Part shown: positions 1 to 64,000 of the stretch, piece by piece
Position numbering within the stretch: position 1 is the first letter of the stretch
How the letters are laid out: each line of letters opens with the position of its first letter
Source of the DNA: Ignavibacteriota bacterium
Lineage (GTDB): Bacteria; Bacteroidota; Ignavibacteria; UBA10030
Assembly (NCBI GenBank): GCA_963778945.1
Contig: CAVZWL010000009.1
Span: 135,968 to 199,967 of the forward strand
Reading direction: 5' to 3'
DNA length: 64,000 nt
Notes under the pieces: generated by a model
Databases searched by the model: none
Told to the model about the DNA's origin: nothing
The model's input: the letters and a program-made list of their open reading frames with translations, nothing else
Program-made: the position numbers and the translations under genes

Positions 1-210
1 TACAGCGAACATGATGTTCAGACCATCATGGCAGATCCTGCGGTGAGGAAGGCGGAACTGCTGATGACGACAGAAAAGGATTTTATACGGCTGCGCGGAC
101 GTTCCGATATGTTTTCAGCGGTCAATCTGCCGGTTATGATCGTCGAAATAGAACAGCGAATTCTTTACGGAAACGAGATTATAGATTCTTTGATACAGTA
201 TATTGGATAG
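1..210 (+). CDS. lpxK: tetraacyldisaccharide 4'-kinase, C-terminal fragment (gene begins upstream of window)
   Basis: Frame 1 is open from base 1. YSEHDVQTI...AELLMTTEKDFIRL matches the LpxK C-terminal LLMTEKDAVK region as I recall it from E. coli. Stop at 208-210. Confidence 0.55.
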   Translation, partial: YSEHDVQTIMADPAVRKAELLMTTEKDFIRLRGRSDMFSAVNLPVMIVEIEQRILYGNEIIDSLIQYIG

Positions 211-213
211 GAA

Positions 214-897
214 ATGAAGATTGGAATTACCGATACATTGAGCGGGGATAACTACGAAAGTTATGAAGAATGGATTCGTTCTGCCGATTCCAACGTGGAA
301 ATCATGAAATTATCAATCGATTCCGGTAACAGCGAGGACGTGGAAAACCTTTCGGGGCTGGTGCTCTCAGGAGGAGGAGATGTCGACCCCTGTTTGTATC
401 ATAAACATGACGATGCGGCAAAAGCGAAAGGAGTCGATACGCGGCGGGATAATTTTGAATTCGAGCTTCTCTGCCGTGCTCTCGACGCAGATATACCTAT
501 TCTCGGAATATGCCGCGGCATGCAGCTTATGAATGTCTATCTCGGCGGTTCACTGGTGACGGATTTGGTTTCTTCGCGCTTTGAAGATCATGATGCCCCG
601 GAGAATGAAGTGAGAGAACATCCTGTTTCTTTCGTTCCCCATACGCTCCTTTCGGCATTGACGAATGTCGCTGAAGGACGGGTAAATTCCTACCATCATC
701 AATCGATCGACCGGCTCGGACGGGGATTGATGGTGACGGCCGTTTCGCGCGACGGAGTGCCGGAAGCATCGGAATGGTCGCTGAAAGATGGAATGCCGTT
801 TCTTTTGTTGACGCAATGGCATCCGGAACGAAACCCTCAGAATTTGTTATCGGAAAAAATAGCACTGATTGTTTTTACGCGAAGCTCATATTTATAA
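214..897 (+). CDS. class I glutamine amidotransferase-like hydrolase, peptidase C26 family (gamma-glutamyl-GABA hydrolase-like)
   Basis: 227-aa ORF with nucleophile elbow GICRGMQLMN, SYHHQSI and C-terminal WHPE motifs typical of C26/GATase1. Confidence 0.75.
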   Translation: MKIGITDTLSGDNYESYEEWIRSADSNVEIMKLSIDSGNSEDVENLSGLVLSGGGDVDPCLYHKHDDAAKAKGVDTRRDNFEFELLCRALDADIPILGICRGMQLMNVYLGGSLVTDLVSSRFEDHDAPENEVREHPVSFVPHTLLSALTNVAEGRVNSYHHQSIDRLGRGLMVTAVSRDGVPEASEWSLKDGMPFLLLTQWHPERNPQNLLSEKIALIVFTRSSYL

Positions 898-947
898 AAA
901 TAAGAAAAAAATAATTCACAACTGACAACTGAAAGGATTAACTCGAT

Positions 948-3678
948 ATGGCAAAGATTAAACATGTATATTTTTTTGGCGCCCGCAAAGCTGAGGCAAA
1001 AGGTGCCGAACTTTCGAAAGAAGTTCTCGGCGGCAAAGGTGTAGGACTTATGGAAATGACCTCGATAGGTCTTCCCGTGCCGGCCGGATTTACAATCACG
1101 ATTCAAACATGTGCGGAGTATTACAAGATCGGCCGAAAGCTTCCGAAAGGCCTCGAGCAGGAAGTTCTGATCGCGTTGAAGAAACTCGAAAAGTCGACGG
1201 GAAAGAAACTGGGCGATTCGAAAGATCCGCTGCTGGTCTCCGTGCGCTCCGGTGCCGCACGTTCGATGCCCGGCATGCTGGAAACCATTCTCAATCTCGG
1301 TCTTAATGATCAATCCGTAGAAGGCCTTGCCAAAAAAACCAACAATCCCCGTTTTGCATACGACAGCTATCGCCGTTTTATTCAAATGTACAGTACAACG
1401 GCCATGGGACTTTCCAAAGAGCCGATGGAAGACATGCTGCACAAGGTGAAGCATGATCTCGGTGTCAAGACGGATCCGGAAATTCCCGCAGAGCAATTGA
1501 AAGAACTCTGCAATCGTTTTAAGGCGTTTTATAAGGAGAAAAAGGGAGAACCATTTCCGCAGGATCCCTTGAAGCAGCTCTGGGGAGCCGTTATGGCCGT
1601 CTTCAACAGCTGGGAAGCTGAAAAAGCTGTTACCTACCGCCGGGTGGAAAAGATAACCGACCTGATCGGAACCGCGGTGAACGTTGTTCAGATGGTGTTC
1701 GGAAATAAAGGCGATAATTCCGGTACGGGTGTGTGTTTTACACGGGACCCGAACAGCGGTGAAAATATTTTCTACGGCGACTGTCTCATCAATGCACAGG
1801 GCGAAGATGTCGTTGCTGGAATTCGTACGCCGATGAAACTCATCGAACTGGAAGATCGTCTTCCGGTTGCTTATAAACAGCTGACAAAAGTACGGAAGCA
1901 GCTCGAGTCGTACTATAAAGAAATGCAGGACCTCGAGTTCACCATTGAAGATGAAAAGCTGTATATGCTGCAATGCCGTACCGGCAAGCGGTTGCCGTCC
2001 GCAGCATTCAAGATGGCTGTCGATATGGTCAATGAAAAATTGATCACCAAGGAACAGGCCGTTTCGCGCATTACACCGGAACAGATCGAAGGAGTGTTTT
2101 ATCCCGTGATCGACCTCAAGGCCGTCGGCGGGCAGAAATTGAAAGAACTCTATCTGGCAAAGGGCATCGACGCTGTTCCGGGCGCCGCTGTCGGCAAAGC
2201 GGTGTTCACTGCTGCAGAAGCGGAGGAAATGGAAAAAGCCGGCTTGAAGGTTATTCTGATTCGCAAAGAAACTTCTCCGGAAGATGTCGGCGGTATGCAT
2301 GCCGCACAGGGTATTCTGACTGCGACAGGCGGAAAAACCAGCCATGCTGCAGTTGTCGCCCGCGGCTGGGGCAAATGCTGCGTCGTCGGCTGCGAGGCTC
2401 TGGACATCGATTATACCACCAAGCAGATGAAAGTCGGCGGAAAAGTCATCAAGCAGGGCGATGAAATTACGCTCAACGGCACAACGGGCGAAGTGTTCCT
2501 CAGCGGCTTGCCTTTGATCAAACCCGAACAGTCGGAAGAATTCCGCACGCTGCTGAAATGGTGCGATGAAATTCGTACGATGAAAGTCCGTACGAACGCG
2601 GATACGCCGTACGATGCACAAAACGCAATCACGCTGGGCGCAGAAGGTATCGGTCTTTGCCGGACTGAACATATGTTCTTCGATACCGAGGAACGCCGTT
2701 TGGCCATTCAGGAAATGATCGTTGCCGAAAATCTCGAAACGCGCAAGAAGGCGCTGGCAAAACTGCTTCCCTTCCAGCGGCACGGACTTCGAAGGCATTT
2801 TTAAAGCGATGAACAACAAGCCGGTAACGATTCGTCTGATCGATCCGCCGCTCCATGAGTTCACGCCGAAAGACGATGCAGGCGTCAATAAGCTTTCCGC
2901 AATCACCGGATTGAGCCCCGAAAAAATTCGACACCGCTGCGAACAGCTCCATGAAAGCAACCCGATGCTCGGTCATCGCGGCTGCCGTCTCTGCATTACC
3001 TATCCTGAAATCCTGGACATGCAGGTGACCGCTATTATCGAAGCGGCGATCAACTGCGCAAAGAAGGGATTCAAGGTCGAACCGGAAATTATGATTCCGC
3101 TCACCATCGATCCGAAGGAATTTAAAATCCTGGAAGTGCAGACACGCGGCGTAGCCGATGCATTGATCGCACATGCCGGACTCAAGGGCAAATTGAAATA
3201 TCTTGTCGGCACGATGATCGAAATTCCGCGAGCAGCGCTTCTGGCAGATAAAATTGCCGAACATGCGGAATTCTTCTCCTGCGGCACCAACGACCTGACT
3301 CAGATGACCCTGGGCTTGTCCCGTGACGATGCAGGCCGATTCCTGCCGGACTACGTCATGAGCGAGAAAGACGGCGGCAAGGCAATCTTTAGCGACGATC
3401 CGTTCCAATCGCTGGATCAGAGCGGCGTCGGCGCGCTTGTCAAGATGGCGATTGAAAAAGGCCGCTCCACACGCAAGAACCTGAAGGTAGGCATTTGCGG
3501 CGAGCATGGCGGAGAATCAAAGAGCGTTAAATTCTGCCATAGGGCAGGCATGAACTACGTGAGCTGCTCGCCGTTCCGGGTTCCGATTGCGCGGTTGGCA
3601 GCAGCGCAGGCGGTTCTGGAAGATAAAGCAGCCGCAAAGAAGGCCGGTGCGAAAAAAACAGCGCGCAAGAGGAAATAA
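948..3678 (+). CDS. ppdK: pyruvate, phosphate dikinase, interrupted by one apparent 1-nt insertion near 2778-2782 (ORF fragments 948-2804 and 2722-3678)
   Basis: N-terminus [11 protein letters not shown]...[10 protein letters not shown], phospho-His region [15 protein letters not shown] and C-terminal PEP-utilising domain GICGEHGG. The sequence reads LLPFQR then [27 protein letters not shown] in the +1 frame. Confidence 0.9.
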
Positions 3679-3767
3679 ACTGCGCGTTCATTAATTAACG
3701 GGAAGCGTCCCGACGGGACCGTAAGTCCGCCGGGACCGCCTCCCTCTCTCTTCATTAACGAAAGGAT

Positions 3768-4811
3768 ATGAGCATGAAGCTCTCCGATTTCAAATATCCG
3801 CTTCCACGAAATCTGGTCGCGAAAACGCCGGCAAATCCGCGCGATCATTCACGGATGATGATATTGAACCGGGCCGGCCAGACGATCGATGATCGGAAGT
3901 TTTATGAAATCGCCGGTTTTTTTCAGCGAGGCGACTGTTTAGTCGTGAACGAGACAAAAGTCTTTCAAGCGCGTCTTCTCGGAAAAAAGGAAAAAACCAA
4001 CGCAAGGATTGAAGTGTTCCTCCTGCGTGAACTGAATGCGGAAGAAAATATCTGGGATGTTATTGTCGACCCGGCGCGAAAAGTTCGGATCGGAAATAAA
4101 ATTTATTTTGACGATGGAAAACTCTGGTGTGAGGTGATCGACAACACCACTTCGCGTGGAAGGACGGTTCGGTTCAATCATAAAGGAGATTTTTTCAAGA
4201 TTATCGACCGTATCGGGCTTACTCCGCTGCCGCCGTATATCAAGAGAGATGCCACAGAGAAGGACAAGGACAGCTATCAAACCGTCTATGCGAAAACGGT
4301 CGGAGCCGTTGCGGCCCCGACTGCCGGACTGCATTTTACTAAGGCGCTCCTCAAAAAACTTGAAGCTAAAGGAGTGAAAATTGTTCCCGTGATTCTTCAC
4401 ATCGGCATCGGAACGTTCCGTTCCGTTGAAGTCGAAGATCTGACTAAACATAAAATGGATTCCGAATATTTCGAAATACCGATGGACACGGTCACGACGG
4501 TCAATAAGACTATCGATGCGAAAAAGAATGTGTTTGTCGTCGGAACGAGTACATGCCGGGCGCTCGAATCGAGCGTGACGGCGGACGGTCATTTGAAACC
4601 GGCTAAAGGCTGGACAGACAAATTTATTTTTCCTCCGTACGATTTTAAAGTAACCGACAGGCTTCTTACGAATTTTCACCTGCCGGAATCTACGCTTCTT
4701 ATGCTTGTCAGCGCTTTTGCGGGACATGATTTTATGACCCATGCTTACAAGAAAGCCATCAAAGACGGCTATCGATTCTATAGTTACGGCGATGCAATGC
4801 TTATCGTCTAG
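3768..4811 (+). CDS. queA: S-adenosylmethionine:tRNA ribosyltransferase-isomerase
   Basis: 347 aa with LSDFKYPLPRNLVAKTPANPRDHSRMM N-terminus, VNETKV, and AAPTAGLHFT motif. Confidence 0.9.
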   Translation: MSMKLSDFKYPLPRNLVAKTPANPRDHSRMMILNRAGQTIDDRKFYEIAGFFQRGDCLVVNETKVFQARLLGKKEKTNARIEVFLLRELNAEENIWDVIVDPARKVRIGNKIYFDDGKLWCEVIDNTTSRGRTVRFNHKGDFFKIIDRIGLTPLPPYIKRDATEKDKDSYQTVYAKTVGAVAAPTAGLHFTKALLKKLEAKGVKIVPVILHIGIGTFRSVEVEDLTKHKMDSEYFEIPMDTVTTVNKTIDAKKNVFVVGTSTCRALESSVTADGHLKPAKGWTDKFIFPPYDFKVTDRLLTNFHLPESTLLMLVSAFAGHDFMTHAYKKAIKDGYRFYSYGDAMLIV

Positions 4812-4971
4812 AGACGTGGACGGGAACTCATGAGTTGAAAAGAGATGTCGCAAACCCGTCTTAGAATGAGATACGAATTCCCGCGGAACCGACTTTTCGT
4901 CCACGTCTTTAGGCAAAAGGATCCGTTCTCTTGGAAAGGGAGGCGCGCACTCCCTCTCTTTATATTATATT

Positions 4972-5691
4972 ATGAAACGTATTCGGTCCAAAGTCTATGC
5001 AGTCATTCCTGCAGCGGGATCCGGAACGCGAATCGGCGGAGAAGTCAAAAAGCAATTTCTGCCCCTTCAGCATAAACCGATTCTCGTACATACACTGCAG
5101 AGGTTCGAACGATGCCCCGACGTCGATGAGATAGCTATTGCCGTTCCGGAATCTTCAATCGTTGAAATGGAAAAGATCCTTTCGCAATTCCGTTTCCATA
5201 AAGTCAGCAAGGTGATTGTCGGAGGAGCAAAACGCCAGGACTCGGTCGCCAATGTTTTGCAGCGGCTCGATCTGAAGGACAGCGATATCATTCTCATTCA
5301 TGACGGTGTGCGTCCGTTCATCGAACCGAAACGTATTTCTCATCTAGTGAAAATGTGCAAGGAACATGATGCTGCGGTACTGGCAGTGCAGCCGAAAGAT
5401 ACGGTAAGACGTTCGGCCGGAGGCGGATTTTTTGACAGCACGCTGGACCGGACTGCATTGTGGCTGATTCAAACGCCGCAGGCTTTTCGCGCTTCCGTTC
5501 TGCTGAGGGCTTTTGAAAAAGCTCGAAAGGATAGATTTTCTTCCACTGATGAAGCGGCGCTGGTCGAACGGCTCGGCATCAAAGCGCGTATTGTTGAAGG
5601 AAGCTACGATAACATCAAGATTACGACGCCGGAAGACCTTGAACTGGGCAAATTGATTCTTGAACGTTGGCAGTCGAAAGGGTTGATATAG
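4972..5691 (+). CDS. ispD: 2-C-methyl-D-erythritol 4-phosphate cytidylyltransferase
   Basis: 239 aa with AVIPAAGSGTRIGGEVKKQFL nucleotide-binding N-terminus, IHDGVRPF and QTPQAF motifs. Confidence 0.9.
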   Translation: MKRIRSKVYAVIPAAGSGTRIGGEVKKQFLPLQHKPILVHTLQRFERCPDVDEIAIAVPESSIVEMEKILSQFRFHKVSKVIVGGAKRQDSVANVLQRLDLKDSDIILIHDGVRPFIEPKRISHLVKMCKEHDAAVLAVQPKDTVRRSAGGGFFDSTLDRTALWLIQTPQAFRASVLLRAFEKARKDRFSSTDEAALVERLGIKARIVEGSYDNIKITTPEDLELGKLILERWQSKGLI

Positions 5692-5763
5692 CTTGCTTTT
5701 TGCCCGTGAAGTTCATATTATATAAGGTAGAGTTTTAGTTTTATTTGTGAAAAGGAAAGATCT

Positions 5764-6465
5764 ATGGTGAATCTCGCAATCGTCGTTTTTTTGAGCTATA
5801 TCATCGGCTCTATCCCGACTGCAATTATCTTCTCAAAGTGGCGGCATGGATTCGATATTCGTACTCAAGGAAGCGGCAATGCCGGAGGAACGAATGTCTT
5901 TCGCGTTCTGGGCTGGAAGTCGGGATTATTCGTTATGGTTGTCGATTTAACAAAAGGATTGATTGCCACATCCGTTATTTCGCGCCTTTTTTGGGATCCG
6001 ACTCTTCCTTTTTACAATCATACGCCATTCGACGATTTAACGATTATTCAAATGATTTGCGGCGGAGCTGCTATCATCGGTCATGTCTGGACGGTCTTTG
6101 CCGGCTTTAAAGGCGGCAAAGGAATCGCTACGGCTGCCGGAATGCTGCTGGGAATAGCTTCGACAGAATTCATCGTTTCAATACTCGTATTTTTAATATT
6201 TTTTTCCGCCTTTCGCTATGTCTCGCTCGGCTCGATCATGGCTGCTATTGCTTTTCCGCTGACCCTCATCATCCGGTATAATATTCTTTCGGACGAAATT
6301 CATAGTTATAAAACACTCGTTTTTTTCAGCCTGGGAATTGCTGTTTTTCTTCTCTATTCGCATCGTGCAAATATCAAGCGGCTGATTCAAGGCAGTGAAA
6401 AGAAGATTACCAGCTTGAAGGGAAAAACTGAAGTTGTTCCTTCGAGTGTCGATTCCAAAGAATAA
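5764..6465 (+). CDS. plsY: glycerol-3-phosphate acyltransferase PlsY
   Basis: 233-aa polytopic membrane protein with GSGNAGGTNVFRVLG and FKGGKGIATAAG motifs. Confidence 0.9.
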   Translation: MVNLAIVVFLSYIIGSIPTAIIFSKWRHGFDIRTQGSGNAGGTNVFRVLGWKSGLFVMVVDLTKGLIATSVISRLFWDPTLPFYNHTPFDDLTIIQMICGGAAIIGHVWTVFAGFKGGKGIATAAGMLLGIASTEFIVSILVFLIFFSAFRYVSLGSIMAAIAFPLTLIIRYNILSDEIHSYKTLVFFSLGIAVFLLYSHRANIKRLIQGSEKKITSLKGKTEVVPSSVDSKE

Positions 6466-6501
6466 CAGTTTTTTAAACCGATAGACGCAGACTATTCAAC
6501 A

Positions 6502-7503
6502 ATGAAAGTGACCGTTCTTGGCGCCGGAAGCTGGGGCACAACTCTCTCGCTCGTCTTGCTTGACAACCATCACGATGTACGTCTGTGGACATTCAGCGCT
6601 GAAGAAGCAGAAGGACTTCGTGAAAAACACGAATGCCAATTTCTTCCAGGACTCAAACTTCCCCAAGAACTTACTATCTCGACAGAGATAGAAGAATCGT
6701 GTATCGGCCGCGATATGATAGTAGCTGCCGTGCCTTCTCAGTTCCTTCGCTCGGTTCTTCAGCGAATTTCTCACCTCGATTTAACCGATACCATCATTTG
6801 CAACGTCGCAAAGGGAATTGAAAACGGGTCGCTCATGACTATGTCCGAGGTGCTGCTCGACGTCCTGATGCATGAAAGAAAAGAGAATCTTGCCATTCTG
6901 TCCGGCCCGAGCCATGCTGAAGAAGTGAGTATTAGGATTCCGACTATGGTCGTTGCGGCTGCATTCAAACCGAAAATTGCCCGTGTCGTTCAGGATGCAT
7001 TTATTACCGATTATTTTAGGGTGTATGTAAACGATGATCTCCGCGGCGTGGAACTTGGCGGCGCGATTAAAAACGTCATTGCGGTTGCGGCGGGATTGAG
7101 CGATGGCGCCGGGTTCGGGGACAATACGAAAGCCGCCATTATGACGCGCGGTATTTTCGAAATTACGCGGCTGGGTTCAAAAATGGGCGCCCTCCCGGTC
7201 ACATTTGCCGGTCTCTCCGGCGTAGGTGATTTAATTGTCACATGCATGAGCCGCCACAGCCGTAACCGTTATGTCGGGGAGGAAATCGGTAAAGGGCGCG
7301 CGGTCAGCGACGTCTTGAGCGAAATGAAAATGGTCGCAGAAGGAGTCCCGACTGCAAAATCCGTGCATCAACTGGCGAAAAAAAATCATATCGATATGCC
7401 AATGGCAGAAGAGGTTTATAAAGTTCTCTATGAAGAGAAAAACGCAAGGCAGGCAACGCTCGATCTCATGGGACGCGATACACGGGGAGAAGGGGCGCAT
7501 TAA
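6502..7503 (+). CDS. gpsA: NAD(P)H-dependent glycerol-3-phosphate dehydrogenase
   Basis: 333 aa with Rossmann start MKVTVLGAGSWGT, plus GAIKNVIAVAAG and GDLIVTCMSRHSRNR motifs. Adjacent to plsY. Confidence 0.9.
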   Translation: MKVTVLGAGSWGTTLSLVLLDNHHDVRLWTFSAEEAEGLREKHECQFLPGLKLPQELTISTEIEESCIGRDMIVAAVPSQFLRSVLQRISHLDLTDTIICNVAKGIENGSLMTMSEVLLDVLMHERKENLAILSGPSHAEEVSIRIPTMVVAAAFKPKIARVVQDAFITDYFRVYVNDDLRGVELGGAIKNVIAVAAGLSDGAGFGDNTKAAIMTRGIFEITRLGSKMGALPVTFAGLSGVGDLIVTCMSRHSRNRYVGEEIGKGRAVSDVLSEMKMVAEGVPTAKSVHQLAKKNHIDMPMAEEVYKVLYEEKNARQATLDLMGRDTRGEGAH

Positions 7504-7767
7504 TTTTATTCCTCAATGCATTTCCAGCTTACCAATCCGCAAAAAAGCCGTATCGTAAAGCGAAAATGATACTCTTCCGGGAAAGACCATGCGAGTTGCG
7601 TCATAAATCAAGGTAACCATAAATTATGGAGTAGGAGTATTCTTTTTGAGACGATAACGAGGTAAAGGATCGGCCTGCTTGACGATAGCATGGATTTTTT
7701 TCATCATTTTCTGGAGAATAAAAGGATTGAGTTTGAATAAGTGTCCTGCAACTCGTTTTTCGAGGCA

Positions 7768-7801
7768 CCACCTTGCGAAGGTCCCCACCTTCGCAAGGTG
7801 G
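7768..7801. other. perfect 15-bp inverted repeat (ccaccttgcgaaggt cccc accttcgcaaggtgg) inside a 760-bp non-coding gap
   Basis: Read directly from the sequence. A weakly T-rich tract follows on the + strand. Function unknown. Confidence 0.6.
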
Positions 7802-8266
7802 ATATGTTTCTTTCTTCTCTGTTCAATCTCAATTGCCGTAAATATAAAATACGTGTAATGTCCGCTCCAACTCTGTTTCTATAATCCCATAATGAAAGAA
7901 TGGAAAATAATTTGCTCAAATGATGACTTTTTTCAGAGAATCAGCTCAAGACCGGTATGAAGGCATGTATGCCCGGTGCTTCCGATCCGATAACGATAAA
8001 AGAATGCTGAAAAATATCCTTTTTTCTGAAAAATGGAATGAAAAAATACCGGCATTCCGAAGAATTAAAACGTGAATTTGTTTTTAAGAGAATTCTTCAC
8101 ATTTTGTAAGTAAAGAAGCTTCCTTTCCATAATAAGACAGGTCGAATTGGAGAGGAGTATGCTTTTCTAAGGTCTGCATCTGCCTCGCATAATGACGGAT
8201 CAGGCCGGGCGTTTTATGAGATTCGATGATCGGAAAACAATTGTTGGACTATAGAAAGGCATATCG

Positions 8267-10208
8267 TTGAAGAATATTAAAGAAGTGCTTATCGGCAAAC
8301 CTCGCGATATTCACGATCCAAAGCTCTTCCATAAAATTTCGCTTATAGCATTCATGGCCTGGGTCGGACTTGGTGCAGACGGATTAAGCTCATCTGCTTA
8401 CGGTCCCGATGAAGCATTTCGTTCACTTCTGCAGCATCCGGAAATGGCTGTTTTATTAGCTCTTGCTACTGCAATGACGGTTTTTATTATCTCGTATGCT
8501 TACAGCCGAATTATCGAACATTTTCCGAGCGGCGGCGGCGGATATGTTGTGGCGACGAAATTACTCGGACCCTCGTTCGGTGTCGTCTCCGGATGCGCGC
8601 TTCTTGTCGATTATATTCTGACTATCACCGTTTCCATTGCCTCCGGTGCCGATCAAATATTCAGCTTCCTGCCCATGGTGTGGCTTTCGTGGAAAGTTCC
8701 AGTGGAAGCGATTGCAATCCTGCTCCTCGTTGTTTTAAATTTACGAGGCGTCAAAGAGTCGATAACGGTTCTCGTACCGATTTTTTTATTGTTCTTGTGT
8801 ACTCATATTACCGTTCTCATCACGGCACTTATTAATCATGTTCAGGACATTCCGCATATAGCCGCTGTAACTTCATTGAATCTGCATCATGATGTTTCTA
8901 CTCTCGGTATGCTCGGAATGTTTTTCATCTTTGCGAGGGCATATTCCCGCGGCGCAGGAACTTATACCGGTATCGAAGCGGTATCGAACGGAATTCAGAT
9001 GATGCGCGAGCCCCGTGTGCCGACTGCGAAGCGTACCTATGGTCTATTTGGCAGTTTCGCTGGCCATTACGGCAGGATCGATTCTTTTACTGTATTTATT
9101 GCTCGGTGTCACGGAGGAACCGGGAAAAACTCTCAATGCAGTGATGATCGAGAGATTGAATATCGGCCCTTGGTTTATCGTGCTGACCCTGATATCGGAA
9201 GCCGCACTTTTATTTGTTGCAGCCCAGACGGGTTTTCTGGACGGCCCGCGCGTGATGGCAAACATGGCGAATGACCGCTGGCTGCCTCATCGTTTAAGCT
9301 TTTTATCCGACCGCCTGACGATGTACTACGGCATTGTCATTATCGGTGCGGCTTCGATGGCAACACTCTTTTATACGGGCGGCAATATCGATGCCCTGGT
9401 GACCATGTATTCCATCAACGTGTTTATTACCTTCTCGCTGACCGAGATCGGCATGGTGCGATTCTGGATAACGGAGCGAAAAAAATATCCGGAGTGGAAA
9501 AAATCTTTGCCTGTGCACATTACCGGTCTTATTCTTTGCTTATCGATTCTGACAATCGTCCTCATCGAAAAATTCCAGATGGGAGCATGGCTTACCGTTG
9601 TTATTACGACCGCTTTGATCATGCTGTGTATTCTTATTCGCCGCCATTATCAGACCGTTCTCACAAAACTGCGTTCTCTGGAAGATATTCTCACCGGCCT
9701 GCCCGTCGATGAATCGGCGGCTGCATCGTGCGGAGTGATCGACGCACGCAAGCCTACGGCTGTGCTGCTCGTCCAAAGTTACGGCGGACTCGGCATTCAC
9801 TCGTTCCTGACCATTGTGAAACAATTCCCCGGATATTTTAAACAAGTGGTTTTTGTTTCGGTTGCCGTTCTTGACTCGGGCAATTTTAAGGGAGCAGCGG
9901 AAGTGGAGAAGATGGAAGAAAAAGTGCAGGCGGATTTGGCTCAATATGTGAAACTTGCCAACGGACTTGGATTCCCGGCGGAATCAAGAATGACTGTCGG
10001 GACGGAGCCGGTTGTCGAAGCGGAGAGAATTTGCGTAGAACTATCCAAGCAATTCAAACAGTCTGTCTTTTTCTCGGCAAAATTGGTCTTTCAAAAGGAA
10101 AAATGGTATCAGCGCATACTTCACAGCGAAACGGCAAATGCGATTCAAAACCGGCTGCAGTTTCTCGGTCTCTCCATGGTCGTTCTTCCGATTCGTGTTT
10201 GGAATTAG
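8267..10208 (+). CDS. APC-family amino acid/polyamine permease with cytoplasmic C-terminal domain, interrupted by a frame change near 9038 (fragments 8267-9274 and 9015-10208)
   Basis: Multiple TM helices. GADGLSSSAYGPDEA and FPSGGGGYV motifs are typical of APC permeases. The sequence continues ...PTAKRT / MVYLAVSLAITAG in the next frame. Confidence 0.7.
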
Positions 10209-10236
10209 AAGAACAATCCGCACTTCATGACCTCAA

Positions 10237-10268
10237 GAGGCGAATTTAAATAATTCGCCTCTTTTTTT
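10237..10268 (+). terminator. rho-independent terminator after the permease gene
   Basis: gaggcgaatt-taaat-aattcgcctc 10-bp stem followed by a T7 run. Confidence 0.75.
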
Positions 10269-10481
10269 CTGTTCTTCCTGTTGTCTAAAGCACATGCGCC
10301 GGGATAAACACTTGTGGATTGAGATGTGTCAAAGTCAAAGCCGGTGCATGTTTGTGATGCAGCACACTCGGCACGGGAGAAGCGGAAAAAATAAATACAT
10401 CCTTTTCTTGACACAGAAAATGAAAAAGTGTATTATCGTATATAGTTGATAATACTATTTCTTTAAAAATAGGTTTTTTTT

Positions 10482-11853
10482 ATGCCTGAATATCGAATTG
10501 AGGGAGTAACTCTTTCGGGGAAAGTAGTATCGGGTTCGATTTCTGCCGATACGAAAAGTATTGCAAAAAAAAGAGCGCAGGAATTAGGACGCGATAAAAA
10601 GTTTAAAATAACCGACATTCATGAACGCGTCTCTTATATTTACCGTGTGCAGAAGGGCACGGACAAACCCATCGACGGGGAACAAAAAGCTTTTACCGCC
10701 AGCGAGGTGCGTTCTGCGCTTGAAAAAATGGGCTTCAAGGTTCTCTACGTCCGCAGGAAATTATTCGGGACGAAACAAAGAGCAGCTCCGGCAACCGAAA
10801 TAATTACTTTTGTCCGCGTGAGCACCGACCTGATGCGGCAGAAACTGCCGTTCAACGAAGTGATGCAGCTTCTCATCAACGATATTACGAATACCACACT
10901 GCGTGATGCAGTGAAAGAAATTAATACGGAGTTAAAACAGGGAAAAGACAGCGAAAAAGTATTTCAAAAACAAACGACAGTGTTCGGAAAGTTTGCTGCA
11001 AACATGCTCGGCCTTGCCTCGAAAAGCGGCAATATGGTGGAAATCTATGAAAGCACGGCAAAGTTTTTAGAACGAAATGCGGAATTCAAGCGCAGCCTCA
11101 AAAGCGCCCTCGTTACTCCGATGATTACATTATTTGTCCTCTTTCTCGCAGTCCTGTTTTATGTCGCTTATATATTTCCCAAAACGGCGGAAATGTTTGT
11201 CAAGTTTCATATCAAACTTCCTCCCATGACTTCAGCAACGCTGAAATTCAGCAAATGGCTTATGGCCAATGCAACGGTTCTCACGATACTGACCCTGGGT
11301 CCCATCATCGGTCTTTATATGTATGCTCAGGACCGAACGGGGACAGTTTTACATGGATAAATACATGATTAGAATTCCCGTTCTTGGCACGCTCTTTCAC
11401 AAAATGGCGATTGAGATATTCTGCCGTGTTTTCTATGCGCTGTACAGCGGCTCCGGCGAGAATATAGAAATTATTCGTATGGCAGCGGAAGCATGCGGCA
11501 ATCGATATATGGAACATCAGATAAAAACGGTTGCTATTCCTATGATGCTGGAACGTGGCCGCGGCTTGACGGAAGCCTTTGAAGCGTCAGGTGTGTTTAC
11601 AAGAACCGCTATCTCGAGATTTAATTCCGGGGCGGAAACCGGAACGGTTAAAACTACCGCGCTCCAATTGGCAGAATATTATGAAAAGGAAACTTCTTAT
11701 AAACTTAAAAATGCTGTCGAAGCAATTTCATTGTCGGTCAATATGATCATTATGCTCGTTTTGACTGCACTGACGCTGGTCTCTTCGGAAACGGCAACGG
11801 TCAAGGTGGAGTCGCCGCATATGATCATGCCTGTTGGAATATTCCTGCGATAG
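10482..11853 (+). CDS. pilC: type IV pilus assembly platform protein PilC (GspF family), frame change near 11325-11340 (fragments 10482-11360 and 11323-11853)
   Basis: Two GspF-like repeats with TM segments. Located immediately upstream of pilB. Confidence 0.8.
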
Positions 11854-11882
11854 GGCAACCTTTTAGCGATAAGGAAGAGGAT

Positions 11883-13676
11883 ATGCCGGAAATAGATATA
11901 ACTGATAAGATCGGTTATACACTTCTAAAAAAAGGAATCATCGATTTTGAGACGCTGGAAAAATCTCTCAAGATGAAAGATTCCGAGGAGAACAAGAAAA
12001 ACCGAAAAAATCTCGGTCAAATTCTTGTAACCGAATTTGGCGCCGATCACGATGCGGTTTTTCGTGAAGTCGCAAACTTGTATGCTTTTCGTGAGGTCTT
12101 TCTTGCCGACGAAAAAGTAGACGATTCAAGAATTGCATTCATCAAGAAAATCGTCGATCAACTCAGCGATCAGCAGCGGGAGATGATGACACAGTCGAAA
12201 GTGCTTCCGCTGAAGTTCGATGAACGTCAGACTGATAAGCTGATTATTATTGCGGCAGATCCGACCGACAGAAATTTGCCGGTCGTTGCGCGAAGTTTCA
12301 ACGTCAAAAAATACGAAATTTGCTATGTTCGCCTCAAAGATTTACAGATGCTCATGGAGCGCGTTGCTCCTGCGCAGAATGAATTTCTCAAGCTGCTGGA
12401 AGATAATAAAATTACGGTAGACGATGCCGGCGGCACCGACGATGAGAATGTCGATGAACAAGCTCTTGAAGCGGAAATAAGCAAAAGCGCGCTTGTCAAT
12501 CTTTTCGAAGGATGTCTGGTCGAAGCGGTACGCCGGGGCGTAAGCGACGTTCATGTCGTTGCAGCTGAAGGCAATCGTACCAATTTTTTATTCCGCGTCG
12601 ACGGAAACCTTCAAGTCTGGCATTGCCAGGAAAACACAACTCCCGAAGCGGTTATGGCGGTTGTCAAGGACAGAACCAAGAACGTCGACCGGTTTGAGCG
12701 GGAAATGACGCAGGATGGATTTATTCAGCGCGTGATCGACGGGCACCAGCTGCGTTTCCGTGTTTCTATTATGCCGATCGTTACAACTGAGTTCAAACAT
12801 AAGTTCGAAAGTATCGTCATTCGTGTTCTCGACGACCGAAAGGTTATCACGGATTTGGAAAAACTCGGCCTTCAAGGGCCGGCCCGGGCATTTTTTTACA
12901 AGGCTATCAACAAACCGCAGGGAATTATTATTCTTACGGGGCCTACAGGATCAGGAAAATCAACAACCCTTATCGCCGCCCTTTATCAGGTCATCGATCC
13001 TACCGTAAACGTGCTGACCATCGAAGAACCGGTGGAGTATATTATCAAAGGCGCCCGTCAGTTAAAGATCGGGCCGAAAATGGGGTTTGAAGAAGCAATC
13101 CGCGGCATACTTCGTCACGACCCGGATATCGTGCTGGTCGGTGAAATGCGCGATAAAATAACGGCAGAAACGGCAATCAAAATGGCAAACACGGGCCACC
13201 TGGTGTTTTCCACGCTGCACACGAACGATGCGCCGAGTGCAATTGCCCGTTTGTATAAAATGGGAGTCGAGCCATTCCTTCTTGCTTACGCTATTAATAT
13301 TATTGTGGCGCAGCGGCTTATCCGGACTCTCTGCAAAATATGCAAGCAGCCGCTCGATACCGATGAACTTGAGCATTTGTTGAAATTTGGATTTTCTGAA
13401 GAAGAAGTTAAGAAACATACTTTTTACAAGGCGGTCGGATGCGAAAAATGCAGCGGGGGGTACAAAGGGAGAGCTGCCATTCATGAAGCGCTATTTTTCT
13501 CAAAAGCTATCAAGAACATTATATTAAATGCCGGAGAAAAAGTGGATGAAAATGCCGTCCGTGAACAGGCTTCAAAAGACGGCATGTGGACATTGCGCCG
13601 ATCTGGAATGGAACGGATGATGGAGGGAACTACGACATTGGAAGAAGTAGTTGCCACGACTACGGAAGAAGATTAA
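11883..13676 (+). CDS. pilB: type IV pilus assembly ATPase PilB (GspE family)
   Basis: 597 aa, intact. Walker A GPTGSGKSTT, Asp/His boxes (GEMRD, STLHTNDA), and C-terminal tetracysteine CKICK...CEKC. Confidence 0.85.
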   Translation: MPEIDITDKIGYTLLKKGIIDFETLEKSLKMKDSEENKKNRKNLGQILVTEFGADHDAVFREVANLYAFREVFLADEKVDDSRIAFIKKIVDQLSDQQREMMTQSKVLPLKFDERQTDKLIIIAADPTDRNLPVVARSFNVKKYEICYVRLKDLQMLMERVAPAQNEFLKLLEDNKITVDDAGGTDDENVDEQALEAEISKSALVNLFEGCLVEAVRRGVSDVHVVAAEGNRTNFLFRVDGNLQVWHCQENTTPEAVMAVVKDRTKNVDRFEREMTQDGFIQRVIDGHQLRFRVSIMPIVTTEFKHKFESIVIRVLDDRKVITDLEKLGLQGPARAFFYKAINKPQGIIILTGPTGSGKSTTLIAALYQVIDPTVNVLTIEEPVEYIIKGARQLKIGPKMGFEEAIRGILRHDPDIVLVGEMRDKITAETAIKMANTGHLVFSTLHTNDAPSAIARLYKMGVEPFLLAYAINIIVAQRLIRTLCKICKQPLDTDELEHLLKFGFSEEEVKKHTFYKAVGCEKCSGGYKGRAAIHEALFFSKAIKNIILNAGEKVDENAVREQASKDGMWTLRRSGMERMMEGTTTLEEVVATTTEED

Positions 13677-13850
13677 AAAAGCGTAAACAGGTCCGATGTG
13701 CCATATGAATCTGCAGATTTTGTTGGGATTGAAGCAGGAGATAAGGTGATAAGCCCTCAATTTTAGCGGATCTAGAGAACTTTTTGAATTTTCTTCTTGA
13801 AGTGATTTGCTTTTTGTGTTGTTGTTCATTATAATTTATCCAATTCATTA

Positions 13851-15208
13851 GTGTTTCTTGAGTATATTGAGCAAAAGAACAATGCGAGCAACAAAGAAAG
13901 TATGACGGCTCAAAACCCATCTCTTCAACATACTAATACTCCTTCGATTACAGTAACGGACGATCGTCCGAAAGCCGTTCTTGAGGCACAAAAAATCCTC
14001 AAAGTGATCGCCGATGGTATATCATCGACTGTTCAAGGATTAGAACGGCAGATGTTCATCAGTGATATGATGTCGAGAACCGATGATACCGTCAGGGCGA
14101 AATTGCAATCACTCATGAATTATTTATTATCGAGGATGATTTCGCTCGGCGCTTCTGACATCGACATCGGCGGATATCGGATCTCAGGGATGTATCTGGT
14201 ATCGTATTTTCGGATCGAAGAAACCTGATCCGGTTTTAGGGACTTTTTCGCCTGACGAAACCAATATTCTTATCCAATGCATACTGGGAGAACGGCAGCG
14301 TTCTTTCCTTTTTGAAAATCGGAGTCTGGATTTTTCGCACATGCTTTACGGGACGGGAGATGATTTCCGCCGCTTCCGTGCCAATGCATATTTTGACCTG
14401 GATCAGCTTGCTATGAATATGCGGGCGATCAATAATGTCATACGTCCATACAAGACGCTGGAGCTTCATGCCAATGTAACAAAGGTATTGAGTCTCGCCC
14501 ATACGAAGGAAGGCCTTTGTCTGGTTACGGGAATTACGGGATCCGGGAAAAGTTCGACTCTGGATTCGATCATCGATGCGAACAATCGACACCGTGGAAG
14601 GTCACATCGTCATTATCGCCTCGCCTATTGAATATGTTCACAGATCGGATAAATGCATTTTACGCCATCGGGAAGTCGGGCGCGATGTGTTATCTTTTAA
14701 AGACGGAGCTATACAGGCTCTTCGCCAGGATCCCGATATCATCATGCTCGGTGAATTGCGCGACCCCGAAACGATTATGACGGCGTTGGAAATTACCGAC
14801 TCAGGGCATAAAGTATTTTCGACGCTTCATACAGGATCTGCAGTGGAAAGCATCGATAGAATTATCGGAGAAACACCTCCCATCGAACAGGAACGGGTTC
14901 GATATCGATTGGCAGATACATTGCGATGTGTGATTTCGCAAAAATTAGTACCGAGTTTCGACGGTAAACGTATTCTTGCAAAAGAAATATTGTTGGGTAC
15001 GCCAAGCGTTCGTGCAGCAATTAAAAATAATAATACAAGCGAAATTTATCAGATGCTGAATGAAGGATTCGAACATGGAATGACAACGCTGGAGCAGGAT
15101 CTCAAACGGCTGTATATGCAGAAAAAAATTTCACTCGAGAATGCCATGAATTATTCAAACAACAAACGCCGTCTGCAGCAATTGCTTCAGATTCAGCAGA
15201 CAGATTAA
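13851..15208 (+). CDS. pilT: PilT-family retraction ATPase with ~100-aa N-terminal extension, at least two frame changes (near 14180-14240 and 14585-14630); start uncertain (13851 GTG or 13903 ATG)
   Basis: LGASDIDIGG, FRANAYF, Walker A GITGSGKSST, IASPIEYVH, GELRDPET and FSTLHTGSA motifs are spread over three ORF fragments. Confidence 0.8.
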
Positions 15209-15235
15209 CGGACAGAACGGATTCGATAGAAAAAA

Positions 15236-16812
15236 ATGCCTATTCGATCAAGTGACGGAAAAACTGCGGTAGCGGTATTTGTAGACGGATTGGAACTCAA
15301 ATTCGTCCGCATGTCTATCAAAGGGGGAAGAACAATTCTCCGCGATTGCAAAACCGTTGCGCTCCAGAAAAAACTTGATGAAAAAAATGCCATGGCCGCT
15401 GAAGAGAGGCGCATAAGCGATCTTTCCATCGCCGATGCTTTCTCGACGCAGAATATAGACATGGCCGGCGATACGGAAGGAACGACCAATTCATCTGTTC
15501 TTTTGGGGCTGTTGAGTGAGCTTGGATCTTCCAGGAAGTATACTCTTTCCTACGCTATTTCCGAACCGGCTGTAACATATCAGGAAATCGAAAGCAATTT
15601 CGGTCTTAAAGGAGAAAAACTCAATAAGCGCATACTCCAGGATCTCAAAACGTCTCGGTACTGTCATACCATCAATTGATGCAGTTGGAACCATTCCGAC
15701 AGCGACCGACGGTTTGCTGACTCTTATCCGCGAAGACGGAGATTCATATCTATAGTCTGCTGTCGGAATTGAAACCCTTTATGGGGGGGAGAGTCCCGAC
15801 CGTCAAATTGGTTGAAAGTTCCGATGTAGCCTTGCTGGAGATGGTGCGCTCTCAATATGAACTGCAGGAGGAAGAAGTAAGCGTTATCGTCTACGTCGGA
15901 TATGATTTCAGCCGTCTTATTTTTATGCAGGGAGAGCACTATCTCCATTTTGCGCCGATCATCAGCGAAGGTTTTGGATCTCCCAATATTGAAAATACGC
16001 TATACAGCCGTATTCTTCTGGAACAGGATAATATTGCATTAACGCGCATCGACCGGATTTTGCTGATCGGAGAAAGCCACAAGGTAAACCTTTTGGATTC
16101 TCTTGCACCGCAGTTTTCAAGCGCTCAGGTGGAATATCTCAAGGCCCCGACGATAGATCTCGATGAATTCGAGGGAGCTTCGGCGGAAATTGTCTCCGAA
16201 TATGCAATTCCAATTCTTACGGCATGGAAGACGCTTGACCCGAAGAATCCCAGCTTCTACGATCTCAATCTTCTTCCTCAGAAAATCATAGAAGGGCAGC
16301 GAGTCCTTGCCATTGCATGGCATGGAGGCCTTGTCGCGATTCTTATCATTATTTCCATCGTCTATTACTGGACTGCCATATCCACCCGGCAAACGGATAT
16401 TCACAGGGCCAATGAAGAACTCAAACGGCTGCAGGGGCGCCTGGCGGAATTGGATGTCTTCCGTCAAAGGAAAGATGCACTGACTTCCGATATTAACCGG
16501 TATAGCGATGCCACCACGGTCTACGATGAATTGGCTCCGGGAAGCGATCGATGGAGCCGCATACTGCACTATATCGCTAACAGCGTCGAAGATTTGAATT
16601 CCATTTGGATCTACAGCATCAGGCCGGATAATTCTACTCCCGGATCGATTATGATTTCGGGAAGAGCTATTTACAAGACGCGCATTCCACGGCTGGCCGG
16701 TGTTTTTGAAAAAGCCACGCTGAGAGAAGTGCGCACAGTGACAATTCGCAATAAAGTCCTTTACGAATTCGACATTCTCATCGAGAAGATCGATAAGTAC
16801 GACCAGCATTAA
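15236..16812 (+). CDS. PilM-like (actin-type ATPase fold) fused to PilN-like membrane segment, two frame changes between 15650 and 15770
   Basis: Sits at the pilM position in the cluster. The C-terminal half carries LNLLPQKIIEGQR followed by a TM helix (PilN signature). Weak sequence recognition otherwise. Confidence 0.5.
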
Positions 16813-16827
16813 AAAGAAAGACGACTC

Positions 16828-17718
16828 GTGTCCTTTAAAGTAAAAAATACGATCTATCTTGCATGCGTGTGGTTCGTTGTCATGGTACTGGGAATCGGCA
16901 TTAATAAAGTGTGGCAGCCCAGGCAGCTCAAGGTTGTGGATAAAAAGACCGTCGAAGTCAAACGTCAACTTGAAGATCTTCCGGGATTGACGGAAGAAGT
17001 GCAGCAGCTCACTGAAAAATATCAGGATGTCAAGCGCAGGTACGATTCCCGCAGCAAAGAAATTCCGCTCACCGATGCGTCGTCGCAAACGTACAGCTAT
17101 ATGAGCAGCGGGGAAGATCAGGCAGGCGCTATTAAGTTCGACATGAGATTTACCGGCGGAGAAAACAAAGACCGCTGGGGATTCAACATTTACAAGCTAA
17201 CGTCGGGTGAATCGACATTCGAGGATCTTTTTAAGTTTGTCTACTTCCTCGAAAATGGACGACGGCTATATAAGATTTCTTCCATGACCATCGATACGCA
17301 TGAAGCGATCGATGAACTGACAAAAGAAACCGTGCAAAGCGTGACATTTCAAATGGACCTGCAGGCATACTATGTGAACAATATTCCGGAATTAGGTACC
17401 TCGCTTGCAGCAAAGACATTGACGATGATTCCCGGTATATTCAATCCGTGCAAGCCGATCGTTTCGCAAGTTTTGGCGACAACACCGCCGGTTGGTGAAA
17501 TTGATGCGGATAATTCCGATGTCAAAGCAGTTCTGCACGGGAAGGCATTCGTTCTGGTCGAAGGCGAATTGCTTATTCTTCATATCGGCGACAAAGTTTG
17601 GCACGGAAGCGTCACCTCGATCGACCCGTCGACAAGCTCCGTGGAATATACGCTCGATGAAGGCGGTATTGTTCGAAAACTGATCAAGCGGATTAAATTC
17701 GATAAGAAATTTAAGTAA
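16828..17718 (+). CDS. PilO-like coiled-coil membrane protein with PilP-like C-terminal beta domain (tentative)
   Basis: N-terminal TM helix, coiled coil, position between pilMN and pilQ, and a C-terminal GDKVWHGSVTSIDPSTSSVEY beta-rich tail. Assignment rests on context only. Confidence 0.35.
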   Translation: MSFKVKNTIYLACVWFVVMVLGIGINKVWQPRQLKVVDKKTVEVKRQLEDLPGLTEEVQQLTEKYQDVKRRYDSRSKEIPLTDASSQTYSYMSSGEDQAGAIKFDMRFTGGENKDRWGFNIYKLTSGESTFEDLFKFVYFLENGRRLYKISSMTIDTHEAIDELTKETVQSVTFQMDLQAYYVNNIPELGTSLAAKTLTMIPGIFNPCKPIVSQVLATTPPVGEIDADNSDVKAVLHGKAFVLVEGELLILHIGDKVWHGSVTSIDPSTSSVEYTLDEGGIVRKLIKRIKFDKKFK

Positions 17719-17729
17719 CGAGGTATCAT

Positions 17730-19143
17730 ATGAGCAAACATATCCTTCTTCTTTTCGGCTGCATAGTTCTTTCCGTGCAGCTTTTTGCTCAGTCTGCTCA
17801 GTCCGTCCTTCGTGCTGCGCAGACCGGCAAGGAAGGGGCATCTTCGGAAGAAATCGTCTCTTTCAAGTCCGATTTGCCGTATTCGCGTGCAATGCAGGCG
17901 CTATCGGAGCTGTCAAAAAAACTGACCAATAAAATTATTATTGATCACTCTCCCATGCGGGATAAAGAAACGGGAATAGGCATCAATATCGAATCGATGT
18001 ATTGGAAGGACGCCTTTGAACTTATTTTGCGCACCAACCAGTTGTGGTATAACGATAATCCCGAATATATGGAAATTATATCGCTTTCCGATCTGAATAA
18101 GCCTGCTTCCGGAGATCTTTCGGTCAATACTCAGGATAATAAAAAGACACAGACCGGCCAGCAGGAAGCCCCGCCGCTCGCGATTCAGCGTCTGCCTCTC
18201 CCAACGGCTCTTCCTGCTCCACTCGATTCCGGACAAATCATCGGACAATTGCGCGAGGTCACAATCTCGTCGATCTTCTTTGAGATCGATAGATCAAAAG
18301 CCGATCAAATTGGAATCAGCTGGAGTATTTTCCGCGGAAGTAACTCGAATCTCGGCGTTGCATTCACCGGAGCCAACCTTGTAACAAATGCAGGTACTTC
18401 GACGATCAATGCTAGTGCATCGAGCACAGCAAGTGCGATCAATACGAACAGTGCGGGAGGTTCATCGAGCGGCACGCCTCTCTTTGGTGCAACCGCTTCG
18501 CCGAGCGGATTGAGCGTCGATATAAATACGGCGCTGTCAGTTTTTCAAAACGAGCAGATCGGCGAAATTATTGCGCGACCGGAAGTTACAGTTCGGTCGG
18601 GAAGCACGGCGCATATTCAAATCGGGCAGGACTTTTCCGTCCAGGGAAAAAGATTTTTCCGGAAATACTGTGGAAAAATTCTATCCGAGCGGCACGATTC
18701 TTTCAGTAACGCCAAAAGTTATGAAAGTGGGAGATACCGAATTCATCGATCTCGATTATCACGTGGAACGAAGCGCGGTAACCGTAGGAGATGTCAGCAC
18801 CATTGTTAATAAAACATTGACATCGGGACGCTTGTCTCTTCTCAATCATGAAGAAAGCTATATCGGCGGATTATACGAAAACACTGTCACGGTCGTACGT
18901 GAAGGCATACCGGTTCTCAAAGATTTGCCATGGTGGGTATTCGGCCTGCGGTATCTCTTCGGCTATAATTCCAACAGTACCACGCGTAAGGAATTGATCG
19001 TCCTTTTGAAAGCTGAATTTGTCCCGACTATCGAAGAAAGGGCGGCAGCGATAACGAAAGAACAAGATGTAATCAAAGACAAACTTGGAGAAATCAGAAA
19101 AGATATTAATGACAAGAAATACGGTAAAATAGCGATACGTTAA
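17730..19143 (+). CDS. pilQ: type IV pilus secretin PilQ, frame change near 18645 (fragments 17730-18809 and 18571-19143)
   Basis: Signal peptide and secretin C-domain (RPEVTVRSGSTAHIQIGQD, GIPVLKDLPWWVFGLRYLFG, ELIVLLKAEFV). Confidence 0.8.
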
Positions 19144-19176
19144 TTTTAGCCGGTCATCTGCACCGGGGAGTTTATT

Positions 19177-22100
19177 ATGAAAAAGCATATCATCAAGAGC
19201 GGTATATTTTTTAATCGCGCATTTTGGACCCTGCAGCACAGCACAAAAATACAGATAGTCGTTTTTCTGACCATCATAACCGGAATCATAATTCTTTATT
19301 CCTGCCAGGAAGCGCCGACACAAGTCGTCACAGGATCGACGACATCGACCATTGTCGGAACGGTTACTTATAATAATCAGGCACTTCCCGGTATTAAAAT
19401 CGTTGATGTCAATTCGGCAACTCAAACGACGTATACGACGGATTCAACCGGAACTTTTACTATAACGCTTAAGCTGACGGCTCAGTATACGGCATCTTTG
19501 GTTCTATCGGATCCATCTTTGGTGTATAATAACGATACCGTTTCGGTTACTCTCAACCCGGGCGATACAAAAACACTCCCAACCATAGCGTTAACGCAAA
19601 AACCTAAAACTACCACGTCTATAACAGGCCGTCATAAGTGACGGCACTCAATTGCTCCCCGGCATGAAAGTGATTGATATCAATTCGATAACTCAAAATG
19701 TCTATACCACGGATTCAACCGGAAGTTTTACTCTGACGTTTAAACTAACGGCTAAATATACTGCGTTGCTCATGATAACGGATCCGACGGGCGCTTATAA
19801 TAGCGATACCGTTGCAGTTGCGGTAAATCCGGGGAAAGACACAACATTGTCACAAATATATCTAACGAAGAAGCCTAAAATTACAACTACTATTTCCGGA
19901 TCCGTAAGCTACAGCGGTCAATTGCTCTCCGGCATAAATATCGTTGATATAAATTCGGCAAATGGCGGCACTGCAGGTCCTACGGATGCGTACGGGAGTT
20001 TCACCTATACAATTCAATTATCATCTCAAGATACTGCACGTCTGGTATTATCAGACCCGTTGTCGGTATATAATCCTGATACAATATCGGTTCCGCTCAT
20101 TCCAGGAGACAAAAAAAATCTTGGATTAATCATCTTAACAAAGAATGCGAATCCGAAACTGACGGCTACGATCACAGGAACGGTCAGCGACAGCAGTCAA
20201 CTGCTGGCAGGCATGAATGTTGTCGATATAAGCTCGGCAAACCAAACAGTCTATACGACAAATGCATACGGGAGTTTTACTGTAACACTGCAGCTCACAT
20301 CTACGTATGTAGCACATTTGGTTATATCGGATCCCAATTCCATATATACTAATTATATGGATACGGTCACTATCAACCCCGGCGTCGCAATGACGCTTCC
20401 GTTGATTGTATTAAAGAAATCTAAAACTGCAACGACAATAACGACAATAACCGGAACTGTTAGCGATAGCACCCACCAGCTCCTCTCCGGCATGAAAGTC
20501 GTCGATATTAATTCAGTAAATCAAACGACTAAAATAACGGATGCATTCGGCAGTTTTACCGATACACTTAAATTGACGGCTCCCTATACGGCGAAATTTG
20601 TCATCTCGGATCCCAATTTATTGTATAATAATGACACAGTCTTGGTCACCGTTAATCCCGGTGAGGCGAAAACAATTGCGACCCAGATTTTGTCATTATC
20701 GAAAAATTTTAGCAACACGACCACTATCATAGGAAGCGTAAGCGATAGCAGCCAATATCTCTCTGGAATGAAGGTCGTCGACATTACTTCTGCTAATCAA
20801 GCGATATATACGACGGATGTGAATGGGATTTTTACCGTTACACTTAAACTGGCTTCTGCATATACTGCACATCTGGTCATTTCGGATCCTTCATCGGTCT
20901 ATAATAGCGCTGCCGTTGCGGTTCCTGTTAATCCGGGCGATACAAAAACACTTCCAATGATAATATTGACGAAGAATACAAATCCTAAGGTCACAACGAC
21001 CATCAGCGGAACCGTAAGTTATAACGGTCAATTGCTCTCCGGTATGAAGGTCGTCGATATAAATTCGGCAAATCCGACAGCATATTATACAAGTACATCC
21101 GGGTATTTTACAATTTCGCTTCAATTGTCGCGCTCAATATACTGCGCGTTTGGTCATAACAGATCCCACAGCAACATATAATCCCGATACGACGGCTCTG
21201 ATTCTACTCAATCCGGGTGACGCAAAAGCAGTTCCGGTCACATTGACAAAGAATGCAAGCGCTGTTCGCACTGCGAATCAGGTTTCAGTTATAAGCATGT
21301 CAACGAACCATATTTATTCAAAAGGCGTAGGATTGCTTGAAGGCAACAGTCAATTGGAAAATTGCCAGTATGTTTTGCAGGTAAAAGATTCTGCAGGTAA
21401 TGCGATTGCAGGTTCACCGAGTTACAAGGCAAAATTCTCATTGATCTTTTATCCGGCAGACGGCGCTTATGGAACATTGCCAAGCTGCAATCCGGATTCT
21501 TCAACAACGGATGAGAATGGACAATTGACAGTAAGCGTAGCCAGCGGCACATGCCCCGGAGCTGTGCAATTAGTTGTTCAAGTCCTTTTGAATAACGGCA
21601 ATACTGTTAATTTTACACAAACTTACATAACAAGACTTGATCATCTTACAGCGGATTTGCGGATCAATCTCATTTTTCCATAGCGCCAACAGAGACTTAT
21701 CCAAATGGATGGGTTATTCCATATTGGGGTGTATACCAGACGCATAATTACAGCGCTTCTGTAGCGGATACTTTTGGCTATGCTGTTCCGTCCGGGACAT
21801 GCTGTAGATTTTATTTCAACACCGGGAGGAGCCGGTAAAATCGGTAATAACGGCATATCGGTTACCGATGTAAATGGAGAAGCGTCGGAGTTGCTTGGAT
21901 CGCAAGTTCATCCAACACCTTCAGAGACTGGATATTATACAACTTCAGATCCTCTCACGAGCGGAAGAAGAGGCTATACCTGGCTGCAAGCGCAGACAAT
22001 GGGTAAAAACGGGACATCCCATCAGGGATAGTATTTTAATTCTCTGGAACGAAGGTGCTATGATTCCCAATCAACCGGCCGCCATTTCAATGGCAAATCA

Positions 22101-22436
22101 TTCACATTCAGGAATTGTAGACACATTGACTCTATGGGATTCTAACGGAAATCCAATCAATGGAACTATTACTGCCACCGTTGATCTTGGTTCTAACCCG
22201 GTGCAGGGTGAAGGCTTTGAGGTAGAAGGTGATATAGGCGGCACTGCAATTACTATCCCACAAGGGGATTACAGATTGCTGGGACGAGGGAAATACTAAA
22301 TTTGCATTCGGTGTTTATGATAATTCGAGCGCCGCTATCATTACTGGCCGGATCAGCAGTAACGATAGACATAACTATCACGAGTCCAAATTATGCATCA
22401 GCTATCGTTGTCTATGTTCCTGTTACGGTGAATTAA
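19177..22436 (+). CDS. large surface/adhesin-like protein with 7 tandem ~93-aa CarboxypepD_reg-like repeats plus C-terminal Ig-like region; at least 4 frame changes (near 19640, 21150, 21680, 22030 and 22300)
   Basis: N-terminal hydrophobic anchor/lipobox-like YSC. Repeat consensus is [83 protein letters not shown]. Last in-frame stop at 22434-22436. Confidence 0.6.
19351..21255 (+). repeat. coding tandem repeat, ~279-bp period, 7 copies
   Basis: Unit starts read at about 19351, 19620, 19892, 20171, 20450, 20730 and 21003. Confidence 0.8.
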
Positions 22437-22460
22437 AGTTTTGAAAGATATGATACGTAA

Positions 22461-22498
22461 AACCTTGTCAAGGTTCTGAACCTTGACAAGGCTTTTTT
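22461..22498. terminator. bidirectional rho-independent terminator between the repeat-protein gene and hemL
   Basis: aaccttgtcaaggtt-ctg-aaccttgacaagg stem with a T6 run on the + strand and an A4 run upstream (T4 on the - strand). Confidence 0.7.
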
Positions 22499-22511
22499 AT
22501 TGTAAAAGTAA

Positions 22512-23824
22512 TTATGATTTCTGCAGCGCTTTATAGTTTGCTGTAATTGTTTTTTGTATAATCTGTTCCGTATGAGCGGTTGAAATAAATGCCGCTTCGA
22601 ACTGCGATGGGGGCAGGTAAACTCCTTGTTCCAGCATGGCGTTAAAATATTTTCCAAATTTATCAGTATCGGCTTTTTTTGCGGTGTTGTAATCGATAAC
22701 CTGTTTTCGGCAAAGAAAAGCGTAAACATCGATCCGACGCGGTTGACGGTGTGTGCTAAACCGAGCCGGTGAAGATTTTCCCGAATTCCTTCTTCCAGTT
22801 GTAATGAACGCTGCTCCAGCTTTTTGTAAATCATCGTATTGGAATACAAAATCTTCAGCATCTGAAATCCGGCCGCCATTGCGAGCGGATTTCCGGAAAG
22901 CGTGCCGGCCTGATAAACCGGACCGGCTGGAGAGATGAGTCCCATGAGTTCCCTTTTTCCGCCGTAAGCGCCTACCGGCAAACCGCCGCCGATAATTTTT
23001 CCAAGCGTCGTCAGGTCGGGGGTTACATTGTACAATTCCTGCGCGCCGCCGAGCGATACGCGAAAACCGGTCATCACTTCATCGAATATCAAAAGGGCAT
23101 TTTGCTCCGTGCACAGCGAACGTAATCCCTCCAGAAAACCGGGCTGAGGCGGAACACATCCCATATTGCCGGCTATCGGCTCCACAATGACTGCAGCGAT
23201 CTGATTCGCATTTTTCTCGAAGAGCGTCTTAACCGATTGCAGGTCGTTATATGCTGCGGTCAATGTATCGGCTGCCACCGATGCAGGTACGCCGGGACTA
23301 TCCGGTACGCCGAATGTCATTGCACCGGATCCGGCTTTGATAAGAAATGAATCGGCATGGCCGTGATAGCATCCTTCGAATTTGATAATTTTATCTTTCC
23401 CTGTAAAGGCGCGGGCAAGCCGGAGTGCGCTCATGGTTGCTTCCGTTCCGGAGTTCACCATCCGCACCATTTCGATCGAGGGGACTGCCTTGACGATCAA
23501 TTCACCCAGTTTTACTTCCATGCGTGTCGGCGCCCCGAAACTTGTTCCGGATCGGACGGCAGTGCGGACGGCTTTAACGATGGAAGGATTTGCATGTCCC
23601 AGAATCATCGGTCCCCACGAACCGACATAATCGATGTATTTGTTATGGTCTTCGTCCCAGACGTATGCGGCGCTCGCTTTTCTTATAAAGAGCGGTGCGC
23701 GTCCGACCGCCTTAAAAGCGCGAACCGGGGAATTGACTCCTCCCGGAAGAATGCTCTGTGCTTTGGTAAAAAGTTTATTCGATTTGACAGTTCGAAGTGT
23801 TTTTCTCAATAATCGTGGCCTCAT
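22512..23824 (-). CDS. hemL: glutamate-1-semialdehyde 2,1-aminomutase, frame change near 22705-22710 (A/T homopolymer); true stop inferred at 22512, not 22433
   Basis: [19 protein letters not shown] and FDEVMTGFR motifs. After [10 protein letters not shown] the conserved tail [38 protein letters not shown] continues in another frame. Confidence 0.9.
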
Positions 23825-23865
23825 CCTTTATTCCTCAACATAGTTGTCAGCTTAAAAAAGATGTT

Positions 23866-24999
<1,134 letters not shown>

Positions 25000-25018
25000 A
25001 ACAACTCCTTTAGAGCGG

Positions 25019-25160
25019 TGAACTGTAAACTGTAAATGTAAATGGATAAAAGTTCGTAGTTCTTAGTTCGTCGTTCGTAGTTAAGAACCAAGAACTAAGA
25101 ACCAAGTAACTAAGAACCAAGAACCAAGAACCAAGAACTACGAACCAAGAACTACGAACT
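25019..25160. repeat. heptamer tract with inverted arms (gttcgtagttcttagttcg ... gaaccaagaactacgaac)
   Basis: TTC-type heptamers at 25051-25082 switch to GAA-type at 25083-25160. The ends can pair for about 16 bp. Confidence 0.7.
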
Positions 25161-25174
25161 AATTAAAATGTTAA

Positions 25175-27555
25175 TTATAACGCTTTTTCACTTCTGAGTC
25201 TATTATTATGCTTGTAACACAAAGAGTCCAAATATCTCCGGAATTGACCGTTTTGAGGAGATTCCCCAATGGCCCGTTCCGCAGCATCGAAAGCTTCCAT
25301 AGGAAGTTCGATACCGTCATAAGCTGAAGAAATTTCTTCAAAAAATTTTCCGCGTGTATTGGGGTCGGTACTGCGGGTTAATGAATCCTGAAGCAACGAT
25401 ATAATAGTGGAAAGTCTGGACGACGGGATTAGCCGCATCGAGAGCGTCGAGACGTTTTAAATATTCTTTGGATTCCGGCGCTTGGAGCTGATTCCCGAAA
25501 TGCCAAGCCCAGAGGAGACAGTTAAACGATAAAGGAGTCGAGCTCGAACGGCTTTCTGTAAAAAATGATATGCCTGAATATTGCAGCCCAAATCCCAGAG
25601 CATTTTTCCGGCATTATAAAGGTCCTCGGCTTTTATGCCGGGATCCGAGCGTGTGCCTGCATCATATAAAATCTGAGCAGCTCGTAGGAAGACATTCGAA
25701 GAAGAAATATACGTGTTCGCTGATAACGTATAGATGTGCTGAAGGTCGGCATGTGGCGGAAGCCCTGTCCGCCATCAATGCATGGAGAATAAGTTTTTGA
25801 TACTGAATTTCCGGTTGATACGGATATTGCTGTTCAAGCTTTGCAAAAATTTCTAAAGCTTCGGGATATCGTTCGGTGCGCAGCATGTGCCTCGCTTGAA
25901 CAAAAAAATCGGCTGCAGTGCCGGATGCCAGAAGAATCGATTTCTGGCATTAGACCGGAATCCGGGCTCTGTCAGCCTGTTATGAATTGCATAAACCCGC
26001 AGAGATCCGATCGTTGTCAAAAGCTCAAATCGGAATCGTCCGGATTCGGTTATGGCGGTAAAATATTCGGGAATGTTTCCAAAGATGTTCGATGTCAATA
26101 AATAATTTGCACCTTCTTCGCGTAAAAGCGACTCGAACATCGGAAGCGGGACTGCCCGGTTAATTTCCAAAAATTTGCATCTTTGGGGCAAAGGGAGCAA
26201 TATCTTTATACGGAGTTGCAACCACAGAACCTTCCGGTATATGCTCTTCAAACCATGTTTCCATACAGCGACCATGGAGTTGAAAAAAATGAAACAGACG
26301 CAGAAGAAGAGTTCGAGACTTTGAAAGGAGGCCGGTGTCAATCGGTAATGCTGATTGGTGCGTATAATTTCGGCAATGCAGATCAAGTTCGGAAATGCAA
26401 GAAGCAAAAAACCGGCCGTGCTGATCCAGCGGGTCCATCGATATTGAAAGATGCGTTCTGCGACACACTTCCCGGAGTCCAAGGAAGACATAGAACAGTG
26501 CAAAAGGAAAGATCGGGAAAAGAAACCGGATGTCGAGAACGGGGTACAGGAAAACGATGCACAAGATAGAAAACAAGGAAGAGCAGACGAAGCAAACCTT
26601 TCCGGAGGTCGGAAAAAATCCCAAATGCAAAGAGAGCAGAAAATATAGGAATAATGAAATATTTTCCGGCGCCAACTGCCGATAAAACGATATTGGAAAA
26701 ATTGCCCGGGCTGGCGAGTAGTGTGCCCGGAAAGGCATAAGCGATCATGCCTCCCAGCTCGGCAAGATGCCTGCTTCCGTTGATGAAGAGTCTCTGCACC
26801 AACTCCGTCATAAATGAAGCGTCCGGAGGCGTCACAAAGTGTTCAAATGTGTATTGGATATTATTGGACTGAGATGTTATGGGCATTTGTGCCGTGTTAT
26901 ATCGTATCCAGAAAAAATATGGCAGGGCGGCGGCTAGCAAAAACGGCAATGCTTTCCTTGAATTTTTTGGAAATAGCAGTGTAAGAATAATCGCAGCGGC
27001 CGCAAGGCAAATCCTATCTCCCGCACAAGCGGAAGAACGGCAATCAAGAGCAGGAACAGCGATTTTTGCAGAGGAGTCGGGTGAATTCTCAGAATAACGG
27101 TCCGCTAAAATGAGAATAAGAAAAAGCAGCACGAGGAAAGAAGTTTCGGAAAGAACTTCTGTCGAAAGAACGAGTGTAAACGGGTTGAAGCGCAAAAAGG
27201 AATGAAAGAAAAAGCGCTCCGTTCTCGCCGAGATGTTTGCGAGACCAGATGAAGAGAAGAAAAACAGCGAGTGAAGCCAATGTAAGTGTCACGATTTTTG
27301 CCGCGAGCGACGGAAAGCGGAAAGAAAAGAAAGACGGGAGAGAGAATAACGGCAAAAAATGGAGCATTGACGATATAGGACTCGGTCTCCGGCTGCGTGT
27401 TGTCGACAAGACCAGGCCATGAGCAAAAGCATTTCCCCAGATTACATACCGTGTGCTATCGGTATAAATCGAGAGGTCGTTCAGGCGCAAGAGCCCCAGA
27501 ATAAAAAAGACGGAGATAATCCCAAAAGGATAAAATAATTCTTTTGAATATTCAT
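25175..27555 (-). pseudogene. polytopic membrane protein (ArnT/PMT-type glycosyltransferase-like, tentative) with C-terminal TPR repeats, broken into at least 6 ORF fragments
   Basis: Overlapping minus-strand ORFs 27089-27490, 26383-27195, 26160-26738, 25853-26503, 25662-25886 and 25175-25438 read as one hydrophobic N-terminal region plus TPR-like helices (YPEALEIFAKLEQQYPYQPEIQYQ). Start ATG at 27555. Confidence 0.4.
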
Positions 27556-27656
27556 GGTTTTATGGTAACTGCTCAGCGAATTATGAAAGCCAATTTACAA
27601 TTAGTTTTTAGATATCCCATTGCAGATGTTCATCGCGGACGACGTCCAATATCATT

Positions 27657-27742
27657 CTGTAGCCGCGACCGCTGGTCGCGGGATGTTCCGACACCACCCT
27701 GCCCGCAATGGTTCATCTTGTGTCGGGCGGTGTCGGCTACAG
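27657..27742. repeat. divergent copy (C) of the structured intergenic element: ctgtagccg ... cggctacag enclosing covarying hairpins
   Basis: Same helix layout as copies at 34746 and 42445 (P1 ctgtagcc/ggctacag; hairpin gcgacc-gct-ggtcgc; conserved gatgttccgac; P2 ccgacacc/ggtgtcgg). Confidence 0.45.
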
Positions 27743-27834
27743 AAGTTCGTTGCGATAATTTAATTTACAAAGATAAAACTCACGCTGAATAATTACATTT
27801 TATGAATATATGTCATATTTCTTTTATTTGCATT

Positions 27835-28531
27835 CTAAGACAAGAGCTTCTTCGCTTTTTCAAAAACAGCATCGAACATCGGTTCGGTCAGGCGTTTGGT
27901 AAATGTGTTCTGCTGGCTTGGATGGAATGAACCTATAAGAGTAATGCTGTCATTCAGATGAAAACAGGCGCCGTGGCTGAACTTGAGGTTTGCACTTAGC
28001 GCTGTAGAAGGCCAAGTTCCCGATAACTTGCATGTAATGGCATCGAATCCGATTTTGCCGAGTCCGATGATGACCCTGACACTTTTTAAGTAATGTAATT
28101 TCTTCCAGCAAAAATGGGCGGCAGTTTCTTATTTCTTCTGGAAGCAGTTTATTCCGGGGCGGTGCGCATCGACAGCAGGCAGTAATAAAACAGTTCATAA
28201 GATGCATACCGTCGAGGCGGGAAATCGATTCTGGCTGCGACGCAAATCCGGCCTTCCAAAGAGCACGGAAAAGCCAGTCCCCGCTTTTATCGCCGGTAAA
28301 CATGCGTCCAGTCCGGTTGCCCCCATGCGCTGCGGGGGCCAGCCCGACAATCAAGACTTCAGCATGTGCATCGCCGAAACCGGGCAGCGGTTTTCCCCAA
28401 TAATCGCAATCGGCAAAGCGCCGCACTTTTTCCTTTGCGATTTTTTTGCGCCATAGAAGTAGGCGCGGGCATTTACGGCAGGCAATAATCGATGTCTGAA
28501 GTTCTTTGAGCGTTCTGTTTAAACGTGCCAA
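27835..28531 (-). CDS. uracil-DNA glycosylase, family 4/5 type (UdgB-like), frame change near 28080-28086 (T5 run); true stop inferred at 27835
   Basis: CRKCPRL Fe-S Cys motif and GLAPAAHGGNRTGRMFTGD. The conserved C-terminus GSFHPSQQNTF is in the shifted frame. Confidence 0.75.
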
Positions 28532-29322
28532 TGTTTTTTCAGGAATTCTAAAAGTATCCGGTTGAATTCATCTGTGTCTTCAAGATTGCTCATATGGGCG
28601 GAATGGGGCAGAATATGGAATTCCGAACCCGGACTTTTTCATGAAGAGTTTTCATAACGCTCGGCGGAGCGATGAGATCGCGCGCGCCGGCGAAAAAAAG
28701 GACGGGAATTATGAGAGAAGGAAACAGTGAAGTCGTGTCGGTCCTTGCTGCCAAAGCCAGTTGAGTGCCGCATAATCCCAGCGGTGAAGTGCTTTCAATG
28801 ATATTTTTAATAAGTATGACCGCTTCGGGATTATTCTACCACTGTCTCCGGAGAAAATATTTTTTTCAAATATTCTTCAGCAAACAAAGGTATGCCGTTG
28901 AGCTTAACATTCCGGATTGAATTTGCACGGTTAATTTTTGCTTCGTTTGTATCGGCTTCGCTTTTTGTGTTGCAGAGAATCAGTCCCTGCACGAGATCAG
29001 GGCGGCATTGAAGCGCTCTCTGCGCTATATATCCTCCCATGGAAAGTCCGCAAAGGACTGCTTTTGAAATTTGAAGATAATCAAGCAAGGCGATCAGGTC
29101 GTCGACAAAGAGGTCGATCGTATATTGTCCGTCGCCGACATCGCTTGCCCCCGATCCACGGATATCGGGAGCAATAGCACGCACAGAATCAGGCAAAAAA
29201 TTCAACTGCGGCTGCCACATAGCCCCGCTGAAAGGGAAGCCGTGAAGGAAAACCAACGGCAAGCCGTCCGAATGGCCATGCTCGATGTAATGAATAAATG
29301 TTCCGTTGACGTTGACAAGCAT
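28519..29322 (-). CDS. alpha/beta hydrolase fold protein, at least two frame changes (near 28830-28860 and 28620)
   Basis: PLVFLHGFPFSG oxyanion region, nucleophile elbow GLSMGG, and C-terminal ...AHMSNLEDTDEFNRILLEFLKK in other frames. Overlaps the UDG start by 13 nt. Confidence 0.6.
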
Positions 29323-29325
29323 ATC

Positions 29326-29575
29326 TTTAGTTCGTAGTTCTTAGTTCGTAGTTCGTAGTTCGTAGTCGTGCTGTGGTGCTGTCGTGTTGAAGTTCAAGGT
29401 TGTTGAGTTATTTGGTTACTTGGTCATTTGGCTTAGTTCATTTAAGTTGACAATTCTCAGATTACGAATTAAGCACTAAGTCACTAAGAACCTTTATCCA
29501 TTCACCGTTTATGACTTTTAAGTTCTCTGATTCTTCGTAACTATGCACTAAGAACTACGCACTACGAACTTTTCT
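29326..29575. repeat. heptamer tract: ttcgtag ttcttag ttcgtag x3 decaying into gt-rich heptamers, closed by an inverted actaagaactacgcactacgaac arm
   Basis: Read directly. Fills the whole hydrolase-gltA intergenic spacer. Confidence 0.7.
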
Positions 29576-29582
29576 CACCGTT

Positions 29583-30872
29583 CTACTTCCTCTCATTCAT
29601 TGCAACATAGTTTCTCTCACCGTTTCCGAGATAAATCTGGCGCGGACGCGCGATTTTTTGTTCCGTATCGGTAATATGTTCATGCCATTGTGTCAGCCAG
29701 CCGATAGTACGCCCGATTGCGAAAAGTACCGTGAAGAATTCCGTAGGGAAACCCATAGCTTGATATATAAGCCCTGAGTAGAAATCTACGTTCGGATAAA
29801 GTTTACGTTTGATAAAATATTCGTCTTCGAGAGCTATTTTTTCCAGAGCTAATGCGAGATCGAGTTTTGGATTGCTTCCTGTGATTTTAAAAACATCATA
29901 TGCAAGCTTCTTGATCACTTTTGCACGAGGATCGTAATTTTTATATACACGATGCCCGAATCCCATCAGTTTTCCTTTGCCTTCTTTTATATTTTTGATA
30001 AAGTCTGGAACATTTTCCAGGTGATCGATCTCGTCCAGCATTTTAAGTACTTCTTCATTTGCTCCGCCGTGAAGCGGACCCGACAAGGCAGCGGCAGCGC
30101 CTGCCGCCGCAGCATACGGATTGGCATGCGAACTGCCGATGCTTCTCATGACATTAGCGCTGCAGTTTTGTTCGTGATCTGCATGAAGAATAAACAAAAC
30201 AGTCATGGCATGTTCGAGAACCGGATTGACATTCGGAGCGGCAGTGCCCGGATTGAACATCATATTGAGAAAATTTTCAGCATAGGTCAGTTTGGTATCC
30301 GGATATATATACGGCATTCCTATGGAATGACGATACACCCATGCTGCGATCGTCGGAACCTGACCCATGAAACGGTAAACCTGCTGCATACGGATTTCCG
30401 GATCATGTATATTCTGCGCTTCGGGATAAAACGTAGAAAGAGCGGCAAGAGCGCTGGTAAAGACTCCCATCGGATGCGCTTCCCTGTAAAATCCTTCGAT
30501 AATTTTTTTTACATTGTCATGAACCAGACTGTGCGTCTTGATGTTCAAACGCCATTTTTCGAGCTGCGCTTTAGTCGGCAATTCGCCGTAAAAGAGGAGG
30601 TATGCAGTTTCAAGAAACGATGTGCTGTTTTCGGCAAGCTGTTCGATGGGATAGCCGCGGTACCGGAGGATTCCTTTGTCGCCGTCGATAAATGTGATCT
30701 TGCTTTTTACGGATGAAGTATTCATAAATGCAGGATCATAGGTCATCAAACCGAAATCTTCCTCGTTGACTTTTATTTTGCGCAGATCCGTTGCACGTAT
30801 CGTTTCGTTTTCGATAGGGATGTCGTATTGTTTCCCGGTTCGATTGTCGGTAATGGTGATCGTATCTGCCAT
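29583..30872 (-). CDS. gltA: citrate synthase
   Basis: 429 aa, intact. GPLHGGANEEV, HRVYKNYDPRA and DFYSG motifs. Confidence 0.92.
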   Translation of the reverse strand: MADTITITDNRTGKQYDIPIENETIRATDLRKIKVNEEDFGLMTYDPAFMNTSSVKSKITFIDGDKGILRYRGYPIEQLAENSTSFLETAYLLFYGELPTKAQLEKWRLNIKTHSLVHDNVKKIIEGFYREAHPMGVFTSALAALSTFYPEAQNIHDPEIRMQQVYRFMGQVPTIAAWVYRHSIGMPYIYPDTKLTYAENFLNMMFNPGTAAPNVNPVLEHAMTVLFILHADHEQNCSANVMRSIGSSHANPYAAAAGAAAALSGPLHGGANEEVLKMLDEIDHLENVPDFIKNIKEGKGKLMGFGHRVYKNYDPRAKVIKKLAYDVFKITGSNPKLDLALALEKIALEDEYFIKRKLYPNVDFYSGLIYQAMGFPTEFFTVLFAIGRTIGWLTQWHEHITDTEQKIARPRQIYLGNGERNYVAMNERK

Positions 30873-31195
30873 CGAAATATCTCCTTATGATAAGCGTTAA
30901 AAGTATCCCAACAAATGAATAATAAACAAATAATATTGAAAATCTCCAAAGAATATTAATGAATATGCGTTTATTTATAATAATTATTCCGGCTGCTTTG
31001 AATATGGATATAAAAGTATTGACAATTGCACAAGAAATCTTTAAATAGAAATGAAGGCAAGGCGGATATCGCGGGGCAATGTCTCTTCAAACTCATACTT
31101 ATTAAAAAAAGAAGCAGTAATGCAGGTGAACAACGGAATGGCGAAGAATATCCTGACGCTCAACTGACGTTATAACGCATCAAAAGGACAACATC

Positions 31196-31645
31196 ATGAG
31201 GACAGTCATCTTACTTTTAATGCTTATGCCAATAATGCCAAGTTATGCACAGGAACATGACTCGATTTCCAGACTGATCATCGGAATGGAAAAGTCAGCT
31301 TTGGAAAGATGGAATCAGGGTGACCCGTCCGGATTTCTTGAAATATCTGCAAATGATGTCGTCTATTTCGACCCGATGAGGGATCAGAGATTGGATGGAC
31401 TCGATCAATTGACGCCCTTATATGAGAAAATACGAGGAAAAATCCGTGCAGAGAAATATGAGATGATCAATCCCAAAGTCCAAGCGGTCGATAGCATGGC
31501 CGTCCTGACCTATAATTTGATCTCCTATTCCGGAGAGTCGCAGCATAAGTGGAATTGTACGGAAGTATACCGTCTGGAGAAGGACGGCAGGTGGAGAATT
31601 ATTCAGACCCATTGGTCCTTTACGAATCTGAACATCAAGCAATGA
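31196..31645 (+). CDS. secreted NTF2-like (SnoaL/DUF4440-type) protein
   Basis: Signal peptide MRTVILLLMLMPIMPSYAQ. About 130-aa body with W..GD pattern typical of DUF4440. Recognition is moderate. Confidence 0.45.
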   Translation: MRTVILLLMLMPIMPSYAQEHDSISRLIIGMEKSALERWNQGDPSGFLEISANDVVYFDPMRDQRLDGLDQLTPLYEKIRGKIRAEKYEMINPKVQAVDSMAVLTYNLISYSGESQHKWNCTEVYRLEKDGRWRIIQTHWSFTNLNIKQ

Positions 31646-31700
31646 GCAATACGCCGTTTCCACGAAGTCTCGATCCGTATTCATAAGGGGACAAAATAAT

Positions 31701-32057
31701 ATGAATCATCAAAACATTCCGTTTCAAACAATCGATTGGACGTCGATCCCCAAAGAAGAACATCCTGGAGAGATTGGAAAAGCATATTGGCAGACCGTTC
31801 AATTCCAGGGATTGAGAATCAGAATCGTCGAATATTCGAAGGGCTATAGAGCCGACCATTGGTGTCAAAAAGGACATATTGTCCATTGTCTGGAAGGTGA
31901 ATTTATAAGTGAACTTCAGGACGGTAAAAGATTCTCTCTGACCAAAGGAATGACGTACATCGTATCGGATGAATTGAGCGCACATCGTTCAATTTCAAAA
32001 ACCAGCGTCAAATTGATGATTATCGATGGGGATTTTTTAAAGCTTAAAACCGAATAA
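31701..32057 (+). CDS. small cupin-fold protein (DHCW-motif cupin-like)
   Basis: 118 aa. The ADHWCQKGHIVHCLEGEF segment resembles the DHCW-motif cupin family. Confidence 0.5.
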   Translation: MNHQNIPFQTIDWTSIPKEEHPGEIGKAYWQTVQFQGLRIRIVEYSKGYRADHWCQKGHIVHCLEGEFISELQDGKRFSLTKGMTYIVSDELSAHRSISKTSVKLMIIDGDFLKLKTE

Positions 32058-32090
32058 AAAATACATACAATCAAATCGGAGGGTTGAGCG

Positions 32091-32531
32091 ATGTCTTTCC
32101 TGTCTTATTTCGATTTAAATAAACGTTCATCGCGAAAAAATATCTTTCAAGATGCCGAGATCTCCCAATCGATGAACGCAGCCGGAGAGAACGCGCCTGA
32201 ATCTGCTGATTTTAAAAAAAAGAGTGCAACTGAAACGGATGAGCGCTCCATGTCGCTTTGGGAACAAGCAGTGATCTACCTCGGAATTGTTGCCGGCGTG
32301 CTTTTCAGCTCCGCGGCCATGCAAATGAAATCGGATACTCCTATAAACATAAATATTTCTGCTTCAAGTATATTGGTGTCTCTGATTATTGCCTTTGTCA
32401 TTTTGCCCGCCGCATATGAAAAGCTCGATGTCAATCCGGCGTCTCCTCTCCTGATCCGAATCGGATTGGCCGTTCAGCATGGCGTTTTTTGGCAGGTCCT
32501 CTTCGGCTCCATAGGGAAAATGCTCTGCTAA
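32091..32531 (+). CDS. hypothetical membrane protein
   Basis: 146 aa with 3 predicted hydrophobic helices and no recognisable motif. Confidence 0.4.
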   Translation: MSFLSYFDLNKRSSRKNIFQDAEISQSMNAAGENAPESADFKKKSATETDERSMSLWEQAVIYLGIVAGVLFSSAAMQMKSDTPININISASSILVSLIIAFVILPAAYEKLDVNPASPLLIRIGLAVQHGVFWQVLFGSIGKMLC

Positions 32532-32799
32532 GAATTAATATCTGTCGACTTGCGAACTGCCGTGCAGTAAAAAAATACGCTTTGAGCGTGTTGCATTTTA
32601 ATTCTTCAGCCGCTTTGCGAATGTCTACTTTTTTGCTGCGGCAGTCATTCAGTCAGATTCTTCGTTCCTCATCTCTCGTCCTTCTGCAAGGTTGAATTCC
32701 GAGTATTATTTCGAGACATTGTTCAGAGTCAAAGAGCATCGAAGGTTTCTCGTGGACGAATGAATAACCGTTGACAGGAGTGATATAAGATCATCTGAA

Positions 32800-33498
32800 T
32801 TGTTACGAACAAAGGTTATGGAACCGAATCAGGAAATAAAGGAATTCATATACGAACTTGAACGTCATTCCGGCCGCGATTTGCATTTTCCCCGCGAACT
32901 CGGAATCCTTCTGGAAACTGTCAGACAGACCGGCTTGGTCGGCGATGTTGACGATATTCTTATGAGAAGTAAGTTTACCGTTAAAACAATTGAATTAATC
33001 AAACGGATCGGGCCAAATGCCGAAGGGGCGGATAAACTCGAAGCGGAGTTTCAAGCAGGGATGAGAGATATCAAGGCATCGATTAAAAAAATCACAGCTC
33101 GTCTTCCTGAGCGTGATGCAGAAACAATGCATGACACTTTTTTTTCAGTGAATGAAGCATGTTTTGAGAATTTTATCGGCTTGCTTGCCGATTTTGCACT
33201 CATGAAAAATTGGACGCTGGACGGCAAACCACTGCCTTTTGGAGATGAGGCGCTTCCTTCCGATAAAAGAAAAAGAGACATTGAAAAATTGAAAGAGCAG
33301 ACTGCAGGATTGAACCGTATTGAAAAGAGTTCGATTTTAGTCGCATTCATGTTCATTATGTTTCTGCTGCTCGATCCTCCGGCAACGTCGATTGCATGGA
33401 TTTTTATCTTCGGAATTCTGCTTTCTCTTTCATATATTTTTATACAGAGCCGTTTCTTAAAGCGGGTATCATCATCTATAGATCGCGGTAAAAAATGA
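32800..33498 (+). CDS. hypothetical protein with two C-terminal TM helices (start may be ATG 32818)
   Basis: ORF only. Helical soluble domain then a hydrophobic tail. Its stop overlaps the next gene's start (ATGA). Confidence 0.4.
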   Translation: MLRTKVMEPNQEIKEFIYELERHSGRDLHFPRELGILLETVRQTGLVGDVDDILMRSKFTVKTIELIKRIGPNAEGADKLEAEFQAGMRDIKASIKKITARLPERDAETMHDTFFSVNEACFENFIGLLADFALMKNWTLDGKPLPFGDEALPSDKRKRDIEKLKEQTAGLNRIEKSSILVAFMFIMFLLLDPPATSIAWIFIFGILLSLSYIFIQSRFLKRVSSSIDRGKK

Positions 33499-34742
33499 AA
33501 ATCAGCGTAATTCAAAAAACAGCAATCTTCTTTTTGATTATCATTTGCCATTCATTTGCCGGCAACGGTAAAGTCAAAACGGGCATCGATGTGCTGCGGG
33601 ATCACAACTATGACGTTTTACAGGGAAAACGCATCGGTCTGATTACGAATGCAACGGGTATTACGGCAGACTTGCAAAGCACAATCGATGTTCTCTTTTC
33701 CGCACCGGATGTAAAACTCGTGGCGCTTTTTAGCCCCGAACACGGCATACGCGGCGACGTCGATGCAGGTAAAGCCCTGGACATGTATACCGACCAGCGG
33801 ACAGGATTGCCGGTCTACTCTCTCTTCGGAAAAACACGAAAACCGACACGGGAAATGCTGCAGGGAATCGATGTGCTTGTCTACGATATTCAGGATATCG
33901 GCGTCCGGTCATATACCTTTATCTCGACAATGGGACTCGCAATGGAGGCAGCCGCGGAGAATAAAATTCAATTCGTCGTCCTCGACCGTCCTGATCCGTT
34001 GACCGGAGACCGGGTGGAAGGGGCGATGGTGGATCAGCAATATAAATCATTTGTCAGCGCTTATTCGATTCCCTATGTGTACGGCATGACGGCGGGGGAA
34101 CTGGCAGAAATGATCAACGGCGAGCATTGGCTGAATGGTTCCGGAATTTGCAGCCTGACTGTTGTTCCGATGCAGGGATGGAAACGTTCGATGTGGTGGG
34201 ATGAAACAGGATTGGTCTGGGTGCCGACCTCGCCTCATATCCCTCATTCGTTTACGACAATGTTTTATGTATTGACAGGCCTGCTGGGGGAACTCGGAAC
34301 AGCCAATCAAGGAATCGGCTATACGCTTCCGTTTGAATTGGTCGGTGCGCCGTGGATGGATGGTTATGTCCTTGCTCGGTATCTCAACAGTCTCAATATG
34401 CCCGGCGTTGAATTCCGGACTATTTCCTATATTCCATTCTATAAAGACACAACCGGAATCCGCTATAAGGGGGTTCAGATTCATGTGGTCGACAGAGACA
34501 GGATGAACATGACACAGATACAGATGAATATCCTGGAAGCTCTTATCCAGCTGTTTCCGGACTACAATATTTTTTCCCGGGCCAAACCTGACCGCCTCCT
34601 GGCGTTCGACAAAGTTGTCGGGTCGGACGATATTCGGCGCCATCTTCAAAGCGGGATAGGTGTACAGGAGATACTGCGGCAGATCGATCTGCAGGTAAAG
34701 GAATTCAAGAAGAGCCGCTCTAAGTATCTGATGTACCAGTGA
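33495..34742 (+). CDS. DUF1343 family protein (exo-beta-N-acetylmuramidase NamZ-like)
   Basis: 415 aa with signal peptide. GIDVL...LQGKRIGLITNATG and LFSPEHGIRG motifs are characteristic of DUF1343. Confidence 0.75.
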   Translation: MKISVIQKTAIFFLIIICHSFAGNGKVKTGIDVLRDHNYDVLQGKRIGLITNATGITADLQSTIDVLFSAPDVKLVALFSPEHGIRGDVDAGKALDMYTDQRTGLPVYSLFGKTRKPTREMLQGIDVLVYDIQDIGVRSYTFISTMGLAMEAAAENKIQFVVLDRPDPLTGDRVEGAMVDQQYKSFVSAYSIPYVYGMTAGELAEMINGEHWLNGSGICSLTVVPMQGWKRSMWWDETGLVWVPTSPHIPHSFTTMFYVLTGLLGELGTANQGIGYTLPFELVGAPWMDGYVLARYLNSLNMPGVEFRTISYIPFYKDTTGIRYKGVQIHVVDRDRMNMTQIQMNILEALIQLFPDYNIFSRAKPDRLLAFDKVVGSDDIRRHLQSGIGVQEILRQIDLQVKEFKKSRSKYLMYQ

Positions 34743-34745
34743 AAC

Positions 34746-34903
34746 ACATGTTCTTGATGTTCATGATTTTTCCTGTAGTCCCGGAAATATTGAAGATATT
34801 TTCGGGATGCCCGCGGAGGATTCCCGACGTCATCTTGCCCGCCGCAGGAGCGCGCCGTTGGCTACAAAAACAACGGTACATCAAAATACACTGGGTAGCT
34901 ACT
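34746..34903 (+). repeat. copy A of a ~155-nt conserved intergenic element (candidate structured RNA or MITE-like repeat)
   Basis: The 5' block acatgttcttgatgttcatgattttt-cctgtagtc and the 3' block cgccgttggctacaaaaacaacggtacatcaaaatacactggg are near-identical to 42445-42596. The internal hairpin differs in sequence but not in position. Confidence 0.55.
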
Positions 34904-35147
34904 AAAAATGAGCATTGCATTTCAGCGATTGCTTTTTTATCTTAAGTAAACCACTATGTGCTTATCGAATCTATTATTGTTTAATTGTGATGGAGAAAAA
35001 AACTGCGGGTCAATACGACCGTAACGCAAGACCGCTGAGCGCAGAAAAAAAACTCAAGGTCGAAAAGTCTCCTCTCGCATCATTCCTCTCATTCTTCCAA
35101 AATAGTGACGGCACCGCAGGGCTTCACGCCGGTGTGAAAGGCATGGC

Positions 35148-35864
35148 ATGTTTCTTTCCGTCATGAAAATACTCTACCTGATGCCGGTTTCGATTGTGCT
35201 GTCGACTCTTGCATTTTTCAGCATTCCTTTCGATCGAGAGGGGGATGTATACCGCTGGATTTCCGTCGTTTGGTCAAAATTTATTTTACGAACATTCGGC
35301 ATCCGTGTTCATGTATCGGGACTGGAGCATATCGATCTGACGAAGCATTATGTCTATGTGACCAATCATGCGAGCATGTTTGATATTCCGGCTGTTCTGG
35401 CTTCGATTCCGGACAAAATAAACATTGTGTTCAAAAAGGAGCTGTCGATAGTTCCCATCTGGGGCTGGGCGCTCCGGTACGGACATTTTATTATGATCGA
35501 CCGTTCCAACCCGCGTGCAGCAATGCAGAGCATCGACCGTGCTGCTGCGGCTATCAGGAACGGAAAGTCGGTACTTCTTTTTGCGGAAGGCACAAGAACC
35601 AGGGACGGCAAATTGCAGGATTTTAAACGAGGTGCGTTTTCAATTGCCGTAAAAGCTAAAACGCCCGTTGTTCCTGTAACGATCAATAACACCTTTAAAA
35701 TTATGCCGAAAGGATCGTTGAATATCCGTCCAGCCGATATTTTCCTGATCCTGGAAAAACCGATTTCCACCGACCACATTACCGATAAATCCGGAGAGCA
35801 GCTTCTCATGACGGAAGTCCAAAAGGCAATCGAAAATCATTATGTCGATCAATCACAAGGATAA
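35148..35864 (+). CDS. plsC: 1-acyl-sn-glycerol-3-phosphate acyltransferase
   Basis: NHASMFD (HX4D) and FAEGTRTRDG motifs. Confidence 0.8.
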   Translation: MFLSVMKILYLMPVSIVLSTLAFFSIPFDREGDVYRWISVVWSKFILRTFGIRVHVSGLEHIDLTKHYVYVTNHASMFDIPAVLASIPDKINIVFKKELSIVPIWGWALRYGHFIMIDRSNPRAAMQSIDRAAAAIRNGKSVLLFAEGTRTRDGKLQDFKRGAFSIAVKAKTPVVPVTINNTFKIMPKGSLNIRPADIFLILEKPISTDHITDKSGEQLLMTEVQKAIENHYVDQSQG

Positions 35865-35866
35865 CC

Positions 35867-36163
35867 ATGCCGGTCACCATACACGATGTTGAACATATAG
35901 CACAGTTGGCGCATCTCGAATTTTCCCCCGATGAAAAACAAAAACTCATGCAGGAAATGAATCAGATACTCGAGTATATGGAACAGCTCAATAAACTCGA
36001 TACGGATTCCGTAGAACCGCTTTCGCATGTTATCGATTTGAAGAACGTTTTCCGTGAAGATGCCGCAAAGCCGGGTCTGCCGGCCGGGGATGCATTGAAA
36101 AATGCTCCTTCGAAAACGGATGAATTCTTTAGAGTGCCGAAAGTTATCGGAGAGAAAGAATGA
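35867..36163 (+). CDS. gatC: Asp-tRNA(Asn)/Glu-tRNA(Gln) amidotransferase subunit C
   Basis: 98 aa. VEHIAQLAHLEFSPDEKQKL...LDTDSVEPLSHV...FREDAAKP is typical of GatC. Confidence 0.85.
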   Translation: MPVTIHDVEHIAQLAHLEFSPDEKQKLMQEMNQILEYMEQLNKLDTDSVEPLSHVIDLKNVFREDAAKPGLPAGDALKNAPSKTDEFFRVPKVIGEKE

Positions 36164-36924
36164 TGTCTGCAAAACAGCTTGTCATAGGGGTCATTCCTGC
36201 ACGGTATGCGTCTCAACGGCTTCCGGCAAAACCGCTTGTGGATTTGCTGGGAAAAACGATGATCCAGCGCGTTTATGAACAGGCGAAAAAAGCTTCCCTG
36301 CTGGACCGAGTCCTCGTTGCGACCGATGACGAGCGTATTGCAAATGTTGTCCGTGGTTTCGGCGGCGAAGCCGTGCTGACCTCGCCGGCTCTACAGAGCG
36401 GGAGCGACCGCGTTGCAGCCGCAGCAGATCTGGCCGGAGGAGATATTATCGTAAATGTGCAGGGAGACGAGCCATTGATAGACCCGCACATGATCGACCA
36501 GGCAATCCAGCTTCTCCTGGACGATCCGTCGGTTTCGATGGGAACATTGGCAAAGCAAATCCATCTCTCGCAAGAACTTTTAAATCCAGCGGTTGTAAAA
36601 GTAATATTTAATCGCAGCATGGAAGCTCTCTATTTTTCCCGTGCAATTATTCCGTTCGTACGGGATCAGAAAGATGCCCTTCGGTGGTTGGAGGAGCATA
36701 CGTTCTTTAAGCATATAGGCCTCTACGTCTATCGGAGAGAATTTCTTGCACTCTATTCACGCTTGCCGGAAGGAGTCTTGGAGCGCGCAGAACGCCTGGA
36801 GCAGTTGAGGGTCTTAGAAAACGGCTATCGGATTAAAATCGGCATTACGGAATATGATAGCATTCCGATCGATACCAAAGACGATGTAACGCGCGTTATC
36901 GCTTTGCTGCAGTCCAAAATTTGA
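36160..36924 (+). CDS. kdsB: 3-deoxy-manno-octulosonate cytidylyltransferase
   Basis: VIPARYASQRLPAKPL and NVQGDEPLI motifs. ATGA overlap with gatC. Confidence 0.88.
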   Translation: MMSAKQLVIGVIPARYASQRLPAKPLVDLLGKTMIQRVYEQAKKASLLDRVLVATDDERIANVVRGFGGEAVLTSPALQSGSDRVAAAADLAGGDIIVNVQGDEPLIDPHMIDQAIQLLLDDPSVSMGTLAKQIHLSQELLNPAVVKVIFNRSMEALYFSRAIIPFVRDQKDALRWLEEHTFFKHIGLYVYRREFLALYSRLPEGVLERAERLEQLRVLENGYRIKIGITEYDSIPIDTKDDVTRVIALLQSKI

Positions 36925-38578
<1,654 letters not shown>

Positions 38579-38605
38579 GAGGCCGGATAGTTAAAAGGAT
38601 AATTT

Positions 38606-39514
38606 ATGGAACTCTATCGAAGATTCGCTCTTTTGGCATTAATCGCTGCCCAAAGTCTTATTATCGCCGCATGTGTGCCGGCTGTTCAGCAGCAAATCAC
38701 AGCGGACGAGTATTTTCCTCCTGTCGGAAGAAGCGAGACCGCCGACACTCTTGCTGCAGGAATCGGCCGCCGGTTGTTCTGAAACATTCTTTCAGATTGA
38801 ACAAGCCGGAAACGGTTCAGGATTTGGCGGAATTGATCCGCCAGCAGAATGCCAGGCTGGATGAAGTGCTCAATCAAATTACGGTCCTTGCAGTCCGGCA
38901 GGATACTAAAATGAACGAAGCGGAACAAAATCCGAAAAAAAAGACCGTCCTCGATTCGATGATGAACAATAACGATCGTGTGACTGTCGATCTGCTGATG
39001 GAAATGATTAAAGAGCAGAATCAGCGGCTGAACGAAGTCATAGCTCAATTGAAATCACTGGCTTTGAATCAAAACTCTGCACTGCCGCAGCGCTTCGGCA
39101 GTTCCCTGTCTGTTCCGATGCGCGTAACACATAAGGAACCGCCGGCTTTGACGTTATGAGGAAGCGATACGTTTATATGAATCGAATAGATATAAAAAGG
39201 CAAAACAGGCATTTCAGGCGCTGCGCGACGGCGGGGAAAAAGCAGGTCTTGCAGATCATTGCTGTTTCTGGATCGGTGTATGTGATTTTCAGTTGAACCG
39301 CGTTAAGGATGCTTTGCACGAATTTCAAAATGTTTTTCAGTATGAAGGATCGGAAAAAATTGCCGGAACATATTTCATGATCGGGCAATGCTATGAACGC
39401 CTCGGACAGAAGAAACAAGCCGCAGAGATATTCCGGAAATTTCTCAGCTTATATCCGAATTCTTATCTCAAATCTATTACTCAGCAAAAATTGCTTGCTT
39501 TGCAAGAGAGATAG
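38606..39514 (+). CDS. lipoprotein with duplicated coiled-coil segment and C-terminal TPR (YbgF/CpoB-like, tentative), two frame changes (near 38770 and 39150)
   Basis: Lipobox LIIAAC. Duplicated motif QQNARLDEVLNQI / EQNQRLNEVIAQL. TPR tail YFMIGQCYERLGQKKQAAEIFRKFLSLYPNS. Confidence 0.4.
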
Positions 39515-39558
39515 GGCTGCTGCAGAATCCCGAATTGCTTGATTCGGGATTCTGTAGA

Positions 39559-40065
39559 TCAAATCTTTTTCCTGCGTACCGGTTTTTTTGGGAGCACACG
39601 TTTGCGTCTTGGTGCCGGCTCAACTTCCGTGTTTTGTGGAACCGGTTCGGCTTGATGCTCGTCTTCAGGCGGAAACGGATTCTTTGGAATAGGAATTTCT
39701 TTTTGTGCTTGCTGCAGCGCTGAAAATTCTTTTTTCAATCGCGTATAGACAACAAACATTACAATTAAAGCAACGGCAAGAAGTGCAATAAAGATGTACA
39801 ACAGCAAAAACTGTGCATCGATCTGCGACAGGGATTGTGCAATGGAAATTTGCATTTCTTTGTGCTTACGCGCAAAAAGAACAAACTGACTGTCGTGTGA
39901 CGCGAGGATACTGTCGTATTGAATAAACGGAGAAGACGTTTTTGCGGGAACTATGTACACCGGAATCGGCGGTTCCTTTTCGCGGATTGCATCCTGTCCG
40001 TAGAGTGATATCCATGCACCTGTAAAAGTGATAAGTATCAAAATGCGTTTGTAGAAATGTTTCAT
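39559..40065 (-). CDS. hypothetical membrane protein with basic/Pro-rich C-terminus
   Basis: 168 aa with signal-like N-terminus, one central TM helix and no recognisable motif. Confidence 0.4.
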   Translation of the reverse strand: MKHFYKRILILITFTGAWISLYGQDAIREKEPPIPVYIVPAKTSSPFIQYDSILASHDSQFVLFARKHKEMQISIAQSLSQIDAQFLLLYIFIALLAVALIVMFVVYTRLKKEFSALQQAQKEIPIPKNPFPPEDEHQAEPVPQNTEVEPAPRRKRVLPKKPVRRKKI

Positions 40066-40236
40066 CGTGCTGCCTCTCCTTCTCTGATTTAAGTGAAATC
40101 ATGAATGAATAAAAATAGAGAGACCCTTCGTGAAAGTCAATGAAAAATGACTGGGAATCGTTGAATTTGCATCTCTCTTTGCCTATCTTTTTGAATTCCA
40201 TTGCCATTGCGAGGCCTGAACATCTAAAAAGAGAAT

Positions 40237-42427
40237 ATGCTCGACAGAACAGGAACCGTACATACTCCGCTTCAGTATATCAAAGGGGTTGGGCCTAAAC
40301 GCGCCGCAGCTCTCGAAGAGATTGGAATACACGAGGTGTCGGATCTCTTTTACTATTATCCGCGGGGATATTTGGATAGAAGCCAGATTGTGCGTATTTC
40401 CGACCTTCGATCCGGCCTTGCAAAAACCGAACCGGTGACGATCATCGCGGAAGTTTTTCGCCAGGAGGCCCGGAGAGTGCGCAAATCGAACCGGCTTCTC
40501 TTTTTGCTGAGCGTGAAAGATGAAAGCGGCATTCTGACCTGCGTATGGTTCGAAGGATACCAATGGTATAAAGATGCATTTGAAATCGGCGAGCTGCTCG
40601 CCCTTTCCGCTGTTCCGACGCTCGATAAAATGGGACGACCGCAATTTGTCCATCCTCAATTCGACCGCCTGAAGAGTGTGGAAGAAGATGAGCCCGATTG
40701 GGGAAAACTGTTTAATACCGGAGGCATCATACCGAAATATCGGTCGGGAGCGGTTTTGGAGAAGGCGGGACTCGACAGCCGGGGATTCCGCCGCATCATA
40801 CGTAATGCGCTGAAGACGCACATCGATACGATTACGGAAACGCTTCCTGAAAAAATTCAGCAGAAACATGATCTCTCGCCCCTCAGGGATGCCGTACAGG
40901 CAATTCATTTTCCTGAATCTTTTCAGGAACTGGAACGTGCCCGTATGCGGCTAAAATTCGAAGAACTATTTTTTTTGCAGTTGATCCTGGCGATACGCAA
41001 AAATATTTCACGTCAGGAAGTCCGCGGCTTTCATTATGATGCGCCATGCCTGCTCTCTCATCGCCTCATCGAGTCGCTTCCTTTCAAGCTGACCGATGCG
41101 CAGAAGCGTGTGTGGAAAGAAATCGAGAAGGATTTTCAGTCCGTCTCTCCTATGAATCGTCTCCTGCAGGGAGATGTAGGGAGCGGGAAAACGATTATTG
41201 CCTTGTTTGCGGCATTTCAGGGCTATTGAGAACGGGCTGCAGGTGGCTTTTATGGCGCCGACGGAAATATTAGCGGAACAGCATTATCAAACAATCGTGC
41301 AATTTCTGCAGAAGATGCCGGTGAATGTCCGGCTGCTTATCGGCGGCCAGCGCAAAAAATTGCGCGAAGATATTCTGGAGGATATACGGACAGGCAGCAC
41401 GCAGCTTGTTATCGGTACGCATGCACTCGTCGAAGGCAAAGTTGAATTTGCCCGGCTCGGACTGGTTATCGTCGACGAACAGCACCGCTTCGGCGTGATG
41501 CAGCGTGCAGAACTTCGCGGAAAGGGAATCAATCCGGACGTGCTCGTGATGACCGCTACTCCCATACCGCGAACGCTTGCGATGACATTGTACGGAGACC
41601 TCGAAGTGTCGGTCATCGATGAGCTTCCAGCAAGCCGGATACCGATCAGGACCGGATTGCGGACGGAAAAGGAAAAACCGAAGGTGTTCGATTTCATCAA
41701 ACAGGAAATCCGAAAAGGAAGGCAGGCATATATTGTTTTCCCGTTGGTTGAAGAATCGGAAAAGATAGATTTGAAAGCGGCGATACAGGAATACGAATAT
41801 CTTCAGAAGGAGATTTTTCCGGAATTCAAACTGGGACTGCTCCACGGACGCATGAAAACCGAGGAAAAGGATGCCGTCATGCAGAAGTTCAAGAAGAACG
41901 AATACCAGATTCTCGTAGCGACTACCGTTATTGAAGTCGGCATCGATATCCCTAATGCTACGATTATGCTCGTCGAAAACGCGGAACGTTTCGGCCTTTC
42001 GCAGCTGCATCAATTAAGAGGAAGAGTGGGACGAGGTGCGGAACAATCGTATTGTATTCTTATCGCGAATTACGGATGGTACGAAAAACCGCAGAGAGGC
42101 CGCACAGGTCAGGATGTCACAGAGGATAAAGCGCTGGCCGCAAGACGGCTCGAGACCATGGCTGCAACCACGGACGGATTTAAAATTGCGGAAGTCGATT
42201 TGCAGCTGCGGGGACCCGGAGAGTTTTTCGGAACACGGCAGAGCGGCATTCCCGAACTGAGGATTGCCGATTTGGCGAAGGATGCGGAAATCGTTTCAGC
42301 AGCACGCAAGGAAGCTTTTGCATTGATTCAGGACGATCCCCAGTTGAGACATCCCGGCAATGCATGCGTGCGGAATCAGTTTGAAATGAAATTCAAATCA
42401 GTGCTGGAATTAGGAAAAATAGGATAA
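40237..42427 (+). CDS. recG: ATP-dependent DNA helicase RecG, frame change at the GGG run near 41218-41220 (fragments 40237-41229 and 41198-42427)
   Basis: Wedge domain N-terminus, Walker A GDVGSGKT, DEQHRFG, TATPIPRTL and QLHQLRGRVGRG motifs. Confidence 0.9.
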
Positions 42428-42444
42428 AAAGAGGTATTTACTCA

Positions 42445-42596
42445 ACATGTTCTTGATGTTCAAGATTTTCACTGTAGCCGCGGGCGGTGACCGCGGAGGG
42501 TTCCCGACGTCACCCGCCTGAATGACTGAGTCATCAGTCGGGCAGGGCGCCGTCGGCTACAAAAACAACGGTACATTAAAATACACTGGGAGTTAC
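42445..42596 (+). repeat. copy B of the ~155-nt conserved intergenic element
   Basis: See copy A. Carries an extra inner hairpin cccgcctgaatgactgagtcatcagtcgggcaggg that is also found in the tRNA pseudo-copy at 46578-46611. Confidence 0.55.
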
Positions 42597-42601
42597 AAAT
42601 A

Positions 42602-43234
42602 GTGAAGGATAAAATAATGCCCGAAAATGAAAAACATTTAGAGGAACATGTGCTGGTCGTTCCGAGAGCTTTGCTGGAAAAAGCGGGAATGTTTCAAGGA
42701 CTGCAATACAAAATGGAAGGATATTCGGATATTCTGACTGATCCGAAACATCATTCCTTCCGGCGCCGGAAGGAAGTGGAAACGGATCCGTCATGGAAAC
42801 AAATTATTCCGTACGCAATTCTCAAATGCAAAGACGAAGTGTTCGTCTATCGGCGCGGAAAATTCGAGGGAGAAAAACGACTCTACGGTAATTATTCGCT
42901 CGGAGTGGGAGGACATATATCGATATCCGATGCGAATCTTCTCGGCATCACGTACGAAGAAGGGCTGCTCCGTGAAGTGAACGAAGAGGTAACGATTGGA
43001 TCGGCGTATACAATAAGATTGGCAGCATTGCTCAACGACGATTCAAATGAGGTCGGCAAAGGTGCATCTGGGGGTTGTGCATGTATTCGATCTGGAACGT
43101 CCGGCCATAACTTCAAACGAGCCGTCGCTTGTGGAAACATGTTTCATGAAACCGGCAGAACTCGCGCGAAAATCGATCAATTTGAGAACTGGTCGAAAAT
43201 ATGCATCGAACATATCGAGAAACTCATCTTTTAA
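42602..43234 (+). CDS. NUDIX-like predicted phosphoesterase (COG4112-like, tentative), two frame changes near 43050-43190
   Basis: WKQIIPYAILKCKDEVFVYRR...GVGGHI...GLLREVNEEV resembles a Nudix box. The middle segment VHLGVVHVFDLE lies in another frame. Confidence 0.4.
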   Translation: MKDKIMPENEKHLEEHVLVVPRALLEKAGMFQGLQYKMEGYSDILTDPKHHSFRRRKEVETDPSWKQIIPYAILKCKDEVFVYRRGKFEGEKRLYGNYSLGVGGHISISDANLLGITYEEGLLREVNEEVTIGSAYTIRLAALLNDDSNEVGKGASGGCACIRSGTSGHNFKRAVACGNMFHETGRTRAKIDQFENWSKICIEHIEKLIF

Positions 43235-43275
43235 GTCATAAATTCCAAATCTGCGGATTTGCCAGCAATCGTGGA

Positions 43276-43513
43276 AGTTCTTAGTTCGTCGTTCTTGGTT
43301 CGTTGTTCTTAGTTCGTAGAGCATTCAAAGTGCTGCGGTTAAGAAGTTATTTCGTTCGTGGTTATTAGCGCGTAGTTCTTGGTTCTTGGTTCGTAGTTCT
43401 TAGTGCTTTTTACTATTCACCATTTACTATTCACTGTTTACTATTTACTTTTCACAGTTCGCAGTTCGCAGTTTACCATTTACAATTCACCATTCACTAT
43501 TCACCATTTCTTC
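43276..43513 (+). repeat. longest heptamer-periodic tract; 43409-43513 is 15 consecutive in-register TTYRCNN heptamers
   Basis: Reads tttacta ttcacca tttacta ttcactg tttacta tttactt ttcacag ttcgcag ttcgcag tttacca tttacaa ttcacca ttcacta ttcacca tttcttc. Confidence 0.8.
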
Positions 43514-43545
43514 CGTATATTGAAGCATGAACAAGGAGAAAATGA

Positions 43546-44580
43546 TTGGAAAATAAGAAAAGCGATTGGGTGCCGACAAATCCAAGATATGACCCGGAAA
43601 AGCCGATGCAGGTCGGCGGTCAGGCGGTTATCGAAGGCGTGATGATGCGTTCGGCAAACGGGATTGCGACCGCAGTTCGGAGAGCCAACGGTGATATTGT
43701 TGTGCAAAAAAAAGAGCATAGAGCGATTACAGAGCGTTCACCATTGCTTGCGCTGCCGATTATCCGCGGCGCTGTCGGCTTGATAGACATGATGTATCTC
43801 GGCATTAAAACCTTGAACTGGTCTGCCGAAATTGCGATGATCGATGAAGAAATGAAGACAAAGGGTTCGGTGTCGCCCTCAAAAAAGAAAAAAGGGGAAG
43901 CTACTCTTGTAACTGCTTTGACTCTTATTGTCGCTCTTCTTCTGGGTATCGGGTTGTTTTTTGCGCTTCCTTTATTTGTCGCTTCAAGACTTTTCGCCGT
44001 GGAACAGACGGCGCTGGCATTCAATCTTGTCGCTGGCGGTATAAGAATGAGTCTATTGCTGGTATATATGTTTGCCATTTCTATGCTGGAGGATGTTAAG
44101 CGGCTGTTTCGCTATCATGGAGCCGAGCATAAATCTGTCTTTGCTTTTGAATTGAAATCTGAACTCATTCCCGGAAAGGTAAAGGAATTCAGCCGCTTTC
44201 ATCCGCGGTGCGGAACGAGTTTTCTTTTGATTGTCGTATTTGTCGCTATTTTATCGTTTTCTCTTATCGATGCTGTTTGGCTGACATTTATCGGGCCCAT
44301 CACGCTTGCCACGCGTCTATTCGTGCATCTGCCGTTTGTTCCCGTTGTCGGCGGGCTGGCATACGAAATGATCCGATTTTCCGCAAAACACAGCAGCTCG
44401 CGGTGGGGGAAAATCGTTATAGCTCCGGGATTATGGCTTCAAAAAATAACGACGAAAGAACCCGATGAGGCGCAAATTGAGGTCGCCATTGTGGCTCTTC
44501 GATGCGCATTGGGAGATCTGGATGCTTCTGCCTATACATTCAAAGAAACTGTAAGCGACGGGACACCTGTGAACGCGTGA
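43546..44580 (+). CDS. DUF1385 domain-containing membrane protein
   Basis: [16 protein letters not shown]-terminus, HGAEHK and HPRCGTSF motifs. Positioned just upstream of prfA, as in many bacteria. Confidence 0.8.
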
Positions 44581-44584
44581 ATAT

Positions 44585-45655
44585 ATGATCGATAAACTGG
44601 CAAAAATATTCCATCGGTATGAAGAAGTAAGCCGGCTCATGAGCGATCCGGCAGTCGCATCGGATCAGCAAAAAAGCAAAGAGCTGGGAAAAGAGCTGCG
44701 CTCGCTCGAACAGATTGTAAAGACAGGCCGTTTGTACACGAAAGTTTTCAACGATTTGAACGGGAGCAAAGAATTGCTCGATACCGCAAACGATCCGGAG
44801 ATAAAAACGCTCGCGCTGGAAGAATATGAATTGCTGAAAAAAGAAGCTGTCCGTCTCGAAGATGATTTGAAATATCTTTTAGTCCCGCAGGATCCGAATG
44901 ATACGAAGAATTTTATTATGGAAATCCGGGCAGGCACGGGGGGAGAGGAAGCAGCGCTTTTTGCTTCCGATTTGTATCGCATGTATACACGATATGCGGA
45001 GCGGAAAGGCTGGAAAGCCGAACTCATGGACTGGAACGAAACAGGCAAAGGAGGATTTAAGGAAGTGGTCTTTGCAGTTTCCGGCGAGGGAGCATACGGT
45101 ACCATGAAATATGAAAGCGGTGTGCATCGTGTCCAGCGTGTGCCGGAAACGGAAGCTCAAGGCCGGGTTCATACATCTGCAGCCACAGTCGTCGTGCTGC
45201 CGGAAGTGGAAGAAGTTGAGGTAGAAATCAATCCCGCCGATTTGCAGTTCGACACGTACCGTTCAGGCGGCAAGGGAGGACAGAACGTCAATAAGGTTGA
45301 AACTGCAGTGCGTATAACGCACAGGCCAAGCGGGATTATCGTCGCATGCCAGCAGGAACGTTCTCAGTTTCAGAATAAGGAACGTGCGATGAAAATGCTG
45401 CGTGCGAAATTGTACGAGGTCAAGCTGGAAGCACAAAATAGTGAAGTCGCTGCACAGAGGAAGTCCATGGTAAAATCGGGAGATCGCAGCGATAAAATCC
45501 GTACGTATAATTTTCCGCAAAACCGCCTGACCGATCACCGCATCGGATTTACAATTTACAGTCTGGATCGAGTGATTGATGGGGATCTGGATGGATTGAT
45601 TGAACAGCTCCGGATTGCGGAAAGAGCGGAAAAACTTCAGAATACTGCAGTATAA
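44585..45655 (+). CDS. prfA: peptide chain release factor 1
   Basis: 356 aa, intact. PET tripeptide context (RVPETE), GGQ motif ([20 protein letters not shown]), and [21 protein letters not shown]. Confidence 0.93.
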
Positions 45656-45721
45656 TATACCTTCCGATATCTGCGTGGGAGTCGATCGGGAAGATTATCG
45701 ATCATGACAGCCATGACGGTT

Positions 45722-46186
45722 TCAAGAATTTTCTTTTCTCTTTTCTTTAAAAAAACTCTTCAATAATGCTTCGCATTGCACATCTAAAACTCCGCTGACG
45801 ACATGCGGATGATGATTCAAGCGTTTATCGGCGGGAAGATTGAAGAGCGTTCCACAAGCACCTGCTTTCGGGTCGAATGTGCCGAAAACAAGCGTCGGAA
45901 TACGCGCTAAAACGATGGCCCCTGCACACATCGGACACGGCTCCAGTGTCACATACAAAGTGCATTCTTCAAGCCGGCGTGACTGCAGATGCGAAGCTGC
46001 GGCGGTAATTGCGATCATCTCTGCATGGGCAGTCGGATCCTGCAGTTTTTCGATCTGATTGAATCCCTTGGCGATAATCGTATTCTGATGGATGATCAAA
46101 GCCCCCACAGGGACTTCGTTCAACTCGTAAGCTCGCTCCGCCTCTTTAAGAGCCAATTGCATCCAATTTTCATGTTGTGTAGGCAT
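45722..46186 (-). CDS. tadA: tRNA adenosine(34) deaminase
   Basis: HAEMIAI and PCPMCAGA zinc-binding motifs. 154 aa. Confidence 0.9.
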
Positions 46187-46203
46187 GATGATTTAAGAAT
46201 ATA

Positions 46204-46296
46204 GAATGAAGAATGCAGAATTAAGGAAACGGAATTCAGAAGAATAATATTCTCATTCTTCACTCTTAAATCTTCATTCTTAATTTTGTTTGGTGC
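46204..46296. repeat. GAATGAA-type heptamer tract with inverted arms (aagaatatagaatgaagaatgcagaatt ... attctcattcttcactcttaaatcttcattctt)
   Basis: Read directly. This is the complement form of the TTC-N4 heptamers. Confidence 0.65.
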
Positions 46297-46441
46297 ACCC
46301 AGAGAGCCGGAGGCCTGAGAATGAAATCACGCGATAGCGTGAATCAAATCGGGAAAAGGTCAACAAAGGAAATAAAAAATTATTGAACCCTAAAATTCTG
46401 CCTTCTGCCTTCTAACTTCATACTTCTTACTTCTGTTCTTG

Positions 46442-46515
46442 TGCACCCAGGGGGACTCGAACCCCCAACCCTCAGATTCGAAGTCTGATGCTCTATCCAA
46501 TTGAGCTATGGGTGC
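46442..46515 (-). tRNA. tRNA-Arg (anticodon TCG), CCA not encoded
   Basis: Reverse complement is GCACCCATAGCTCAATTGGATAGAGCATCAGACTTCGAATCTGAGGGTTGGGGGTTCGAGTCCCCCTGGGTGCA. It folds as a cloverleaf with anticodon arm TCAGA-CTTCGAA-TCTGA. Confidence 0.9.
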
Positions 46516-46560
46516 ATGTGTAAATATTAAAAGAACCGTTTTGTTTATTAATAATTTTTT

Positions 46561-46668
46561 TGTATCCAGGGGGAGTCCCCGCCTGCGTGACTGCGTCAGC
46601 AGTCGGGCAGGGAACCCCCAACCCTCAGATTCGAAGTCTGATGCTCTATCCAATTGAGCTATGGGTGC
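46561..46668 (-). pseudogene. tRNA-Arg(TCG) pseudo-copy: first 58 nt identical to the intact gene (through TTC of the T-loop), 34-nt palindromic insertion in the T-loop (46578-46611), degenerate acceptor 3' strand
   Basis: Direct alignment with 46442-46515. The acceptor 3' strand TGGATAC no longer pairs with GCACCCA. Confidence 0.75.
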
Positions 46669-46735
46669 TTATAGAATTCAGAATAAAGAATGAAGAATAC
46701 AGAATGAAAAATAAAGATTTATTCTGGCTCCCGTC

Positions 46736-47000
46736 TTCACAATGTAACCAATTTGGTAACCACTGCAATCATTAAAAACGTCCAGCGAAATGGGCTTCCG
46801 GTTCCTGAACACTTGGCGTTTAATCTTACGAGAAAATTCTTTGTCTACCCGGAAGCGAATATCATTAATTCCTTTCATAAATTACGAAAGAATGTGAATG
46901 AAGACAAGATGTTTATTCAGACAGTTTCGATTGTTAATACAAATATACCATCGCCTGCAACCTAAACAATTACATTCAGAAAAAGGCAAAATATCATTGA
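46736..47000 (+). repeat. island-boundary module, copy 1 (ttcacaatgtaaccaatttggtaaccactgcaat ... cctttcataaattacgaaagaatgtgaatgaagacaagatgttt)
   Basis: Clearly homologous to 48843-49035 (which has a ~75-nt internal deletion). More distantly similar to 62965-63130. Confidence 0.65.
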
Positions 47001-47325
47001 ATATTTTGCTTTGATCACTATTCGTGAGATATTATACTGTGAAGATAGAAACAAAGAACAAATGGTAAGAAAAATTTCAATTTATTGAATATCAATAGAA
47101 CATGGACGATGAAATACGAACGTAAAGCATTGTTTAATTTTGTCGTTGAACGAATTCGTTAACCATGCATTGATTTTGATCTGTATTTTGCTATTTTAAT
47201 CTATATCACTGAAATGAAATAAGTTTTTTTATAATTCAATTTGACGTGGTAATTTGAATTAGAAGCGTAGTTAATTCAATTTGGCTCTCATAAACGAAGA
47301 ATACAGAACCACCAGGATAATTTCT

Positions 47326-48462
47326 ATGAATCTTGAAAATTTTAAGGCCGGTACCTATCGTCAGCAGAATCAATATAAAAGTTTTTCCCCTTCCAAAGTA
47401 AATGAGAATTGGTTTTGGAATAATCAGAAGTTGAATACTCTTCTTGCGGAGGCAAACTATAAGTTAGGATCGCTCAATGCATTTTCGCTCCATGTGCCCG
47501 ATGTCGATTTCTATATCCAGATGCACAAGACAAAGGAGGCTACTGCCTCCAGCCGAATAGAAGGAACGAAAACTGAGGTTGAAGATGCGTTGCTGCGGAA
47601 AGCGGATGTTCTGCCTGAGCGGCGTGATGATTGGCAGGAAGTGCAAAACTACATCGATGCATTGAATTTTGCAGTCTGTCAATTGGAAACGCTTCCTGTC
47701 TCTACACGGTTACTGAAAGAGACCCATCGGATACTCTTATGCAAAGGACGCGGCGAGAGGAAAGACCCCGGAGAATATCGTCACAGTCAGAATTGGATTG
47801 GCGGTACAAATCCAGGTAATGCAGCTTTTGTGCCTCCGCATCATGAAGAAATCCCGGAGTTGATGGGAGATTTGGAAAACTTTTTGCACAATGATTCAAT
47901 CGACGTGCCTGACCTTGTCCGTATTGCCATCGGTCATTATCAGTTTGAAACGATCCATCCATTCTTAGATGGCAATGGTCGCATCGGGCGGCTGATGATC
48001 ACACTCTATCTTGTCAATAAGGGTTTACTGTCGAAGCCAACATTGTATCTTTCGGACTATTTTGAGAGACATCGAACGGAATATATTGACGCATTAGCTC
48101 GAGTGCGAATAAAAGATGATATTCTTCCGTGGATCAGGTTCTTCATGGAGGCAGTTATTGCTACGGCGACAAAGGGAGTGGATACATTTGGAAAGATACA
48201 AAAGCTTCGGGATGAAGTAGAGGGAGCAAAGCTGGTAACACTTGGCAAGAGATTCCCGAGAGCGAAAGAATTAGTGAATGCCTTGTATCGGAAACCTACT
48301 GTTACATCTGCTGACGTTTCTGAGATATTGGATGTAGTACAGGGAACCGCCAATACGTTGATAGATGATTTTGTGAAGCTCGGTATACTTGTCGAAATTA
48401 CAGGCAGCAGACGTAATAGAATATTTACTTTTGCGGAATACGTGAAGTTGTTTACGTCATAG
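47326..48462 (+). CDS. Fic family protein (class II, AMPylase-type); the ORF extends to a TTG at 47281 but ATG 47326 is the likelier start
   Basis: Canonical Fic motif HPFLDGNGRIGR. N-terminal inhibitory helix motif SSRIEG (S/T-x-x-x-E-G/N). Fic_N-like start MNLENFKAGTYRQQNQYKSFSP. Confidence 0.85.
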   Translation: MNLENFKAGTYRQQNQYKSFSPSKVNENWFWNNQKLNTLLAEANYKLGSLNAFSLHVPDVDFYIQMHKTKEATASSRIEGTKTEVEDALLRKADVLPERRDDWQEVQNYIDALNFAVCQLETLPVSTRLLKETHRILLCKGRGERKDPGEYRHSQNWIGGTNPGNAAFVPPHHEEIPELMGDLENFLHNDSIDVPDLVRIAIGHYQFETIHPFLDGNGRIGRLMITLYLVNKGLLSKPTLYLSDYFERHRTEYIDALARVRIKDDILPWIRFFMEAVIATATKGVDTFGKIQKLRDEVEGAKLVTLGKRFPRAKELVNALYRKPTVTSADVSEILDVVQGTANTLIDDFVKLGILVEITGSRRNRIFTFAEYVKLFTS

Positions 48463-48477
48463 AAAGGTTTGAACGTG

Positions 48478-48757
48478 CCCTCCCGCATAAATTGCAGGAT
48501 TCTCAAAATGGCAGCCACTCGCAAAAAACGCTCTTGGGCCATTTTTGCCCTCCCGCATAAATTGCGGGATTCTCAAAATGGCAGCTGCTCGCAAAAAACG
48601 CTCTTGGGCCATTTTTGCCCTCCCGCATAAATTGCGGGATTCTCAAAATGGCAGCTGCTCGCAAAAAACCCTCTTGGGCCATTTTTACCCTCCCGCATAA
48701 ATCGCGGGATTCTCAAAATGGCAACTGCTCGATAAAAACTCTCGCAGGCCATTTTGG
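48478..48757 (+). repeat. tandem repeat, 4 x 70 bp, near-identical units each containing two hairpins
   Basis: Units start at 48478, 48548, 48618 and 48688. Unit 2 is ccctcccgcataaattgcgggattctcaaaatggcagctgctcgcaaaaaacgctcttgggccatttttg, with hairpins cccgca/tgcggg and aaaatggc/gccatttt. Confidence 0.9.
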
Positions 48758-48842
48758 AATATGGGTGCGTAAAATTGCAGATTTCAAAATGCAAATTGTT
48801 CCGGTATCTCTATTTATCTGCTGTGAGCAATCGCTTTTTAGG

Positions 48843-49035
48843 CTCACAATGTAACAAATTTGGTAACCGCTGTAATTATTAGAAACGCCCAGCGAATTTC
48901 ATTAAGTCCTTTCACAAATTACAAAACAATGTGAATGAAGACAAGATGTTTCTTCGAGTAGTTTCAATAGTAGTATCGCAGATATACAGCCATTTACAGC
49001 CCGGAAAATCGCATTCTAAAGTGAATAAAATATCG
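48843..49035 (+). repeat. island-boundary module, copy 2
   Basis: ctcacaatgtaacaaatttggtaaccgctgtaat ... cctttcacaaattacaaaacaatgtgaatgaagacaagatgttt. Preceded at 48761-48799 by tatgggtgcgtaaaattgcagatttcaaaatgcaaattg, which matches the tRNA 5' end plus flank at 62722-62760. Confidence 0.65.
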
Positions 49036-49267
49036 TTTGTTTCCAATTAAGAATCAAAATTGTTGGATTGCATTCAGTATAAAATATTAGTAACCTTGCT
49101 TTACAGATAAAACTGGATCGGGAGGATTTAGACTTTCATCCCGTTCCGGGAAAATGATTCAATCTCAATATCTTTACATTTACAGCAAATCAATAATTTA
49201 TCCGTTAAAACCCATATTGGATGGACAGGGTTCTATTTAATAGATAGGCCGTTTGCCGATAGAAAAA

Positions 49268-49754
49268 ATGCCAAGGCATTATACATATCGAATGGATCAC
49301 GATTTAGGTTTTGCGCCGAATCCTTCTGGAGGTATATGTCACTTTATGCGGTTGTAAAACTACTTCGATTGAACAGTGGGCTACCAATGGAAGTTGGGTT
49401 GTTGGCATCGGTGGTAACAATACAGGGTGTTCTGATAAGCTGATCTATGCAATGAAAGTTGACGAAACACTCTCCTATAAAGATTATAAAATTCAATACC
49501 CGAAACGCAGTCGTTACTTAGTCGGGCACGAAATTGATTCTGCTGCTCATGTCTTGGTGTCCAGACATTTTTACTATTTGGGCTCAAGTAGTATAAAATT
49601 GCCAAGGTCTCTCAAATCGATTCTTCATCGTCGATGGGGATGCAAATCTCTCTCTGACGATCAAGCTGAGCAAATCCAACAATGGCTATCAAAAACATTT
49701 AGCAAGATGGGTAAACTGGGTGTACCTGCCAATTTATCAGCTCAGAATTGTTAA
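49268..49754 (+). CDS. Nmad2-like (nucleotide modification associated domain 2-like) protein, one frame change near 49335-49345 (tentative family call)
   Basis: ATG 49268 gives MPRHYTYRMDHDLGFAPNPSGGI, then the +1 frame gives TLCGCKTTSIEQWATNGSWVVGIGG... The DxGFAPNP / C-x-x-CK / W..G.GG pattern is what I recall for Nmad2. Needs HMM confirmation. Confidence 0.45.
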
Positions 49755-49925
49755 ATAATGGCAAATGGTCAAACCAGGCACGACTAGTTGACGATAAGAA
49801 CCTTAGTGCAATTAATCGCGCGAATAAGTTTATGTAAGGATTAGATGTACGCGCGTAGATGTTAAAATGTGGTAGTTATCGTCGACTCAGCTTAGTGCCA
49901 ATCTATTGATGGAGAAAAAATAGTA

Positions 49926-50654
49926 ATGGATATAACCAGAAAGTGTCGAGACTGCGGTTACTCCTATGACCCATCTAAAGACGAAAATGTAAAATATTGT
50001 CCGAATTGTGGCCATGAAAGCTGGGATGGATCTGTGCATGCCTCAGGCGCGACGTACACTGAATTGGATGTTAGCGCCCTGAGTCAACAAAGACAAATCG
50101 AAGGAGAGCGAATCAAAAAAACGGATCTTAATACAAATGCTAATCTATCCACAGATCGCTGTGGCCCATCGAAGATTTCTATCGATCGCAAGGAGCGAGT
50201 TCCCGGGTTTGAACAAGAAGGTGAGGTAGCAGAAACGCTACTCAATTCTTACAACAAATTGCGCAACACGGGCTATCAGATAAAAGATAAGATTGAAGAA
50301 GACAGCGATTATGCTGATCGCATTTTTGTTTCTGTAAAAGATATACCGGCTTGCATATATATCCAAATTCGACATCTTGATCCTAAGATGGCTGCTGATG
50401 TCGCTAGAAAGGGCGCATATCAAAGTGCCCACACAACTGAGGATTTCATATTATCGATAAAAGGCGCAATCGCTGATAAAGCAAGGGTTGATCCGGATAT
50501 CAAAAGAAAAACGTTGCTTCAATTAATTCTTATCACACCATTGGATGCTAAGATCAGTCGCGATATCGAAAATAGTAAATTTGACTTCAAGGACTTCAAA
50601 GAGATATGGATTTCACCGTTTCACCAAGACTCGTTTCCTTTAAATCATCTGTAA
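49926..50654 (+). CDS. zinc-ribbon protein with uncharacterised C-terminal alpha/beta domain
   Basis: 242 aa. CRDCG-x17-CPNCG zinc ribbon. The C-terminal ~150 aa has no motif I can name (possible PD-(D/E)xK-like spacing, weak). Confidence 0.5.
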   Translation: MDITRKCRDCGYSYDPSKDENVKYCPNCGHESWDGSVHASGATYTELDVSALSQQRQIEGERIKKTDLNTNANLSTDRCGPSKISIDRKERVPGFEQEGEVAETLLNSYNKLRNTGYQIKDKIEEDSDYADRIFVSVKDIPACIYIQIRHLDPKMAADVARKGAYQSAHTTEDFILSIKGAIADKARVDPDIKRKTLLQLILITPLDAKISRDIENSKFDFKDFKEIWISPFHQDSFPLNHL

Positions 50655-50815
50655 AGCCAGAGTTCTCGATTCGCTGACCATCTTCAAAGGGAAAAAGCCA
50701 AAGTATACGTTTTTTAAAGAGGACTGATCTACATTAAAAGAATCGTTTACAAAATTATTTTCGTAATCCGATATAGAAAACATAAGGTGCATTAAACAAT
50801 AAACTGGGAACATCC

Positions 50816-51703
50816 ATGGCTTTACTTTTCAATACAGGTATAGAGAATAAAATATTAGGTGTTTCTTTGGACACCATCTTTACAACCCTAGTGACTATTA
50901 GCATATTCATCCTCGGTTATCTATTCAACAGAGTCTATGAATGGCGAAAGGAAATGCGCCACTTCAAAGATGTCCGTAATTTAATTTGCTCACATCTAGA
51001 ATCATTGATAGAACATATCGACAAGCAAATAGGACAGTATAAGAAATTCGGAGAGCATCTTGCTAGCCATAAACTTGAAGAATATACTTTTAATGAATCC
51101 CTTATCCAAACTGATTTTCTGAGTAATCTGCCTTATCTCGACATTTTTCAAGCCTTCAAGCTCGGCCCAAGAAGCCAACGCAGCCAACGCATTGAAGCCT
51201 ACAACTCTATGTTTCAAGCGATAAAATTTATCGAAAGACAAAATTTAATAACAAAAACACAATTCTTTGAACTCGATAGAATACGTAGTGTGCATATTGC
51301 AACTTGGAACAGTAATAATGATAGTATACTGCGTTTTCATGACCAGCTTCTAGGATTAGTTCGTAGAAATCGTGTGACCCCCAACGATGACGCTTTCTTT
51401 ACAGAATTAAATGCCATTGTTCATGATCTTGCTCAACAGGCAAACAGTTCTGACCTTGAAATTATCTTTACGCATTTCGTCGAACCAATTATAGATTTGG
51501 TAAAAAGATTCAATTCTGATCAACGTACTGACATACTTTCGCCTCTCGTCCTCAAATCCTCGAAAGCTCATGAGGATTTAATCCGTTTACTTGATTCATA
51601 TAGCAGATTGTACTTGGAGCAATCGTCTAATTTAGAAAAGAGAAAGGAAATTATTGTCAGAGTAATATCATCATTAAAATTTTATTTACAGCAGAAATCA
51701 TAA
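50816..51703 (+). CDS. membrane-anchored all-helical hypothetical protein, stop 7 nt upstream of hsdM
   Basis: 295 aa with a single N-terminal TM helix (LDTIFTTLVTISIFILGYLF) and no recognisable catalytic motif. Confidence 0.5.
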   Translation: MALLFNTGIENKILGVSLDTIFTTLVTISIFILGYLFNRVYEWRKEMRHFKDVRNLICSHLESLIEHIDKQIGQYKKFGEHLASHKLEEYTFNESLIQTDFLSNLPYLDIFQAFKLGPRSQRSQRIEAYNSMFQAIKFIERQNLITKTQFFELDRIRSVHIATWNSNNDSILRFHDQLLGLVRRNRVTPNDDAFFTELNAIVHDLAQQANSSDLEIIFTHFVEPIIDLVKRFNSDQRTDILSPLVLKSSKAHEDLIRLLDSYSRLYLEQSSNLEKRKEIIVRVISSLKFYLQQKS

Positions 51704-51710
51704 AACCTTT

Positions 51711-54104
51711 ATGGCAATAAAAAAATCTGAATTATACAGTTCACTTTGGGCGAGTTGCGATGAACTGCGCGGCGGGATGGATGCTTCGCAATACAAAGAT
51801 TACGTTCTCGTTCTCTTGTTTATGAAATATGTTTCTGACAAGGCGGCGAGTCAAGCTGGATACCTGCTTGATGTACCAAAGGGCGGCAGCTTTGCAGATA
51901 TGGTCGCATTGAAAGGTGACAAGGAAATTGGGGATAAGATAAATAAGATCATCGGCAAGCTTGCAGCAAAGAATGATCTCAAAGGTGTAATTGACGTTGC
52001 AGACTTTAATGATGATGACAAGTTGGGCAAGGGAAAAGAGATGGTGGACCGTCTTTCCAATCTTGTCTCTATCTTCAATACTCCTGCCCTCGACTTCCGG
52101 AGCAACCGTGCTGAAGGAGATGATATACTTGGAGATGCCTACGAATATTTAATGCGCCACTTTGCTACGGAATCAGGGAAAAGCAAGGGACAATTCTACA
52201 CCCCTGCTGAAGTTTCTCGTATTATGGCAAAGGTTATCGGCATTGGGAACGCAACAAGCTCCAGCCAAACAATCCACGATCCGACATGCGGTTCAGGTTC
52301 ACTGCTGCTCAAAGCTCATGATGAGGCGAAGGGAAGCACAGGGAAAGACCTTACGCTCTATGGACAGGAAATGGATAATGCCACCGCTGCATTAGCCAAG
52401 ATGAATATGATCCTGCATGATTGCCCGACTGCGGAAATTTGGAAGGATAATACTCTCTCAAGTCCACATTTCAAATCTAATAGCGGCCTCAAGACATTCG
52501 ATTTCGTTGTTGCCAATCCACCATTCTCGACCAAGGCGTGGAGCAATGGTTTCAATCCCGCAGAGGATGAGTTTAAACGTTTTGAATACGGTATACCACC
52601 GATGAAGAACGGGGACTATGCATTTCTGCTGCACATACTTGCAACGCTCAAGAGCACGGGCAAAGGTGCTTGCATTCTCCCGCATGGCGTACTGTTCCGG
52701 GGCGGAGCTGAGGGAATCATTCGGAAAAATATTGTTCAGCGCGGTTACATTAAAGGGATCATCGGACTGCCGGCAAATCTGTTTTATGGTACAGGTATTC
52801 CCGCTTGCATCGTTGTGGTGGATAAGGAACACGCTTCAGCCCGTAAGGGTATCTTCATGATTGATGCATCGAAGGGATACATCAAGGACGGCAATAAGAA
52901 TCGTCTGCGAACACAGGATATTCATCGCATTGTAGATACTTTCAATCGGCAGGTAGAAGACAAACGATACTCCCGTATGGTGCCATTGGCAGAGATCAGC
53001 GATGCAAAGAACGACTTTAATCTCAATCTTCCGCGTTACATCGACAGCACCGAACCGGAAGACTTACAGGATATTGATGCACATCTCAATGGAGGGATTC
53101 CTAATCGGGATATTGATGACCTTGAACGTTACTGGGAGGTTTTTCCCGGTGTGCGTGCCACACTATTCAAAAAGGGAGATCGTTCGGGCTACTCACAACT
53201 CAAAGTTCCGATTGGCGAGGTAAAGGCGGCTATCTTTGGTCATTCAGAGTTCACCACATTCAATCAATCCGTTACGAAGTTGTTTGCAAAATGGAAGACA
53301 GCAAACATGCCGCGCCTTACCGGTATCAAGAAAGGGGACCATCCCAAGGAATTGATTGAAACACTCTCGGAAGAATTATTGGAGACTTTTAAAAAAGCAA
53401 AGCTACTCAACCCGTATGATGTATATCAGCACTTGATGGATTACTGGGCGGAGACGATGCAGGATGATGTGTATATGCTCGTGCAGGATGGATGGAAGGC
53501 CGTGCTGGATGGCAAGCCCAACATAGACCTCATACCTCAACAGCTTCTTGTGAGCCGATACTTCCAGACAGAAGCCAAGGCGATTGTGCAATTAGAAGCA
53601 GACCGTGATGCGATTACCCGGCAAATGGAAGAGATGGATGAAGAGCACGGCGGTGAAGATGGATTATTGGCAGAGGCGAAGAACGACAAAGGGAAACTCA
53701 CAAAGGCGAGTGTTAAAGCTCGGCTCAGTGGGATAGAAGATGACAAAGATGTTGCCGATGAGTGCAAGCTGCTAAAGGCATACCAAGCCCTTATCGAAAA
53801 AGAAGCTGATGCAGGGAGGCAGGTAAAGGAAGCACAAAAGGAGCTTGATGCCAAGGTTACGGCAAAATACTCCAAGCTTTCCACAGACGAGATTAAAACG
53901 CTGGTGGTGGATGATAAATGGCTGACAAAGCTTGGTGGCGATGTGCAAAGTGAGCTTGACCGCGTTTCCCAGGCGCTTACCGGACGTATACGTGAGCTTG
54001 GAGAACGATATGATGCACCGCTGCCACAGCTCAAGAGCGAGGTTGACAGGCTCGCTGCCCGCGTAGATGAGCACCTCAAGAAAATGGGAATGGCATGGAA
54101 GTAA
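51711..54104 (+). CDS. hsdM: type I restriction-modification system methyltransferase subunit HsdM, long form (797 aa) with ~280-aa charged coiled-coil C-terminal extension
   Basis: HsdM_N start KSELYSSLWASCDELRG, AdoMet motif DPTCGSGSLL, and catalytic NPPFS. Confidence 0.9.
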   Translation: MAIKKSELYSSLWASCDELRGGMDASQYKDYVLVLLFMKYVSDKAASQAGYLLDVPKGGSFADMVALKGDKEIGDKINKIIGKLAAKNDLKGVIDVADFNDDDKLGKGKEMVDRLSNLVSIFNTPALDFRSNRAEGDDILGDAYEYLMRHFATESGKSKGQFYTPAEVSRIMAKVIGIGNATSSSQTIHDPTCGSGSLLLKAHDEAKGSTGKDLTLYGQEMDNATAALAKMNMILHDCPTAEIWKDNTLSSPHFKSNSGLKTFDFVVANPPFSTKAWSNGFNPAEDEFKRFEYGIPPMKNGDYAFLLHILATLKSTGKGACILPHGVLFRGGAEGIIRKNIVQRGYIKGIIGLPANLFYGTGIPACIVVVDKEHASARKGIFMIDASKGYIKDGNKNRLRTQDIHRIVDTFNRQVEDKRYSRMVPLAEISDAKNDFNLNLPRYIDSTEPEDLQDIDAHLNGGIPNRDIDDLERYWEVFPGVRATLFKKGDRSGYSQLKVPIGEVKAAIFGHSEFTTFNQSVTKLFAKWKTANMPRLTGIKKGDHPKELIETLSEELLETFKKAKLLNPYDVYQHLMDYWAETMQDDVYMLVQDGWKAVLDGKPNIDLIPQQLLVSRYFQTEAKAIVQLEADRDAITRQMEEMDEEHGGEDGLLAEAKNDKGKLTKASVKARLSGIEDDKDVADECKLLKAYQALIEKEADAGRQVKEAQKELDAKVTAKYSKLSTDEIKTLVVDDKWLTKLGGDVQSELDRVSQALTGRIRELGERYDAPLPQLKSEVDRLAARVDEHLKKMGMAWK

Positions 54105-55309
54105 AAGCTGGATATAAGCAATATGAGGAGAGTGTGGTCCCAAAAGATTGGAGTATCAAACCACTTTGCGATGTTGTTGACTTCTTAGATGGAAAGAGAC
54201 GGCCTGTGAAGGACAGCGACCGTGCGAAAATGAAAGGTGACATTCCATACTATGGAGCTTCTGGCGTTGTCGATTTTGTCAATGATTTCTTGTTCAACGA
54301 AGATTTAATTTTGCTTGGTGAAGATGGCGAAAATATCCTCAGTCGGAATTGTCCGCTTGCGTTCAAAATATCGGGTAAGACATGGGTAAACAATCATGCG
54401 CATGTTTTGAGACCTAAACCAGGAATGGCAATCGAATATTTAACGGAGTTCTTGGAAAGTCGAGATTATGTCCAATATAACACTGGGACAGCACAGCCAA
54501 AATTAAACAAGTTCGTCTGTTCTGGAATACCAGTACACTGTCCACCACTTCCCGAACAGCGCGCCATCGCAACAGCACTAAGCGATGTGGATGCACTGAT
54601 CGGCTCACTGGATAAGCTCATCGCCAAGAAAATCAACCTCAAACAGGCCGCTATGCAGAATTTGCTGACCGGCAAGAAACGACTGCCGGGGTTTAAGGGA
54701 GAGTGGGAAGTGAAGTGCCTTGATCAACTCGGCGAAGTATCTGGTGCTGGTGTTGATAAGAAAATTCGTCCAAATGAAGTTCCTGTTAGACTTGTTAACT
54801 ACCTCGATATTTATCGAAGAGACTTTATTTATTCAAGAGACCTAAATCACGTTGTTAGCGCGCCACCTGATCAGGCATATCGGTGTTCGGTTAAGAAAGG
54901 CGATGTATTTTTCACACCTTCTTCGGAAGTGCCAAATGACATTGGTATTTCGGCTGTCGCTATGGAGGATATTCCTGATGCAGTATATAGCTACCATGTC
55001 GTTCGCCTTCGACTTCCTGAGGATTGGGATCTCAAATATCGTGCTTATGCCTTCAAATCGCGTCAATTTTTAGATGAAGCTGAGCGTCTTTGCGAGGGTA
55101 GTGGAATCCGATACGTTCTAACCCAAGCTCGATTTCGACAACTCAAAGTTCTTGTTCCGCCAACAATTCAAGAACAAGCTGCTATCGGGGATGTTCTCTA
55201 CGACATAGATGCAGAGATTGCAGCATTGGAACAGCGTCGGGACAAGACCCGCGCACTCAAGCAGGGAATGATGCAGGAATTACTAACGGGAAGGATTAGG
55301 TTGGTTTGA
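54095..55309 (+). CDS. hsdS: type I restriction-modification system specificity subunit HsdS
   Basis: 404 aa with two TRD halves. Conserved spacer helices LPEQRAIATALSDVDALIGSLDKLIAKK and IQEQAAIGDVLYDIDAEIAALEQRRDKTRALKQGMMQELLTG. 10-nt overlap with hsdM. Confidence 0.85.
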   Translation: MEVKAGYKQYEESVVPKDWSIKPLCDVVDFLDGKRRPVKDSDRAKMKGDIPYYGASGVVDFVNDFLFNEDLILLGEDGENILSRNCPLAFKISGKTWVNNHAHVLRPKPGMAIEYLTEFLESRDYVQYNTGTAQPKLNKFVCSGIPVHCPPLPEQRAIATALSDVDALIGSLDKLIAKKINLKQAAMQNLLTGKKRLPGFKGEWEVKCLDQLGEVSGAGVDKKIRPNEVPVRLVNYLDIYRRDFIYSRDLNHVVSAPPDQAYRCSVKKGDVFFTPSSEVPNDIGISAVAMEDIPDAVYSYHVVRLRLPEDWDLKYRAYAFKSRQFLDEAERLCEGSGIRYVLTQARFRQLKVLVPPTIQEQAAIGDVLYDIDAEIAALEQRRDKTRALKQGMMQELLTGRIRLV

Positions 55310-55421
55310 AAAGATTTTGCATACACTGTGTGCAGCATTAAGCTGGCCTCAAATCCGGCAGCCAGAGTTATTGGTATGAGCAGAAAGTATAGGAAGTTAT
55401 ATATAGTTATAGCTATATTAC

Positions 55422-55449
55422 TGTATAACCGTGTATAATTATGTATAAC
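55422..55449 (+). promoter_or_regulatory. three direct TGTATAAY repeats phased exactly 10 bp apart (55422, 55432, 55442), about 20 nt upstream of the ATPase start; the middle copy contains a perfect TATAAT
   Basis: Read directly: ctgtataacc gtgtataatt atgtataact. The function (internal promoter or operator) is inferred. Confidence 0.4.
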
Positions 55450-55469
55450 TTGTTGTAAAGGATTAACCG

Positions 55470-56693
55470 ATGGATAATATTAAAAATCCCTTTTCACCAG
55501 GAGCGGGTTCGCCTCCTCCGGAACTTGCCGGTCGAGGTTCCATCCTTGAAGAAGCTCGAATATTATTGGGTAGAGTGAGAGAAGGAAGGCCTGAAAAGAG
55601 CATTATGATGACAGGACTTCGCGGTGTAGGCAAGACAGTTCTATTGGTGGAAGTTGAAAAAATTGCACAACAAGAAGGATATAGGACACTCTTTATTGAA
55701 GCGTATGAAGATAAAAAACTTGCACTCTTGATTGTCCCTCATCTGAGAAGACTTCTCTTTGATTTGGATCGTATCAAAGGTGCTGGAGACAAAGTAAAAC
55801 GGGGAATACGCGTATTGAAAAGTTTCCTCAGTGGTATAAAAATCAAAGTCGGTGAAGTAGAAATGGGTATCGATGTCGATCCTGAAAAAGGTACCGCTGA
55901 TAGTGGTGATTTAGAAATTGACCTTCCAGAGTTGTTTTGTGTTGTTGCTGAAGCGGCGGCGGAACGAAACACAGCGGTAGCAGTCTTGATCGATGAAATA
56001 CAATATTTTACACAATCGGAATTGAGTGCATTAATTATGGCTATGCACAAACTTCAACAGCGCAGCTTGCCATTGGTTCTCATTGGTGCAGGACTCCCAA
56101 TACTTCCAGGATTGGCAGGTGAATCGAAATCATATGCTGAACGACTTTTCAATTTTCCTGACATTGGCCCGCTCTCTGATGCAGATGCCACGAAAGCGCT
56201 CCAGGATCCAGTGAAAGCTGTTGGAGAAGAGTTTGACCAGACTGCGTTGCAAGAGATTTATCGTTTGACAAAGGGTTATCCGTATTTCATTCAGGAATGG
56301 GGTTACCAGACATGGAATCTTGCTCCGACTTCTCCGATTACATTCGCTATAACTCAAAAGGCAACATCTATCGTAAGAAAGCGATTGGATGAAAATTTTT
56401 TTCGCGTGCGATTTGACCGATTGACGGCTAAGGAAAAGGAATATCTTAGGGCGATGGCTGAACTTGGTCCGGGTCCACATCGTACAGCAAAAATTGCAAA
56501 AGCGCTTGGATCAAAGTTAACAACATTGGGGCCATTAAGGGCAAGTCTTATTGGCAAAGGAATGATTTATAGTCCATCTTACGGTGATATGGCTTTTACT
56601 GTTCCACTTTTTGATGAGTTTATGCACCGATCTATGCCGCAATTCAAAACAAAGAAATCAAAGCCGACGAAGAAGAAAAATAAAAAAGCATGA
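55470..56693 (+). CDS. AAA+ ATPase (ORC/Cdc6-like or archaeal-ATPase-like) with C-terminal winged-helix-like region, embedded in the type I R-M operon
   Basis: Walker A TGLRGVGKTVLL and Walker B AVLIDEIQ. C-terminal LTAKEKEYLRAMAELGP...AKIAKALG resembles a wHTH. Its TGA overlaps the hsdR ATG (ATGA at 56690-56693). Confidence 0.7.
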   Translation: MDNIKNPFSPGAGSPPPELAGRGSILEEARILLGRVREGRPEKSIMMTGLRGVGKTVLLVEVEKIAQQEGYRTLFIEAYEDKKLALLIVPHLRRLLFDLDRIKGAGDKVKRGIRVLKSFLSGIKIKVGEVEMGIDVDPEKGTADSGDLEIDLPELFCVVAEAAAERNTAVAVLIDEIQYFTQSELSALIMAMHKLQQRSLPLVLIGAGLPILPGLAGESKSYAERLFNFPDIGPLSDADATKALQDPVKAVGEEFDQTALQEIYRLTKGYPYFIQEWGYQTWNLAPTSPITFAITQKATSIVRKRLDENFFRVRFDRLTAKEKEYLRAMAELGPGPHRTAKIAKALGSKLTTLGPLRASLIGKGMIYSPSYGDMAFTVPLFDEFMHRSMPQFKTKKSKPTKKKNKKA

Positions 56694-59600
56694 GTAAGGT
56701 TGGTCAAATAGAACGTGCAACGCAGAACCGCATTGTAAAACTGTTGCACACCAAACTTGGATACGACTATCTCGGCAACTGGGAAGAGCGACCGGATAAT
56801 CAAAACATCGAAGAAGGATACCTTCGGCCTTTTCTGAAAAGACAGGGATATAGCGAAACTCTCATCACCCGTGCGCTCTATGAATTGAACAAGATTGCAG
56901 GGGATCAGACAAAAAGTCTTTACGACAATAATAAAGAAGTATATGGGCTTCTCCGATATGGTGTGAAGGTCAAAGAAGAGGCGGGAGAAAATACAAGCAC
57001 CGTTTGGTTGATCGATTGGAAGAATCCGGGTAAGAACGATTTCGGAGTGGCAGAGGAAGTCACAGTCAGCGGCAAGCACGATAAACGTCCGGATGTTGTC
57101 TTATATGTAAACGGTATTGCTTTGGGCGTACTGGAGCTAAAGCGTTCAACTGTGTCTGTAAGTGAAGGAATCCGTCAAAACCTGGATAACCAGAAGGATA
57201 CATTTATCGAGCGTTTCTTTACTACTATGCAGCTCGTAATGGCAGGAAACGATACTGAGGGGTTACGTTACGGCGTGATCGGTACACCTGAAAAATATTA
57301 TTTGAATTGGAAAGAAGAAAGTAATATCGAGAATCTGCTCGACCGGTCGCTTACTCAGCTTTGCGAGAAGAACCGCTTTTTGGAAATCATTCACGACTTC
57401 ATTCTTTTTGACGCAGGGATAAAGAAACCATGCCGACATAGCCAATATTTCGCCGTAAGAGCTGCACAAGCTCGTATCAAGAAACGCGAGGGGGGCATAA
57501 TATGGCATAGCCAGGGAAGCGGAAAGAGCTTGGTTATGGTATGGTTGGCCAAATGGCTGCGTGAACACCTCAACGATGCCCGAGTCCTTATTATCACCGA
57601 CCGTACCGAATTGGATGAACAGATTGAGAAGGTATTCAAGGGTGTCAGTGAAAATATCTATCGGACGAAAAGCGGTTCTGATCTAATTGCAAAACTGAAT
57701 GACACAACGCCGTGGCTTTTATGTTCCCTCATCCATAAATTCGGCGGGAAAGAAGAGGGAGAAGAGGTCGGAGATATACCGGCCTACATAGAGGAGGTGA
57801 AGAATGCGCTGCCTCCCGGATTCAAGCCGAAGGGAGATCTGGTCGTGTTTGTTGACGAGTGTCATAGAACTCAATCAGGTGAACTGAACAAAGCAATGAA
57901 GGCCATTCTGCCGAATGCTCTCTTTATCGGTTTTACAGGCACACCGCTCTTGAGAGCCGATAAGCAGAGAAGTATTGAAGTGTTTGGGGGTTACATCCAT
58001 ACCTATAAGTTTGATGAAGCGGTGAAAGACAAAGTAGTGTTGGATCTCCGGTATGAAGCGCGCAACATTGAGCAGAACATCACATCACAGCAAAAAATCG
58101 ATCTCTGGTTCGATGCAAAGACAAAGGGTTTGAATGATGTTGCTCTTACCCAACTGAAGAAAAAATGGGGCACTATGAATATGGTGCTCTCCAGCCAATC
58201 GCGTCTTGAAAAGATCGTCGCTGATATACTTCTGGACATGGAGACAAAAGACCGTCTGAAAAGCGGTCATGGCAATGCAATGCTCATCTCCGGCAGCATC
58301 TACCAAGCTTGCAAACTTTATGAGTTGTTCACATCTCACGGCTTCGATAAATGTGCCATTGTCACCTCATATCAACCATACATCGCCGATGTGAAAGGTG
58401 AAGAGAGCGGCGAAGGATTGACCGAGAAGCTGCGGAAGTACCGATATCTACAAAAAAATGCTCTCCAACTGGTTCAGGCAGGATCCTGAGAAAGCAGTTA
58501 ATCGAGTTGAAGAATTTGAAAAAGATGTAAAGAAAAAGTTTGTCAACGAACCGGGCCAAATGAAACTGCTGATCGTTGTGGACAAGCTGCTGACAGGATT
58601 TGATGCACCTCCGGCGACGTATCTTTACATCGACAAACAGATGCAGGATCACGGATTATTCCAGGCAATCTGCCGTGTGAACCGCTTGCATGACGATGAT
58701 AAGGAATACGGCTACATCATCGACTATAAGGATCTGTTCAATAGCTTGAAAGGAGCCGTTGAAGATTACACATCGGGCGCTCTCGATGGTTACGACAAGA
58801 AAGATGTAGCAGGTCTGCTCTCAGGCCGGTTGGAGAAAGCGAAGGAACGTCTCGAAGAGTCACGGGAAGCAATCAAGGTCCTCTGCGAAGCAGTAGATCC
58901 GCCAAAGGACACTCCTGATTATTTGCGATACTTCTGTGCAAAGGACACTGCGAACAAAGACCAGTTAAAAGAAAACGAGCCCAGACGTGTGGCATTGTAC
59001 AAACTTACGGTGTCGCTGATACGGTCATACGCGGATGTTGCCAATGAGATGGTGGAAGCAGGCTACTCTCCTGATGAGACAGAAAAAATTAAACAGGAAG
59101 TGGATCATTTTGAAAAGGCTCGCACAGAAGTAAAAATGGCGAGCGGCGACTACATCGACTTGAAGATGTTTGAGCCGGCCATGAGGCATCTGATTGATAC
59201 CTACATACGTGCGGAAGATAGCAAAAAAATTTCCACCTTTGACGATATGAGTTTGGTTCAACTTATCGTGGAACGTGGTGCGGATGCGATTGATGCACTC
59301 CCGGCAGGTATTCGAAATAATAAGAAAGCTGTAGCAGAGACGATTGAGAACAATTTGCGCAGGGTTATTATCGACGAGCAGCCGATCAATCCAAAATACT
59401 TTGAGAAAATGTCCGAGTTGCTGGATGCGCTGATAAAGGAGCGCAAGGCGGAATCCTTAGCGTATGAGAAATATCTTGAGAAGATTGTCGAGTTGGCAAA
59501 GAAAGTGAAAAATTCCACATTTGGAACTGTCTATCCTATGGCTCTTCATACTAATGCGATGCGAGCTCTCTACGATAATCTCGAAAAGAATGAATCGCTT

Positions 59601-59762
59601 GCCTTAGCAGTTCATGAAGCAGTTGTTGATAACAAACAGGATGATTGGCGCGGTAATACTATAAAAACAAAGAAAGTCCGCTATGCAGTATTAAAAGTAC
59701 TGAAGAACGAACAACAAACGGATCATGTTATAGAAATTGTTAAGAAACAGGCCGAATACTAG
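56690..59762 (+). CDS. hsdR: type I restriction enzyme endonuclease/translocase subunit HsdR, frame change near 58445-58460 (fragments 56690-58489 and 58458-59762)
   Basis: HSDR_N nuclease region (RPDVVLYVNGIALGVLELK), helicase motifs HSQGSGKS, DECHRTQ and FTGTP, then LIVVDKLLTGFDAP and QAICRVNR in the second fragment. Confidence 0.9.
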
Positions 59763-59868
59763 TGCCAGTCCTAATAAATGATATTGTATTCCATCTGGCC
59801 TAGTGCCGCGAAAATAATGTACTTCTGCATGATAAAACACATTATTACTTAATTGGAGCGGCATTAGG

Positions 59869-60585
59869 ATGCACAGAATACGAGTTTCCGGACTTTTAGT
59901 CGATGTTGTCCGCAAAAACATAAAGCACATGCATTTGGCCGTTTATCCTCCGGACGGCCGTGTGCGTGTAGCCGTACCGGTGCATATCGGCGATGAGGCC
60001 ATACGTCTTGCCGTTATTGTCCGATTACCATGGATACATAAGCATCAGCAGAAATATACCAATCAGGTAAGACAATCTCCTCGCGAATACATCTCACGGG
60101 AGAGCCATTACTTCAAAGGTCGAAGGTATTTGTTGAATGTTATAGAACACGATGGATTCGCTAAAGTTGTTTTAAATGGAAAACCCACTATTGACCTCTA
60201 CGTTCCCATAGGATCCGGACACGCGAAACGAGAAAGGACTCTCCAGGAATGGTATCGGCAGGAACTGAAAGTCCAAATTCCTCCTCTCATCGAAAAATGG
60301 CAGAAGATCATGCATGTAGGCGTGTCCGATTGGAAGATTAAAAGGATGAAGACCAAATGGGGGACATGCAACATACGAGAACGAAGGATATGGGTAAATC
60401 TCGAGATTGTAAAAAAACCGGTCCAATGCCTCGATTATATAATCGTCCACGAGATGGCGCATCTCATGGAACGCACACACAACGCAAATTTCATTGCCTT
60501 GATGGACAAGTTCCTGCCAAACTGGAAATCACTTCGCCAGACGTTGAACAGTTATCCTCTGCAGCATGAGAATTGGGAGTATTGA
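59869..60585 (+). CDS. YgjP-like (DUF45/M48 family) metal-dependent hydrolase
   Basis: 238 aa with HEMAHL zinc motif. WGTCN...RIWVNLEIVKKP is typical of the family. Commonly linked to type I R-M. Confidence 0.75.
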   Translation: MHRIRVSGLLVDVVRKNIKHMHLAVYPPDGRVRVAVPVHIGDEAIRLAVIVRLPWIHKHQQKYTNQVRQSPREYISRESHYFKGRRYLLNVIEHDGFAKVVLNGKPTIDLYVPIGSGHAKRERTLQEWYRQELKVQIPPLIEKWQKIMHVGVSDWKIKRMKTKWGTCNIRERRIWVNLEIVKKPVQCLDYIIVHEMAHLMERTHNANFIALMDKFLPNWKSLRQTLNSYPLQHENWEY

Positions 60586-60692
60586 GAAAAAAATCTACCG
60601 GATGCAGAAGAGCGAAATTACCTTTTCTATGAAAAGCCGGAAGTATAACGACATGGCGACTATTTTATCATGACGAAAATATATTTATTTCG

Positions 60693-62520
60693 ATGAAGAA
60701 TAAAACAGCTATAGAACTTCTTGCACCCGCAAAAGATCTCGAATGCGGGATGGCGGCAATTAATTCCGGAGCAGATGCAGTCTATATCGGCGCTCCAAAA
60801 TTCAGTGCGCGATCGGCGGCGGGAAATTCGCTTGCAGACATTGAAAAACTAATTTCCTATGCCCACAAGTATTGGGTAAAAGTTTATATTGCCCTGAATA
60901 CAATACTTTTTGATAATGAACTTGAATCCGCCCGCAAAATCATCCGGTCTGTCTATGATAGCGGCGCAGACGGCCTTATAATACAAGACATGGGACTGCT
61001 GGAAATGGACATTCCGCCGATTCCGCTCATCGCCAGCACACAAACCCATAATTATGAAATCGATAAAATTCAATTTTTGGAGCGTGTTGGCTTTCAGCGG
61101 GTTATACTTGCGAGGGAACTTTCGCTGAAACAGATCGAAGAGATCAGATCGAAAACCGAAATTGAACTTGAGTTTTTTGTCCACGGCGCCCTCTGCGTCT
61201 GCTACAGCGGACAATGCTATCTGAGCGAGGCAACACAAGGACGCAGCGCCAACAGGGGAGAATGTGCACAGCCGTGCCGGCTTCCCTATACATTGACCGA
61301 TGCCGGCGGGTCTGTCATCGCAGATAACAAGTATCTCCTTTCTCTCAAAGATTTAAATTTGTCTCGCGAGATTCCTGCATTGCTGAAGGCAGGAATCACA
61401 GCATTCAAAATAGAAGGACGTTTAAAGGACGTCGAGTATGTTAAAAATATTACAGCATTTTATAGAAATAGGATCGACAAGGCGTTAACAGGCGATATGC
61501 AGCGTGCATCCTCAGGAACGGTCATAAGTGAATTTACACCCGATCCCGGAAAAACATTCAATAGAGGATTCACGACTTATTTCATTCATAAGCGAAGTAA
61601 GGAAAATCTTTCCCGGTCGCCGAAGTCCATCGGTGTGCTGATAGGAAAAGTTTTGCACGTTGGAAAGGATTTCTTTAAGCTGGATGGCACAGAATTACTT
61701 TCCAATGGAGATGGTATATGTTTCTTCGACGAGCTTGACCTGCTGCACGGTACGAATATCAATACGGTCGACGGCGGTAAAATTTATCCAGCAAGCATGG
61801 AAGGGATTACGGCCGGAATGGAAATCTATCGGAATCATGATCATCAGTTTATTAAGACATTGAATCAGGGCAAGGCAAACCGTAGGATTTCAGCCTCGAT
61901 TGAATTCTTTGAATTGAAAAATGGATATAGTCTGAAAGCAAAGGATAAGAACGGGATTGCTGCAGAATACGTTTGTCTCTGCAAAAATATAAAAGCGGAA
62001 AAACCGGATAAAGCAGAGGCGGCAGTCAAAAATCAGCTCTCAAAAAGCGGAGAATCGATTTATGAAATATCTGAAATTCGAATTCATTGGGAAGAGCCGA
62101 TGTTTCTGCCGGTTGCAGTACTCAATGACATGCGGCGGGAGCTTTTGAAGCGATTGGACGCAGAACGTGTCAAAGCCTATCCTCGTAAAATACAAGAAAT
62201 AGTCCCAACTGAAATTCCGTATCCGCAAAAAAATCTCGATTATCGGGCGAATGTGGTCAATGAGAAAGCGAAGGAATTTTATAAACGTCACGGCGTGGAA
62301 TTGGTAGATGCAGGGTTTTGAAAAACGGAAACAAAAAGAAGGGACGCTCATGACGATGAAGCATTGTCTGCGTTTTCAGTTCGGTTTGTGTGAAGGAAGG
62401 GGAAAAAACCCGGAACCGCTCTTTTTAAGCGATCGCCAAAATAATTATCGATTGGAATTCGATTGTGACCGGTGTGAAATGCAAGTAGTGCTGGAATCAA
62501 AGAAAAAGGCAAAAAAATGA
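60693..62520 (+). CDS. peptidase U32 family protein, frame change at the T-run 62317-62320 (fragments 60693-62321 and 62308-62520)
   Basis: ELLAPAKDLECGMAAINSGADAVYIG, ELEFFVHGALCVCYSGQCYLS and FKIEGRLK motifs. The Cys-rich C-terminal tail is in the next frame. Confidence 0.8.
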
Positions 62521-62570
62521 TTTATTCTTCTTACTTCTTACTTCTTACTTCTTACTTCTGAATTCTTTTT
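62521..62570 (+). repeat. TTCTTAC heptamer run (x4-5) abutting the tRNA 3' end
   Basis: Reads tttattc ttcttac ttcttac ttcttac ttcttac ttctgaa ttcttttt. Confidence 0.75.
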
Positions 62571-62571
62571 G

Positions 62572-62730
62572 TGCACCCAGGGGGACTCGAACCCCCAACC
62601 TACAGCTTCGTAGGCTGCCGCCTCTATCCAATTGAGCTATATATAAAAAAAAAATAAATATTCTATTGTTTATGTCCAGACCCCCCCTCCCCGCTTAGGC
62701 TGCCGCTCTATCCAATTGAGCTATAGGTGC
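62572..62730 (-). pseudogene. tRNA-Arg (anticodon ACG) gene interrupted in the anticodon loop by 85 nt (55-nt unique insert plus ~30-nt duplication of the D-arm/anticodon 5' stem)
   Basis: The 5' part at 62696-62730 (GCACCTATAGCTCAATTGGATAGAGCGGCAGCCTA) plus the 3' part at 62572-62610 (CGAAGCTGTAGGTTGGGGGTTCGAGTCCCCCTGGGTGCA) would join into a perfect 74-nt tRNA. The segment 62611-62695 intervenes. Confidence 0.7.
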
Positions 62731-62817
62731 ATAAAATTGCAAATTTCAAAATGCAAATTGAAAAGAACTTTTAGAACTCTCCAATCCACACAAAACGCGT
62801 TCGTATGCGACTTCGGA

Positions 62818-62887
62818 ACTCCTGCATAAATCGCGGGATTCTCAAAATGGCAGCCACTCGCAAAAAACGCTCTTGGGCCATTTTGGA
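62818..62887 (+). repeat. solo copy of the 70-bp repeat unit
   Basis: actcctgcataaatcgcgggattctcaaaatggcagccactcgcaaaaaacgctcttgggccattttgga, about 90% identical to the units at 48478-48757. Confidence 0.8.
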
Positions 62888-63430
62888 ATATGAGCGCAAA
62901 AAAAAACTACTAATTCCGGCATTTTCTTCTTCGCATGAGTGAAGTTCTAATTTCACTCCACTCTGACAGTCGCCAATTTGGTAATGACCTGCCACGAATA
63001 AGAAATGCTAAGCAAAACGGGCTTCCTGTCTCAAAGCAATCGGCATTCTACTCTTTCGAGTAACAGTCATTGTTAATATTTCAGAAGCATGTTTCTTTAA
63101 ATCCGTTATAATGTACTAAACAATGACAGGGAAGGCAAGATATTTTTCCGATAAAGTCCGGGAAAATATATTTGAAAATTTTTATAATTATTGTTTCAAT
63201 GCCTCTGACGATATCTTTAATATCTTCTCTATGTAGCTTGGGCATCTTCATTCAGTTTGTTCAATATATCCAGTTAATGCCCCCTTGGTTAGTCAGAATA
63301 TACATCCGCTGAACCGCTCTTAATCTTGTCCAATTTTAAATGCATCATCGATCATATTTGCAAAATAGATATTCATTTCAATTCAAAAATACCGGAATCT
63401 TGTTTACCTCAGAATGACCAAGAAATTCCA

Positions 63431-63700
63431 TCACTCAAACAAGTCTGTATGTGTCCCTGTGCGAACAAGTATTAATTCGTTTTCAGTCAGTTTGTAAATA
63501 AGAAACCAATCAGGTCTAATGTGGCACTCTCGGCAATCCCTGTAATCTCCAAGTAAAGAATGGTCTCTATACTTTGCGCCTAACTTCTTGCTCTTTGCCA
63601 GCGCTTCAATAACGGTGTGCAATTGCTCGATATCTTCTCCGCGCTTAAGACACCGCTTGTAGTCTTTTTTAAATTGCGATACCCTGCGGAGTGCCAGCAT
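63431..63700 (-). CDS. yafQ: type II toxin-antitoxin system YafQ/RelE-family mRNA interferase toxin
   Basis: 89 aa. FKKDYKRCLKRG...DHSLLGDYRDCRECHIRPDWFLIYKL...LILVRTGTHTDLF matches the YafQ pattern. Confidence 0.8.
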   Translation of the reverse strand: MLALRRVSQFKKDYKRCLKRGEDIEQLHTVIEALAKSKKLGAKYRDHSLLGDYRDCRECHIRPDWFLIYKLTENELILVRTGTHTDLFE

Positions 63701-63957
63701 TACTTACCAAGCTCCGCTAACAGGGCCTTTGTAGAATTGAATGTACTTCCTTTTCCTTTTCTTGCCTCTGCAATCGCTTTGCGTGTCTCTTCATTCGGTA
63801 TCCTGACATCGAACGGTATTCCATTCGCATGCTGCACCTGTTTAAAGAAAATATTGATTGCATCCGTCGTGTTTATCCCCAACGCGTTGAGAATGTTCTC
63901 TACTTTGCTTTTTAGTTCTGGCTCCATACGTGCCTGCACCATTGCTGTTCTTGCCAT
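63700..63957 (-). CDS. dinJ: DinJ/RelB-family antitoxin
   Basis: 85 aa. VQARMEPELKSKVENILNALGINTTDAINIFFKQVQHANGIPFDVRIP is a typical DinJ ribbon-helix-helix. 1-nt overlap with the toxin gene. Confidence 0.8.
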   Translation of the reverse strand: MARTAMVQARMEPELKSKVENILNALGINTTDAINIFFKQVQHANGIPFDVRIPNEETRKAIAEARKGKGSTFNSTKALLAELGK

Positions 63958-64000
63958 GTCATTTGTCCTTTCTTTGAGCTCCTTGAATGTATTACATTCG

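Follow-up and report, generated by a model that had tools for sequence, protein, structure and literature searches.

The anticodon nuclease PrrC is nested within the type I restriction-modification (R-M) operon EcoprrI. In the EPEC RRDM island the slot between hsdS and hsdR is occupied by DarTG2, with a YgjP/M48 peptidase gene in last position, and the hsdM-hsdS-cargo-hsdR-M48 peptidase junction has precedent as a recombination hotspot receiving many unrelated cargos (PMC12255303). The operon described here, located in a window of 64,000 nucleotides (the whole stretch of DNA that was analysed), has the same hsdM-hsdS-cargo-hsdR-M48/YgjP layout, although its cargo is neither a toxin-antitoxin pair such as DarTG2 nor an anticodon nuclease, has no effector that could be recognised and, in contrast to DarTG2, comes with a conserved, putatively regulatory array of its own.

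Similar regulatory arrangements are found with the controller (C) proteins of type II R-M systems and with RptR of type I islands, the latter binding three repeats in its own promoter. Both have repeated or palindromic sites just upstream of their own genes, and these genes lie directly upstream of or overlap a restriction gene, as here. However, C proteins and RptR are HTH proteins of ~80-100 aa without an ATPase, whereas the window protein is a 407-aa AAA+ protein, and most members of its family are not beside any R gene. Assignment as an R-M controller protein was rejected on this difference in protein class, with only the upstream dyad and the gene-before-hsdR layout being analogous.

BrxC, BrxD and DUF499 are ORC/Cdc6-clade AAA+ ATPases of methylation-based defence systems (PMC12839542), and MtsA of MANTIS loads a methyltransferase on DNA (bioRxiv 10.64898/2026.09.23.753747). 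These share with the window ATPase the AAA+ clade, a winged helix-turn-helix (wHTH) after the lid, and a location in methyltransferase operons. BrxC, DUF499 and MtsA are nonetheless far larger and composed of several domains, BrxD stands alone as an ATPase and lacks DNA-binding domains, and all four have obligate conserved partners, whereas the window ATPase has no fixed partner, is mostly found away from methyltransferases, and has no PADLOC BrxC match.

In fold the nearest relatives are the Arch_ATPase proteins (2qen, 2fna) and Orc1/Cdc6 (2qby, 2v1u, 1fnn), which like the window ATPase consist of an AAA+ base, a lid and a winged helix within ~350-400 aa. The ELAGR motif before Walker A, SYAERLF..F..IGPL after sensor 1, and GYPYF at the start of the lid parallel Arch_ATPase motifs; to our knowledge no function is known for Arch_ATPase proteins. 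Sequence likeness to either group is marginal, however: the window ATPase scores 26.8 bits against a gathering cutoff of 33.2 for PF01637 (Arch_ATPase; ATPase_2), a match that is precomputed for many of its homologues, and assignment to the Orc1/Cdc6 initiator family TIGR02928 was rejected at 21.4 bits against a cutoff of 181.3, in the P-loop region only. At archaeal origins, Orc1/Cdc6 genes are adjoined by inverted, repeated binding sites that surround an AT-rich centre; the window family differs in being bacterial and horizontally spread, and in having no MCM-type partner.

Organization of the operon

Pfam and NCBIfam confirm the flanking genes hsdM, hsdS and hsdR, and also a YgjP-like neighbour (Table 1), which usually closes type I operons of this family and has the same place in loci L172 and L013. 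The annotated hsdR start at 56690 is correct, but the gene is not unbroken: it is split in the assembly into segments 56690-58489 and 58458-59762 by a 1-nt frame change at ~58444-58446 (cga/t/atc), outside any homopolymer run. The intact HsdR proteins of relatives are 1015-1098 aa long (1015 aa in L172; also intact in L011).

The cassette comprises the ATPase gene and the array upstream of it. In locus L172 the array starts 4 nt past the hsdS stop, and DNA homology to the window begins at 55384, the position that we take as the predicted left boundary. Identity between the two loci is 84% for the ATPase, 69/60% for HsdR, 52% for YgjP and 36% for HsdS. The GC content of the cassette (0.43-0.44) equals that of its flanks, and there is thus no compositional sign of recent arrival.

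Table 1. Positions of genes, protein motifs and putative regulatory features of the operon in the window.
Feature	Coordinates	Strand	Description
hsdM	51711..54104	+	Pfam N6_Mtase (343 bits), HsdM_N; TIGR00497
hsdS	54095..55309	+	Pfam Methylase_S, two matched stretches
Spacer	55310..55383		74 nt from hsdS stop to array; absent from closest relative
Conserved upstream array	55384..55458	+	Six 10-bp-phased sites; left edge is the predicted left boundary of the cassette
Shine-Dalgarno-like AAGGA	55458..55462	+	7 nt ahead of the ATPase ATG; read from sequence
ATPase cargo gene	55470..56693	+	407-aa ORC/Cdc6- or Arch_ATPase-like AAA+ protein; lid and C-terminal winged helix (predicted)
Walker A	55614..55637	+	GLRGVGKT, residues 49-56; read from sequence
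Walker B	55983..56003	+	VLIDEIQ, residues 172-178; read from sequence
C-terminal winged-helix region	56421..56603	+	~Residues 318-378; from model secondary structure and Foldseek alignments
Lys-rich C-terminal tail	56655..56693	+	~13 residues, ending ...KPTKKKNKKA; enters the TGA of the hsdR ATGA
hsdR, frameshifted	56690..59762	+	HSDR_N, SWI2_SNF2; TIGR00348
YgjP-like (M48-type) metallopeptidase	59869..60585	+	Pfam YgjP-like, 195 bits

The hsdS-hsdR junction is a cargo slot

The ATG of hsdR overlaps the ATPase stop codon in the sequence ATGA (56690-56693), as had been noted, and the initial annotation took this overlap to imply stoichiometric co-expression of the ATPase with the nuclease subunit. 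The ATGA is however a property of the hsdR start (ATG AGx). Among the closest hsdR relatives we surveyed the best 80 of more than 546 loci, which constitute a sample and not a census, and 66 of these are informative for the junction. In 36 of the 66, hsdS abuts hsdR directly through the same ATGA overlap; 30 carry unrelated cargo, 12 of which also end in ATGA. Because hsdS and unrelated cargo genes end in the same overlap, it does not imply stoichiometric co-expression. The distance between ATPase and hsdR is -4 only in the window, and is +4 in L171-L175, +10 in L013 and +14 in L011, such that translational coupling of the two genes is not conserved.

The ATPase itself is present in none of the 80 sampled hsdR relatives, and the other cargos are typical defence-island genes. 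The hsdS-hsdR junction is thus a slot for cargo, with the overlap belonging to the slot and the ATPase gene being one of its interchangeable occupants, which corrects a tempting inference from the overlap of an extra gene with the hsdR start.

An AAA+ ATPase with a predicted winged helix

The 407-aa open reading frame between hsdS and hsdR has the Walker A (GLRGVGKT) and Walker B (VLIDEIQ) motifs and the N-terminal sequence PFSPGAGSPPPELAGRGSILEE initially reported for it. It matches the P-loop patterns GxxGxGK[ST] and hhhhDE, and among 22 homologues the invariant residues are G49, R51, G52, V53, G54, K55 and T56 of Walker A and D175, E176 and Q178 of Walker B. Pfam matches are above threshold for AAA_16 (PF13191, 52.5 bits versus a cutoff of 32.6) and AAA_22 (31.3 bits versus 27), and by motifs and profile the protein is an AAA+ ATPase of the AAA_16/ORC-Cdc6/Arch_ATPase group. 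Sequence searches of the PDB gave marginal P-loop matches only (ORC4, E = 0.025).

An AF2 model of moderate quality (pLDDT 68, pTM 0.55, TM ~0.45-0.5) has an AAA+ base, a helical lid and a C-terminal winged helix, the last formed by helices at residues 320-332, 339-346 and 350-362 followed by a wing. The four best Foldseek matches are 2qby_A (E = 7e-7), which is Orc1/Cdc6 bound to origin DNA, 2qen (PAB2304), 2fna (SSO1545) and RuvB. Alignments to the Orc1/Cdc6 and Arch_ATPase proteins cover approximately the full length of the ATPase, with 408 columns for the 407-residue query in the alignment to 2qby_A (TMq 0.45). Residues 320-375 weakly match a 66-aa PDB chain, and the C-terminus of one homologue has a weak MarR match (E = 0.003). 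The predicted architecture is of the ORC/Cdc6 type, in agreement with the earlier description of an AAA+ P-loop NTPase whose core resembles ORC/Cdc6 or archaeal ATPases and whose tail is wHTH-like.

Neither the structure model nor the Foldseek alignments reveal an effector domain, as the 407 residues are entirely taken up by ATPase, lid and wHTH. A STAND classification, which had been suggested, is unsuitable because the protein lacks both sensor repeats and an effector domain (nSTAND_NTPase5, 16.9 bits versus a cutoff of 34), and its family has a uniform length of ~390-400 aa. An anticodon nuclease of the PrrC/RloC type was rejected as well: the fold is AAA+ with a wHTH, and there is no nuclease domain and no Pfam or PADLOC match. 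Nothing significant was found in PADLOC-DB v2, in which only mad8 (E = 0.0035, 14.9 bits) and AbiO (E = 0.0085) were matched; one homologue matches the MADS mad8 ATPase at E = 2.9e-6, in the P-loop region only. BrxC and Hma-like assignments were rejected on architecture and on missing profile matches.

A six-site array travels with the ATPase gene

Immediately upstream of the ATPase gene are three TTATAC-like sites followed by three GTATAA-like sites, with TTATA-type cores starting at 55388, 55398 and 55408, TATAA-type cores starting at 55424, 55434 and 55444, and spacings of 10, 10, 16, 10 and 10. The pattern is unique in the window (4 overlapping matches versus 0.11 expected). The same layout is found upstream of the homologues in nearly all of 80 genomic loci, at more than 100 times background, with the cores spaced by 10 bp in 122 cases and by 16 bp in 55; across these loci it is absent downstream of the gene. 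Its position is fixed at -80 to -11, with its end 10-25 nt from the ATG in almost all homologues, and it is present on plasmid copies and in all contexts. More distant relatives have variant core motifs in an unchanged layout. The array is conserved with the gene whatever the host or context, and a conserved array travelling with the ATPase gene is a new observation here.

We read the array as the putative operator/promoter of the ATPase gene. A sigma-70 consensus scan of 55310-55469 called no canonical -35/-10 promoter, and promoter-like sites around this segment are fewer than expected from shuffling; the promoter presumably lies within the array region. Comparison of core-motif variants with the residues of wHTH helix 3 gave no clean association.

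A widespread family in variable contexts

The ATPase has more than 8000 homologues, and the 120 closest are 71-100% identical to it, showing that the open reading frame is a real gene. At E<=1e-3 the search gives 9793 family representatives, of which 1522 reach E<=1e-30, and the family comprises ~1,500 clusters at 50% identity. Almost all members are 385-410 aa long and are matched end to end, with 60-85% identity across more than 15 phyla and a mean column identity of 82%. Existing annotation describes them only as "ATP-binding protein", and the analysis brings to notice that this very large family carries a recognisable putative control element of its own.

No conserved neighbour of the ATPase was found in 80 genomic loci by clustering of all open reading frames together with a tblastn panel; greedy longest-ORF calling had missed neighbours in high-GC loci. 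Pfam searches of the longest flanking ORFs found no family in more than 2 of 73 loci, although this undercounts R-M genes, as the wrong ORF was sometimes picked. The neighbours include R-M genes, toxin-antitoxin pairs, Fic, AlbA_2, YhcG, nSTAND3 and integrases, and many copies sit in chromosomes amid housekeeping genes. Family members were found in 109 plasmid records and one phage record. These neighbourhoods (R-M, toxin-antitoxin, Fic, AlbA_2, integrases, plasmids) appear to place the family in the accessory gene pool of defence and the mobilome.

R-M genes or their remnants are within 3 kb of the ATPase in 15 of the 80 loci and comprise type I genes in three arrangements as well as type III, the latter represented by Mod and a UvrD-like helicase; the other 65 have no R-M panel gene within this distance. 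Type I genes or stubs adjoin the ATPase in ~7 of the 80, and its place in type I operons varies (between S and R, between M and S, or before R-M-S). Next to R-M genes it is usually on the same strand, after M/S and directly upstream of the R or helicase gene, and a small type I sublineage keeps it in the slot, in hsdS-ATPase-hsdR-YgjP operons. A real association with R-M genes, the absence of which would have counted against the initial annotation, therefore exists, but it is limited to a minority of the loci and includes systems other than type I; there is no consistent co-occurrence with hsdR, hsdM and hsdS across the homologues. Intact copies of the ATPase are flanked by R-M stubs in L001, L002, L029 and L039, and the window copy is itself intact despite the frameshifted hsdR.

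Possible roles of the cassette

We think it fairly probable that the ATPase gene and its array form an autoregulated, self-contained and horizontally mobile single-gene cassette inserted in the hsdS-hsdR hotspot. Of the three roles offered in the initial annotation, the data agree with that of an independent, hitch-hiking module, whereas it is unlikely that the ATPase serves the restriction enzyme as a dedicated fourth subunit, given that it is missing from all 80 sampled hsdR relatives and that most family members are away from R-M genes.

In the mechanism that we propose from the sequence, the winged helix would mediate binding of the ATPase to the array of its own gene, and the bound form would probably be an ATP-dependent oligomer. 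The six sites lie on one helix face in two inverted triplets, which suggests that two trimers or a hexamer may be bound, and binding would autoregulate the cassette promoter. This promoter could also feed hsdR, because there is no terminator between the two genes. By analogy, this would be a C-protein-like logic in which autoregulation also sets the expression of the R gene, although any control of hsdR would arise incidentally from position and would not be the purpose of the family. Transcription of hsdR from the cassette promoter, should it occur, would add a new mode to the regulation of restriction genes. Binding and reporter assays could make direct use of the six-site array, and natural variants of core and layout allow specificity to be tested.

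An alternative role as a dedicated R-M accessory, in which the ATPase acts as a loader or gate with the methyltransferase or nuclease in the manner of BrxC and MtsA, seems unlikely. The 15 loci with adjoining R-M genes or stubs (at least three type I families, and type III Mod with the UvrD-like helicase), the typical same-strand placement between M/S and the R or helicase gene, and the sublineage that retains the ATPase in its operons are all consistent with such a role, as are the cooperation of ORC/Cdc6 AAA+ proteins containing a wHTH with methyltransferases in BREX and MANTIS and the weak mad8 match of one homologue. The 65 loci without R-M genes, many of them amid housekeeping genes, the absence of the ATPase from the sampled hsdR relatives, its varying position in type I operons, and its integrity beside decayed R-M stubs and a frameshifted hsdR all speak against this role; PADLOC gives no BrxC or other significant match, and the protein has neither the extra domains nor the obligate partners of BrxC and MtsA. 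Those neighbours that resemble a defence island (toxin-antitoxin, Fic, AlbA_2, YhcG, nSTAND3, R-M) raise instead the prospect of a stand-alone anti-phage or anti-plasmid system, an ATP-dependent DNA-binding oligomer that would occupy AT-rich phased sites of invading DNA and block its replication or transcription. The near absence of the gene from phages, its sporadic and horizontal spread, and the defence-island character of the other slot cargos fit this description, but we regard it as improbable for a protein with no effector domain and no significant PADLOC match, with many copies flanked by housekeeping genes, and with an unusually high conservation, as the sensors of defence proteins are typically fast-evolving.

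Very unlikely, in our estimation, is that the cassette is an initiator-plus-origin module, in which an ORC-like ATPase would serve the replication or segregation of a mobile element, and the inverted repeats around the T-rich centre would be ORB- or iteron-like origin sites. The best structural match to Orc1/Cdc6 on origin DNA, the inverted repeated sites around an AT-rich centre adjoining the gene, the 109 plasmid copies, and a single copy next to an integrase are as this would predict; however, clustering of neighbours finds neither a helicase nor a primase, nor any further replication or partition gene, travelling with the ATPase, the host plasmids have other typed replicons, and many copies are chromosomal, between housekeeping genes. 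The array also always abuts the ATG at promoter/operator distance, although this would fit an initiator too, as autoregulation is known for initiator genes. We give equally little weight to a main role of the array at the level of nucleic-acid structure, as a hairpin in the mRNA leader or a cruciform in the DNA, in place of a protein operator. The array is a dyad, the window copy folds as a hairpin (-22.6 kcal/mol, z -2.8), L060 and L072 have perfect 31/31 palindromes, and within-locus mirror complementarity at spacer positions is 0.46 versus 0.33 in the control; but the excess comes from these few perfect palindromes, with most loci, including the window (0.38), near the control, and a hairpin was thus rejected as a general explanation, although folding of the nucleic acid may play some part. 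The conserved elements are the short cores and their 10-bp phasing, which are typical of protein sites on one helical face, and an Rfam search of the array gave no match.

A broader interpretation, and a speculative one in which we place little confidence, is that the cassette is an unrecognised, very widespread self-mobilising single-gene module, whose product, a minimal bacterial ATPase like ORC/Cdc6, would form an ATP-dependent hexamer or a pair of trimers on the six-site array of its own gene. Where it lies upstream of restriction or helicase genes of type I and type III systems it might control restriction expression in an ATP-gated manner, as an AAA+ counterpart of C proteins, or it might be a new effector-less defence or silencing protein directed against AT-rich phased sites on incoming DNA.

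Features shared with close relatives

Some features of the window ATPase recur in a few other loci. Its leader sequence TTATAAAGGA is also present in L171-L173 and L176. The Lys-rich tail extends past the usual end of the family, most homologues being 394-399 aa long, and is common only to the closest relatives, P0002 and P0003.

The ATPase gene and its operon

Pfam and NCBIfam assignments place the 407-aa ATPase gene in a type I R-M operon, between hsdS and hsdR. The ORF is present as given in the initial annotation, together with its N-terminal PFSPGAGSPPPELAGR motif, and its stop is the TGA within the ATGA that holds the hsdR start. Around 58444-58446 (cga-t-atc), outside any homopolymer run, a 1-nt frame change breaks hsdR into two ORFs; the orthologues in L172 (the locus of the closest ATPase relative) and L011 (another ATPase-bearing locus) are unbroken, at 1015 aa and 1098 aa. 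Either an assembly error or a genuine restriction-minus, methylation-plus state could lie behind the frameshift.

Coordinates of the operon, the ATPase cassette and neighbouring features
Feature	Position	Strand	Remarks
Fic/DOC protein	47281-48462		upstream of operon
295-aa ORF	50816-51703
hsdM	51711-54104
hsdS	54095-55309
74-nt stretch	55310-55383		hsdS stop to array
Array cores, first triplet	55388, 55398, 55408		start positions
TAGCTA	55410-55415		array centre
Array cores, second triplet	55424, 55434, 55444		start positions
ATPase ORF	55470-56693	+
Invariant segment, residues 1-22	55470-55535		NPFSPGAGSPPPELAGR at N-terminus
Walker A	55614-55637	+	GLRGVGKT; sequence
Invariant segment, residues 121-147	55830-55910		acidic loop DxxPExGxADSGDLExDLP between Walker A and Walker B
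Walker B	55983-56003	+	VLIDEIQ; sequence
hsdR	56690-59762		broken frame: 56690-58489, 58458-59762
YgjP-like metallopeptidase	59869-60585
RelE/YafQ-like and DinJ/RelB-like genes	63431-63957	-	right end of window

The 295-aa ORF has an apparent N-terminal transmembrane helix and no match in Pfam or PADLOC; its stop lies only 8 nt ahead of the hsdM start, so the operon may begin with this ORF, and it may be another accessory component. The Fic/DOC protein contains Fic_N and Fic domains and a weak MarR-type wHTH at its C-terminus. Fic-like genes recur near the ATPase elsewhere, with a 40%-identical one 227 nt downstream in locus L048 and a neighbour cluster spanning 5 loci when all ORFs are clustered. 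The toxin (89 aa) and antitoxin (85 aa) genes at the right end, named by eye, adjoin with a 1-nt overlap.

A large and conserved ATPase family

The window protein matches AAA_16 above threshold and ATPase_2 (Arch_ATPase) slightly under it, its NCBIfam matches to Orc1/Cdc6 and Hda are at the P-loop level only, and a PADLOC search gave no significant match. An AlphaFold2 model based on 22 homologues (pLDDT 68) combines an AAA+ base and a helical lid with a C-terminal domain of three helices plus a wing, and its top Foldseek matches in the PDB are 2qby_A (Orc1/Cdc6 on origin DNA), the archaeal Walker-type ATPases 2qen (PAB2304) and 2fna (SSO1545), and RuvB. These results bear out the original description as an AAA+ protein with a wHTH-like tail, ORC/Cdc6- or archaeal-ATPase-like; the STAND label is wrong, since the length of the protein leaves no space for an effector domain or sensor repeats. 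For two segments that do not vary between phyla, the confidence of the model is low; they could be interaction or regulatory surfaces.

The ATPase matches over 8000 clusters defined at 90% identity, the top 120 being 71-100% identical. When 1.84 billion representatives were searched with a profile, 9793 passed E<=1e-3 and 1522 passed E<=1e-30; almost all have 385-410 aa and align end to end. Mean column identity is 82% among 22 members from many phyla, and host genomes come from more than 15 phyla. Homologues were found on 109 plasmids and in just one phage record; their annotation goes no further than "ATP-binding protein" or "AAA family ATPase". The family, which is large and unusually conserved, is unstudied, and its upstream array now gives a concrete experimental handle. 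Neither the family-wide six-site array nor the family's solitary, promiscuous distribution is described in the literature searched, coverage of which was incomplete.

An array upstream of the ATPase gene

Almost every homologue has the array within the 90 nt preceding its gene, regardless of phylum, GC content and context, and nothing comparable lies downstream. TTATA-type cores cluster at -80 to -41 and TATAA-type cores at -40 to -11, at more than 100 times background frequency, with a core-to-core spacing of 10 bp (122 cases), a central gap of 16 bp (55 cases) and the consensus ..AtTTATAc (x3) - tattTT - gGTATAAat (x3). The layout is kept with core variants TTCTA, TGCTA, GTCTA and GTATA, and more distant plasmid subfamilies have other dyad repeats or a flipped orientation. 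The pattern is unique in the 64-kb window, with 4 overlapping matches against 0.11 expected. Because DNA homology with L172, where the array starts 4 nt past the hsdS stop, begins at 55384, where the array begins, the array marks the left boundary of the cassette, which consists of array and ATPase gene. The 74-nt stretch preceding it has no counterpart in L172. The TAGCTA at the array centre is the minimal palindrome bound by RptR, an unrelated type I-associated repressor (PMC12255303); GCTATA/TATAGC core variants are common in the family, and the match is probably coincidence.

Since the conserved features are short cores, one helical turn apart and arranged as two inverted triplets, we infer that the array is an operator bound by a protein; the simplest candidate is the winged helix of the ATPase itself, which would act as an ATP-dependent oligomer. 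A simple scan for sigma-70 promoters found no canonical one at the array region, and a co-variation test of core type against helix-3 residues gave no clean association. A structural-RNA or cruciform role is very improbable: folding of the window array gives a hairpin (z -2.8), and within loci mirror complementarity at variable spacer positions reaches 0.46, versus 0.33 (sd 0.016) between loci, but the excess traces to a few perfect palindromes, most loci lie near the control (0.38 for the window), and Rfam has no match for the window array.

Genomic neighbourhoods of the ATPase

Among 80 genomic loci surveyed from ATPase homologues there is no conserved neighbour gene; flanks include housekeeping genes (tRNA synthetase, G6PD, ALAD, Rho), toxin-antitoxin pairs, Fic, AlbA_2, integrases and relaxases. 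The association with R-M genes is real, with genes or remnants <=3 kb away in 15 of the 80 loci, but it concerns a minority and is not type I-specific. Three type I layouts were found: hsdS-ATPase-hsdR (L011, L013), hsdM-ATPase-hsdS (L016), and the ATPase ahead of an hsdR-hsdM-hsdS operon of a different family (L003). In about ten loci the context is type III: upstream of the ATPase lies Mod (PADLOC MTase_III, 1381 bits), and downstream of it a UvrD-like helicase, full-length or as stubs. L036, L040 and L041 have a 940-990-aa Mod, the ATPase, and then a ~700-aa helicase starting MEFRIADTFTDSL; stubs occur in L029, L039, L044, L045, L050, L056 and L057, the helicase often being cut to its first few dozen codons.

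The closest relatives of the window ATPase (84-85% identical) share its hsdS-ATPase-hsdR-YgjP layout with hsdR unbroken, and the next (76% identical) adjoins an integrase and housekeeping genes. Short hsdR 5' remnants adjoin the cassette in L013 (4672-5261; upstream, with a ParE toxin gene, plus hsdR downstream) and, as downstream stubs with no other R-M genes, in L002 (11112-11750) and L001 (7319-7759), which suggests that the cassette moves by recombination via flanking hsdR sequence or outlives decaying operons.

The hsdS-hsdR junction as a cargo slot

Out of over 546 metagenomic loci with relatives of this hsdR, the 80 closest (68-88% identical) were taken as a sample, not a census, and yielded 66 informative junctions. 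None of the 80 has the ATPase. In 36 of the 66, hsdS abuts hsdR, its stop overlapping the hsdR ATG as ...TTGATATGAGC, and 30 carry other cargo of 0.7-4.2 kb. Named by eye, this includes a 308-aa PDDEXK-like protein (7 loci), YhcG-like proteins (5), a 285-aa helical/Zn-ribbon protein (5), AlbA_2/HATPase_c_4 (4), zeta-toxin-like pairs (2), AAA_14-DUF4143 ATPases (2) and IS200-type transposases. In other genomes, several of these families are neighbours of the ATPase too. Both cargo genes in this slot and the ATPase superfamily were known before; the RRDM island has the same operon layout with DarTG2 in the slot, considered by its authors a potential recombination hotspot (PMC12255303).

The ATGA overlap had been taken as a sign of stoichiometric co-expression, and the ATPase as a possible fourth subunit. 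This idea is unsupported: 12 of the 30 other cargos end in the same ATGA, so the overlap is a consequence of hsdR starting ATG AGx and nothing specific to the ATPase, which is absent from the hsdR relatives sampled and lies at +4, +10 or +14 nt from hsdR in other operons that bear it.

Origin and possible role of the cassette

On balance, we regard the locus as probably an autoregulated, horizontally mobile single-gene cassette, array plus ORC/Cdc6-like AAA+-wHTH gene, that landed in the hsdS-hsdR cargo slot and would control itself through the array upstream of its own gene. That the ATPase serves as a true R-M accessory, as the analogy with BrxC and MtsA would have it, is unlikely; independence from the R-M system is favoured because the ATPase outconserves its R-M flanks (window versus L172: ATPase 84%, HsdR 69/60%, YgjP 52%, HsdS 36%) and is unbroken beside the broken window hsdR and beside R-M stubs in other loci. 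It is similarly doubtful that the ATPase is a stand-alone defence gene lacking a classical effector, and an initiator or origin module seems highly improbable. With no terminator-like site found between the ATPase gene and hsdR, a putative promoter of the mobile cassette may feed hsdR too; the effect would be similar to that of a C protein, but incidental for the ATPase cassette.
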